Shown in pieces: positions 1 to 64,000 of a stretch of DNA of 64,000 nt; within the stretch, counting starts at the first letter, position 1; the number at the start of each line of letters is the position of its first letter. Source of the DNA: Eledone cirrhosa (lineage: Eukaryota); assembly GCA_964016885.1 (NCBI GenBank), contig CAXHJY010001714.1, forward strand, positions 62,001 to 126,000. Reading direction: 5' to 3'. The notes under the pieces are model-generated. The model had not been told where the DNA came from and did no database searches. It saw only the letters and a list, made by a program, of their open reading frames with translations. A program made the translations under genes and the position numbers.

Positions 1-879
1 TGGATAACAAAGGTATATGATTTTACTGAGATTGTCCATTAAGATCAAATCTATCAACAAACTTCAGTTGTCTGTTAGATAAAGATTTTTTTTTCAACTA
101 GTGTAAATGCAAAGAGGATCTAAATATTTAGTTCTCTTGAATAAGCAAGAACAATAAGCTTCATTTGAACTGGGACCACTTCTTACCTACAAGTCAATGA
201 TACACCACAGTGCAGTTTTAACTGTGGGAAGGTAGATAGATTAACCTTTTATCCAAGTAGAATGCTTTTTCATTCACTAAATAAATTGACCTTTAATAGA
301 AATCTGAATTTTTGCTATACAGGTTTGAGCTCTTACATCAGGCAATTTAGGACCAGGCCATTACCCACTCATGGGAAAATACCAAAAAACAGTCCACAAA
401 ACAATCTTGCCACTTCATATATACACTGATATCTTATCAAAGCTTAAAAAAGGAAATAATACAACTAATTAATGCTGTTTTGAGTTATATAAACTCTAAA
501 ACCAAAACTAAAAGTACAAGGTACATGTAGGATGATTTAAAAAGTACTGACCCATGGAGTGCCAGATTTGAAAGGTCCTACTTGTATTGGTTTTATTTCA
601 AAGCTATTAAGTATGAGTAAACTAGAATTAGTGTAGACTGTGATCACAATTTTGGTATCTTACTAACTCAGGCTGGAAAGAATACAAATATAAACTTCAG
701 AGAATATTTATACTAACATTGTCACTGGAATGACAAAAAATATATTTCATGCATGGAAGATTTGACACAAAAAGGTCCATAGTTATTTAAAAAAAAAAAA
801 TAACATGAAAATTACCCTGGGAAAAAGTTTAAATATATAATGCATTATTTTACTTTGTACCAAATCAATAAAAAAACAA

Positions 880-1290
880 CAGGATCATGCCTATTTGACA
901 AAGTCATACTTTGAATATGTAGCAGTAAATTTCAGCTCTTCAGTATTTGTACTGCTTGGAGCTCTATTGATGATCATTAAAGCCATTGGGACTACAACCT
1001 TACTTGGAAATATTTTATATTGTTCTCTACTAAAATATAACTGCATTATACAAGACTTTGTGTGGAACTTGCAGCATATATTAGTTGTTGTGAAATGCAT
1101 GGATAAAATTAGATCAAGAGCATTAAACAGATAAGAATACAGAATATTGTGAAATATTAGATTTAGAATATGTCAATCTTGTTCTCCATTGTGAGTTGTG
1201 CTGACTTTCTAGAGGACTGATCATGAGTCAATTTTTGAAAAAGACTGCTCATAATTTTCAAGAGCTACACAACAAAAAATTTCTTTTATA
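880..1290 (+). pseudogene. Decayed hAT (Charlie/SPIN, GTF2IRD2-like) transposase fragment
   Basis: ORF 895-1134 ends ...NCIIQ...VVVKCMDKIRSRALNR. After a frameshift it reads EYCEILDLEYVNLVLHCELC*LSRG, matching the hAT HCxxH and (R)WLSRG motifs. Confidence 0.75.
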
Positions 1291-1323
1291 ATAACAATTT
1301 GTTAATTGATTTAGTATATTTAA

Positions 1324-1734
1324 TTAACTCTTAACATCCTGTAATAATTTAGCAGAAAATATCTCCTAACAGGTTTGTTGATTCAAATGCTTATAGAACC
1401 CTTTACTTCTGAACAGATTGTGAAAATTTGCTATATAAAAGTAAAGACTTTAATTTTTAATATGATACTATCAAAGTGCTGTTTTGTATTTTTCAAGAAT
1501 GTCTTGCTAATGTAGTTTGATGTGGTACAGGAGGCTAAGAGTTAAGTAATTAGCCATTTCACTGATCTAAATTTGAAACAGATTTGTCTAATTCAAGTAT
1601 TTTTACTAGTGGACAGAGAGTTGTAAGAATTTGTGGTATTAATTTTTAATGTGATGCAGTCATATCACTTTTTAAAACTTTTTAAGAATGTCTTGCTAAT
1701 ATGGTTTCGTGTGGTACAGGACTTTAAGAGTTAA
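1324..1734. mobile_element. TTAA-bounded MITE-like element with a duplicated right end
   Basis: Left TTAACTCTTAACATCCTGTA is inverted relative to TACAGGAGGCTAAGAGTTAA (ends 1545) and TACAGGACTTTAAGAGTTAA (ends 1734). The ~50-bp right terminus occurs twice. Confidence 0.5.
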
Positions 1735-1856
1735 ATGCTAGGCACAATCGAAAGACTCAAAAGTCTCATCAATGTGAGTAATCTTTACACTGTTCTTTTA
1801 TTTTAATATTGAATCATTAGATCATGTAAAAAATATTAAATATATCTTTTCTTTTA

Positions 1857-2370
1857 CATCATCATCATTGTTATCATTGTCATCATTTAACATCTGCTCC
1901 TCACGACCCAGTCTACACTGTAAAGTGGTTGTATAGGTGTCACGACAAAAAGCACCCAGCCCACACTGTAAAATGATTGTGTAGAGATCACAACAAAAAA
2001 GAATCCAGTACTCACTTTAAATGAGGTTGGTGTTATGAAAGGCACCCAGCTGTAGAAACCAAGCCAAAATCAGTTCTGTATCAGCAAGACATGGGCACCT
2101 GTCCTAGCAGTTCAGAGGCTAGTTCTTGCTAGCATACTTTCCTACAGAGTGTACTGGGTTCATTTTATCATGGCACCAGTACTAGCGAGGTTGTACCATT
2201 GACACAACTGAAGAGTTTTCTCAACCCTATGTTTGGCAAGTTTTCTACAACTGGATGCCTTTCCTAACACCAACCACTTTACAGAGTGTACTACATGTGT
2301 TTCAATCATGGCTCCAACACTAGGGAGGTTGTGGTGCCTTTGACACAACCAAATGGTCCTCTCAACCCTT
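1857..2370. mobile_element. Cluster of degenerate fragments of the (CAT)n-tailed SINE/RTE 3' family
   Basis: (CAT)n tail at ~1857 and CTGGATGCCTTTCCTAACACCAACCACTTTACAGAGTG at ~2251-2290, as in the SINEs at 12.6 and 14.5 kb; fragments in both orientations. Confidence 0.55.
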
Positions 2371-2832
2371 TGTTTGGTATATTGTAATGTTTTATATAAA
2401 AATTGAACAAGAGTACAAGACTTGTAAGGTGCATCTAAAGTCATACATGGAAAAAAAGACATTTGAAATGTAAAATATAGCCACCTCTGATATAAGGAAA
2501 AGGAAATATATAAAACATTATGACAGTTTATGTTATCTTAAAGGTTTTTAAAAAATTTCTTTCAATGATTAATTCCCATTATACAGAATATATAAAAAAG
2601 AAGTGACACTAACAAAGTAGGGCAGATATATTTAATAGACTGGGTTTTTGAAGAAAACAAACAAAAATATTTGACATGAATGACTTGATGCATACCTATC
2701 ACCTCAGATTGTCACTAGGTCTTCCATCTAGTTTTTTTTTTCACTTCATAAAGACTAAGAAACATGAATAGATATCTAATAAAGAAAATATGAGGTTCTA
2801 AACTAAATCATCACAAATTATTTTATGTTTCA

Positions 2833-3190
2833 CTAGCAGAGGTACCTGGCGTTGCCCGGTATAACTCAATGGAGTAGTCGTTCAAATGAACCAAAAGGCT
2901 TCTGTTAAACACGACTATAGAAGTAACAATTTATAGGTGTTGGCCCTAAAGAGGACCTTTTAACGTTCACTTTGAAATATCTCAGCGGCGGTACTGCCAG
3001 CAAAAATGAATCCGATGGTAACAATTTAAACTTGGTGGCTCTGAAGAGGGCCTTGGATCGTTCACTCTTAAAAGTCTCAGTGGCAGAGCTGTCAGTAAAG
3101 ACGACTCCGATTAGAGGTGGTGGCTCTTAAGAAGTCCTTCACACCATTTTGGTGTGTCGTATTTTAGGCATCTAACTATTACTAGATGAT
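2833..3190 (-). mobile_element. Non-autonomous Helitron-like element (3' end at 2833)
   Basis: Plus strand A-CTAG-CAGAGGTA-CCTGGCGTTGCCCGG = minus-strand GC hairpin followed by CTAG|T. Internal degenerate ~88-bp repeats at ~2910-3140. The 5' end is not resolved and runs into the satellite. Confidence 0.55.
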
Positions 3191-5456
3191 AGACTATTTT
3201 AGGGATCCAATTATTACTAGATGATAGACTATTTTAGGGATCAAACTATTACTAGATGATAGACTATTTTAGGGATCCAACTATTACTAGATGATAGACT
3301 ATTTTAGGGATCCAATTATTACAAGATGATAGACTATTTTAGGGATCAAACTATTACTAGATGACACACTATTTTAGGGATCCAACTATTACTAGTTGAT
3401 AAACTATTTTAGGGATCCAACTATTACAAGATGATAGGCTATTTTAGGGATCCAGCTATTACTAAATGACACACTATTTTAGGGATCCAACTATTACTAG
3501 TTGATAAACTATTTTAGGGATCATCTATTACTAGATGATAGACTATTTTAGGGATCATCTATTACTAGTTGATAGACTATTTTAGGGATCTAACTATTAC
3601 TAGATGATAGATTATTTTAGGGATCCAACTATTACTAGATGATAGACTATTTTAGGGATCCAACTATTACTAGATGATAGACTATTTTAGGGATCCAACT
3701 ATTACTAGATGATAGACTATTTTAGGGATCCAATTATTACTAGATGATAGACTATTTTAGGGATCCAACTATTACTAGATGATAGATTATTTTAGGGATC
3801 CAACTATTACTAGATGATAGACTATTTTAGGGATCCAACTATTACTAGATGATAGACTATTTTAGGGATCCAACTATTACAAGATGATAGACTATTTTAG
3901 GGATCCATCTATTACTAGTTGATAAACTATTTTAGGGATCCAACTATTACAAGATGATAGACTATTTTAGGGATCCAACTATTACTAGATGATAGACTAT
4001 TTTAGGGATCCAACTATTACTAGATGATAGACTATTTTAGGGATCCAACTATTACTAGATGATAGACTATTTTAGGGATCCAACTATTACTAGATGATAG
4101 ACTATTTTAGGGATCCAACTATTACTAGATGATAGACTATTTTAGGGATCCAACTATTACAAGATGATAGACTATTTTAGGGATCCAACTATTACTAGAT
4201 GATAGACTATTTTAGGGATCCAACTATTACTAGATGATAGACTATTTTAGGGATCCAACTATTACTAGATGATAGACTATTTTAGGGATCCAACTATTAC
4301 AAGATGATAGACTATTTTAGGGATCCATCTATTACTAGTTGATAAACTATTTTAGGGATCCAACTATTACAAGATGATAGACTATTTTAGGGATCCAACT
4401 ATTACTAGATGATAGACTATTTTAGGGATCCAACTATTACTAGATGATAGACTATTTTAGGGATCCAACTATTACTAGATGATAGACTATTTTAGGGATC
4501 CAACTATTACTAGATGATAGACTATTTTAGGGATCCAACTATTACTAGATGATAGACTATTTTAGGGATCCAACTATTACAAGATGATAGACTATTTTAG
4601 GGATCCAACTATTACTAGATGATAGACTATTTTAGGGATCCAACTATTACTAGATGATAGACTATTTTAGGGATCCAACTATTACTAGATGATAGACTAT
4701 TTTAGGGATCCAACTATTACTAGATGATAGACTATTTTAGGGATCCAACTATTACTAGATGATAGACTATTTTAGGGATCCAACTATTACTAGATGATAG
4801 ACTATTTTAGGGATCCAACTATTACTAGATGATAGACTATTTTAGGGATCTAACTATTACTAGATGATAGACTATTTTAGGGATTCAGCTATTACTAGAT
4901 GATAGACTATTTTAGGGATCCAACTATTACTAGATGATAGACTATTTTAGGGATCCAACTATTACTAGATGATAGACTATTTTAGGGATCCAACTATTAC
5001 TAGATGATAGACTATTTTAGGGATCCAACTATTACTAGATGATAGACTATTTTAGGGATCTAACTATTACTAGATGATAGACTATTTTAGGGATCCAATT
5101 ATTACTAGATGATAGACTATTTTAGGGATCCAACTATTACTAGATGATAGACTATTTTAGGGATCTAACTATTACTAGATGATAGACTATTTTAGGGATC
5201 CAACTATTACAAGATGATAGACTATTTTAGGGATCCAGCTATTACTAAATGACACACTATTTTAGGGATCCAACTATTACTAGTTGATAAACTATTTTAG
5301 GGATCATCTATTACTAGTTGATAGACTATTTTAGGGATCTAACTATTACTAGTTGATAGACTATTTTGGGGATCTAACTATTACTAGATGATAGACTATT
5401 TTAGGGATCTAACTATTACTAGATGACACACTACTTTAGGGACCTAACTATTACTA
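3160..5456. repeat. 35-bp tandem satellite, ~65 copies
   Basis: Unit GGATCCAACTATTACTAGATGATAGACTATTTTAG, period 35 (e.g. GGATC at 3621 and 3656). Homogeneous centre, variant edges. Confidence 0.97.
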
Positions 5457-5519
5457 TTTCATCTTTTTCATGAGGGACCCCATTAAAATGAAATAACATA
5501 AATTATTTATTTCATAACA

Positions 5520-5760
5520 GGGATCAGGATGACCGGTTGGAAGAATAATTAGAGCTTTGGACAAAATGCTTTTTGTTTTGGCTCTTTACATTCTGAGTTC
5601 AAGTCCTGCCATGGCCAACTTTGCTTTTGATCCTTCTAAGATCAATAAAATAAAGTACCAGAAATAAAATAAAGTAGTGCGAGGGGGGGTGGGGTCGATA
5701 TGAACCACTTTCCTCTCCCCACAAATTGCTGGCCTTGTGCCAAAATTAAAACTTATTATA
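5520..5760 (+). mobile_element. Degenerate tRNA-derived SINE (family A)
   Basis: TTCTGAGTTCAAGTCC B-box, then AACTTTGCTTTTGATCCTT...ATAAAATAAAGTACCAG...AATTGCTGGCCTTGTGCC, shared with many copies in the window. Confidence 0.7.
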
Positions 5761-6142
5761 AGAAGGATCAATAACTTCTTTTTGTAAAGACTACTTTTGA
5801 TTTTTTCTTTTTTTGCCCATGGTCCACAGACAGGGCTAGTGCTACCATTTGGCCAGTTAGGGTGCTACTGAGGGCCCAGACCTCAAAGAGGCACATTACT
5901 GAACCATAATTTGACTAAAAAGAGATCAATAGCATAAGTATCAAACATGAACAATAAATATTAATGTCGATATGATTAACTAAATCAAGGTGTTGCTCCA
6001 GCAAGTCTGCAGTCTAATTGCTGCTGAAACCAGTGAAAGAATAAAAGATTATAACCATCTGAATAGGTTTTACTTGTAAATTTCCTTTCCTGGCTGTATT
6101 CAGAGTATGGTCATGTAAGTGAAAGGAAGCTACCTACACCTG

Positions 6143-6357
6143 TAATCCTTTAGCATTTACATTACTCTATATTTACTATTGTATTTTTATGGTAAAGACT
6201 TTATCTCACATATTATTGAAGCTAGGAGATTTTGATGTGATTTATTTTGAGAACAATACCTTAACATTGATATGAGCGGCTGATTATAGCTGGCGTGAAC
6301 AGAAGGAGATGAGAGAATTCTGGTTGGATACAGCTGGTTTAAATGCTAAAGGGTTAA
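6143..6357. mobile_element. piggyBac-type MITE, ~215 bp
   Basis: TIRs TAATCCTTTAGCATTTA / TAAATGCTAAAGGGTTAA. Same family at 9502-9938 and 41527-41674. Confidence 0.75.
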
Positions 6358-6591
6358 CCCCTTTCAATAATACCAAACCATCAGAAATTGCCCCTGGTTT
6401 TACAATTCTAAGCTGTCTATTTTAAAGTGTTTTTATTTATTTAAAAAACTCTGCTAACCCACTGCTCCTGAATTTGTACTCTATTTTATTGACCCCAGAA
6501 AGATGAAATGTAAAGTTGATGTCAGTAGGATTTGAACTCAGAACACAGAGAGCAGACGGTCAGATATTTTTGAATTATAAGAGTAGTGTCT

Positions 6592-6817
6592 TAACAGTTT
6601 TGATACCAAACCACCTGAAACCACCACTGGTTTAGTGTTTATATTTATATAAAAAAGAGCCTTACCCCATCATTTTATGTAAGAACCTTTTTTAAGTTAT
6701 GTTGTAAACACTATATTAAGAGAAAATTAGTTATATTATAAAATTCTTTATTATTTTCAAGATGATTTGAAAATTATAAGCAGTATATTTCATTAGAAAT
6801 ATGGTCATGAAAGGGTT
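6592..6817. mobile_element. Second degenerate TTAA-associated MITE family
   Basis: GATACCAAACCACCTGAAACCACCACTGG left end (also near 6360 and 8424) and ...ATGAAAGGGTT right end. Confidence 0.45.
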
Positions 6818-8311
6818 CATATTGTGAAAATGCTACAAAGTAAACACTATCTTTCTTATTGTATAGGAGAAGCAAGCAAGAGCTGTGTTAGCCAAGCAAG
6901 GGCGTTACTTATTGAATGTCAAATCTTATACTGAAAGGAAAACAAAACAAAGTCTGTTGTAGTGGAACAATTGTAATATTAGACAAAGGTTGGTTATATT
7001 GACAAAACTTCCTACTGATTTCTGAATGAGGCCACTGCAAGATGTATTGATCTTTTGCCCTTTGCATAATGGTATTTAGTTATGATCCTTTATGTTCTGA
7101 GTTCAAATCCTGCTGAGGTTGAATATAGTGTTGGGTTAATGTCATCAACTCTACTTCCAACCAATTACTGCCATTTTTTTCACTGTATAGTCTGAGAGGA
7201 AAGAGAAGTATTCATGAGCTTTTTCAAGGCCAAAACTATTGGAAGGCATATTCAAACTGGAGACCTTGCCTGAATACTTACAACACATTAGATACCTCTA
7301 AACACACAAAGGTGGTGGTATTAAACTGAGTGACAGATTCCCTGTATTTAAACCAACAACCCTAATTAATGGGAAAAATACTCAAATACTTTGTGTGTGG
7401 AGTGGTGGTGACATTCTTGGTCTACTGTATTGTTTTGGGAGGATTGGGGAGCAAACATTATGACCACTCCAAGTGGCATAAACTCTAGCTATGCCATGGC
7501 TCAAATGATATTTAGAATGGTTTCATCACTTTATAGAATATTTGTTTCATTCTCCTAATCCATGTATTTGTTAATCAATAATATGATTGTTGTGTTTTAA
7601 ACTTACATCTAATGAAATTATGTGTATTACATTATAAGATGTAATGCCAATTTTCATAAGCATAGACTTAAAATGATATTAGACATTGTAATCACCTCTC
7701 TACTGCTGGTGACATGATAAAATGCACCCAGTACACTCTGTCTGTAAAAGGATTGGTGATAGGAAAGGAATCCAGTCATTAAAAAAATTGTCAAATGAAG
7801 GGTCACAGGACTTTACAGTTGTTTGAAGGGCACAACAACTTCTCTAGTGTTGGTGAGACAATAAAATGCCCCCAGTAGATGCTGTGAAATGGTTGGTGAT
7901 TGGAAGGGTATTCAGCCATAGAAAACATCTCAAATGAAGAGTTGAGTTGACTCTGCAGTTGAATCAAAGACATGACCTTCTTAGTGCGGGTGCCAAGATA
8001 AATTGCACCATGTTTAGTACAAGAACATATGTAAGCAAGATGCAACCAGGAGCCCAGCTGAAAGGTCGGAAACTCTGATGAAATAATGACTTTGTCTATG
8101 ATAACTCATTCACCCCTTTACAGCAGAAAAAACTGATGTTAAATGATGACAATGATGATGATGATGGTGAAGGTGGTGGAATCAAATCACTAACAGTGAC
8201 AGCAAAGACCAACAAGTCCACTGACAGTAATTGAACTATATATCCACAACTTTTACATTGAAATATTCAGCAATTAATTTATTCATAGCAATGATACATT
8301 TGTGTATATAT

Positions 8312-8410
8312 TGGAGCTCCAATGGTTCCAATAACATGTATTCCAGTTCTTTGATCAATGGAACAGCCTGCTCAAGAAATTAATGTCTGAGTGGGTGAGC
8401 ATTCCACAAA
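8312..8410. repeat. Unclassified interspersed repeat (CAACTGGAAC / GAACAGCCTGCTC family)
   Basis: The same motifs recur, in both orientations, at ~11140-11385, 11530-11725, 30660-30935, 46145-46630, 52490-52660 and 55715-55855. Confidence 0.6.
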
Positions 8411-9501
8411 TGTGTTTTCTTATCCCTTTGATATCAAACTGCCTGAAACTGCCCTGGATTTATTATACAAAACTGTTAATTTAAAAAAAAATTTATCCTT
8501 ATTTTAAAATCTTCCAAAATAATTTTATTTTAGAAATGTTTGTTAACTAGTGCTCTAAGTATCAGTTTACAAAAAAAAAAAGACTTTCATTAACCTCCTT
8601 CCAAATGTTTGGTTATTTTCAAAATTAATTGAAACACATAGGCAGAGTATTTTATTAAAAATACAGTAAATTTCTGTGACACAGTGTGTAACCAATTTGA
8701 ACCTTTGAATTACGACTCATTTTGACCAGTTGAATGAACTGGAACAATGTAAAATAAAATGCCTTGCTCGAGGACACAACAAGCCAACAGGAATCAAACT
8801 CATAACCTTATGAGTGTGAGCTGAACATTCTGACCACTAAGCAACATGCTTTCACATAACAATGATAAGAGTTGTGAATAACTTTGTTCTCACCAACGTT
8901 TGGAAATGTTCTAGTTATTTACATGTTTCCTAGAGCAGACTGTGAATGACTGATCAGCTGTATGCTATTTTAGTTGAAGGCCAGAACTTTGTGGAATATA
9001 AAATTGACATTATGCTTTGGTGGAATGTAAATATGTTCCATTAAGTAGGTCTATGCAAAGCTGGTAATAGACCCAGACTAAATGTAAAATGTAGACTATC
9101 CTCACCCCCAACCCAATAGGCCTAAGTCAGATGTGAAATATAGGCCACATTTTAAACTATTTATTAGGTGTTTTAGAAAAAAGTTCTAAATTCATATTTT
9201 TTAATGTAAATGTTGCTATTATAAACATATACATGTAATGCATATTAGATACTTTCAAGTATCTAGAATTTGAGGTGAGTAGGATTCCTCAAGATTGCAG
9301 GCCAATACCAGCTAGCACACCTGGCCCCCATCCTCTAGTTTGGCTTGGTACCAAGATGGATGTTTCAATCATAAATTCATTATATTTAAGTTGACTATTT
9401 TGTTAAGTTTAGTTTAAAAACAACTATTATCCATACAGTTGCTGACACTGTCAATTATAACTCTTTCAGAAGTTTTATACTGGAGGAACAATCCAATGTT
9501 T

Positions 9502-9938
9502 TAACCCTTTAACATTTACATTACTCTATATTTACTTTTATATTTTCACAGTAAAGGCTTTACCTCACATAATTATCCCACATAATATGGAATCTACGCG
9601 ATTTTGATATTATTTATTTTAAGAACAATACCTTAACACTTTAATGTTCAAACCGGCCAACATCGGCCAGAATTCTCTAACTTTTTCTGTTGAAACTGGC
9701 TGTAACTGGTCACTCAAACTGATGTTAAGGTATTGTTCTCAAAATAAATACTTTCAAAATCTCATAAATTCGATATTATGTGAGATAAAGCATTTACCAT
9801 GAAAATATAATAGTAAATATAGAGTAATGTGAATGCTAAAGGGTTAACATCAGTATAAGTGCTGGTTACAACCAGTTTGAAAAGAAAGAGATGAGGGAAT
9901 TCTGGCTGGATACGGCCAGTTTAAATGCTAAAGGGTTA
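9502..9938. mobile_element. piggyBac-type MITE with an inverted copy of the same family nested in its internal TTAA
   Basis: The outer copy runs 9502-9636 and resumes at ~9848-9938. The inner copy (~9637-9847) is the reverse complement of the 6143-6357 element and is bounded by TTAA. Confidence 0.75.
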
Positions 9939-12540
9939 AAGAGGTGGCAAACCTTTTTTAGAACATGTACCCACACTCCCAGATTATCATTGTTATTGTA
10001 TTTATATATTATAAATTATTTTATGGAGGAAGATAACAAAATGTTTAAAATCATTCTTCGAAAAGTCTGTTGAGTTCAAATCATGCTAAGGGCAACTTTG
10101 TCTTTCAACCTTCCAGGATTGATAAAATGAAGTACCAGTCAAGTACTAGGATCAATATAATCAACTTCTCTCCCCAAGAGAAAACATTGTTAGCTTCGTG
10201 CCTAAATTAGAAACGATTCTTTAAAATGTCTGTTTAGAGTGTTTGGCAGTACCAGAAAACTCAGAGCTCAAAGTAACACATATTATTATCTTGATTAGAT
10301 GCTGTACCATAACTGGACAGGGAGGAGAGATGGAAGAGGGAGGTCCGTTCTGAATAGCATATTTTGGTTTAAGTATGTTTGATGTATATTGTGTTGTGTT
10401 TTTCATAAGTGGGAGGGGCAAACTGAAGGACCGCCCCAAGTGTCACAAATTCTAGCTAAGTCATTGAGCAGATGATCACGTTTTTACTCACGTATATTTT
10501 AAATCCATTATTTTTTTAAGTAGTGTATGAAAGGCTGGCTTGTTTGATTTTTTTTTTTAAATATAAAATCATCAACGAAAAAAACCTTCTGCATGCCCAA
10601 AAAATATTTTCACATTTAGATTCACAACCTTTATTTTAAGTGGTTGTTGATCATCGTTTGTGTTTTGAAAGCAAGGTAACAAAGCAATGGTTCCCAACAC
10701 TTTTGCAACCTTTTTATTTAAATGAATTTTACCACAGACTCTCCACCTGCTACAATTATCCCCCAACCCCGACCAGATTGTTATGTGGTGAGAATAACAA
10801 TCAAAAGGGAGAAATGTTTACACTTAGACAAGAATGGACATCCAATAGCATGTGCATATTGTTTTTAACAAAGTATTTGAACTTAACTCATATTCCCAGT
10901 ACTATTTTTGCAAACCCCTAGGTTGGGAACTGTTGCAATAGAAGTAAAGTATAAAATTACTAATATAGATAATAAAGCAAAGCCAACACAGTACAAAAAC
11001 ACAAGCTATAGCACATGCTATGTTAAGTTGCACCAAACATATTTTATTTAACGTTGGTTTAATATGATACAAATGAAGGCTCACAGCTTAGTGATAAGGG
11101 CATTCAGCTCACAGTTATAAGAGCATGATTTCAATTCCCAATGTGAGTGGCTGAGTATTCCACAGATACATATACCCTTTATTTCCACACAGCTCAAAAA
11201 AATGAGTTGTATTGTAATTCAAAGAGCCAACCTTGACCCATACTGTGTCACACTGTATCTCCCTCAAAACTATAATAAAGGTGCATGTGTTTGTGGAATG
11301 TTCAGCCTACACACACATTAATTTGATGAGTAGGTTGCTCCATTGATCAAACAACTGGAATAGTTGTCAGAACCAATAGAAGTCCAAAAATATATGAACC
11401 ATTGTAAACAAATGTTTATAAGACTTAGATTACAAACTCACTCAAATTAATCCAATAATCTATTGAACTAAATACTATAAATATAGATATATGAGTGTGA
11501 AGATGGCTGGCTCATGATTGTAATATTGTGAGTTTGATTCCTGGAGGTACGTTGTATCCTTGAGCACTTTGACCTTGTCACACACTATAATATATTGAAT
11601 CTCTCTGAGAATTACATTAAGAGTACATGTCTCTGGAATGCACAGCAATTTACACTTTAATTTCATGAGTTGTCTGTTCCATTGGTCGAGCAACTGGAAC
11701 ACTTGTTAGAGTTGCAGGAGGTTCTAGAAATATCAGTAGAACGTCTGTGGTTATTGTTGTAAATTCTGAACAGCAATTTCTAACAGTTATTGCCCTGTCA
11801 TATATTACACTTTAGGCATACAAGCCATGACCAATCATATACACCTTACAGATGTTTAGGGAATGCAAGTTATTTCATCTGGGGGGATCAATGACACAAC
11901 TCTCATAAAGGAAAATCCGGTTATTTAGTATGATCGTGCTTACAGTAAAGTCATAAAAATGCTAAATAATCTTTTGAAACAAATAAGACATTAAAAAAGG
12001 ATAAATTTACAATGCTAACAAGAATGTGCAATTTATCTGAGAAAAAGTTTTAAAGAAATATAAAAAAAATTATCCTTAGAAATTTGAAAAAACACAAAAA
12101 CAAATTGAGGAAATTCCTAAAGTTTTAGAAGAAAAAAACCTAGAATTCTCTGTTGTAGCATCCGGTAAAGTGCACATGTCTTCTGATTTTCTTACATTTT
12201 TCTCTGATATATTTCTATTGATAATCATATTCATTATATAAATTGTGTTTATATGTAAATATCTTTTGTCTTCCTGTTCAATATTTGTTATACAAAAAAT
12301 AAAATAAAATAAAACATTTTTGTTCACTCTTTGTCAGGCCAAAGATTCTGAATATGGTACCATTTCGGCTGAACATATTCATAAAAATAAATGGATAGAA
12401 CTAGAACAAATAAAAGACAAAAACAAACAAGTTTCCAATGATAAAGTGTGAAGTATTATTTTTCCCACCTCTTCTTAACATTTCAGAAGAACACTTCAAT
12501 TCTAAATACATTAGGACAGACTTACTAATATATATAAGTA

Positions 12541-12939
12541 ATCATCATCATCATCATTTTACGTCCGCTTTTCCCTGCTTGCAAGGGTGGGACGAGAACT
12601 GATTCTGGCTTGATTTCTACAGCTGGATGCCCTTCCCAACACCAACCTCATTTACAGTAAGTGCTGGGTGCTTTTTTTTTCCGTGGCGCCTACATGTCCA
12701 CTTTACAGTGTGGGGCTGGGTGCTTTTTTTGCCGTGGCACCTCCACGATCACTTTTGCAGTGGAATGATAGGGACCCCAGTCCTATCATCACATTTCAAC
12801 AGCTGAGTAAACTGGAGCAATGTGAAATAAAGTGTCTTGCTCAAGGAAACAACACATCACCCGGTCTGAGAATTTAACTCACAACCTTTCGGTTGCAAGG
12901 CCAATGCTCTAACCACTAAGCCAATGCTCTAACCACTAA
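12541..12939 (-). mobile_element. Full-length tRNA-derived SINE with CORE-like centre and RTE-type 3' tail
   Basis: Minus strand: TGGCTTAGTGGTTAGAGCATTGG A-box head, GAGTTAAATTC B-box, CCTTGAGCAAGACACTTT centre, ...GCGGACGTAAAAT(GAT)n tail identical to the RTE end at 54028-54080. Confidence 0.85.
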
Positions 12940-13127
12940 TTTCTAAACCCCCTTTTCTAACTCATTTCTAAATTACCTGCCTTTGTTTAAACTCTTATGA
13001 TATATTTCTGAAAGAAAGCACAATGAACCCCAGATGGCCATCTTTATTTTTATTTTTATTATGACAGGCTGAATGTTTTGGGGTTCAGAACCCAATGAAT
13101 CTTAAGTACCTGTTTATGTCACTGTTG

Positions 13128-13168
<41 letters not shown>

Positions 13169-13676
13169 ACATTATCATCTCCATTATCATCATTTAGCAT
13201 TTATTTTCACTGTTAACAAGTCTTGGATGGGTAATCACAAACCAAGTCAGATTTAATCAGAACATAGGGGCCTTTTCTTGCTTAGATACATTCCTATATT
13301 CTGCAGAATGCACCAACTGCATTTTCTCATGGCATCAGTACTAGGGAGGCCATCATGTCATTGACACAACTGAAGAATAATCAAGACTCTTTGTTTTTCT
13401 ATGGCTGTAATCCCTTCCTATCATCAACCACCATGATTCCAGGACAACTGACTTAAGAAATTCAATAGATCTGTTATTGGAATGGTGAGACTAAATCTGA
13501 CCAATGGGAAGGAAGTGAATTCTACTGATGCTTGAATTTGTTCATTCTAAATCATATGTGACCAGTGCTTTGTGAAAACAACACCATACTTCAGTGCATA
13601 TTAAAAAAATCGAAATAATAGAAGTAAACTTTATTTCATCATTATGTTTTACTGTGTTTTCTGTTCAAATTCTAGC

Positions 13677-13731
13677 TGTCTGATGAGGTGATAGCTGTTG
13701 CATAATGGTTGTCACCGAAATATATATAACA
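13677..13731 (+). ncRNA. Minimal type I hammerhead ribozyme-like motif
   Basis: TGT-CTGATGA-GGTGATAGC...GTTGTCACC-GAAA-TATATATA-ACA: core, 9-bp stem II, palindromic mini stem III, 3-bp stem I. Confidence 0.55.
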
Positions 13732-13781
13732 ATGGATATGAATAAACGAAGTTAATTTTAACCCGTTGAGTTACACTTCTT

Positions 13782-13810
<29 letters not shown>

Positions 13811-13812
<2 letters not shown>

Positions 13813-13978
13813 GATGAGATTCTACAGGACTAGAACTGTTTCATTCATTTGAAATCATCAGGAATCTCTAGAAACAGTTCTAGTCCTGTAGAATCTCATC
13901 TATATTAAAACTGTTATACTCTGCTATGTATTGAGTACCTTACTTACTGTGGTTACCTCCGATTCAACCCGGAATAAC

Positions 13979-13981
<3 letters not shown>
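13811..13981. mobile_element. Palindromic (TA)n-embedded element, probable Penelope-like remnant
   Basis: 32-bp perfect inverted arms at 13811-13842 / 13871-13902. Minus strand has CTGATGA-TTTCA..TGAA-TGAAAC. Same family as 19214-19430. Confidence 0.55.
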
Positions 13982-14021
<40 letters not shown>

Positions 14022-14055
14022 AGGAAGTAAGTTTCTATTGAAAAAAGTGGTTATA

Positions 14056-14383
14056 GAGAAAAGGTGAAGTTGGAAATAGCATGGAAAATATATTTTCTCC
14101 AGTCTCCTTCTCAGCAAGGAAGATGAAAGAAACTTACCTCTTAATTTTAAATCTTTAATTTCTAGTTTTTAATTCTTATTAATTCTTTTTAATTGTAATA
14201 CTCAACATTTGATAAGATGAATTTTAATAATACATTGAAACCGGTAATACTTTATATACATTCTAAAACTCCTTTTTATTGCCCTCTCATTTTTTCAATA
14301 ATGTCACTTTGACGAATCAAAGAAAGGAAAAAAAGAAAAACAGACTCTAAAATATATTTCCCGTGCTATTTCCAAATTCACCT

Positions 14384-14388
<5 letters not shown>
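14056..14388. repeat. ~40-bp inverted repeat bounding a segment between (TA)n tracts
   Basis: GAAAAGGTGAAGTTGGAAATAGCATGGAAAATATATTT vs AAATATATTTCCCGTGCTATTTCCAAATTCACCTTCTC. Confidence 0.6.
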
Positions 14389-14415
<27 letters not shown>

Positions 14416-14416
14416 A

Positions 14417-14748
14417 TCATCATCATCATTTCATTTTACGTCCACTTTTCCTTGCTTGCAAGGGTGGGATGGGAACTGATTCTGGCTTGATTTCTATAGC
14501 TGGATGCCCTTCCTAACACCAACCTCATTTACAGTGAGTGCTGGGTGCTTTTTTGCGTGGCACCTGCACGACCACTTTGCAGTGGAATGATAGAGACCCC
14601 AATCCCTATCATCTCATTTCTACAGCTGAGTAAACTGGAGCAATGTGAAATAAAGTGCCTTGCTCAAGGAAACAACACATCACCCGGTCTGAGAATTGAA
14701 CTCACAACCTTTCGATTGCAAGGCCAATGCTCTAACCACTAAGCCATG
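14417..14748 (-). mobile_element. Second copy of the tRNA/CORE-like/RTE-tail SINE
   Basis: Nearly identical to 12541-12939 but lacks one internal TTTACAGTG...CTGGGTGCT unit; (CAT)n at 14417. Confidence 0.85.
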
Positions 14749-14888
14749 TACATTATATTATATTATATAAATATATATATATATTATATTATATTATATA
14801 AATATATATATATATATTATATTATATTATATTATATAAATATATATATATATATATATTATATTATATTATATAAATATATATATAT

Positions 14889-17800
14889 ATCATCATCATC
14901 ATCATCATCAACGTTTAACGTCCGTGTTCCACGTTTGCATGGGTTTGGATGGGAGTTTTCCCACTTGAGGCAAGAGTGATTGTCTTGCTCGCATAGGACT
15001 GTCTGGCAGGTTTTCTACAGTTGGATGCCCTTCCTAACACCAACCACATTTACAGTGTGGGGCTGGGAGGTTTTTACCGTGTTGCCTACACGGCCACATT
15101 ACAGTGTGGACTGTATGTTTTTTTGTCGTGACACCTACACGATCTCATTTGTTTCGGCCTGGATGGTGTGGAACCAACATAACTTTACATAGAAGGGGCC
15201 GGTGTGGATGGGGTGGGGGTGGTGGGACGGGGGCGTATTTTGTTAGAGATGCCTACTGACTGTAGTAGGTTTTACTATGTATTTAGGTAAGGCGGGTCTT
15301 CTCTATTACTGAGTACCGCCAAAGGTCTCGGTCCAGTGACATTGTCTTGGAGAGGTGTAAGTGTGTGAGGTCGGAGTTTATCAGCTCGTCCCAGGTTTTT
15401 CTAGGTCTGCCTATTCCGTGGCTACCATCTATCTTTATTGCCCTGCACTTTGTTATACAGCTATCGACTTTCATGCGCATCACGTGTCCATACCAACGTA
15501 GCCTTCTCTCGAGTAAACAACATCTGATCCCTCTTATTTCTAATTTTTTCCTTAGTTCGTTTATGCTTTGCCGTTCACGTATATTACTATTACACATCCA
15601 GCGGAGCATGCAAGCTTCGTTCCTCTCTAGTCTGCATATATCCTCTGCACACAATGCCCAGGTCTCACTGCCATGCAACATTGCTGTTCGTATGCAGGCA
15701 TCATACAACCTGCCTTTCATTTTTAGGGAGAACCCTTTAGCGGCTAATAGTGGTATAAGCTCTCTGAACTTTTTCCATCCAGTTCTGACTCTAGCTACTG
15801 TACTTTCAGAGCACCCTCCCCCACTGCTGATTTTGTCACCCAGGTAACGGAAGCTATCCACTATTTCTATAGAGCCCTCTGCGCAGTTGAAAGAGCTAGT
15901 ATTTTGTGGGCACTTGCTGCTACTTATTACACCAGAGCACCGGCCACATGTGAAATCTATGTTCTTAGTTAGCTTACCTGTGATCCCACTACATCTTTTA
16001 TGCACCCATACTTTGCATTTCTGACACAAAATGGAGTTTCTACCTACGCCTTTCCTACACACTGAGCATGGCCACTTCCCGGAAGGGACCGCCGCCTTAT
16101 TTTCTTTCCTACAAACTAGAACTTTGGTCTTAGCCAGGTTAATTTTAAGGCCTTTTGATTCTAGGCCGTGCTTCCATGTTTGGAATTTCTTCTCTAGCTC
16201 GGCCATTGATTCAGCTATGAGTGTTAGGTCGTCTGCGTATAGGAGTTCTCATGGGCAGCCGGTCTTGAACTCCTCTGTTATAGCCTGAAGGGCAATAATA
16301 AATAGTAGGGGGCTGAGAACAGAGCCCTGATGGACGCCAACTTTTACGCTAAACTCTTCACTATATTCGTTGTTAATTCTAACCTTGCTGACTGTTTCTT
16401 TATACATGGCTTGTATAGCTCTCACAAGCCATTCGTCGACACCTAGTTTTCTAAGAGCCCACCAGATAATGGAACGGGGGACTCTGTCGAAGGCTTTCTC
16501 CAAGTCGACAAAAGCTAAGTAAAGGGGTTTACTTTTAGCTAGGTACTTCTCCTGTAGTTGTCGTACAATGAAAAGAGCGTCTGTGGTACTTTTGCCTGAC
16601 ACAAACCCGAACTGCATTTCATCTAGGTCAATTCTCTCTCTGATTAGTTGCGCTATTACTTTTTCCGTGACCTTCATGACCTGGTCGATTAATTTAATGC
16701 CTCTATAGTTACTCCTATCTAGGGCATCTCCTTTACCCTTATAACAGTTAACGATGATGCTGCTATGCCAGTCCTTCGGAACAACTCCATTCTGTACGAC
16801 TTGGTTAACTATCCGGGTGACCATGGTGTGTCCCACCGTGCCAGATGCCTTCAGCATCTCAGCAACTATTTCCGAAGGCCCAGCTGCCTTACCCGTCTTC
16901 ATATCCTTGATTGCCTTACTTATTATACTACCCTCAACTAACACTGCTGGTCCCTCTATTGGGTCAATGTGGGGGAGACTGTCTTTCTCCCATTTATTCT
17001 CCTCATTTAGTAGCCTTTCATAGTGACACTTCCAAGCTACCTTCTTATCAGCGTCGGTGATGGCAAGTACGCCGTCATCATTAAGTACACACTTCTCCCC
17101 GACAATATCACGGTTTTCCTTGACACATTGCCTAGCAATCCTGAACACCTCACGTTTTTGGTCCTCGTGTTGTAGAACATGCTTGAACTTTCTTTCCTCT
17201 GCTTCCCTTCTTGCGAAGTACACTTGTCTCCTAGCTTCCCTCCTGGCCACTTGATAGTCTTCTCTACTTCCCCCATCCCGCCATACTTTCCAAGCCTGCT
17301 TTTTGGCCTTAATTGACCCCTCCACCTTACTGTTCCACCACCATGTTACTCTCCTCCTGCCTACAGGCCTGCTCCAGCCACAGACTTCGTCTGCCGCCAT
17401 CAGCAGGTTTGCTTTCAGGAATTCCCACTGCTCCTCTATATTGTACGACTCTAATTGCTCTTCCTTACTGTCGAAAGCATCAAGTAGTATGCTTTTAAAT
17501 TTATTTCTGGCTGTGGGGTCCTTTAGCTTCCATATTTTTCTCCTGAGGATAGTCCTCTTCAGTTGTCTAGTACGTCTCGTCCTGACTATTAGGTCGCTAA
17601 TTATCAGTCTATGTTGGGAGGTGCATTCTTCATGGGGGAGGGATTTAGTGTTTACAACAGACACTCTGTCACGTCTTCTGGCAAGGATATAATCTACCTG
17701 GCTTGTGTGTTCCCCGGATCTATAGGTGATCAGGTGATTGTCACGTTTTTTGAAGTTAGTGTTACAGATAGTTAGGTTATTTGCGTCACAGAATTCCAGG

Positions 17801-19158
17801 ATTCTGGAGCCTTCCTCATTTCTAGTACCAAACCCATAGCCTCCATGGATTTCGTCGTAGCCGTCACAATGTTGTCCAACGTGACCATTTAGGTCGCCTG
17901 CGATAATTATATAGTCACTGTCGGTTATTTGGGAGGTAGCGAGCATCAGTGTCTCATAAAATCTGTCTTTTATAGTGCCGGGCAGTCCGGATTGGGGTGC
18001 GTACGCAGATATTACTGTCACCGTAGTTCTATTGAGGACAAGTCTTATTTTAATTATTCTGTCGTTCACTCTATTTACGTCTATTATCTTATCTGCCCAC
18101 TTTTCTGCTACCATGATTCCTACTCCACCCAGCCCATCGTCATTTCCCACCCAGAAAAGCTTATAGCATCGTTTTTTACCCTCAATGAATCTAGCAGACC
18201 CACCCCTCCACCTGGTCTCTTGAATACAACAAACATCGACCTCCTTACGTTCGAGCATTTCTACAACCTCGTTAGAGCGACCCTTTAAGGTGCCTACATT
18301 CATGGTACCAACTCTGAAGTTTTGGATTGCGTTTGGAGGGTGGGAGCGGTGGGGAGCGGGGGGAGATGGGGTTATGTTAGCCATCCGCGGCCGAAACAAA
18401 GGGGAGTGCTCGCATTCTCGTCCACGAGGTGAATTTGTCTTTATCTTTGGCATTGTCGCTGAGCGTCCAGATTTTTCGCTCTTCCACTCTCCAGAATTCC
18501 GTAGTCCATCCATCCATCATATATCGAAAGGCAACCAGGCAAGCGATAGTATAGGCCTCTGGCTCATGATTGGTCCACGTAATAATAATGGTGGTGCGTG
18601 GGGGCGGGCGGGAGAGGTGTTGGGTAGATAGCGAGATGGTAAGGATTGAATGAGGTCCTCGTATTTAACAAGCGATAACAAAAATACAAGATTTGTTTTG
18701 TTTAATACGACAAAAACCCTCGTATTTAACAGGCAATAACAAAAAATACAGATTTGTTTTGGGAAATACGACAAACTACATTAGGATTTGGCAAGATTGG
18801 AGGGTTGGACTGGATACGAATGGAGTGTGGAAATGGTAGAAAAATGTGTACATTACGTTACATGATATACCGTGAAGAAAGCAGCGATGAATTTGGCGAA
18901 TGTGATTTACTTGAAGGGTTTATCTTATATATATATATAGATAGAGAGGGAGAGAGAGAGAGAGATGGGGAGGGGGGGGGATAGGTTTGGCCGCATGATG
19001 TAGATATTGGGGTGGCTGACCGCGAGCCCTCATGAAGTAGAGGGAGGGGGAGAAGATAGTAGGAGCGGGAGTTTAGAGTTTTCGAAGTAACAAATATATT
19101 TAAAAGAATTTATAAGAAGAAGAAGGGTTTTGTTTTGTTTTGAAAATACGATACGATA

Positions 19159-19160
<2 letters not shown>
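14889..19160 (-). mobile_element. Apparently full-length RTE-clade LINE inserted in a TA-rich microsatellite
   Basis: Single long APE+RT frame, 3' ...GGACGTTAAACGTT(GAT)n tail at ~14890-14925, ~650-bp 5' leader ending at (TA)n ~19160; TA repeats on both flanks. The 5' boundary is approximate. Confidence 0.9.
15283..18513 (-). pseudogene. RTE ORF: AP endonuclease + reverse transcriptase + PHD-like finger, interrupted by one in-frame TGA at 16249-16251
   Basis: APE motifs GTMNV, IQETRW, SAYAPQ, AGDLNGH, QVDYIL, SQHR; RT motifs NYRGIKL, FVDLEKAFD, GVHQGSVLSPLLF. Reading through gives GCP*ELLYADDL. The 754-aa and 307-aa ORFs are in frame (3231 nt in total). Confidence 0.93.
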
Positions 19161-19213
<53 letters not shown>

Positions 19214-19216
<3 letters not shown>

Positions 19217-19417
19217 GTAGGTCCCGGGTTGAGTCGGGGATAACCACAGTAAGTAAGGTACTCAATACATGGCAGAGTAAAACATTTTTAATTTTATAGA
19301 AGGAGCTTCTACAGGACTAGTACTGTATCATTCAGATGAAATCTTCAGGAAACACAGGAGTTTCCTGAAGATTTCATCTGAATGATACAGTACTAGTCCT
19401 GTAGAAGCTCCTTCTAT

Positions 19418-19430
<13 letters not shown>
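19214..19430. mobile_element. Palindromic (TA)n-embedded element with a 68-bp perfect hairpin
   Basis: Arms 19286-19353 / 19360-19427 with a 6-nt loop. The flank 19214-19285 is homologous to the reverse complement of 13905-13981. Confidence 0.65.
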
Positions 19431-19449
<19 letters not shown>

Positions 19450-19730
19450 TATGGGAAAAGAATCAGGACCCCGGCAGCTGAGCTCCAGCCATTTTGATAG
19501 CTAGATCTGAACCCGGATATATATACAACAGTTACATTTAAGTTCAATCAATGCATATAAAAATATATATTGATAATGTTTCTCAGTAAAAAGCTCAATA
19601 AACATCTGTTCAGAGCATCAATAATATAAAATATTTTAAAACGATATATGAAGATATGTTTTTATTTAACACTTAAATTTGTATTAAAATCTACGTATCA
19701 TTTACTATATATATATATATATATATAAAG

Positions 19731-20010
19731 ATCATCATCATCATCATCATCATCATCACCGTTTTTCGTCCAATTTTCCCCCGCTAGCATGGGTTAAACA
19801 GGTTGTCCTGTTGTGGGCAATGTTAGGTCGGGTGACCTTGTCTTGTTCATACGGGAACTGATTTGGGCTTGATTTCTTCTGCCGGATGCCCTTCCTAAAC
19901 TAAACCTCATTTACTGAGTGCTATTTTTCGTGGCGCTTACACGACCACTTTACAGTGTGGGCTGGGTGCTTTTTTGTCGTGACAACTCCACGACCACTTT
20001 GCAGTGGGAG
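19731..20010 (-). mobile_element. 5'-truncated SINE of the RTE-tail family
   Basis: (CAT)n tail, then GGATGCCCTTCCTAA and CACTTTACAGTGTGGGCTGGGTGC body motifs. Confidence 0.7.
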
Positions 20011-20096
20011 GGGATGGGAGCATATAGTGTATATGCTTCCGCTTCAGCTTGTTCCTGTTGGAAGTCGGGTCTTATATATATATAAATATATATATA

Positions 20097-20887
20097 CAGT
20101 CGAGTCCACTTAAGAGTATACCCTCGGGAATGGAAAATAGTATACTCTTAACCGAACTATACTCTTATCCGGACTAAGTAAAAATATTCCATTGTATTAT
20201 TATTTTGAGCCTTTCAATGATTAAAAATCGATTTATTATCGTTTAAAATGCACTCGATTGCTCGCAATTTTTTTTCAATCAATTCCTTCGTTCTCAGAAG
20301 GAGTATAATTTTCAAAATTTTCTAACGATTGCATCATATAGGAGGGTACAGGGAACAAAGCATTCCTTCTTTTCCAGAGATCTAAAATATTGATAAATGA
20401 TTAAAGTTATGTTAAGTACCTATGCACATTCATATTATAAATATAAAAATAATACATACTAACCTTTGAGTAACGGATATGTTTTGAGTAATGGATAAAG
20501 TAGAGCATTTCAAAGACATTTTTATGACACAATGAATTATAAATTTTTGTATTTGCATATATTAAACTTTAAATTGCTTTTAGAATGGTTGTATAAATGA
20601 CATCATCGCATTTCATTTTGAATTGTTTTAAAATAGTTATGTTACATTATAAGCCCAATTTACTTTACCGTATTCATTATACTCTTATTCGGACTAAATT
20701 ATATAGAAAATATATAAACGAGAATTGATTATGCTATACTCTTATGCGAACTATACTCTTATCCGATATACTCTTAAGCAGACCCATGCACTGTACAAAA
20801 CATAGTACATACATTCGAGAATTAATTATGCTATACTCTTAAGCGGCCTATACTCTTATCTGATATACTCTTAAGCGAACTCGACTG
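20097..20887. mobile_element. Tc1/mariner (pogo/Tigger-type) MITE
   Basis: TA|CAGTCGAGTCCACTTAAGAGTATA ... TATACTCTTAAGCGAACTCGACTG|TA; repeated subterminal TATACTCTTA motifs. Confidence 0.85.
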
Positions 20888-20949
20888 TATATATAAATGC
20901 TAGTTGGTTTCTCATTTGATATATCCTTATATATCATTTTAAAATATTT

Positions 20950-20990
<41 letters not shown>

Positions 20991-20997
<7 letters not shown>

Positions 20998-21830
20998 AAT
21001 TAATATCTAGTAACATATATATACATACAGATGCATATCAATGCTAGCAAATATATAGGTTTTGTCTTAGTAACTTTGTGGTTCAATGCATGGGGTTGCA
21101 GAACAATAATATGAGAGACGTAAAATAAGAAAATTATAAAATTAACTTACTTACTAAAATATCACTTCCAACAAATTAGTTTCTGGAATGGAATAAATAT
21201 ATTTTCCGAAGTAAATACAGAGAATCATTCCGTCGTCAGGGAAGACTATTCTCATCTAAGTATCCAGGCAAAGCGTGGACTCTGGAAACTTATTAAAAAA
21301 TAATTCAGTGGATAGAAAATAGCAAAGCGTGGATTGAATTCCTAGCCATTGAGAAAATCACTGCCTCTGCGTCGGTGGCAAATTCAAAAAGAATCAATCA
21401 CGTGACATCGAGGTCAATCAGTGGAAAGTGGTTTGCTAATAAGACAGCGGCCTGCCTGCTACCATAGCAGCAGTCATGGCCAATATTGCTCGACAAATAA
21501 TTTGGAGATAATTATAAAGAATTAATATCTAGTAACATATATATACATACAGATGCATATCAATGCTAGCAAATATATAGGTTTTGTCTTAGTAACTTTA
21601 TGGTCAATGCATGGGGTTGCAGAACAATAATATGAGAGACGTAAAATAAGAAAATTATAAAATTAACTTTCTTACTAAAATATCACTTCCAACTAATTAG
21701 TTTCTGGAATGGAATAAATATATTTTCCGAAGAAAATACAGAGAATCATTCCGTCGTCAGGGAAGACTATTCTCATCTAAGTATCCAGGCAAAGCGTGGA
21801 CTCTGGAAACTTATTAAAAAATAATTCAGT

Positions 21831-21835
<5 letters not shown>
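20991..21835. repeat. ~323-bp near-identical direct duplication between (TA)n tracts
   Basis: 20991-21314 is repeated at 21513-21835 with a few substitutions and a ~200-bp unique spacer. Confidence 0.9.
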
Positions 21836-21921
<86 letters not shown>

Positions 21922-22254
21922 TTCCTTCTTGACCATGTTACTGTTGTTGTTTAGCCCAAAATTTTAAAATTAAATAAATTCCAGCTACATTATTCTGTTT
22001 CTTTAGGGCAGAGCCTTCTAAACGTTTCTTATTAACAACACACTTTTCATAATAGTGCAACAAATATTTACAAGACACATTAATTAAGTTTTGTTACCTA
22101 CAGCAAATTGATGAAATACATAACTATACAATTAAATACATCATCAAATATCACAGATCATAATCTATTTGAACACATAGTTGTGAGATTTTGAAAATAC
22201 TTCACAGCCACAAAATTTTAAAAAATTGATCAGATTTCCTTTAATATCAGTAGC

Positions 22255-25200
22255 ACACCTAGAAATTAATGGTTGTTGTGACATATCTAGAGATTATTGC
22301 TGACTTACTAAAGTGTTGTGACACATCTAGAGATTATTGGTGACATACTAAAGTGTTGTGATACACCCGAAGATGATTGGTGACATACTAAAGTGTTGTG
22401 AGGCTCCTAGAGATTATTGGTGACATACTACAGTGTTGTGACACAACTAAAGATTATTGGTGACATACTAAAGTGTTGTGGCACAACTAGAGATTATTGG
22501 TGACATAGTAAAGGTTTGTGACACATCTAGAGATTATTGGTGACATACTAGAGTGTTGTGACACACCTAGAGATTATTGGTGACATACTAAAGGGTTGTG
22601 ATACACCTGGAGATTATTGGTGACCCACTACAGTGTTATGATACACCTGGAGATTATTGGTGACATAGTAAAGTGTTGTGACACATCTAGAGATTATTGC
22701 TGACATAGTAAAGTTTAGTGACACATCTAGAGATTATAGGTGACATACTAGAGTGTTGTGATACACCTGGAGATTATTGGTGACATACTAAAGTGTTATG
22801 ACACACCTAGAGATTATTGGTGACATACTAGAGTGTTGTGATACACCTGGAGATTATTGGTGACATACTACAGTGTTGTGACACACTTAGAGATTATTAG
22901 TGACATTGTAAAGTGTTGTGACACACATAGAGATTATTGGTGACACACTAGAGTGTTGTGACACACCTAGAGATAAATGGTGACTTACTAAAGTCTTGTG
23001 ACACAACTGGAGATTATTGGTGACACACTAAAGTGTTGTGACACATCTAGAGATTATTGGTGACATACTAAAGTGTTGTGATACACCCTGAGATATTTGG
23101 TGAAATACTAAAGTGTTGTGAGGCATCTAGAGATTATTGGTGACACACTAAAGTGTTGTGACATACCTAGGGAATATTGCTGATATACTACAGTGTTGTG
23201 ACACATCTAGAGATTATTGGTGACTTACTAAAGTGTTATGACACACCTAGAGATTATTGGTGACTTACTAAAGTGTTGTGACACACCTAGAGATAAATAG
23301 TGACTTTATTGGTGACATACTAGAATGTTGTGACACAACTATAGATTATTGGTGACATAGTAAAGATTTGTGACACATCTAGAGATTATTGGTGACACAC
23401 TAGAGTTTTGTGATACACCTGGATATTATTGGTGACATACTAATGTGTTGTGACACACCTGGAGATTATTGGTCACATACTACAGTGTTGTGATACACCT
23501 GGAGATTATTGGTGACCATACTACAGTGTTGTGACACACCTAAAAATTATTAGTGACATTGTAAAGTGTTGTGACACACATAGAGATTTTTGGTGACACA
23601 CTAGTGTGTTGTGATACACCTGGAGATTATTGGTGACATACTACACTGTTGTGATACACCTGGAGATTATTGGTGACACACTACAGTGTTGTGACACAAC
23701 TATAGATTATTGGTGACATACTACAGTCTTGCGACGCACCTGGAGATTCTTAGTGACTTACTACAGGGTTGTGAGGAACCTAGAGATTATTGGTTACATA
23801 CTAAAGTGTTGTGACACACCTAGAGATTATTGGTGACCTACTAGAGTGTTGTGACACACCTAGAGATTATTCGTGGCATACTACAAAGTTGTGTCACACC
23901 TAGAGATTATTTGTGACATACTAGAGTGTTTTGACACACCTGGAGATTATTGGTGGCACACAACAGTTTTGTGATACCTAGAGATCATTGGTGACATACT
24001 AAAGTGTTGTGACACACCTAGAGATTATTGCTGACATAGTAAATTTTAGTGACACATCTAGAGATTATAGGTGACATACTAGAGTGTTGTGATACACCTG
24101 GAGATTATTGGTGACATACTAAAGTGTTATGACACACCTTGAGATTATTGGTGACACACTAGAGTGTTGTGATACACCTGGAGATTATTGGTGACATACT
24201 GTGTTGTGACACACGTGGAGATTATTGGAGAAATACTAGAGTGTTGTGACACACCTAGAGATTATTAGTGACATACTAAAATGTTGTGACACGTCTAGAG
24301 ATTATTGGTGACATACTACATATTATTGGTGTGACACAACTACATATTATTGGTGACATACTAAAGTGCTGTGACACATCTAGAGATTATTGGTGACATA
24401 CTACAGTGTTGTGACATACGTAGAGATTATTGGTGACATACTAGAGTGTTGTGACACACCTAGAAATTATTGGTGACATACTAAAGTGTTATGACACACC
24501 TAAAGATTATTGGTGACACACTAGAGTGCTGTGATACACCTAGAGATTATTGGTGACACACTAGCGTGTTGTGATACACCTGGAGATTATTGGTGACCAT
24601 ACTACAGTGTTGTGACACACCTAAAAATTATTAGTGACATTGTAAAGTGTTGTGACACACATAGAGATTATTGGTGACACACTAGTGTGTTGTGATACAC
24701 CTGGAGATTATTGGTGACATACTACACTGTTGTGATACACCTTGAGATTATTGGTGACACACTTCAGTGTTGTGACACAACTATAGATTCTTAGTGACTT
24801 ACTACAGGGTTGTGACACACCTAGAGATTATTGGTGACATAGTAAAGGTTTGTGACACATCTAGAGATTATTGGTGACATACTAGAGTGTTGTGATACAC
24901 CTGGAGATTATTGGTGACATACAAAAGTGTTATGACACACCTAGAGATTATTGGTAACACACTAGAGTGTTGTGATACACCTGGAGATTATTGGTGACAT
25001 ACCAAAGTGTTTTGACATACCTAGAGACTATTGGTGACATAGTAAAGGTTTGTGACACATCTAGAGATTATTGGTGACATACTAGAGTGTTGTGATACAC
25101 CTGGAGATTATTGGTGACATACAACAGTGTTGTGACACACTTAGAGATTATTAGTGACATTGTAAAGTGTTGTGACACACATAGAGATTATTGGTGACTT

Positions 25201-28200
25201 ACTAAAGTCTTGTGACACAACTGGAGATTATTGGTGACACACTAAAGTGTTGTGACACATCTAGAGATTATTGGTGACATACTAAAGAGTTGTGATATAC
25301 CGGGAGATGATTGGTGACATACTAGAGTGTTGTGACACACCTAAAGATTATTGGTGACACACTAAAGTATTGTGACACATCTAGAGATTATTGGTGACAT
25401 ACTAAAGTGTTGTGATACACCCGGAGATGATTGGAGACATACTAAAGTGTTGTAGACACCTAGAGATTATTGGTGACATTCTACAGTGTTGTGACACAAC
25501 TAAAGAGTATGGGTGACATACTAAAATGTTGTGACGCACCTAGAGATTATTGGGACATAGTAAAGGTTTGTGACACACTTGGAGATTATTGGAGACATAC
25601 TAGAGTGTTGTGACACACCTAGAGAATATTAGTGACATACTAAAGTGTTGTGACATACCTAGAGATTATTGGTGACATACTAATGTGTTGTGACACAGCT
25701 GGAGATTATTGGTGACATACTAAAGTGTTGTGACATACCTAGAGATTATTGGTGACATACTAAAGTGCTGTGACATACCTAGAGATTATTGGTGACATAC
25801 TAGAGTGCTGTGACACATTTAGAGATTATTGGTAACATACTTCAGTGTTGTGACACACCTAGAGATTTTTGGTGACATTAGTGACATTGTAAAGTGTTGT
25901 GACACACATAGATATTATTGGTGACACACTAGAGTGTTCTGACACACGTAGAGATAAATCGTGACACACTTGGAGATTATTGGAGACAGACTAGAGTGTT
26001 GTGACACACCTAGAGATTATTAGTGACATACTAAAGTGTTGTGACATACCTAGAGATTATTGGTGACTTACTAGAGTGTTGTGAGGCACCTAGAGATTAT
26101 TGGTGACACACTAGAGTGTTGTGACACATCTAGAGATTATTGGTGACATACTACAATGTTGTGACACACCTAGAGATTATTGGTGACATACTAAAGTGTT
26201 GTGACACACCTGGAGATTATCGGTGACATACTACAGTGTTGTGACACACCTAAAGATTATTAGTGACATTGCAAAATGTTGTGACACACATAGAGATTAT
26301 TGGTGACACACTAGAGTGTTGTGACACACCTAGAGATAAATGGTGACTTACTAGAGTGTTGTGACACACCTGAAGATTATTAGTGACACACTAAAGTGTT
26401 GTGACACATCTAGAGATAATTGGTGACATACTAAAGAGTTGTGATACACCCGGATATGATTGGTGACATACTAAAGTGTTGTGAGGCACCTAGAGATTAT
26501 TGGTGACACACTAAAGTGTTGTGACATACCTAGAGAATATTGCTGATATACTACAGTGTTGTGACATATCTAGAGATTATTGGGGACATACTAAAGTGTT
26601 GTCACATACCTAGAGAATATTGCTGATATACTGCAGTGTTGTGATACCTAGAGATCATTGGCGACATGCTAAAGTGTTGTGACACATCTAGAGATTATTG
26701 GTGACATACTATAGTGTTATGATTATTGGTGACATACTATAGTGTTATGAGGCATCTAGAGATTATTGGTGACATACTATAGTGTTATGAAAGTTGCATA
26801 CTACAAAGTTGTGTCACACCTGGAGATTATTTGTGACATACTAGAGTGTTGTGACACACCTGGAGATTATTGGTGGCACACAACAGTGTTGTGATACCTA
26901 GAGATCATTGGCGACATGCTAAAGTGTTGTGACACACCTAGAGATTATTGCTGACATAGTAAAGTTTAGTGACACATCTAGAGATTATTGGTGACATACT
27001 AGAGTGTTGTGATACACCTGGAGATTATTGGTGACATACTGTGTTGTGACACACCTGGAGATTATTGGAGAAATACTAGAGTGTTCTGACATACCTAGAG
27101 ATTATTAGTGACATACTAAAATGTTGTGACACGTCTAGAGATTATTGGTTACATACTACATTGTTGTGACACAACTACATATTATTGGTGACATACTAAA
27201 GTGCTGTGACACATCTAGAGATTATTGGAGACATACTAGAGTGTTGTGACACAACTAGATATTATTGGTGACATACTAGAGTGTTGTGACACACCTAGAG
27301 ATTATTGGTGACATACTAAATTGTTATGACACACCTAGAGATTATTGGTGACACACTAGAGTGTTGTGATACACCTGGTGATTATTGGTGACAGACTAAA
27401 GTGTTGTGACACACCTGGAGATTATTGGTGACATACTACCGTGTTGTCACACACCTGGAGATTATTTGTAACATACTACACTGTTGTGACACACCTAGAG
27501 ATTATTGGTGACATACTACAATGTTGTGATACACCTGGAGATTATTGGTGACACACTAAAGTGTTGTGATATACCTAGAGATTATTGGTGACTTACTAAA
27601 GTGTTGTGACGCACCTAGAGATAAATGGTGACTTACTAGAGTGTTGTGACACAGCTGATGATTATTGGTGACACACTAAAGTGTTGTGACACATCTAGAG
27701 ATTATTGATGACATACTAAAGTGTTGTGATACACCCGGAGATGATTGGTGACATTCTAAAGTGTTGTGAGGCACCTAGAGATTATTGGTGACTTACTACA
27801 GTGATGTGACACAACTAACGATTATTGATGACATACTAGAGTGTTGTGCCACACCTACAGATTATTGGCGACATACTAAAGTGTTGTGATACACCTGGAG
27901 ATTATTGGTGACACACTACAGTATTGTGATACACCTGGAGATTATTGTTTACACACTAAAGTGTTGTGATACACGTGGAGATTATTGGTGACATACTGTG
28001 TTGTGAAACACCTGGAGATTATTGGAGATATACTAGAGTGTTGTGACATACCTAGCGATTATCGGTGACATACTAAAGTGTTGTGACACATCTAGAAATT
28101 ATTGGTGACGTACTAGAATGTTGTGACACAACTAGATATTATTGGTGACATACTAAAGTGTTGTGACACATCTCGAGATTATTGGTGACATACTACAGTG

Positions 28201-30250
28201 TTGTGACACAACTAGATATTATTGGTGACATACTAAAGTGTTGTGCCACATCTAGAGATTATTGGTGACACACTACAGTGTTGTGATACACATGGAGATT
28301 ATTGGTGACACACTAGAGTGTTGTGATACACCTAGATATTATTGGTGACATACTACGGTGTTGTGACACACCTAGCGATTATTGGTGACATACTACAGTG
28401 TTGTAACATACCTAGCGATTATTGGTGACATACTAGAGTGTTTTGACACACATAGAGATTATTGGTCACATACTAAAGTGTTATGACACACCTATAGATT
28501 ATTGGTGTCACACTAGAGTGTTGTGATACATCTGTAGATTATTGGTGACTTACTAAAGTTTTGTGACACACCTGGAGATTATTGGTGACATACTACAGTG
28601 TTGTGACACACCTAGAGATTATTGGTTGCATACTAGAGTGTTGGTACACATCTAGAGATTATTGGTGACACTAAAGTGTTGTGACACATCTAGAGATTAT
28701 TGGTGAAACACTAGAGTATTGTGATACACCTGGAGATTATTGGTGCCATACTAAAGTGATGTGACACATCTAGAGATTATTGCTGACATACTACAGTGTT
28801 GTGACACACCTGGAGATTATTGGTGACATACTAACGTGTTGTGACACACCTAGAGATTATTGGTGACATTGTAACGTTTTGTGACACAACTAGAGATTGC
28901 TGGTCATATACTAGAATGTGATACACCTGGAGATTATCGGTGACATATGTGTTGTGACACAACTGGATATTATTGGAGACATACTAGAGTGTTGTGACAC
29001 ACCTAAAGATTATTAGTGACATACTAAAGTATTGTGACACATCTAGAGATTATTGATGACATACTACAGTGTTGTGACACAACTAGATATTATTGGTGAC
29101 ATACTAAAGTGTTGTGACACATCTAGAGATTATTGGTGATACACTACAGTGTTGTTACACAACTAGAGATTATTGGTGCCATACTAAAGAGTTGTGACAC
29201 ATCTAGAGATTATTGGTGACATACTACAGTGTTGTGATAGACCTGGAGATTATTGGTGACATACTATCGTGTTGTGACACACCTAGAGATTATTGGTGAC
29301 ATTGTAATGTGTTGTGACACAACTAGAGATTATTGGTCATATACTAGAATGTTGTGATACACCTGGAGATTATTGATGACATACTAAAGTGTTGTGACAC
29401 ACCTAGAGATTATTGGTGACATACTACAATGTTGTGACATACCTAGAGATTATTGGTGACATACTAGAGTGTTGTGACACACCTAGAGATTATTGGTGAC
29501 ATACTAAATTGTTCTGACACACCTAGAGATTATTGGAGACACACTAGAGTGTTGTGATACACCTGGAGATTATTGTTGACATACTACAGTGTTGTGACAC
29601 ACCTAGAGATTATTGGTGATATACTAGAGTGTTGTGACACATCTAGAGATTATTGGTGACACACTAGATAGAGTGTTGTGATACACCTAGAGATTATTGG
29701 TGACATACTACAGTGTTTTGACACACCTAGAGATTATTGGTGACATACTAGAATGTTGTGACACAACTAGAGATTATTGGTGACATACTAGAGTGTTGTG
29801 ACACAACTAGAAATTATTGGTCATATACTAGAATGTTGTGACACACCTAGAGATTATTGGTGACACACTACAGTGTTGTGATACACATGGAGATTATTGG
29901 TGACACACTAGAGTGTTGTGATACACCTAGATATTATTGGTGACATACTAGAGTGTTGTGACACATCTAGAGATTATTGGTGACATACTAGAGTGTCATG
30001 ACACACCTAGAGATTATTTGTGACAGACCCAGAGATTATTGGTGACATTGTAAAGTGTCATGGTACACCTAGAGATTATTGGTGACAGACCTAGAGATTA
30101 TTAGAGACTTGCTAAAGTGTCGTGACACACCTAGAGATTATTGGTGACATAGTAAAGTTTCATGACACACCTAGAGATTATTGGTGACACACTAAAGTGT
30201 CGTTACACACCTAGAGATAATTTGGTGATTTACTAAAGTGATGTGACACA
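22255..30250. repeat. 40-bp tandem satellite, ~200 divergent copies
   Basis: Consensus AGATTATTGGTGACATACTAAAGTGTTGTGACACACCTAG, made of two related ~20-bp halves; stops throughout, no unique spacers. Confidence 0.97.
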
Positions 30251-31904
30251 TTGATGTCAATATCTTTGATGTCACTAGAGCCAAGCTCTATCACCCCTTG
30301 ACTTTCCTTAGAACGACATTTGTGGTGTGGAGAGAAGAGACAACTTGCATACATAGGCAACTGTTGGTATTCTAGAAAAAAAAGCCCCAAAACCCAACCT
30401 TATTCAGCCTTAGAGAGGAATATTCCAGATGCAGATTCTTGGTATCCCCACCCATCACCAGACATAAAGTTAGTACGTCTTATTTTATCCATCTGCATTG
30501 AGGGGGTTTGGTAGAATGATTGACCAAAATTAGTGAAGAAGTGTTTTGTGAGACTCTTGGCTGCATTTAGAAAGAAATAGAGCTTTTGCTTCTAGGATGG
30601 CGTGTTGTTATTGTTTAGCCCCAGGTCAGTCAGTCTTGATTAAGCAGACCTATGATGAATTAATGGACAAGTAGTGAGCATTTCACAGATATGCATACCT
30701 TTAAAGTAGTTCTCTGGAAGATTCAGCATGATGCAGTATTTGACCAGGTTAGTCATCTAAATAACAAATATAGTCCATACAATGGGTTTCCACACAGTTT
30801 TTGTCTACTGAATTTCACTTATAAAGCTTAGATCAACTTGAGGCTATATTAAATGACACTTGCCCAAGATGCCATGCAGGTTATTCAATTCATCAAACAA
30901 CTGGAACATTCTTCGGTGGAACTGACAGAGGTCCATTCTATAACCAGCACAGAAAGAACAAAGTGAGGTGAATATTATACTGATTGTAGTCATTGATTGT
31001 TGTTAGTTGAAGATATGAGCAGGGCCTCTGAGAGAAGTAGCTGTTCAGCCAGTACATCAGTCCAAAGGTCAGAGAGCCTGTGAGTGTCTGACACCCTTCC
31101 CACCTCAATAAATCTTCTCAGTCCTTTTGAATTTTCAGAGAAGCCCTCCTCATATCTCTGGGGTCTAAAAACAGTTTTCTTCAGTCTTTTTATGTTTCTC
31201 TTGATATCCTTGGCAATAAAAATTATGACAAAGTGCAACATGGTAGACTTTGATGGGAAAATAATAATCAAGTATGAGTACTTTGGAGACATGTATCCAG
31301 TGTTTGGGATATTCATAAAAAGAAATATTACTACTCAATTTTCTCCTTTCCAATATAAGAGGATAATATATTTAATGGAAAACTATTGCTCTCATTAAAA
31401 ATCACTTGTAAATATAATTTTCCATTAAAACATATTTATATATTTGTGTAAAGCAGAGAAAAAAAAAATGGTCACCAGCTGTGACATGGATGTCAGTCGA
31501 TAATGAGTCACATTTGATCTATTTATATTAATCGTGATTTCCTTCAATTGGTGCTTTCCGATTGATCCACAATTGAGGCCACATTTTCTACTGCCGCTAG
31601 ATATCTTACTAGTCAATATAGAAGGTAAATATGCTGTTGTACAATACATTGTAGCGAGATATGCACAAGCAGACATAAATATTTATGGATTGGCAGAATT
31701 ATTAGAGCAGCAGACAAAATGCTTGGTGACATTTAGTTACAACCCTCTATGTTCTCAGTTCAAATACTGCCAATGACAAATTTGTCTTGCATCCTTCCAG
31801 GGTCAATAAAATAAAGTACCAGTCAAGTACAGGAGTGAGTTGATTTAATAAACTTTTCCTCCTCCCAAATTTCTGGCTTTATGCCTAAATTAGTATATAT
31901 ATAT

Positions 31905-32087
31905 ATATTGTTATACTTGGGGAGGATCATATTGTTATAATATTGCCAGAAATAACAACAGGACACACTCACTGTTTGGTTTGGGTTGGTTTTCGCTTCT
32001 GTATCTTTTATATCTTCACGTGGAGATTTCTGTTATTATTTCTGGCAATATTATAACAATATGACCCTCCCCAAGTATAACAATATT
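31905..32087. repeat. ~55-bp inverted repeat next to (TA)n
   Basis: ATATTGTTATACTTGGGGAGGATCATATTGTTATAATATTGCCAGAAATAA vs TTATTTCTGGCAATATTATAACAATATGACCCTCCCCAAGTATAACAATAT. Confidence 0.75.
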
Positions 32088-32562
32088 TGTTTCGACACAC
32101 GATTTCATATCAAAAACCTTGCAAAACAAAAAAAGTATATATATATACATATATATATTACTCACTCGCATGTGCCATTGACCTGTGTCCCCACACATTC
32201 GGTTTGTTTACTTCGTTTTTTCCTCTCTCTTCACTATATTTTCTTTTCTTTTCCTCATGGCCTTTTGATTGATAAAAGGCCTTGGGCGCACTGCTGATCG
32301 ATTTCGATGTCTTGTTTTAAGCGCCGAAACATCTATGATCGCAATTAACAGCTGATGAAAGGTTTATTCTCTTGTTTACGTCCATATTACCATCTTAGAC
32401 TTTGTTTACAGTAACCACATAGCCTGCTTCATTTCTTGTAATTTTTATATATATATACACACATATATACATATGTATATATATAGTAATAATAATAAAT
32501 TTGAAGACTAAAATCCAAAGAGGGCTCGATAAGGATAAATATATATCAAATATTTTAATAAA

Positions 32563-32691
32563 TATGTATATATATATATGTATATATGTATATATATATG
32601 TATATATATATATATACATATATACATATATACATATATACATATATATATACATATATATATATACATATATATATATACATATATATAC

Positions 32692-32740
<49 letters not shown>

Positions 32741-32765
32741 CATATATATACATATATATATATAC

Positions 32766-32796
<31 letters not shown>

Positions 32797-32874
32797 CATA
32801 ACATATATATATATATATACATATATATACATATATATATATACATATATATATATATACATATATATATATAC

Positions 32875-32972
<98 letters not shown>
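32563..32972. repeat. Compound (TA)n/(TACA)/(GA)n microsatellite
   Basis: Seen directly; it explains the YI-rich spurious ORFs. Confidence 0.95.
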
Positions 32973-32973
<1 letters not shown>

Positions 32974-33008
32974 TGTGAGAAAAACCACAGACCCTCCATC
33001 TCAACTCA

Positions 33009-33046
33009 CCTTTTGAAAAGCAGAAGAACTGCGAAACCGGTAAAGG
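33009..33046 (+). ncRNA. Minimal hammerhead-like fold with a variant core
   Basis: CCTT-TTGAAAA-GCAG-aagaa-CTGC-GAAA-CCGG-TA-AAGG: stems I and II and the palindromic stem III are intact; the core deviates from CUGANGA. Confidence 0.45.
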
Positions 33047-33119
33047 AACCAAATAAATATATATATTTAAAAAAAAAAATAAGACTCCAGTTGCATTTTC
33101 GATTTCATCTCTTTTTCTT

Positions 33120-33206
<87 letters not shown>

Positions 33207-33542
33207 CAAGAAAGAAGAGTGACATGGTTCGCTTTACAATAAGGGCTTTATTCACATTGCTGACAATTGTTTCTTTGATCTGGTAGGTCTAGAGTTCGCT
33301 ATTCGCCTGATTATGCGTCAACCGATCTCCAATACTTTGTTTATAACCAGTCGTTTTCACCAGAGCGTGCGAAATGAAGAAGATACATAAGGCATGGTTT
33401 TTATATAGGTGTGAACAATAATATCAATAATATAGGTGTGAACAATAATATCAATAATAAAATAAAATAACTAGATAGCAAATAGTTAAAATAATACATC
33501 AATATAAGTAAGAAATAGAGTATAATGATGAATCTAGCATGT

Positions 33543-34440
33543 TAAACAAACTGATATGATACAGATGTATGAAATTGACATGTGAAAACTGCTATAGGGT
33601 ACATTAGATATAGTGTTAAGGTGGCGACGAGATAACAGTAACCACTAACATGTACTTGGAGACAGAATTTATGAGGTATCTACTATGCTGTAGGTATTCT
33701 GGCAATAAACCGGAGATTTACTTATTGTTTGACAGATAAACATTTTCGTTTGATTAATTTAGTGATGATGATAGTTTTTATGTGGTGTTAAATGGAGTTG
33801 TAGATTCGTTATTTAAGTGGCCGCCTATACTAAAGGTAGGGATTGTTAGTTCGAATCATGGGGGTTTAGTTTTCACAGCATCAATAACAAATCGTGTAAG
33901 ACAGTAATAACAACAATAATAGAAACAATAAAGGTAATAAAATAGTAAAATATGCATGGTAGATATATAGAACATGATGTATAATATTAGGGATACATTG
34001 AGATGTTCATAATAATAATAAGAATAATAAAAGGAAAGTAAGATTTCAAGGAGTGTAGGAGTAATAAGGGAATGTACTTATTTATACACGATTTGTTATT
34101 GATGCTGTGAAAACTAAACCCCCATGATTCGAACTAACAATCCCTACCTTTAGTATAGGCGGCCACTTAAATAACGAATCTACAACTCCACTTAACACCA
34201 CATAAAAACTATCATCCTCACTAAATTAATAAAACGAAAATGTATATCTGTCAAACAATAAGTAAATCTCTGGTTCATTGCCAGCATACCTACAGCATAG
34301 CAGATACCTCATAAATCCTGTCTCCAAGTAAATTTTAGTGGTTACTGTTATCTCGTCGCCACCTTAACACTATATCTAATGTACACTATAGCAGTTTTCA
34401 CATGTCAATTTCATACATCTGTATCATATCAGTTTGTTTA
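33543..34440. repeat. Long inverted repeat: 356-bp arms, 186-bp spacer
   Basis: 33543-33898 is the reverse complement of 34085-34440 with only scattered mismatches. Confidence 0.92.
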
Positions 34441-34688
34441 CATTATTAAACCTTATTCTTATTTTGTTTCTTGTAAATAATTTTTTTCAAAATATCAATT
34501 CAAAACTTGATCATTTCATTTTTGTGTAAAGCATTATTTTATTTGGGCTTCCAAAATTTTCACTATGAAATTTAATAATTTTAATACTTCTCTGACTAGA
34601 TAATTAGTTTATTAATTTATTGATACATCTTATCCTTTCATTGAGACGCCTACGTATTAGAGACAATTACGTCATAAAGTTGTAAATT

Positions 34689-34756
<68 letters not shown>

Positions 34757-34861
34757 AAATTATAAAAAATGATGTCTTTCCTAAGTTTTCATAGATATAA
34801 ATTCCCTGTTCTTCTGAGTTTTGGCTTGTTCTGGCCGTTAATGCTTCTTGTCTCTTTACTT

Positions 34862-34902
34862 GCCCTGATGAGTCCTTATTAATGGGACGAAACATTGTCG
34901 GC
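34862..34902 (+). ncRNA. Minimal type I hammerhead ribozyme motif
   Basis: GCC-CTGATGA-GTCC-ttattaatg-GGAC-GAA-AC-att-GT-C-GGC: canonical core with a GUC cleavage triplet at 34897-34899. Confidence 0.7.
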
Positions 34903-35049
34903 TAATAGAGACTTTTAATGTATTGAAGGCTTCTTTGTTTATTTTTTATAATTTTTCGGCTCTGTTGGATTACATTGAGCTATATCTTATACTGTCATTT
35001 CTCTAATACGACGAGTGTGTTTAACTCTAACGCACTCAAGTATTTTAAT

Positions 35050-35179
<130 letters not shown>

Positions 35180-36121
35180 CAGTGGCAGACTGGGTGTAAA
35201 AAAATTATTGGTTGCCAGGAGACGAAGGGGACCCACTACATATAGAATGTTATCATTTAATTTTTATAATGAACTAGCATTAAAGCCCGTCGTTGCTCGG
35301 GGTCATTAAGTTACCAAAGTTAGGTTGCACCACCCATTTTATGGCAGCACTTTTTTGTCTGCCAGGCACTGGGTGAATGAATTGCAGACCTGGAAGCATG
35401 AGCTGCGCCAGCAGTGACAATTGTAGTTTCGCCTATGGATATTATCTCTGTGCAAAAAAGTGTTGAAATTTATTGTTTCACAGTACTTGCGCAACACGCG
35501 CGTAGACGATGCCAGCCGAACAACAGAGCTGCGATGGAGTTGTTCTGCATGGTTGTCTGCGTGTTTTCTAAATTTAAGACAGTAGGGAGAGTTGTGATAT
35601 GAGGGAGAGTTAGCTGTTGTTTCTAGCAGGTTTAGTGACCTCATAGAGGATATGTGTTTTCTAAATTTTTAGCAGTATTAGTTATAGATGTTATCGAGAT
35701 ACGAGTGACATAATAATGATTTCAACAGCAGAAATTAGAGAGGAAATATACGTTTTATTTTTGATGTAGCACAAACAATGGTGTGGTACAGAGGCTGGTT
35801 TCTTGCGTGTGATCAGTCGGCTTTCCAGTGGCTGTCTGTCTTTTCTTTCTCGCGTTCTCAACCGGCGTTGTTCTATCAAGGGGCGTGAGGCGTCTTACTA
35901 CAGTACCTCGAGCCAGATTTTCAAATTATCGAAAATCGATGTCATTACTCACATGTGGAGTAAGATGGCGAACAATGCAACAAGGGGGAGCTATTCGCTC
36001 TAACAAAAATTGAATCCAGAATAAGGATTTGAAAAATGTTTAAAAAAACAAACAACATGCATGCATAAAAAAAACAAGGCAAAGAAAAAACAGAAACACA
36101 GAGGCAAAAAAAAAGGTGCAG

Positions 36122-37432
36122 CTAACATAGTCTAAATATAGACGGTGCTGCAAAATTTTTTGGGCCAGTGGTCGTGGTCTTGTAACGTGGCGATTGAGGT
36201 GGTGTAGGGACAGGCGATGATGGTGGTTCAGGAACAGGCGTTCGCTCAACAGGTAAATACGAAGGGGTTCGTGGATCAGGAACCACAGCGTCCGTGTCAA
36301 GGTGCGCCTGCTTAAGCCTGTCTATTGTAACTGTCTCCCTGGACCCCTTAATATCTAACGTGAAATGCTTAGCCGAGCGCGCTAAGACACGGTAAGGTCC
36401 AGTGTAAGGCTGTGTGAGCGGGAGCTTCACAGAATCTTTCCTTACAAAGACATGCGTCCACGAGGCAATATCCCTCGGGACAGCAGTCTTGACAGTTTGT
36501 TTCCTAGTGTCCATTGGCGGCAAATCCTGGAAATAGGAGCGCAAACGGGACACGTAGGAAGCGTGATCTTGGGCATCAAGATCGATAGGGGCAAGCATTT
36601 GCCCGGGCAACGTCAGAGGGGCACCGTACAGTACTTCGGCCGGTGAAAATCCAAAGTCGACCTTCACCGTTGACCGAATCCATAGTAGCACAATAGGGAG
36701 GTACTCGCTCCAATGCGCCGAGTCCATTGCGGCCATTAAGGAGGCCTTCAGTTGTCGGTGAAAACGCTCCACCATACCATTCGAAGCGGGATGGTACGCC
36801 GTAGTTCTAATGCGTTTAGCACCAATTAATTTTGACAGCTCGAGGAAAAGGCTCGACTCGAACTGTCGTCCACGGTCGGTAGTTATTGTGGATGGAACTC
36901 CATAACGAGAGATCCATCCAGACACAAGAGCACGTGCTGTTGTCTCCGCGGTGATGTTTTTCAAGGGGATGGCCTCAGGCCATCTCGAAAAACGGTCAAT
37001 GACGGTCAGCAGATAAGAAAAACCATCGCTGACAGGCCAAGGTCCGACTATGTCAATATGAATATGTGAAAAACGCGCATCTGGATTAGCAAAGGTACCC
37101 AGGGGAGCCTTGACGTGTCGATGGACCTTTGATCTCTGGCAAGCGACGCAGGAACGGCACCAAGCAGCAATTTCACGCCTCATATTTGGCCAGAAAAATC
37201 TAGCTGATATGAGCTTTGCTGTGGCAGAAGATCCTGGATGCGAGATACTATGTAATCCCAGAAACACGGTCCGACGATGATTCTCTGGAACGAAGGGCCT
37301 AGGCACGTCCAAAGAGACGTCGCAGAGAATTTGGCCAACTGCAGTCGACAGAGGCAAGTATTTCATCTCGCAATTCGCAAATTTCCGATGTGTGGTGGTT
37401 GGCGTCGGTAAGGCTATGAAGCTGCCACTCAC
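36122..37432 (-). CDS. Ty3/Gypsy integrase (HHCC, D,D-35-E, GPY/F), uninterrupted
   Basis: H-x3-H...C-x2-C; HIDIVGP; TTDRGRQF with E exactly 35 residues later (NGMVERFH); PYTGPY. The ORF-track start is GTG; the first ATG is codon 23 (MKYL). Confidence 0.9.
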   Translation of the reverse strand: MSGSFIALPTPTTTHRKFANCEMKYLPLSTAVGQILCDVSLDVPRPFVPENHRRTVFLGLHSISHPGSSATAKLISARFFWPNMRREIAAWCRSCVACQRSKVHRHVKAPLGTFANPDARFSHIHIDIVGPWPVSDGFSYLLTVIDRFSRWPEAIPLKNITAETTARALVSGWISRYGVPSTITTDRGRQFESSLFLELSKLIGAKRIRTTAYHPASNGMVERFHRQLKASLMAAMDSAHWSEYLPIVLLWIRSTVKVDFGFSPAEVLYGAPLTLPGQMLAPIDLDAQDHASYVSRLRSYFQDLPPMDTRKQTVKTAVPRDIASWTHVFVRKDSVKLPLTQPYTGPYRVLARSAKHFTLDIKGSRETVTIDRLKQAHLDTDAVVPDPRTPSYLPVERTPVPEPPSSPVPTPPQSPRYKTTTTGPKNFAAPSIFRLC

Positions 37433-37655
37433 TATTCCCTGTTTTGGTCAGTGGCTAAACAACGCTGTCGCTGCTGCTGTCGTTGTTGTTGGTAGCCATC
37501 TTGAAATTTTTTCGTGGCGAAAAAGTTTTCGAAATACTGCTAATTTTTCAAAAAATTTTGAAAGGAATATATTTTATTTTCGCAAGCTACGAAAAAGGTT
37601 GGCAACGTGGCAATAAAAGTTCAACTGAATGAAAAAGAAGGGCTGCGTTAAATTC

Positions 37656-37672
37656 TCACGTCGGGGTCACCA
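37656..37672 (-). promoter_or_regulatory. Primer-binding site complementary to the tRNA-Trp 3' end
   Basis: Plus strand TCACGTCGGGGTCACCA equals the 3' end of metazoan tRNA-Trp including CCA; it lies 1 nt from the LTR. Confidence 0.85.
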
Positions 37673-38253
37673 CTTTAGCAGTATTGTAGAATCAGTGGTC
37701 GTTACTTTAACAGGGTAGATGATTGAAGGTCTTTAGTTGCCAGTGTGGTAAGTGATAGTATCCTCGTTGGATTATCTTGTCGACATAGACGTGAGGGAAG
37801 GTCCCTCGATCTATTTACCATCTATTTACAATATTCCCTTCGTCAGGTCGCCAATTCCAGCAGCATGGATTATAGATGTTATTGAGACACGAGTAACATA
37901 ATAATGATTTCAACAGCAGAAATTAGAGATGAAATGTATGTTTATTTTTGATGTAGTACAAACAATGTTTGTTAACTTATATGGTTGAAGTTACAGATAA
38001 AAAGAGGTTACAAAAGGGAATGTGCCATTGCGCCGTTAAGCCGGTGAGGCTAGGGTGCAAATCTCACCGTTACATTATGCGTGTTGCTGGCTTGAAGTTT
38101 CCGGTACAAGAGAGAGATTCTTCAAATCTTCGCGGGGAATTTCTTCCTCAGGGCGCGTAGGGATACATCCTCTTCTACTGGCGCTGATTGGCTGAACTGA
38201 GCCAAATCACGCACAGAGAATGTATGTGAGCCCGCGGAATGTAGGTCACTATA

Positions 38254-38922
38254 AATTTAAGACAGTAGGGAGTGGTGTGATATGGGGGAGAGTTAGCTGC
38301 TGTTTCTAGCAGGTTTAGTGACCTCATAGAAGATATGTTTTCTAAATTTAAGACAGTAGGGAGGGGTGTGATATGGGGGAGAGTTAGCTGCTGTTTCTAG
38401 CAGGTTTAGTGACCTCATAGAAGATATGTTTTCTAAATTTAAGACAGTAGGGAGGGGTGTGATATGGGGGAGAGTTAGCTGCTGTTTCTAGCAGGTTTAG
38501 TAACCTCATAGAGGATATGTGTTTTCTAAATTTAAGACAGTAGAGAGTGGTGTGATATGGGGGAGAGTTAGCTGCTGTTTCTAGCAGGTTTAGTGACCTC
38601 ATAGAAGATATGTTTTCTAAATTTAAGACAGTAGGGAGGGGTGTGATATGGGGGAGAGTTAGTTGCTGTTTCTAGCAGGTTTAGTAACCTCATAGAGGAT
38701 ATGTGTTTTCTAAATTTAAGACAGTAGAGAGTGGTGTGATATGGGGGAGAGTTAGCTGCTGTTTCTAGCAGGTTTAGTGACCTCATAGAAGATATGTTTT
38801 CTAAATTTAAGACAGTAGGGAGGGGTGTGATATGGGGGAGAGTTAGTTGCTGTTTCTAGCAGGTTTAGTAACCTCATAGAGGATATGTGTTTTCTAAATT
38901 TAAGACAGTAGGGAGTGGTGTG
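38254..38922. repeat. 91/93-bp minisatellite forming a 184-bp dimer
   Basis: AATTTAAGAC at 38254, 38345, 38436, 38529, 38620, 38713, 38804, 38897; one further unit at ~35571-35663. Confidence 0.95.
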
Positions 38923-39352
38923 AACGGACAGTATCACCATCAAGCTTGGAAAGAGAAAGTAGCAGAAAGTATGAAGTTGTATAGATTTTGAATGGTAGTA
39001 GAAAGAGTTCAGCAGTTTAAATGAGAGAAAAATCGTAAAATATTGAGTTTTATCTATTTTTTGCGTAATTGTGGGTGAAATTGAAAAAATTATCTGCGTC
39101 AAGACGCAATCGAAACTATTTCGAATACTGAATTGTAAATTTCAATTGAATAAATTCTATATCGTAAATTTCTATAACGAAGGAGCATGACCATACACTG
39201 AGCTTTATAGATTATGATAAATAACATTTTCAAAAATACATAAGTGGAAAAAAAACAGTGCAATCAAATTTTTGTGGAAAAATATCTTACCTTCTTCAAT
39301 AAAATAAAAAAAATATGTATTTTGCGAAATCGAGAAACTTTCAATAATGACC

Positions 39353-39807
39353 AGAAGTCGACCCTAAATATTACTAATAGCCCTAGGAGTGCCATGAACG
39401 ACACCATATCTTTTCAACTTTGATTTTGAAAGTAGGTTTATAATTATCAATTTTCATTATACTTTCGTAGCTGTCTCGGTGGCCTAGCTGGAGGAATCAT
39501 AGACGGTGGTTATCCTGGTCAGATGTTCGATCCTAGTCGGGAGTAGGGTTCCCAGTAAACCTTTTCAGTTTTTTCTATTGGTTGTAAAATGAAACTGAAA
39601 AAGATCATATGTACCTCTTGACCAGGATTGAACCCAAGGCCAGCGTCTCCAACATCTCTAATACCTACCACTAGGCCACAGAGACAACTACGAAAATCTT
39701 ATGAAAATTCATACTTACAAACCTTCTTTCAAAATTTTCAAAACAAAGTATTATGGTGACGTTTATGTCTTTCTTAATATTATTGATCCTACTTAAGGTC
39801 GACTTCT
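39353..39807. mobile_element. Degenerate fold-back element with a tRNA-like A/B-box unit in each arm
   Basis: Termini AGAAGTCGACC / GGTCGACTTCT. Plus arm TGGCCTAGCTGG...GTTCGATCC; minus arm TGGCCTAGTGG...GGTTCAATCC; central TTTTCAGTTT / AAACTGAAAA. Confidence 0.65.
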
Positions 39808-40054
39808 AAATCATTTGGGTGTTCCATAAACTACATCCGCATTCCTTTTCACATCTATCTAGACTATATTTTAAGCTGTAATCCATGTTTCTTTTCTGTT
39901 GCACCTCATTTCCCTCCCCCTCTCCCTTCTCTCTGTGATATTTGAATCTACTATGATTTGGGCTTACTTTATTCATATATACATGTTTTTGCATGTCAGA
40001 TTCAAACTTACAATGATTGGCATTATATATATATATATATATATATATAACTTG

Positions 40055-40164
<110 letters not shown>

Positions 40165-40271
40165 CGCGTGTGTGTGTGTTCTGAAGAGAATGTTTTGGTA
40201 AAAACAGGAGCAAGCAGGAGAAAGCTTTCAACATTCGTAGTTTTTAGTTACGATGGAGATTTTATAAAAAT

Positions 40272-40460
40272 AATTGTTTATACTTTTGGCACAAGGCCAG
40301 AAATTACCCAGTACATTACTGGTACTTTATTTTATAGACCCCGTAAGGATGAAAGGCAAAGTTAACCTCGGCGGGATTTGAACTCAGACCGTAAAGGGAC
40401 GTAACTATGCTGGAAAGCATGGCGTCCGACCCTCTACCGATACTTCCAATTCACCTCCCT
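40272..40460 (-). mobile_element. tRNA-derived SINE (family A)
   Basis: GGTACTTTATTTTATAGACCCCGTAAGGATGAAAGGCAAAGTTAACCTCGGCGGGATTTGAACTCAG. Confidence 0.8.
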
Positions 40461-41526
40461 TGATTTTATAAAAATAATAACAATAATAATGGTGAAGTTG
40501 CATAAATCGTTTAATCATTATAATTATTTCCACGGTTCTCCATGCAATTGAGAAGTCCTTCATGCATTTATTGTTGTTATGAAAACGGTATCCTCAGATG
40601 AAAAAAAAATGATTTAGTGATATGCTGCCGGTAGGAAAAAACACACGCCCTACTGCTTGTGTGCCCAGCAGACATATGAATTTCTGAAAGGGTCTCCCAG
40701 CTGTCATGCTTGCTGGAGCAGGATGTTATCAATGTGTCGTGTTGTTGTTGTAGCTGTTGTCTTGAATGTGGCTGTCAACAAAATATATACCCCACCCTCC
40801 CTCAGAGTTCCATTTGTTACTTCTACTATCTAATGGGCTATGGTTACGTATAGTTTTTCGTTTGATACAGATCAACACAGCTTTACCTCTCTACTCGTTT
40901 ACGACCTCAACTCCGTTGGGGATGTGAGAATCCTATTTTTCACTAATCACACGTTGATAACATCTTGCTCCAGCAAGTATATATATTCCCAATTTCATTC
41001 CCAGTTCTTCAGTCAACCCAAGGTTATGATAAATTATGCTTACCCTTCTCACCTGATGGAGTTATAGGGGCACCATCTTGAAACACCATTTTAAATTTGG
41101 CAGAGCCCATTCCTCAAAAGGTCTGAACATAGCCCAGCCAATTTCTTCCAGACAGAGAGGGAAATTTTTTATTCCATGCTCTAATGACCCTACCAAGTCA
41201 CCACCTTATCCTGACATAAGCTTTATCTATTTTAATTCTGGTTTATTCATGATTTGCATCTATATATATTATATATACATATTGTATAATTATGGTAGCA
41301 ACAATATTTGTTTTTTGTTAGTAATCTGTAGTATATTATTAACTTTATAAATTCTGTTCTAAAGTATATTTAGAAATGTGTTATTTGCAAAATTCTATGT
41401 ACAAGAAGCTTTAGATTTCTTGCTACAGTACTGAGCAAGTAAATGTCACTGATCATTGATTAATGATCCTGAAATATTCTAGTATTTGATGTTCTCACAC
41501 AGTTACATAGGTAGCTGATCACAGAT

Positions 41527-41674
41527 TAATCCTTTAGCATTTACTATTATATTTTCACGGTAAAGGCTTTACCTCACATAATTATCTTACATATTATCGA
41601 ATCTATGAGATTTTGATGTGAAAGAGGTGAGAGAATTCTGGCTGGATACAGCTGGTTTAAATGCTAAAGGGTTA
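41527..41674. mobile_element. Internally deleted piggyBac-type MITE
   Basis: TTAATCCTTTAGCATTTA ... TAAATGCTAAAGGGTTAA. Confidence 0.75.
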
Positions 41675-41999
41675 AAATCACCACAAGACTTATGTATGTT
41701 TATTATACATAAGCATATTGTATATGTTTCCCATATACATCTCTATTCTGAACCACGCTTCGTTAATACTATTGTTAATATTTATATGGTCTTATTATGT
41801 ATGGTAGTCATAAAATAGATTATAATCTCCCACAAAAGTTGTTGCTATTCCAGTTTTGTTCAATTCATTTATAATAAATGTAAAATCATATGGCTATTTA
41901 TTTATTTATTCATTTTATCTCATTAGAAATAGGTTATTTCCCCACCTCGCAAATAATTTCATAAATTTCTATTAAGTAAACAAGTTTTAAATTACTTAA

Positions 42000-42635
42000 C
42001 CTGTATATATATAAAGATGAGGTTTTCTGTATGTGTGTGTATGTGTGTGTGGACAATTTTTAATGAGAGCTCATATATTCTAAACCATTCATGCGATTTC
42101 TTTGAAATTTTTTACAGAGCTTCTCCTTGCACAAAACCTGTACATGGTCTACAAAGGCTTTCAAAAATCGATATTGGGGCCTTTGGAGACATTAAAAAAG
42201 TTTTGGTTATTTGTGTCAATTTTCGTGATTAAGTAAGACAAGAGTTATCTTTCGTCAATATTTCGTGATTAAGTAAGACAAGAGTTATCTTTCGTCAATA
42301 CAATAGGAACTCATTTTTGATGTTGTCGAAAATTTTGTTTGGAGATTTTGATTATTACAATTCGGCTCATTCGGATTTTACTTTACTCTTTGTACTTGAA
42401 ACAAAAGGTTTTACTGCTGTCAAAAAAATTTATACCTAGACTGGATTTCTGTTGTTACATGGGATAACGGATGACACCGAGCTCACATATTAATTATTTT
42501 GCTGGAATAGTGCCTAAGGTTTTCATGTTTACATAAAGTACGTTTTTCTTCTATGTATTCAAATTTACTTTGTTTAGTTTAATGAGCTACATCGAAAGCT
42601 ACTTGAACTGTCCAAAGGATGGGTACTTTAGCTGG
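42000..42635 (+). mobile_element. Probable non-autonomous Helitron
   Basis: 5' CTGTATATATATAAAG (degenerate TCTATATATATAAAG) followed by GT repeats; 3' hairpin CTGTCC..GGATGG then CTGG|T; internal 40-bp tandem duplication at 42221-42300. Confidence 0.5.
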
Positions 42636-44034
42636 TTTAAAATATAATACAAATTTTGTAGATATCATTTTTTAGTTTAAAGTTGAATTTTCACCTTATA
42701 TTCTGAAAACTTTATAATTTTCACTAATATTCTGAAGACTTTGCAACTAGAATTAAAATCTTTTTTTAAAATAAAATGTTTTGATATTCTGCTAAAATAG
42801 TTTACTATTAACTTTCTAATACTACTTTTTAGTAGTTTTCTCTAATAATTGTTTTTGCTTTTGGCATAAGGCCAGCAATTACCCCAATGCATTATTTTTA
42901 TTGACCCCCACAAGGATGAAAGGCAAAGTTTTCTCTAATAATATCTGTTTTAAAGTAAAACTTTTATTTTTTAAATTTTAGAGGCTTTGTTGCATTATTT
43001 TATAAACTGCAGGGCAGTGAATTAGGAGTATTGGTAGATAGCTTGAAAAATGCTGCTTTACAGTATTTACCAAATATACTTGTATAAAACCTAACAAATA
43101 TGTGACAAAAAAAATTGATGATAAAATGGAGGCCGGCTTATATTTGAGGTCAATATTTTGACGATTTTTGCCAATTTCAAATTCTACATAAATACGGTGC
43201 TAAAATATCTGTAGTGATTATTTTACAATGAAATGCTGTTTTTCTACATTTACTACATTGTCATGAGTGTTATATATACATTCGCTTGAAAACATTCCCT
43301 ACAAAATTTTATAACTTGAACTTTGTAATACATAAATATCCCTTACATATAACACACATGCATGCACATATGCATGCATATACATACTGAATCCTTATAC
43401 AATGTTATCTTAGTCAATCCTTTTCTTTCAACAAATGGTCATCCAGCATCATTTTACAAAGCCAACAATTTGTAGGAAGATGGAAAGTCAATCACATCAA
43501 CCCCAGAACTTGACTGATACTTTATTTTATTGACACCCCACCATCCCCAAAAGCAGAAAGGGAAAGTTGACCTTGGTCAGAATGTGAAGGCCAGAAATTA
43601 AATGTCATGGGACAATTCTGCCAATCTACTGCTCTTATATCCTATAATATGAAAAAAAAACATTAATGTTATTAAAAAACAAGCTGTTTCCATAGTCTTG
43701 TATTATGACCATGCTGTTATTTTCTTTATTCCAATGTAGTTGATTTCTAAGAATGTTTGCCGACCCTTGATCTAGTTTATTGTCTGTGTTTACACAATAT
43801 CTGTTTTATCTCAAATAAACGTTAATCAGATATTTATCAAACGTACGTCTGATAACACCAAATGTGTTTTGTTCTGAATGTTTCTATTTTTTTTTGTAAA
43901 TAGTTGTTGTTAATCCCAAATCATGTTTAATCAAAGGTATTCTAGTTATAACCAGTGTGAAGCTGTTATGAGGACTCCTTTGTAATCAGCAATAATAGAA
44001 CATTAAGTTTCTTTTGAAACTCTTCTGGAATTCT

Positions 44035-44300
44035 AAAGTCTGTCTCAAACTCAGAGGCTCTTCAGGCTGGTGCTTATCCCGGTTTCCATGGTGACTGAGA
44101 GTACAATACTCCCCCTGGACAGGACGCTAGTCCATCGCAGAATACCAGCTATTGCTGGTACTCATTTTCCGTTGAGTATACTGGAGCAACATGAAATGAA
44201 GTGTTTTGATCAAGAATACAACACACAACCTAGTCCAGGAGTTGAACCCACAATGTTATGGTCGTAAGTCCAATACCCTTACCACTAGACCACGAGCTTC
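44035..44300 (-). mobile_element. tRNA-derived SINE (family C)
   Basis: Minus strand GTGGTCTAGTGGTAAGGG A-box and GGGTTCAACTCC B-box; colinear copy at 61056-61313. Confidence 0.8.
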
Positions 44301-45215
44301 CTCTGGTATTAGGGTCCTTCAAGTTTAAGCTACATTAGTTTTATGGCAGATCCACCACTTGACACACTTTATTACATTTCTTATCATTAACTTAACAGTT
44401 TTTAATTCAGCTTTCACATTTCTCTACTAATTAATACATATTTGTAACTTCATCATAATTCAATATACTCTCACCTACTTTTATTCATAATTATGGCAAT
44501 TTACGTATTTAATTATCTTCCTCACTTATTCTCTATCTATAATGTATTGATTGACATAGCTTCAATGGGATGGATTAAATATGGTATTTCAATATGAGGA
44601 AATCATCAAAGTGTTTTGTAAGATTGAGGTTCTGACATTTGAAAAGGAAAGAATATAAATCTCACTCATTAAATTTCTCCTTTCAAATAGGATAACAAGT
44701 TAATGAAAACTAATTATTCTTGTTAAAGAATATTAAGACATCTTTCTGTTTCTGTATGCACATGTGCATGGATAAGCAGTGTTGTGGTTATATCCAAAGA
44801 AGGGAAGGGCTGTATGATGTTTAATCTATGACATGGTTTGGCATGGATGAGGATGGACTGTGTAATAGAAAATGCAGGTTTAGTTTCTTTTTAAACATCT
44901 TTGTGAGTAGGAGAGAGAAAACAAAACACCTGGAGGTCACTTTTGGAAATTCCAAAAGAGAAGGGAGATAATTTCAGAAAATCAAGAATACACTCTACAA
45001 AGATTGAACATGCTGGAGAAATGGCAATCTGATCTTTGTTGCAAGCAAGGAAAACCTATATGCATATGTTTTGCTCTGTTAGGTATCATCAACATAATAC
45101 AGACTCAATTTGCTTGGTGATTAAAAATACATTTTTATATATTTATTTATTTAAACTGATGTTCATAATAGTTTAAATATAGTAAATAATGTATAATTGT
45201 TTAAATATAGTAAAT

Positions 45216-45533
45216 AATTGTTTCTACTTTAGGCCAGCAATTACCCAGTGCACTACTGGTACTTTATTTTATCGACCCCGTAAGGATGAAAGGCAAAGTT
45301 AACCTCGGCGGAATTTGAACTCAGAATGGCAAGGGCCGTATAGTAAATAATTGTTTCTACTTTAGGCACAAGGCCAGCAATTACCCAGTGCATTACTGGT
45401 ACTTTATTTTATCTACCCCATAAGGATGAAAGGCAAAGTCAACCTCGGCGGGATTTGAACTCAGATCGTAAAGGGACGTAACTATGCTGGAAAGCATGGC
45501 GTCCGACCCTCTACCAATACTGCCAATCCACCG
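45216..45533 (-). mobile_element. Two tandem family-A SINEs (one truncated, one full-length)
   Basis: The same diagnostic motifs occur twice (45216-45340, 45346-45533). Confidence 0.8.
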
Positions 45534-46263
45534 TAAATAATGTTTATAATAGTAAAACCAATTTAATAGAAAAAGAAAAAAATAGATTCAGAAGAAAGAA
45601 TGGAATGTAAAATAAGAAAATATAAAAACGGAAAAGGAAGGGAAAGGCAAGGGCTCTAGTGTAACAGAAGAATGGGGAGGGGCTCTGGGCCTATGACATG
45701 GCGGTAATGGGGCTGTACCCTGCAGACAAGACCGCAAAAGCATTTCCCGCTGAATGAACATGTATTTTTGACCAAATGAAATTTGCATAATTAAAAATAG
45801 AAGGAGTAAAGAAAAATAATTGTTTCTACTTTTGGCACAAGGCCAGCAAAATAATGGTAGGGAGCCAATAGAATAAATTTGGATGATGAAGCCAAAGGGT
45901 AGTTTAGTGAAGGCTGTGCCCTCTCCACAACATACATTCATCACACTTATTTCACTTTTGCAGGTTATATTGTTTCCTTTTTATATATTTAGACAATTAA
46001 TAACATGTGTACATGGACACCCATACACAAACACAATCACAGACATACATGTACATAATTATTTATTTCATATATACATCTGCTGTGACATATTTCATTT
46101 CACTTTACTCTAGTCTACTTGACTGACAAAAATGAGTTTACCTATAAGTCAATGAACTAGCTTGTCATACCGTATGTCACACTGAACCTCCCTCACAACT
46201 ACATTATAGATACACTTGTCTGTAAAACGTTCAGTCACTTGTTTGTTAATTTAACAATAAGGC

Positions 46264-46572
46264 CAAAGATTCTCAAACTTTGGGGCCACCGCCTCACTCA
46301 CAGCTACGTAATACCTTCAGCCCCCCCCCCTCAACCCTATTTCCAGAGAGACCAGCCTACACACAAATGGTAAATAATATATAATAAAATCGTTAATCTA
46401 TATATAATAAATAATATAATATATACCATGTATAAATAAATATTATATATTTTTTTATTTTACTATATTTATATATAATATGTATCATTTGATATTTAAT
46501 ATACTATTATATCATCTCTACCGCCCCCTTCCAACGCCCCTTAGACATCAGCGCCCCCTTGGAGAACCTCTG
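46264..46572. mobile_element. hAT-like MITE
   Basis: CAAAGATTCTCAAA / TTGGAGAACCTCTG imperfect TIRs and subterminal CGCCCC motifs; no clear 8-bp TSD. Confidence 0.5.
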
Positions 46573-46911
46573 GATTGGACTATTCCTAACAACGGGAACA
46601 TTCATCATTGACATCGACGGAGGTCGAGTAATAACTTTCTTAAACATCTAACAACTGGAAGCAACATAATCTATATGCACAGATTTAAAAAAAAAATCTT
46701 TTATTGTTTAGCTGGATTCAGTCATTAGACTGCAGCCATGCTAGGGCACCACCTTGATTGAGGTGATCATATTGACCCCAGTACATATTTTTTCAAGTCT
46801 TGTTACATATTTTATAGGTTTCTCTCTTGTTGAATTGCTAAGTTATAGAACATAAACATAGACATAAACACCTAACTCTAAACCAAATCCTAAATCTAAC
46901 CCTTATACCTG

Positions 46912-49700
46912 TTTAGCAGAGAATGATGTAGTCGCCACTTTAACAGGGTAGATGATTGAAGGTCATTAGTTGCCAGTGTGGTAAGTGATAGTATCCTCGT
47001 TGGATTATCTTGTCGACATAGACGTGAGGGAAGGTCCCTCGATCTATTTACCATCTTAGTATTTACAATATTCCTTTCGTCAGGTCGCCAATTCCAGCAG
47101 CATGGATTATAGATGTTATTGAGACACGAGTAACATAATCATGATTTCAACAGCAGAAATTAGAGATGAAATGTATGTTTATTTTTGATGTAGCACAAAC
47201 AATGTTTGTTAACTTATATGGTTGAAGTTACAGATAAAAAGAGGTTACAAAAGGGAATGTGCCATTGCGCCGAAAAGCTGGCGAGGATAGGGTGCAATAT
47301 CTCACCGTTACATTATGCGTGTTGCTGGCTCAAAGTTTCTGGTACAAGAGAGAGATTCTTCAAATCTTCGCGGGGAATTTCTTCCTCAGGGCGCGTAGGG
47401 ATACATCCTCTTCTACTGGCGCTGATTGGCTGAACTGAGCCAAATCACGCACAGAGAATGTATGTGAGCCCGCGGAATGTAGGTCACTACATCACCTCCG
47501 AGCAGATTTTCAGCCGAAAATCGATAACGAAGAAACCAAGGACCCACATATTGAATCAGCAAGAACAAATGCTGAAAGCGCACATCAGTGAAAAAATAAT
47601 TGAGCAGAAAGATTCATGCAAGAACAAAAAAAATTAGGCGTGACGGGCCGTGTTGAGCCGCTGTCAAATGACTAGCTGTCTTGTAGTTTAAACGAGACCC
47701 TCAAGGTCCTACCAGAAAACAGATAAAGTCTGACATGGGCGAAGTTGCTGTTCTTGCATTAAATGTTAATGGTAAGCGTTGTACCAGTAGCTGTGAACGA
47801 AGCTATTATGGTAGTTTACCAGTACTGGCGAGAAAATGATGGCCCCCAGATGTATTGTCGAATGTGCTGTGGAGCCAGGAAAAAATGGCTGGTTGCTTTG
47901 TAAAGAAAAAAAAAAAAAGCAAGTTTAATCTGTAGGTGGGTTGCAGTGTAAATTCCATAATTCGGGCGAATCCACAGAAGTGGCCGAAATGCTGACAAGT
48001 CCAGTTCAATTTGTTGCTTTCCCAGCGAGTCGGGCAAAAACAACAAGACGGATGGCCGTCATGGACGATCAGTGTGCAACGAGATGCGAAGCTGTTTGAA
48101 TTCAGCTGCAATTAGTATTCTCGTGTTGCGGTGCCTGTTTGAATCCAGTGGATTAAGCTCTGTGAGCTGCTAGCATGTGACAGCACCTCAACCAGGTGAA
48201 AAGGGACTCGCAGAATATTACGTTTGAAGAACATATACCAAGAACAACATGTTGGTGTGTGATAAAAAAATGTGTGCATATGCAGGCATGTAAAACAGCA
48301 AAGAATGTGAATGAACAAAAACCATGAGCAAGCAAATAGCAAAAGAGCACAAAACAAGTAAATGCATTCTACAAAGAAATATGTGAATGTAAGAAACTGA
48401 TAATTCAAAGTCAATCTAAGGGAGCAGAGAAATTGCTCAATAAGTTCAAAGTTTTTCAAAGTCAAATAGTTCACACATCACCAGTGTACAGACACTAGTT
48501 CTATCTGAAAACTGAAAAAGAAGTCTGTTAATGCCGTTAGGGGTTAGATGTATGGTGTTTTTGAGAGTTTTCGTGGCCATTCCACCGTCTTGCCACCCTG
48601 TATGACATAAGGTTTTGTTGTTAAAGCAAAGTCAATGAACCTTCTGAAGAGCAGCAGTCAAGCGATGAAGAACCCAGAGTCCAACATGGCAGCCACTTCT
48701 GACGCCATAATGGTGAGAAAACTACTGTCTCAATTTCTCGAGTCCCTGTGGTAACGAGACAGAAGGTATGGTGGTTGCGTCGGTAAAGTTACAAGCCGTT
48801 TTGAAATTTCCGATGTGTGGTGGTTTGCGTCGGTAAGGCTATGAAGCTGCCACTCACTATTCCCTGTTTTGGTCAGTGGCTAAACAATGTTGTCGCTGCT
48901 GCTGCTGTCGTTGTTGATCGTAGACAGGACCTGTCGGTAGACATTTTGAAATTTTTATGAAGTCGTGGCGAAAAGTTTTTGAAATACTGCTAATTTTTCA
49001 AAAAATTTTGAAAGGAATATATTGTATTTTCGCAAGTTGCGAAAAGGTTGGCAACGTGGCAATAAAAGTTCAACTGAATGAAAAAGAAGGGCTGCGTTAA
49101 ATTCTTACGTCGGTCACCACTTTAGCAGAGAATGATGTAGTCGCCACTTTAACAGGGTAGATGATTGAAGGTCGTTAGTTGCCAGTGTGGTAAGTGATAG
49201 TATCCTCGTTGGATTATCTTGTCGACATAGACGTGAGGGAAGGTCCCTCGATCTATTTACCATCTTAGTATTTACAATATTCCTTTCGTCAGGACGCCAA
49301 TTCCAGCAGCATGGATTATAGATGTTATTGAGACACGAGTAACATAATAATGATTTCAACAGCAGAAATTAGAGATGAAATGTATGTTTATTTTTGATGT
49401 AGCACAAACAATGTTTGTTAACTTATATGGTTGAAGTTACAGATAAAAAGAGGTTACAAAAGGGAATGTGCCATTGCGCCGAAAAGCCGGCGAGGATAGG
49501 GTGCAATACCTCACCGTTACATTATGCGTGTTGCTGGCTCGAAGTTTCTGGTACAAGAGAGAAATTCTTCAAATCTTCGCGGGGAATTTATTCCTCAGGG
49601 CATGTAGGGATACATCCTCTTCTACTGGCGCTGATTGGCTGAACTGAGCCAAATCACGCACAGAGAATGTATGTGAACCCGCGGAATGTAGGTCACTACA
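46912..49700 (-). mobile_element. Non-coding (non-autonomous) LTR retroelement, same LTR family as 37674-38253
   Basis: 580-bp LTRs at 46912-47491 and 49121-49700; TSD CCTG/CTTG (1 mismatch); degenerate tRNA-Trp PBS (plus TTACGTCGGTCACCA); 1.63-kb interior with no retro-domain ORF. Confidence 0.9.
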
Positions 49701-49704
49701 CTTG

Positions 49705-49800
49705 TCTCTAACCCTAAGCTTAACCCTTAATCTAACTCACAACCCTAACCCCAACTCTAAACTTAACCCTAACACTCAACCTAACCCAACCCTAACCCTA
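49705..49800. repeat. Degenerate (CCCTAA)n telomere-like tract (other half at ~46870-46910)
   Basis: CTAACCCTAA...AACCCTAACCCTA; a similar tract lies on the other side of the LTR element. Confidence 0.65.
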
Positions 49801-49984
49801 ATATGGGACATAAATATAGACAAGGACAATCACACACACACACAGACATACACTACACACACATATGTATGTAATGGGCTTCTGTCTACCAAATTCTCGA
49901 TGCTACAGTTGAAGACATTTGCCCAAGATACTGCGCGACTAGACTGAATCCTGAACCCCGTGGTTGTGAAGCGAACACTTTAAT

Positions 49985-50172
49985 AACTGTTTCTACTTTT
50001 GGCACAAGGCCACCAATTATTCCAGTGTATTACTGGTACTTTATTTTATCGACCCTGTCAGGATGAAAGGCAAAGTTAACCTCGGCGGGATTTGAACTCA
50101 GAACATAAAGGGCCGTAACCCTTTGCTGCAAAGCATGGTGTCCGACCGTCAACCGATACTGCCAATCCACCG
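49985..50172 (-). mobile_element. Family-A SINE inserted into another tRNA-SINE (49864-49984, resuming ~50178)
   Basis: Diagnostic family-A motifs; CGAACACTTTAATAAC is duplicated on both sides. Confidence 0.75.
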
Positions 50173-50221
50173 CCAATCGAACACTTTAATAACATAGTCA
50201 TACTTGCGCCTAGAATAGATA

Positions 50222-52446
50222 TGTAGCGCTCTCTAGACTGAAGTTACTTCCCGTTGAGGTTGCAGAACCTTCTTAGGGACTTCCGTCCGAGGGAACTATA
50301 AAGGAGAGAGCCGAAAGCTAACTCCCTCTCATTCCACCTTTCGGCTGCTGGCCTTCGACCAGGCGCGTTCCGCCGAAGGTATACTCTCTCGCTTCCTGAC
50401 CAGTGAAAAGGTAAACAACTAACTTTCTTTCGTCGTGAAATCACTAGCCAACATGTAACACAACAACAATAATCACGGCCAGTGGACCGTGTCTTCTGAA
50501 ATCCTTAATTCATTTTTTCATCTCTCTTGGCATGTCAGCTATTCAGCTCTACACAGCTCAATCTTCGTAAATAAATATTGTACATACAACCCAGTGTCAT
50601 GTTATAATTGGTGACCCCGAGAAAAAAAATAATAGGACATGGTGTTGTGTGAATATAAAAAAAAAAGAAAATTAATTAGCAGTATTTTAAAAAGAAAAAA
50701 TTCCTCTAACACCATTCCGCATGGATTTTTTCTACAATATTCCACATGGATTTTTTCTCTGAAACTGTCTACAACGAAAAATATAAGTAATCTTTTCCTC
50801 AGCAGCAAACAAACAAGAAAACATTTTACTTTTCACCTCACGTGTTTACATCGTTTAAATGTGTTTCAATCACTGGATATATCCTTCGTCCGTCTCACAA
50901 CGAACACTCAAAAAGACTTGGACTCCTGTATTCTAATATTCAACATGTCAATTTTGATGAACATCACAGCTCGCTTACTCATTCAACTAAACCTTTTTCG
51001 CTACTTATTCATCACTTTCAAAAAAAAATTGAACTCTCGCCATACACAAAGTGAATATAGCCTTTCCTTCTTTTTCATCATATTATCACGTTCACACACA
51101 GATTTTTCAAAATGGCTGCCAACGACATGTTGCACTATCATTTTCGTGCCATTTTCTCGCGCAATAGAAATTTTTTTTTCAACTTGACTTTAATCTTGTT
51201 TCGGCAAGTGTGGGAGCACACATCTCGACTCACTGAGATAACACACGCCATAGATAATGTTTCTTGCCAAGGATTCTCCAGCCTTAAGCTATATTCTCCT
51301 ATTTGCCGGTTTAAAAATTTACCACGTAAATTTGCCGTTGAAAACTGCGCATTTATTCAGAATGATTATTTCTATGGTCGCTGGCCTCTTGACCCATCCA
51401 AGTCAACGCGCTCTCAACATCGACCATCAACTTTGGCTGTTATTTCTAGCACTTTGCGCAACTCATTTTTTCTGGGAAACTTTTTACTGTGAATGGAAAC
51501 AACATCGAATAGGCTCACTCTGCGAGACAACAACAACACAGCTTCATCTTTGCTTTATCAACAACCAAAACCAGCAGAACAAAACACAGAGAATTTATTT
51601 TTGCAGCACTCTTCCTGTGAGAAAATCCCACCGCTTTCGGTGGTTGGGAATTTTACGTTGTACCACAGTCCAGAAACCACCTGCATATATTCTCTTGGTG
51701 ACACATTCTCTTTCCTGCTGTCATGTTAACTTTATTTTTGAACATTTGAACTTTTTTTTAATAACTATGTTCGAGCACGTTTCTTTGCTCCTTTGACCTC
51801 TTCTTAGGTTGATTACATTGTATCTTTGTGTGATGGATAGATAGATGTCCAGTCGTTCTCTGGCCAAGAGAGGTTGGCTACCTTGATATCTATCATTAAT
51901 TTTTGCATGCTCATTTTGCTATTTGCTTGCTCATGTTTTGTTCATTCATGTTCTTGTACCGTTTGCCTTGCTCCTGGTGTTCTCGCTACAATGATTTCAT
52001 TTGGTCATTCGACTTCTCGTCTGAGAGGGGAGTCCTGTAGCGCTCTCTAGACAGGAGGTAGCTGGAGTTACTTCCCATTGAGGTTGCAGAACCTTCTTAG
52101 GGACTTCCGTCCGAGGGAACTATAAAGGAGAGAGCCGAAAGCTAACTCCCTCTCATTCCACCTTTCGGCTGCTGGCCTTCGGCCAGGCGCGTTCCGCCGA
52201 AGGTATACTCTCTCGCTTCCTGACCAGTGAAAAGGTAAACAACTAACTTTCTTTTGTCGTGAAATCACTAGCTAACATGTAACACAACAACAATAACCAC
52301 GGTCTGGCAACACTTCAGCCAGTGGACCGTGTCTTCTGAAATCCTTAATTCATTCTTTCATCTCTCTTGGCATGTAAGCTATTCAGCTCTATTCAGCTCA
52401 ATCTTCGTAAATAAATATTGTACATACAATCCAGTGTCATGTTATA
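50222..52446 (+). mobile_element. Second family of non-coding LTR retroelement
   Basis: LTRs 50222-50606 and 52036-52446 (TG...TA); perfect TSD GATA; PBS TGGTGACCCCGA (tRNA-Trp) at 50609; PPT GAGAGGGGAG at 52023-52032; 1.43-kb interior with no recognisable domain. Confidence 0.92.
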
Positions 52447-52649
52447 GATATCTGCATTCTATTCCAGACATTGAGAAGTTAATGTTTCATGTATTACGAC
52501 TGCAGGAGGAAAGAGCAGTTTTGACGATGAGTGTTTCTGTTGTTCGATCAACAGAACAGCCTGCTCCTGAAATTATCATGTAAGTGGCTGAGCATTCCAC
52601 AGGCCGATGCAGAGAGATTCAGCGTGATACAGTGCCTGACAAGACTGTT

Positions 52650-53115
52650 TCATTGAATTACAGCATACACGTACCACATCGCTTCAGCTCTCCCATCACG
52701 TTCGAACGTAGGCACCACTCACCCTACCACTCATTCCCAGAGAGAAACCTCCTCCATCGTTGTTAGCAGAGGTACTTATATCCTATTTCTCCAACTACCC
52801 ATTCTCACTTCAGCTACCACGCTTTCAGAATATCCTCCACTCCCATTGCCGACAAAATCCGTCACAACCTCTAGGGAACCTTCTGGGCAATTGAGGGAAT
52901 CTATTTCACGTGTGTTCTTAGTGATTACTTTCCCCGTGCAGTGATCTTACACAAAGTCTATCTTCTCCGTCAACCTAACTGTAACCACACCCCTGTGCAT
53001 CCATAGATTATACTATGTGCATCTTATGGAATTTCTGCCCACCCCTCATAGACATATCGGACAAGTCTACTTCCCTGGCAGTATCAGATTCCCATCCTCC
53101 ATCCCACCTATCAAA
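52650..53115 (-). pseudogene. Old RTE fragment (PHD/thumb region)
   Basis: Colinear with 15720-16090, e.g. GTGCATCCATA...ATGGAATTTCTGCCCACCCC vs ATGCACCCATA...ATGGAGTTTCTACCTACGCC. Confidence 0.65.
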
Positions 53116-53227
53116 ACATACATACATACATACATACAGACATACAGACATACATATACATATACATATATACAGATACATATACATATATACACATACA
53201 TGTACATATATACACATACATATATAC

Positions 53228-53258
<31 letters not shown>

Positions 53259-53465
53259 CATACATATATATATACATATACATACATACATACACATACA
53301 CATATACATACACACATACATATACATACACACACATATACATATATACATACACATATACACACATATATATACATATACACACACATACATATACACA
53401 TACATATGCATACATATGCATACATATATATACATACACATACACATATATATATATACATAGAT

Positions 53466-53496
<31 letters not shown>

Positions 53497-53625
53497 CATA
53501 TACATACATATATACATACACATACATACATACATACATACATATACATACACATACATACACACATACATACATACATATACATACACACATATACATA
53601 CATATATATACATATATATATATAT
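53116..53625. repeat. Compound (TACA)/(TA)/(CA) microsatellite
   Basis: Seen directly. Confidence 0.95.
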
Positions 53626-54080
53626 GCGTACGAAAGACCGGTTATATGATGCCTGTGTGAGATGCGCGATGATGCATGGTAGTGAGACATGGGCAGCAAC
53701 TGCAGAGGATATGGAGAGAAATGAAGCAAGCATGCTCCGTTGGATGTGCAATGTCAATGTGCGTGAACGACCAAGCATAGACGAGTTGAGAAAGAAACTG
53801 AATATAAGAGGGATAAGTTGTGGTGTGTGGAGAGAAGGTTGAGATGGTGTGGACATGTGATGTGCATGGAGGTTGACCGCTGGGTAAAGAAGTGCCAAGA
53901 AATCGCAGCAGAGGAAGACCACGAAAAACATGGGCGGAGGCGGTGAGCAGACCCCAGATCACTGAAACCCACGGATGAGATGATGAAGGACTGTGACAAG
54001 TGGAGAGACGCCGTGCCGAATAGGACCCGTCCCACCCTTGCAAGCAGGGAAAAGCGGACGTAAAATGATGATGATGATGA
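53626..54080 (+). mobile_element. 5'-truncated RTE LINE, 3' end
   Basis: [19 protein letters not shown]...[20 protein letters not shown]..., RGRPRKTW, then a (GAT)n tail. Confidence 0.88.
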
Positions 54081-54126
54081 TACTGTCTATATATCTATGT
54101 ATCTATCTCTCTGTCAATCTATCTAG

Positions 54127-54726
54127 ATATCTGTGCATCAGTCTATCTATTTATCTATCTACCTATCTATACGTTAGCGCCCTGGTGGTGGGGCGGCGCG
54201 GTGGATGGGGCCGTTGGAGGCGGGAGACTGGCATGGAGTGCTTGGAGGAATGGTGGGAGTGGAGAGGGATGTGCAACCGCTAAGGTATAGATATTTTTCT
54301 TTATTTACCATAAAGGCATAAAAAGAAGGGACAAATACAAAGGGGGAGTTTACATACAATCGAGTAAAAAGGGTGTAACATGAAAATAATCGAAAATAAC
54401 CTCAAAAGGGAGGGGACGTGATGGGGGTGGCACACACCCCCGAAAAAGTGTGCAATCCTTTGTCCGGGGAGCACATGGAGAAGGTGCTCCCCTCTCCTTT
54501 ACTTTATACAGGATGGTATACAGAGAAGGCCCATTTACACGAGCCATTCTCGCCACTATCACCCACCTTTCATAAAACTGCCTGTGGCCAAGCACCTCTC
54601 TCTCCATTCTTATCCTTCTTCCGAAGTGATATCGGAAGAAGTAGATCAGACTATGGCCAGAGAGGAAGTTGCCTGAAAGCTAAGGTATAGATAGGTAGAT
54701 AAACAGATAGACTGATGCACAGATAT
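54127..54726. mobile_element. Unclassified ~600-bp element with ~50-bp terminal inverted repeats
   Basis: ATATCTGTGCATCAGTCTATCT...CTATACGTTAGC vs GCTAAGGTATAGATAGG...AGATAGACTGATGCACAGATAT. Confidence 0.6.
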
Positions 54727-55078
54727 ATAATGTATGTACACACACACATACATACATACACACATGTACATACATACATACACACATACACACATACACA
54801 CATACACATACGTACATGCATCTGTACACACACATACACACACACACACATACACACACACTCGTGCACACACACACACACACACACCTATATGGGCACC
54901 TCAACAAAAAATACACCAGACTGCACAATTTGAACACTGATGTGAACTTACACGTGCACCACCCATGGGTATTACTTCTTCTTTGCATGTTACTGTTATT
55001 TTTAGCATTTCTTTATTAAGATCCCAATCCACTATAACCTTTATATTTGAAGCGCATATTAAATGTTCATTATGTTCA

Positions 55079-55268
55079 GGGCGGTGGTTTGGCAGTATCG
55101 GTAGAGGGTCGGACGCCATGCTTTGACGCATAGAGTTACGGCCCTTGCCATTCTGAGTTCAAATCTCACTGAGCTTAACTTTGCCTTTCATCCTTACGGG
55201 GTCGATAAAATAAAGTACCAGTAATGCACTGGGTAATTGCTGGCCTTGTGCCAAAAGTAGAAACAATT
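55079..55268 (+). mobile_element. Full-length family-A tRNA SINE
   Basis: TGGCAGTATCGG A-box, GAGTTCAAATC B-box, GCCTTTCATCCTTACGGGGTCGATAAAATAAAGTACC centre. Confidence 0.85.
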
Positions 55269-55897
55269 AAATGTTGCACCAAACTATTGTGTTTAATGAT
55301 TTCTATTTTCCTTGGAATACTCACTTACCAAGCCATCAAATCTACATATATATGATGACGTTTCTAGTGATGGGACCACAGTAAAATGTACCCAGCACAC
55401 GCTGTAAAGTGTTAGTGTTGGTGCCACTATAAAAGACACCAACATTTAACTGTAGTGCAAGTGATGTGAAGTAAAGGCATGTATGTATGTCTACATGGGT
55501 CTGAACAGTCGAGGCGGCCAAAATGAATACGTACTTCACAGAAGCTAGCTGAAGGTAAAAAAAAAAAAAGAAGAGAGAAAACAGAATACGTCGCAGATCC
55601 TATCTAAACCACCCACATACAGAAAGCTATGTGTTTGGTTTGTCTTTAAATAGCTCAGGTTAACGACACAGGTGATTTTTTTTTTTTTTCAGAGATGAAT
55701 ATCAAATATGATAACGAAATTGCGCACTTCAAGAGAATTACATTAAAGATACATGTGTCTTGGGAATGCTCAACCACTTGTATATTAATTTCACGAGCAG
55801 GTTGTTTTATTGATCAAACAACTGGAACACTTATCAAAACTGATGGAGGACCGATGCACATACAATTACCATAATGCAAATAATTTTCTTCTGATTA

Positions 55898-57643
55898 CAA
55901 TGGTCATCAACCAAAATGCTTCTGAGATCAGAGTAGCCATTTCCAACTAATTTTAGGTCGCTGATAATGACTATCAGAGTTAAAACTGTTTGTTAGCTTT
56001 TCAATAGACACCTATGTGTCACAGCAGACTCCTACAGGCTTGCGGCAGTGTGTTTCTTACCACATTCACAGCCCCACTGCCCTTCAGTATTGTTTCAGCA
56101 GTCATAGGAGGTGGTTGTGCTGTGCAATTTCATATATTGAAGTGAAATGTAGGTGATTTTCCTAGTCAATCACTTTTTAAACTTATAATAAATATTCATT
56201 GAACAAGCTATTGATATGCATGTCAGGCATTTTATATTGGTTTTATTTTCCTACTAAATGATATAATTTTGATGAAGCACACTCCTCTAAACCACATCTC
56301 ATAACACAAGGACAACTCCATGACCTTGTCAGGGATCTACAACTATCTAAAAATGAAGCAGAGCTGGTAGGCTCTAATCTTCAACAGTGGAATCTCCTAA
56401 CAGCTGATATGAAGATTTCAAAATGTCATGACCGTCAGCAGCAGTTCAGAAATTTTTTCGTAATGGAAGGTGATTTATTGGCCTGCAACAATATTGATGG
56501 TCTGATCGAAACACTTGGTATTGAATACTATCCCAGTCACTGGAGGCTGTTCATATATTCATCAAAAACTAGCCTGAAATGTGTCTTCCTGTTTAATGGC
56601 AATAGTGAACCATCAGTTCCTGTGGGCTACACATCACATATGAAAGAAACTTATGAGAATATAAAGCATATGTTGCAATGTATAAAATAAGATTAACATC
56701 AATGGCAGCTCAGTGATGACTTAATAGTTGTTGCTTTTGTAATGGGCTTGCAAGGTGGATACACCAAGTGCTGCTGATTTCTGTGTGAATGGGACTGGTG
56801 TCCAAGAGGTTCCTACTATACTAAGAGAGACAAGCCACCTCATCAATCATTGGAGCCTGGGATGAAAAATGTTCAACAGCCACCTCACACTGAATCAAAC
56901 AAAATTTTGCTACCACCTCTACACACAAAACTGAGGCCCATGAAACATTTTATAAAAGCTAAGGTCAGGGATTCAATTTTTTAACATCAAAATTCCCCTC
57001 ACTGATCGATGTTAAGATAAAAGATGGAGTCTTCATTGGTCCTCAGATTCGAGAGCTTCTTAAAGATGGTGACTTTGAATCAGCCCTTCATTGGGAGGAG
57101 AAAGCTGCTTGGGAAACATTCAAGTTAGTAGCGAAGGGATTTCTCGGAAACAGAAGGGAAGGAAACTATGAAGACTTTATAGAAAACCTCATCAAGGATT
57201 ACAAGAATATGGGATGTAACATGTCACTTAAAATCCACTTTTTGGGCTCCCATTTAGACATTTTCCCAGCGAACTGTGGGGCAGTTAGTGACGAATATGG
57301 TGATAGGTTTCACCAAGATATTTCAACCATGAAAATGCGGTACCAGGACAAATAGAGCACAGCAATGCTTGCAGACTATTGCTGGACATTGGCAAAAGAT
57401 GATTTTTCAGGCCACTATAAATCTCAAGCAAAAACAGAGAGTAGATATAGACTAGAGCTTAAAACATAAAGACACATATTGTATGTTATACTAAAATAAT
57501 CAAACATTACATGTCGTATATCTTTAAGCCTGTAGCTAATAAGCATTTATCAAGTTGATATTTGGATTCAGGACATAAAAATTCATAAGAATTAAATAAT
57601 CTCATTTAAGAAGACACAACTTTTCAAAAATAGTTGACCAGTG
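55898..57643 (+). mobile_element. Decayed Chapaev3-like (CMC) DNA transposon
   Basis: Ends CAATGGTCA.../...TTGACCAGTG with 3-bp TTA on both sides. Broken transposase at ~56270-57430 with WRLFIxSSKTSLKC, GGYTKC..FLCEWD, LLPPLH, GPQIR, CNMSLKIHF, RFHQDI, MLADYCW. The family name is from memory. Confidence 0.75.
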
Positions 57644-57959
57644 TTATCATTAACGAGTTGAGCAAAACTATAATTGATGTTTTTATTAGCGAATAGAAGT
57701 ATACAATAATTGTTTCTACTTTTAGCACAAGGCCAGCAATTATCCCAGTGGTGCTTTAATTTATCGACCCTGTAAGAATGAAGGGCAAAATTCTTACGGG
57801 GTCGATAAAATAGAAGTATACAATAATGAAAGTATTTTAGAAAGGGATCAAAATAATAAACAGGATTTGAGGAAAACATTAAAAACGGGCAGGAAGAAGA
57901 AAAATTAAATAATGAAAAAAGGGGGCAAGGTGGGGGGAGGGGGACAAACTCTTAGCTGG

Positions 57960-60245
57960 GTGGTATATCTCAGCTGCGTCCCATGGACAAGATGGCGAAA
58001 GCATTGCTGTAGAAGACCCAACGATATTCGCTACATCAGATACTCGATCTTACGCGGGTGGGATGCACTCCTGCCAATTTTGTGGAGGAAAACGTCAGTA
58101 CGGGAACTGAAGACACCAGAGGTCTCGACGGCAACTGGCAGAAAAAGGAAGCGGTTGAACAAACTAAACCGACTTGCGGCAGCACTTCAACCACAGTACA
58201 GCGTACCAACTGCACTCATGTATATACATCTCTAGCGACTCAGCTACGTTCTAGTGGGTGGGAAGTAGACCCGACTTTGGCGGTACATTAGTCAATTTAG
58301 ATTAGTCAAAGGCATTTGACAGAGTCAACGTTACCTTGAGGCTATCCTAAGAGCAGCAGGTTTCGGCACTATCTTCAGAAGCTGGATCGTCACGTTATAC
58401 AGTGGTATCTGTTCAGTGATCAAATTGAACGGCCACTTATCAGAACCTTTCCATATAGAACGCTTGGTCTGTCAGGGATGTCCCCTCTCCCCGCTCCTCT
58501 ATGCGTAGGCTTTAAAGTCACTGATGCGGTGAATGGAAATCTTGAGAGGAATTCCACTAGAATCTAGCCACAGGAGAGCCGTGTCTACGTACGGAGATTA
58601 CATCAGTCATGTTGTCAGATACTTCAGATATAGTAGTCGGCACCATATTGGAAGAATACCAGCAGGTTACTGGAGCCTGCATTAACCAGAATAAGTCAGT
58701 GGGTTGTAGAGAGGCAGGGCCATTCCGGCCAGTGGAAATCTCTGCCCTTGGACCAACAGCCCAGTCAGAATCTGCTTGGAATCTGGTTTGGATCGCCCCT
58801 CCAGGTAGACAAGAACTCGAAAGATGTCACCCAGAAATGGGCAGAGAGAAAGGTTGAGCAGAAGTGGCAAACACCTACATTACGTCAGTGGTTTACTATC
58901 ACCTGTCCGTCGTATCATGGCCCCAAATCACCTGACCAGATTAGAACGCATGCTCTTCCAAGTTTTGTGAAAAGGACAAGTCCAACTGGTCAGAAAATCC
59001 ATCTCTTAATAATTTCCACTCAATAGTGGCCTCGAGATGCCATCGCTAATGACGCGTTAACATGAGCTACGGCTAATGCACCCGTGGAGCTATCTCAAGG
59101 ACCGCAACGACGATGACAATGAAAGTGAAGCTCAACTAGTGTGGGCACCTTTGGTGAGACATGTCTTCTCGCATTTCATCTCCCTGACAGATCTACCGTC
59201 GTAGGTGAAGCGCAGACAAGGCTAGGCGACAAGCATCTTGAGTGTTGCCAGTCGCTCAGGGATCTTTACTAACTGAAGAACACGGTAGGAGGCCAGAAAG
59301 CAACTTTCTTTCTATAGCGGGTTAGTGGAAGGTATGGGCAACGATGGCCTGGGAGTGGCCCTGGACGTTGATGAGGACAGTCTGAACAGGTTCTTCTGGA
59401 GGACTTTCAGATCGGGATCATGAACAATATCCAAATCCCTTGGCATGGCAGTGCTACAGAGGGGCACTTCTAATTCAAGACAAACTCTATGGGCACGGAA
59501 GTGCCAACAGCCTGATCTGTCAAAAATTCGCACAAGGTGACGAAATCGTCAGGAAAGCCGCCCAGTGCCCGTGCATTTCAGAATTGTGAGTTTGATTTGA
59601 ACAACTGCTATTGACCAAGTCTCTAGAGAAGATTGAACCGCTATCTTTTAGAAGAGAGGTGCGATAAGTCGTCTTCTGTCTAGTAGCTATGGCGAAGGAA
59701 GCTAGACTGGTGAAGTATGGTGGACTCGTCTAAAAGGATTGAGGTCAGGAATTTCCCTCTCTGGCCAAAGCCTTATCAACTTCTTCAAGTTCTACTTGAT
59801 GAGGAATGTGAGGGTAGAAAGGGAGGCGCTGCCTTCTAGTGTGTTTTGTGAAAGATGGGTGAGAGCGGCGAGACTGACGAGGTTGAACGGGTCTAATCTG
59901 ACTATTTAGGAGGAAGGAAACAGGGAGAAGCCACTTTTAATGCCTGTGAAGTAACAGAGTAATCCGGGGCTTTGTGTGGGGTTTCTCCATGAAATTATCC
60001 TAAAGTGTAGTCCCCCACCATTGGGGAACCTGTCCATGTTGAGATTTGTTATTGTTTTTCTAATTTTATGTATATTTATGACAATTTCTATTATTATTCC
60101 TACTGTTTTTCGCTCCAGTGATATCCCCTTTTCCTTTACTTGATGTAAATTTCACTTTGTTGTGTTGTGCTGCCTTTGTCCTAATATTGCCCCCTTTATC
60201 TCGTGCCGTTGTATCTAACAAAAGAAATTATTATTATTATTATTA
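57960..60245 (+). mobile_element. Decayed, 5'-truncated L1/Tx1-type LINE
   Basis: QGCPLSPLLY at ~58473, degenerate YADD (YGDY), LLGIWFG; GC-richer block ending in an (ATT)n tail at ~60228-60245. Confidence 0.7.
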
Positions 60246-60640
60246 AGGTGGATTGGTAGTATCGGCCCTTTATGTTCTGAGTTCACATCCCGCCAATGTT
60301 AGCTTTGCCTTTCATCCTTACAAGCGTCGATAATATAAAGCACCAGTAATACACTGGGTCGGTTTAATTGACTTTCCCCTCACCCAAAATTGTTTGCCTT
60401 GTGCCTAAAGTAGAAACAATTATTATAGGATGGGTGGTAAATTGGAAGTATCGGACAAAATGCTTTGCAGTATTTAGTTACGACTTTCTACGTTTAGAGT
60501 TCGAATCCCACCAAGACCACCTTTACCTTTCCCTTCGAGGATCGATAAAATAAAGTACCAGTAAAGTACTGAGGTCGATGTAATCGATTTTCCCTACCAC
60601 CAAAATTGCTGGCCTTGTACTTAAATTGGAAACAGTTATT
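60246..60640 (+). mobile_element. Two tandem family-A SINEs
   Basis: The CTTTCATCCTT...GTCGATAA...ACCAGTAA...GCCTTGT motif set appears twice. Confidence 0.75.
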
Positions 60641-61055
60641 ATTGAGGGTGTGGTAGAAAAAATATAATCGACTTTCCTCTTCTACTAAAATTCTGACCTT
60701 GGACCTCATTAAGAAACTATTTTAGTAGTTGTTGTTATTGTTGTTTTTATTGCGGAAGTCGTCGTCGTTGTTGTTGTTGTTGTCGTTTTTGTGGTGGTGG
60801 TGGTGGTGGTGGTGCTGCTGCTGCTGCTTTTTAGCTATTTTATACAATCTCTTACCTATGACTTAAGGTAGGAGGATGCGAGTAATTAATTGGTTTCAAC
60901 TACCCGAATAGCGGAGAAAGGTGCCATAAAAGTAGATCATTGACAGGAAGAAATGTAGTATGTTTTGTATGTAGAACTTGGTATTGAATATTGATTTGTG
61001 TAGAGGTTTATAGAGTATAAATCAAATTGAGTGGGGAGGACTAACTTTTAATGTC

Positions 61056-61313
61056 TAAAGTCTGTCTCGAGCCCGGAGACTCATCAAGTCCGTGTTTATC
61101 TTGGTTTCCGTGGCGGGAAGTGACTGGAAGTACAAGACTCACCACCTGGACATGACGCCAGTCCTTCGCAGGTACTCATCTTAGGTTGAGTATACCGGAG
61201 CCACATAAAATGAGGTTTTATTCTCAAGAACACAACACACAACCCAGTCCAGGAATCGAACCCATGATATTATGATCATAATTTCAACACCCTTACCACT
61301 AGGCCACGCGCTT
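61056..61313 (-). mobile_element. tRNA-derived SINE (family C)
   Basis: Minus strand GCGCGTGGCCTAGTGGTAAGGG and GGGTTCGATTCC; colinear with 44035-44300; AACTTTTAATGT on both flanks. Confidence 0.8.
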
Positions 61314-61924
61314 CAACAACTTTTAATGTATATCACACTAAATTACAGGTACTCTATAATTTGTAAGATTGAGAGTCCTTATCGCAGTATGTGTACTTGA
61401 GAACTCTGGTACAAACACTACACTTGTGACAATTATTGACACATAGTGCTGGGCCCATGGTACCATGTGACGACAAGTGCAGAGAGATCTCCAGATCTAA
61501 AGCAATGCCTGTGCCGTGAAGCTTTTATAGTGAGCAAAGGCACTGCACAAAGCCAGTCCCACTCTCTTAACCAAGATGATATTTACCAAAAAGAACAACA
61601 AGTCAACATCATTGGATACCATCAGGGTTGCAGGTGTTATATCAGAGTTTTCCTTCTCCTAGAATTCTGCTTTGACAAAGGCTAAGGGGTCATCTCTCCC
61701 GGTGATTTTAGATGGCCATTGACTCTTAAGAGCTCCTTTGCCCTTTGACAGGTTTTGTTTTTAGTCCTGCAGGATGTCCAAAGTCACCCTCCTCACCAAG
61801 AAACCTTGGTGGGGTTTCCAGTTTAGTCACCAACAACCCGACCATGAGACAGGTTGTACATACAGGTTGTACATACATACATACATACATACATACATAC
61901 ATACATACATACATACATACATAC

Positions 61925-62060
61925 ATACACAGGCTCATACATAGCTGAGTAGTTAAGGCGCGGTCGCTTCGCAAACATTTGTTCCTGGGTTCAATCCCGC
62001 CGCGCTGCGGCACCTTGAGCAAGTATCTTCTATAATCTCGGTTTCACCAATGCCTTGTGA
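61925..62060 (+). mobile_element. tRNA-derived CORE-like SINE (family D)
   Basis: TAGCTGAGTAGTTAAG A-box, GGTTCAATCC B-box, CACCTTGAGCAAGT; related copies at ~30780-30880 and 49864-49984 (minus). Confidence 0.7.
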
Positions 62061-62169
62061 GAGGAATTCAGTATTCGGATACTGCAGAATCCCGTCGTTT
62101 ATATATAGAGAAAAAGAGTCAGGACCCCGACGGCTGAGCTCCGGCCGTTTCGATAGCTAGATCCGAACC

Positions 62170-62248
<79 letters not shown>

Positions 62249-63195
62249 ACATTTGTGTTTATTTATGTTCCATAACTTAGCGGTTCGATAGAAAAAGTCA
62301 TAAAATAAGCATCAGACTTGAACAAAAATAAGCAGTGGGGTCGATATGATCGACTAAATCCAGATGATGATCCACCATGGTCGCAGCATAACTGAAATAT
62401 GTAAAAATAATTGAAAATAAAAGAATTGATTGAAGCTGAATTCTAAATCCTGTTTAAAAAGTCGTCACAAAGTAATTGAAATAGAGCGTATTTCAATAGA
62501 AGTTCAGCCATGAAAAGGTTTAAAATACGATTCTGTTTCAATTCATTGCAGCCTCTTACTTTATAAATATACTCGTATTAGGTCAGACCAGATCATAAAA
62601 CTACTGAGAGAATATTAAACAGTCGGTATGATGTCACTGTGCATAGTCTCTATGGAAACAGAGGCCAGATGTACACGAAAATAGTTTACATGAAGGTCGC
62701 CTGGTTTCATGTTTCATCTCACAAAACTTCTATTGATCAATTCAATGAACTTTCCAATTTTGTCTCACGGACTTCTAATTTCTCATTACTTCTAGCCACA
62801 CACGCACGCACCCACATACACATGCACATACATACACACAGATACACACACTGACACCATGTATGGGGGTTTGTCTATCTTAGCGGCCAACATTCTCTAA
62901 TGTTTGTTTTCAACAGAAATGTGAAATCGACATAGAAAAGGAACGAAGACAGATGTTTATATAGTTTAGTTTAGTCTCACCTATAGGCTTCTGTTATGAA
63001 TCACGCTGTATTAGTGCTACTGCTAATTAATGCATGTATTGTCTCGTAACTCCCATATATTAATATACCGTGTTTCTAGGGCATTTTAAAACCTGGCTGA
63101 GCCCGTCTCCTCTCCAGGTCTGAATACAGCTGATTTCTTCCAGAGAAGGATAGAGAGTGAGAGAATGGAAGTGAGAAAGAGATATAGAGGAAGAA

Positions 63196-63358
63196 AAATC
63201 GACCCCAGTACTGGACTGGTACTTTTTTTTATCGACCTCAAATAGATGAAAGGCAAAGTTGATCTCGACTGGATTTGAACTCAGAAAGCAGAGAGCCGAA
63301 ACGAATACTGTAAAGCATTCTATCCAACGTTCTAACGACTCTGCCAATTCGCTGCCTT
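63196..63358 (-). mobile_element. Family-A-like SINE
   Basis: GGTACTTTTTTTATCGACC...GATGAAAGGCAAAGTTGA...GGATTTGAACTCAG...CTCTGCCAATTCGCTGCC. Confidence 0.75.
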
Positions 63359-63639
63359 ACTGCTAATTAATACTAACCCACTATATGCAAATGAGCTTTT
63401 CTAAAAATGTATTATTGCAAAATCTCTACATAAGTAATTTGTTTCCCTACCTCAGTACCGAGTAAACATTACTGATGATAAAAATCCAGAAACACTATTG
63501 TTAGGCACCTACTTCACATGATCGTAAAACGATTTCCTCGGTTAACGATAAAGTTATATTCAATAGTTTGGCAAGGTCGTAAATCAATTTGCTCGGTAAC
63601 TGATATTTCTTCAGAGAGGGGCATTCTCGTGAGGCGGAG

Positions 63640-64000
63640 AGAATACTTTGCTGATCTCCCAAACCTGATGTAATCAAGGTGCATCTGGGAGCGGTGGCTT
63701 ATCTACCCGAGGCTGAGGTCACAAGGGCAGATAAAGTGCTCAAATGTGGCAAGGCCGCTGGGGAATATGAAATTCGGCCCGAGATGTTAAAAGCCTTAAA
63801 TAGAGACGGTAGTGTGCCTAGTGGCCTGGATCTCTAGAAAGTCACCTAATCAATGGCAAGTAGTCAAGAAATTGTGGAAGTATTGCCAAGAGGTATATTC
63901 TTGTTTTGTCGACCTTGAAAAGGCATATGACCGCATTCCTCGGGATCTGCTGTGGAAGGTTATGCAGTAGTATGGGATCGATGGTCAGTTTCTTGTAGCT
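63640..64000 (+). pseudogene. Decayed RTE-type reverse transcriptase fragment, running off the window
   Basis: KCGKAAGEYEIRPEMLKAL and CFVDLEKAYDRIPRDLLWKVMQ*YGIDG. Confidence 0.8.

What the first reader, a model, noticed from the sequence alone, without database searches (positions are those of the whole stretch)
35668..38253. Integrase-only LTR element: leader fused directly to an intact Gypsy integrase
Seen: a 2.6-kb element with LTR, perfect tRNA-Trp PBS and ~300-bp leader, then a stop-free integrase with HHCC, D,D-35-E and GPY/F and an in-frame ATG upstream of HHCC. There is no gag, PR, RT or RNase H. The leader matches the non-coding element at 48806-49120 up to ~37379, where IN begins. 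Established: Gypsy IN is normally cleaved from Pol; integrase-only Ginger/GIN elements lack an LTR+PBS. Inference: either a one-off deletion, or one component of a split retroelement family in which this unit supplies IN in trans.
Basis: partly seen in the sequence, partly recalled or inferred. Interest (0 to 1): 0.75.

Follow-up and report, generated by a model that had tools for sequence, protein, structure and literature searches.

The report
One-off hybrid of two retrotransposon families
This is a single-copy hybrid in which the front end of a non-coding jumping element is joined to the integrase and back end of an ordinary Gypsy retrotransposon, likely through a copying error before insertion, so it is a defective oddity and not a new integrase-only family.

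Summary
The anatomy is real: 35668-38253 (- strand) holds an LTR, a tRNA-Trp PBS, a leader and an open integrase, with no gag, PR, RT or RNase H, inside one 4-bp target duplication (AATT). The 5' LTR (580 bp) and leader come from a non-coding family A (427 motif copies). The integrase and 3' LTR (235 bp) come from a 5.5-kb gag-pol CsRn1-type Gypsy family B. The junction sits on a short microhomology and is single-copy in the 3.0-Gb genome at 0 and 3 mismatches. IN, RT and gag motifs are about equally abundant (141, 153, 125), and no two-LTR gag-RT partner lacking IN was found. Both refuting conditions of the split-family idea are therefore met. The IN tail also carries a private 19-bp frame-shifting deletion. 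Seven other A x B hybrids turned up, each with its own junction, five with a perfect target duplication. This suggests that A and B are packaged together and their cDNAs are occasionally joined before integration. Verdict: a defective one-off recombinant of a known kind; low interest, with a modest mechanistic side finding.

The parts
38254..38257 (.). Target-site duplication AATT, 5' side of the element
   Evidence: removing the element and one copy restores the satellite unit
37674..38253 (-). 5' LTR, type A (non-coding family), 580 bp; second base differs from the family's TG start
   Evidence: 96-97% to the nearest family A LTRs; termini
37655..37672 (-). Primer-binding site, tRNA-Trp type
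   Evidence: motif as printed in PMC2582038 section 6
37382..37654 (-). Leader of family A; holds an upstream ATG at 37499 (14 codons, other frame)
   Evidence: A-type at 29 of 29 diagnostic columns, most of them in one indel block; ATG
37379..37381 (-). A/B junction: 3-bp exact microhomology (TTT), preceded by a 7-bp word shared by both parents at a slightly different spacing
   Evidence: single copy
36122..37381 (-). Integrase part of family B pol (from Pol residue 645); ATG 37366, HHCC from 37252, D,D-35-E about 37054-36769, GPY 36400; private 19-bp deletion after 36172
   Evidence: core 99.3% to the nearest copy
35903..36121 (-). 3' untranslated region of family B, ending at the plus-strand primer position (only weakly purine-rich)
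35668..35902 (-). 3' LTR, type B (gag-pol family), 235 bp, TGT...AAA
   Evidence: 99.1% to the nearest family B LTRs
35664..35667 (.). Target-site duplication AATT, 3' side of the element
46912..49700 (-). Complete non-coding family A element (2789 bp, two 580-bp LTRs 98% alike, target duplication with one mismatch): the type of the left-arm parent, not shown to be the parent itself

Best explanation
The element is a single-copy hybrid whose left arm (LTR, PBS, leader) comes from non-coding family A and whose right arm (integrase, 3' UTR, LTR) comes from the gag-pol Gypsy family B, likely joined at a microhomology during reverse transcription and then likely integrated in one step. Shown: the two parents, the junction, the single copy, one 4-bp target duplication. 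Inferred: A RNA rides in B particles, since both share the PBS, LTR ends, about 110 bp of LTR and an 82%-alike leader. Inferred: a B minus strand that broke off at the start of IN was completed by a plus strand begun on a co-packaged A molecule. A plus-strand or cDNA-level crossover, unlike a minus-strand switch, leaves two different LTRs inside one target duplication. The product is likely a dead-end passenger with no role.
For: Junction pattern 1 hit in 3.0 Gb at 0 and at 3 mismatches; of 40 scored places only the window itself covers both halves of the query. 29 of 29 other LTR-A+leader loci continue into the non-coding interior. 14 of 20 extended IN loci are 5.5-kb gag-pol elements with LTR-B at both ends. 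Motif counts IN 141, RT 153, gag 125. 26 of 33 LTR-B-bounded elements have a perfect 4-bp duplication, with 23 different 4-mers and none AATT, so no site preference was seen. Seven other A x B hybrids among 80 long loci, each with its own junction; five have a perfect duplication, and L033 (CATG) and L103 (CTCA) have an A end at one side and a B end at the other with no copy of this satellite in the locus. TSD-flanked fusions of a partial 5' LTR to pol (L046, L083, L085, L118) look like the premature second-strand transfers described for HIV-1 (PMC12657518).
Against: The insertion lies in a satellite, where two insertions in the same register of different units would mimic a target duplication. 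No other sampled hybrid has exactly this layout (LTR-A first, direct orientation, LTR-B last). Co-packaging is inferred from sequence only. No listed contig or read bridges the junction in the public runs laid, so the joint is not independently confirmed. The 80 loci were partly chosen for missing motifs and give no frequency.
Confidence: 0.72

Rival explanations
1. Post-insertion rearrangement: an A and a B element inserted next to or inside each other in the satellite, and one or two microhomology deletions left the present hybrid.
For: Different outer LTRs are the usual mark of recombination between adjacent insertions (PMC1950507). The satellite could fake a target duplication. The LTR ends share short words that could guide deletions.
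Against: Adjacent insertions would need the same register in a 92-bp unit and the same orientation, with no site preference seen. A nested origin needs two separate deletions ending exactly at LTR termini. L033 and L103 show mixed A/B ends with one duplication outside this satellite.
Confidence: 0.18
2. Assembly mis-join of an A copy and a B copy on this unplaced 157-kb contig.
For: Both parents are high-copy. In the runs laid, the listed pieces follow one parent or the other at 37379-37381 and none bridges the joint.
Against: The target duplication and the satellite register fit at both ends. A 3-bp overlap is too short for an assembler to join on (inference). The runs may be other individuals, and contigs drop rare variants.
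Confidence: 0.05
3. Component or founder of a split retroelement system in which this unit supplies integrase in trans to partners lacking IN.
For: The IN core frame is open with an in-frame ATG, and the element keeps PBS, leader and both LTR ends. Families that contribute only some proteins exist in wheat (Gag-only Sabrina and WHAM, PMC9744471). Three further LTR-bounded IN-only or RH/IN-only derivatives exist (L083, L084, L085).
Against: Single copy. IN is not in excess over RT or gag. Of 27 fetched RT loci lacking the exact IN motif, 24 still carry IN sequence and 3 are fragments or a hybrid; none is a two-LTR gag-RT element without IN. The other IN-only derivatives all have different junctions. 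An out-of-frame ATG precedes the IN ATG. The tail is frame-shifted. Integrase normally enters the particle as part of Gag-Pol (established knowledge, recalled).
Confidence: 0.03
4. A domesticated or Ginger-like stand-alone integrase.
For: Open HHCC-DDE-GPY frame of about 414 aa.
Against: No terminal inverted repeats. 99.3% identical to IN of a young LTR family. Private changes are 0 synonymous and 2 nonsynonymous, too few to show selection.
Confidence: 0.01

Closest known systems
CsRn1-clade Ty3/Gypsy retrotransposons (CsRn1, PwRn1, AgCR; PMC2582038, passages and section 6 read)
   Same: Parent family B has TGT...AAA LTR ends, 4-bp TSD, tRNA-Trp PBS, CHCC Gag, PR-RT-RH-IN order with GPY/F, gag and pol in overlapping frames, about 5.5 kb.
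   Different: The window element keeps only the IN-3'UTR-LTR third of it and has a foreign 5' LTR and leader.
Complex template-switch insertions in Triticeae (Sabot and Schulman 2007, PMC1950507, first half of the text read)
   Same: Two parents fused and inserted with one TSD. L039, L041 and L101 fit that pattern closely: internal LTR, near-identical outer LTRs, TSD.
   Different: Here the parents are a non-coding and a coding family, and the window element has one TSD but different outer LTRs, a combination that the part I read does not list.
Defective proviruses from aberrant second-strand transfer and asymmetric LTRs in HIV-1 (PMC12657518, passages and section 10; PMC9278108, abstract only)
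   Same: Integrated, internally deleted molecules with unequal LTRs that are attributed to plus-strand errors.
   Different: Those are within one virus; here the arms come from two co-existing retrotransposon families.
Autonomous/non-autonomous partnerships: wheat Wilma-Sabrina-WHAM (PMC9744471, passages); soybean LTR swapping (Du et al. 2010, title seen in a reference list only)
   Same: A shares PBS, LTR termini and part of the LTR with B and outnumbers it (427 vs 125-153 motif hits).
   Different: Semi-autonomous wheat elements are high-copy and encode Gag; the IN-only unit here is one copy.
Ginger1/Ginger2 DNA transposons (PMC2836005, passages)
   Same: A Gypsy-type integrase without RT, 4-bp TSD.
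   Different: Ginger has 40-270-bp terminal inverted repeats and no LTR or PBS; this has LTRs, a PBS and no TIR.

Membership tests
CsRn1-clade Gypsy (parent family B) | tRNA-Trp PBS | tested here: met
   against the motif printed in PMC2582038; many copies carry a 2-nt shorter variant
CsRn1-clade Gypsy (parent family B) | Gag CHCC signature CX2HX9CX3C | tested here: met
   13 of 14 full-length copies
CsRn1-clade Gypsy (parent family B) | 4-bp TSD and TGT...AAA LTR termini | tested here: met
   26 of 33 LTR-bounded elements; termini
CsRn1-clade Gypsy (parent family B) | PR-RT-RH-IN order with GPY/F | tested here: met
CsRn1-clade Gypsy (parent family B) | RT phylogeny groups with CsRn1/Kabuki | not tested
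   no reference RT sequences were fetched
Normal LTR-retrotransposon insertion (window element) | Two near-identical LTRs | tested here: not met
   580 vs 235 bp, about 110 bp shared at 89%
Normal LTR-retrotransposon insertion (window element) | One target-site duplication | tested here: met
   AATT on both sides; lies in a satellite, so less informative than usual
Semi-autonomous (split) LTR family (window element) | Several independent insertions with the same internal structure | tested here: not met
   1 hit at 0 and 3 mismatches
Semi-autonomous (split) LTR family (window element) | Partner elements lacking the protein supplied | tested here: not met
   0 of 27 fetched RT loci without the IN motif is a two-LTR gag-RT element lacking IN
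Semi-autonomous (split) LTR family (window element) | Purifying selection on the kept frame after the split | tested here: inconclusive
   0 synonymous and 2 nonsynonymous private changes in 356 codons
Semi-autonomous (split) LTR family (window element) | Expression of the kept frame | not testable with these tools
   no RNA run was available
Non-autonomous non-coding LTR family (family A) | Multi-copy, LTR-bounded, non-coding interior, cis signals shared with a coding family | tested here: met
   427 motif hits; 29 of 29 loci; longest frames in the window copy about 120 codons; shared PBS and termini
Ginger DNA transposons | Terminal inverted repeats of 40-270 bp | tested here: not met
   definition from PMC2836005
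Ginger DNA transposons | Ginger1 CCGG/CCGT target | tested here: not met
   target is AATT

The most novel reading that the evidence does not exclude
The hybrid is the founder of an integrase-only LTR lineage: it keeps PBS, leader, plus-strand primer site and both integrase-binding ends, is transcribed from the LTR of the more abundant family A, makes a free-standing integrase from the ATG at 37366, and is one of several IN-only units (L083-L085) that this family keeps throwing off, a snapshot of the step from LTR retrotransposon toward Ginger-like integrase-only elements.
Probability: 0.04. Interest if true: 0.6.

Novelty: new member of a known kind. Interest (0 to 1): 0.2.

Why it matters
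As it stands it is a defective copy and matters little. The side result is of some use to retrotransposon specialists. Several A x B hybrids with a single target duplication, two of them ending in a U5 end from each family, are likely fossils of co-packaging and inter-molecule plus-strand transfer in an animal Gypsy family. They give physical support for which autonomous family mobilises the non-coding one, a link usually argued only from shared motifs. They also warn that LTR-pair dating fails on such copies. If the IN-only unit were expressed and mobile, it would be a missing step between LTR elements and integrase-only transposons, but nothing found supports that.

Tried and rejected
Expression: no RNA holder listed; this is no evidence either way. 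Laying public runs: X1, X2, X5, X9 on 36900-37900 and X1, X3, X4, X10 on 37320-37440; the listed pieces follow either parent at high depth and none bridges the joint, but contigs drop rare variants, not all pieces are shown and the runs may be other individuals. Splicing as origin of the joint: rejected, no GT donor follows the A leader at the break. Four IN fragments at G000:C2:201.8-202.0 Mb (L086, L087, L138, L139) looked like a repeated IN-only unit; they share 96-99% identical flanks and have no 5' LTR, so they are segmental duplicates. Helenus/Ajax small-RNA TRIMs (PMC10886601, abstract and first part of Results read) were considered for family A and dropped: A is 2.8 kb, and I ran no tRNA or Rfam scan on its LTR. 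Pairwise pN/pS of 0.26-0.65 against 20 copies reflects shared family history, not selection on this copy. Limits of the survey: pattern outputs listed only the first 100 places; I paired the IN, RT and gag lists by eye over the range common to all three (94 IN hits; 79 with an RT or gag motif at the expected distance; all 15 without were examined; 27 of 29 RT hits without the IN motif were fetched). The other 47 IN hits were not paired. Du et al. 2010 and Lauermann and Boeke 1997 are not held, so they are cited by title only. A search for 'integrase-only' with LTR terms showed no occurrence in the 12 papers listed; this is too thin to claim that nothing similar is in print. No supplements were read. 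My guess that the host is a cephalopod is recalled from the look of its repeats, untested and not needed; CsRn1 elements are reported as common in cephalopods (PMC6238403, passages). Earlier-findings look-ups returned nothing.

Full report
Observation. The element spans 35668-38253 on the minus strand and is flanked by AATT on both sides. Removing it with one AATT restores a unit of the 92-bp satellite in which it sits. In element order it has a 580-bp LTR (38253-37674), a tRNA-Trp-type PBS (37672-37655), a leader to 37382, an open frame to the stop at 36122, a 3' UTR and a 235-bp LTR (35902-35668). The frame carries Integrase_H2C2 and rve domains, HHCC, D,D-35-E and GPY. A tblastn with Gag and Pol of one genomic copy finds only Pol residues 644-1060 in the window.

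What was missed. The two LTRs share only about 110 bp at 89%. The 5' LTR is 96-97% identical to LTRs of a non-coding family, here called A; a full A copy lies at 46912-49700. All 29 other loci fetched with this LTR and leader (30 of 40 scored, 1458 candidates) continue into the non-coding interior. The leader is A-type at 29 of 29 diagnostic columns between 29 A and 24 B copies, though most of these columns lie in one indel block. The integrase, 3' UTR and 3' LTR belong to a coding family B: IN core 99.3% and LTR 99.1% to the nearest copies.

Family B. Of 20 IN loci extended (20 of the 29 non-self loci), 14 are 5.5-kb LTR-gag-pol-LTR elements. They have TGT...AAA ends, a tRNA-Trp PBS, the CHCC Gag motif (13 of 14) and PR-RT-RH-IN order. 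26 of 33 LTR-B-bounded elements have a perfect 4-bp duplication. These are the marks given for CsRn1-type Gypsy elements in PMC2582038. I did not build an RT tree.

The junction. A and B meet at 37379-37381 on a 3-bp exact overlap, preceded by a 7-bp word that both parents carry at slightly different spacing. A 57-nt junction pattern (0 mismatches) and a 33-nt one (3 mismatches) each hit once in 3.0 Gb, at this locus. In the DNA search only the window itself, of 40 scored places, covers both halves of the query.

Test of the split-family idea. Exact 20-nt motifs give 141 IN, 153 RT and 125 gag hits, and 427 for the A interior; IN is not in excess. Over the range listed for all three motifs, 79 of 94 IN hits have an RT or gag motif at the expected distance (paired by eye). 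The 15 others were examined: one full-length copy, four 5'-truncated pieces, four segmental duplicates of one fragment, four LTR-B-bounded deletions with different junctions and two A x B hybrids. Of 27 RT loci lacking the IN motif, 24 still carry IN sequence and none is a two-LTR gag-RT element without IN. The window's IN starts at Pol residue 645, 39 residues after the last RNase H motif. An out-of-frame ATG at 37499 precedes its ATG. A private 19-bp deletion after 36172 shifts its last codons, and its private substitutions are 0 synonymous and 2 nonsynonymous, too few to test. The open core is what a young copy would show without selection (inference).

How it likely arose. Normal reverse transcription yields identical LTRs (PMC6894440, passages). 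Recombination between adjacent insertions yields different LTRs but no duplication, and minus-strand switching yields a duplication with matching outer LTRs (PMC1950507). This element has different LTRs and one duplication. The simplest account is one crossover at the plus-strand or cDNA stage between co-packaged A and B molecules, followed by normal integration. Support comes from seven other A x B hybrids among the 80 long loci. L039, L041 and L101 are LTR-B, A interior, near-complete LTR-A, part of pol, LTR-B, with near-identical outer LTRs and perfect duplications. L033 and L103 have an A end on one side and a B end on the other with perfect duplications and no copy of this satellite in the locus. 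L048 and L125 sit in TA repeats and are uninformative. Fusions of a cut-short 5' LTR to pol with perfect duplications (L046, L083, L085, L118) resemble premature second-strand transfer in HIV-1 (PMC12657518), and unequal LTRs in single proviruses are reported (PMC9278108, abstract). The 80 loci were partly chosen for missing motifs, so they give no rate.

Against this reading. The satellite could fake the duplication. No other sampled hybrid has exactly this layout. Co-packaging is inferred. Public runs did not show a bridging piece, so an assembly error is not formally excluded. I put single-copy hybrid at about 0.9 and pre-integration joining at about 0.7.

Comparison and verdict. It works like a defective, internally deleted proviral copy made by aberrant strand transfer. 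It is not a Ginger element (no terminal inverted repeats; definition) and not a semi-autonomous family of the wheat Sabrina/WHAM kind, which is high-copy and encodes Gag. Novelty: new member of a known kind. Interest 0.2, mostly for the set of A x B hybrids, which ties the non-coding family to its likely helper. The boldest reading left open, a founder of an expressed IN-only lineage, has about 4% probability.

Noticed in passing
L039, L041, L048, L101: Hybrids of the form LTR-B, A interior, almost complete LTR-A without PBS, 3' part of pol, LTR-B. Four different pol junctions; outer LTRs 226/226, 221/225 and 234/235 alike with perfect TSDs in L039, L041, L101. Likely a B plus strand that ran over an A minus strand and then joined a broken B minus strand.
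   Followed up: partly
L033 (5314-8571), L103 (5105-8067), L125: Head-to-head hybrids: an inverted 3' piece of A joined to part of B. L033 and L103 end in a U5 end on both sides and have perfect 4-bp TSDs. L033 and L125 break at the same position of the A interior (880), unexplained.
   Followed up: partly
L083, L085, L118, L046, L084, L047, L107: LTR-B-bounded internal deletions, each with its own junction; in four the 5' LTR is cut short and fused to pol; six of seven have a perfect TSD.
   Followed up: partly
L094, L114, L116, L119, L120, L122 and others: An older gag-pol subfamily (interior about 90-93% to B) with a third LTR type that shares about 85 bp with the part of LTR-A missing from LTR-B, so LTR-A itself may be a mosaic. 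L140 and L141 look like gag-only deletions of it.
   Followed up: no
window 50222-52446 (+): A second, different LTR element with a tRNA-Trp-type PBS, LTRs 91% alike and no long coding frame recognised; shares a 57-bp stretch with the interior of family A.
   Followed up: no
window 15283-18516 (-): A LINE with APE endonuclease, RT and a C-terminal PHD finger, interrupted by one stop.
   Followed up: no
window 35560-35667 and 38254-38923: A 91/93-bp satellite with a 184-bp higher-order period; short arrays of it also lie in the segmental duplicates at G000:C2:201.8-202.0 Mb.
   Followed up: partly
L031-L050 and window 49103-49118: Most family B copies and the window's family A copy carry a PBS two bases shorter than the hybrid's; both forms occur in TSD-flanked copies.
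   Followed up: no
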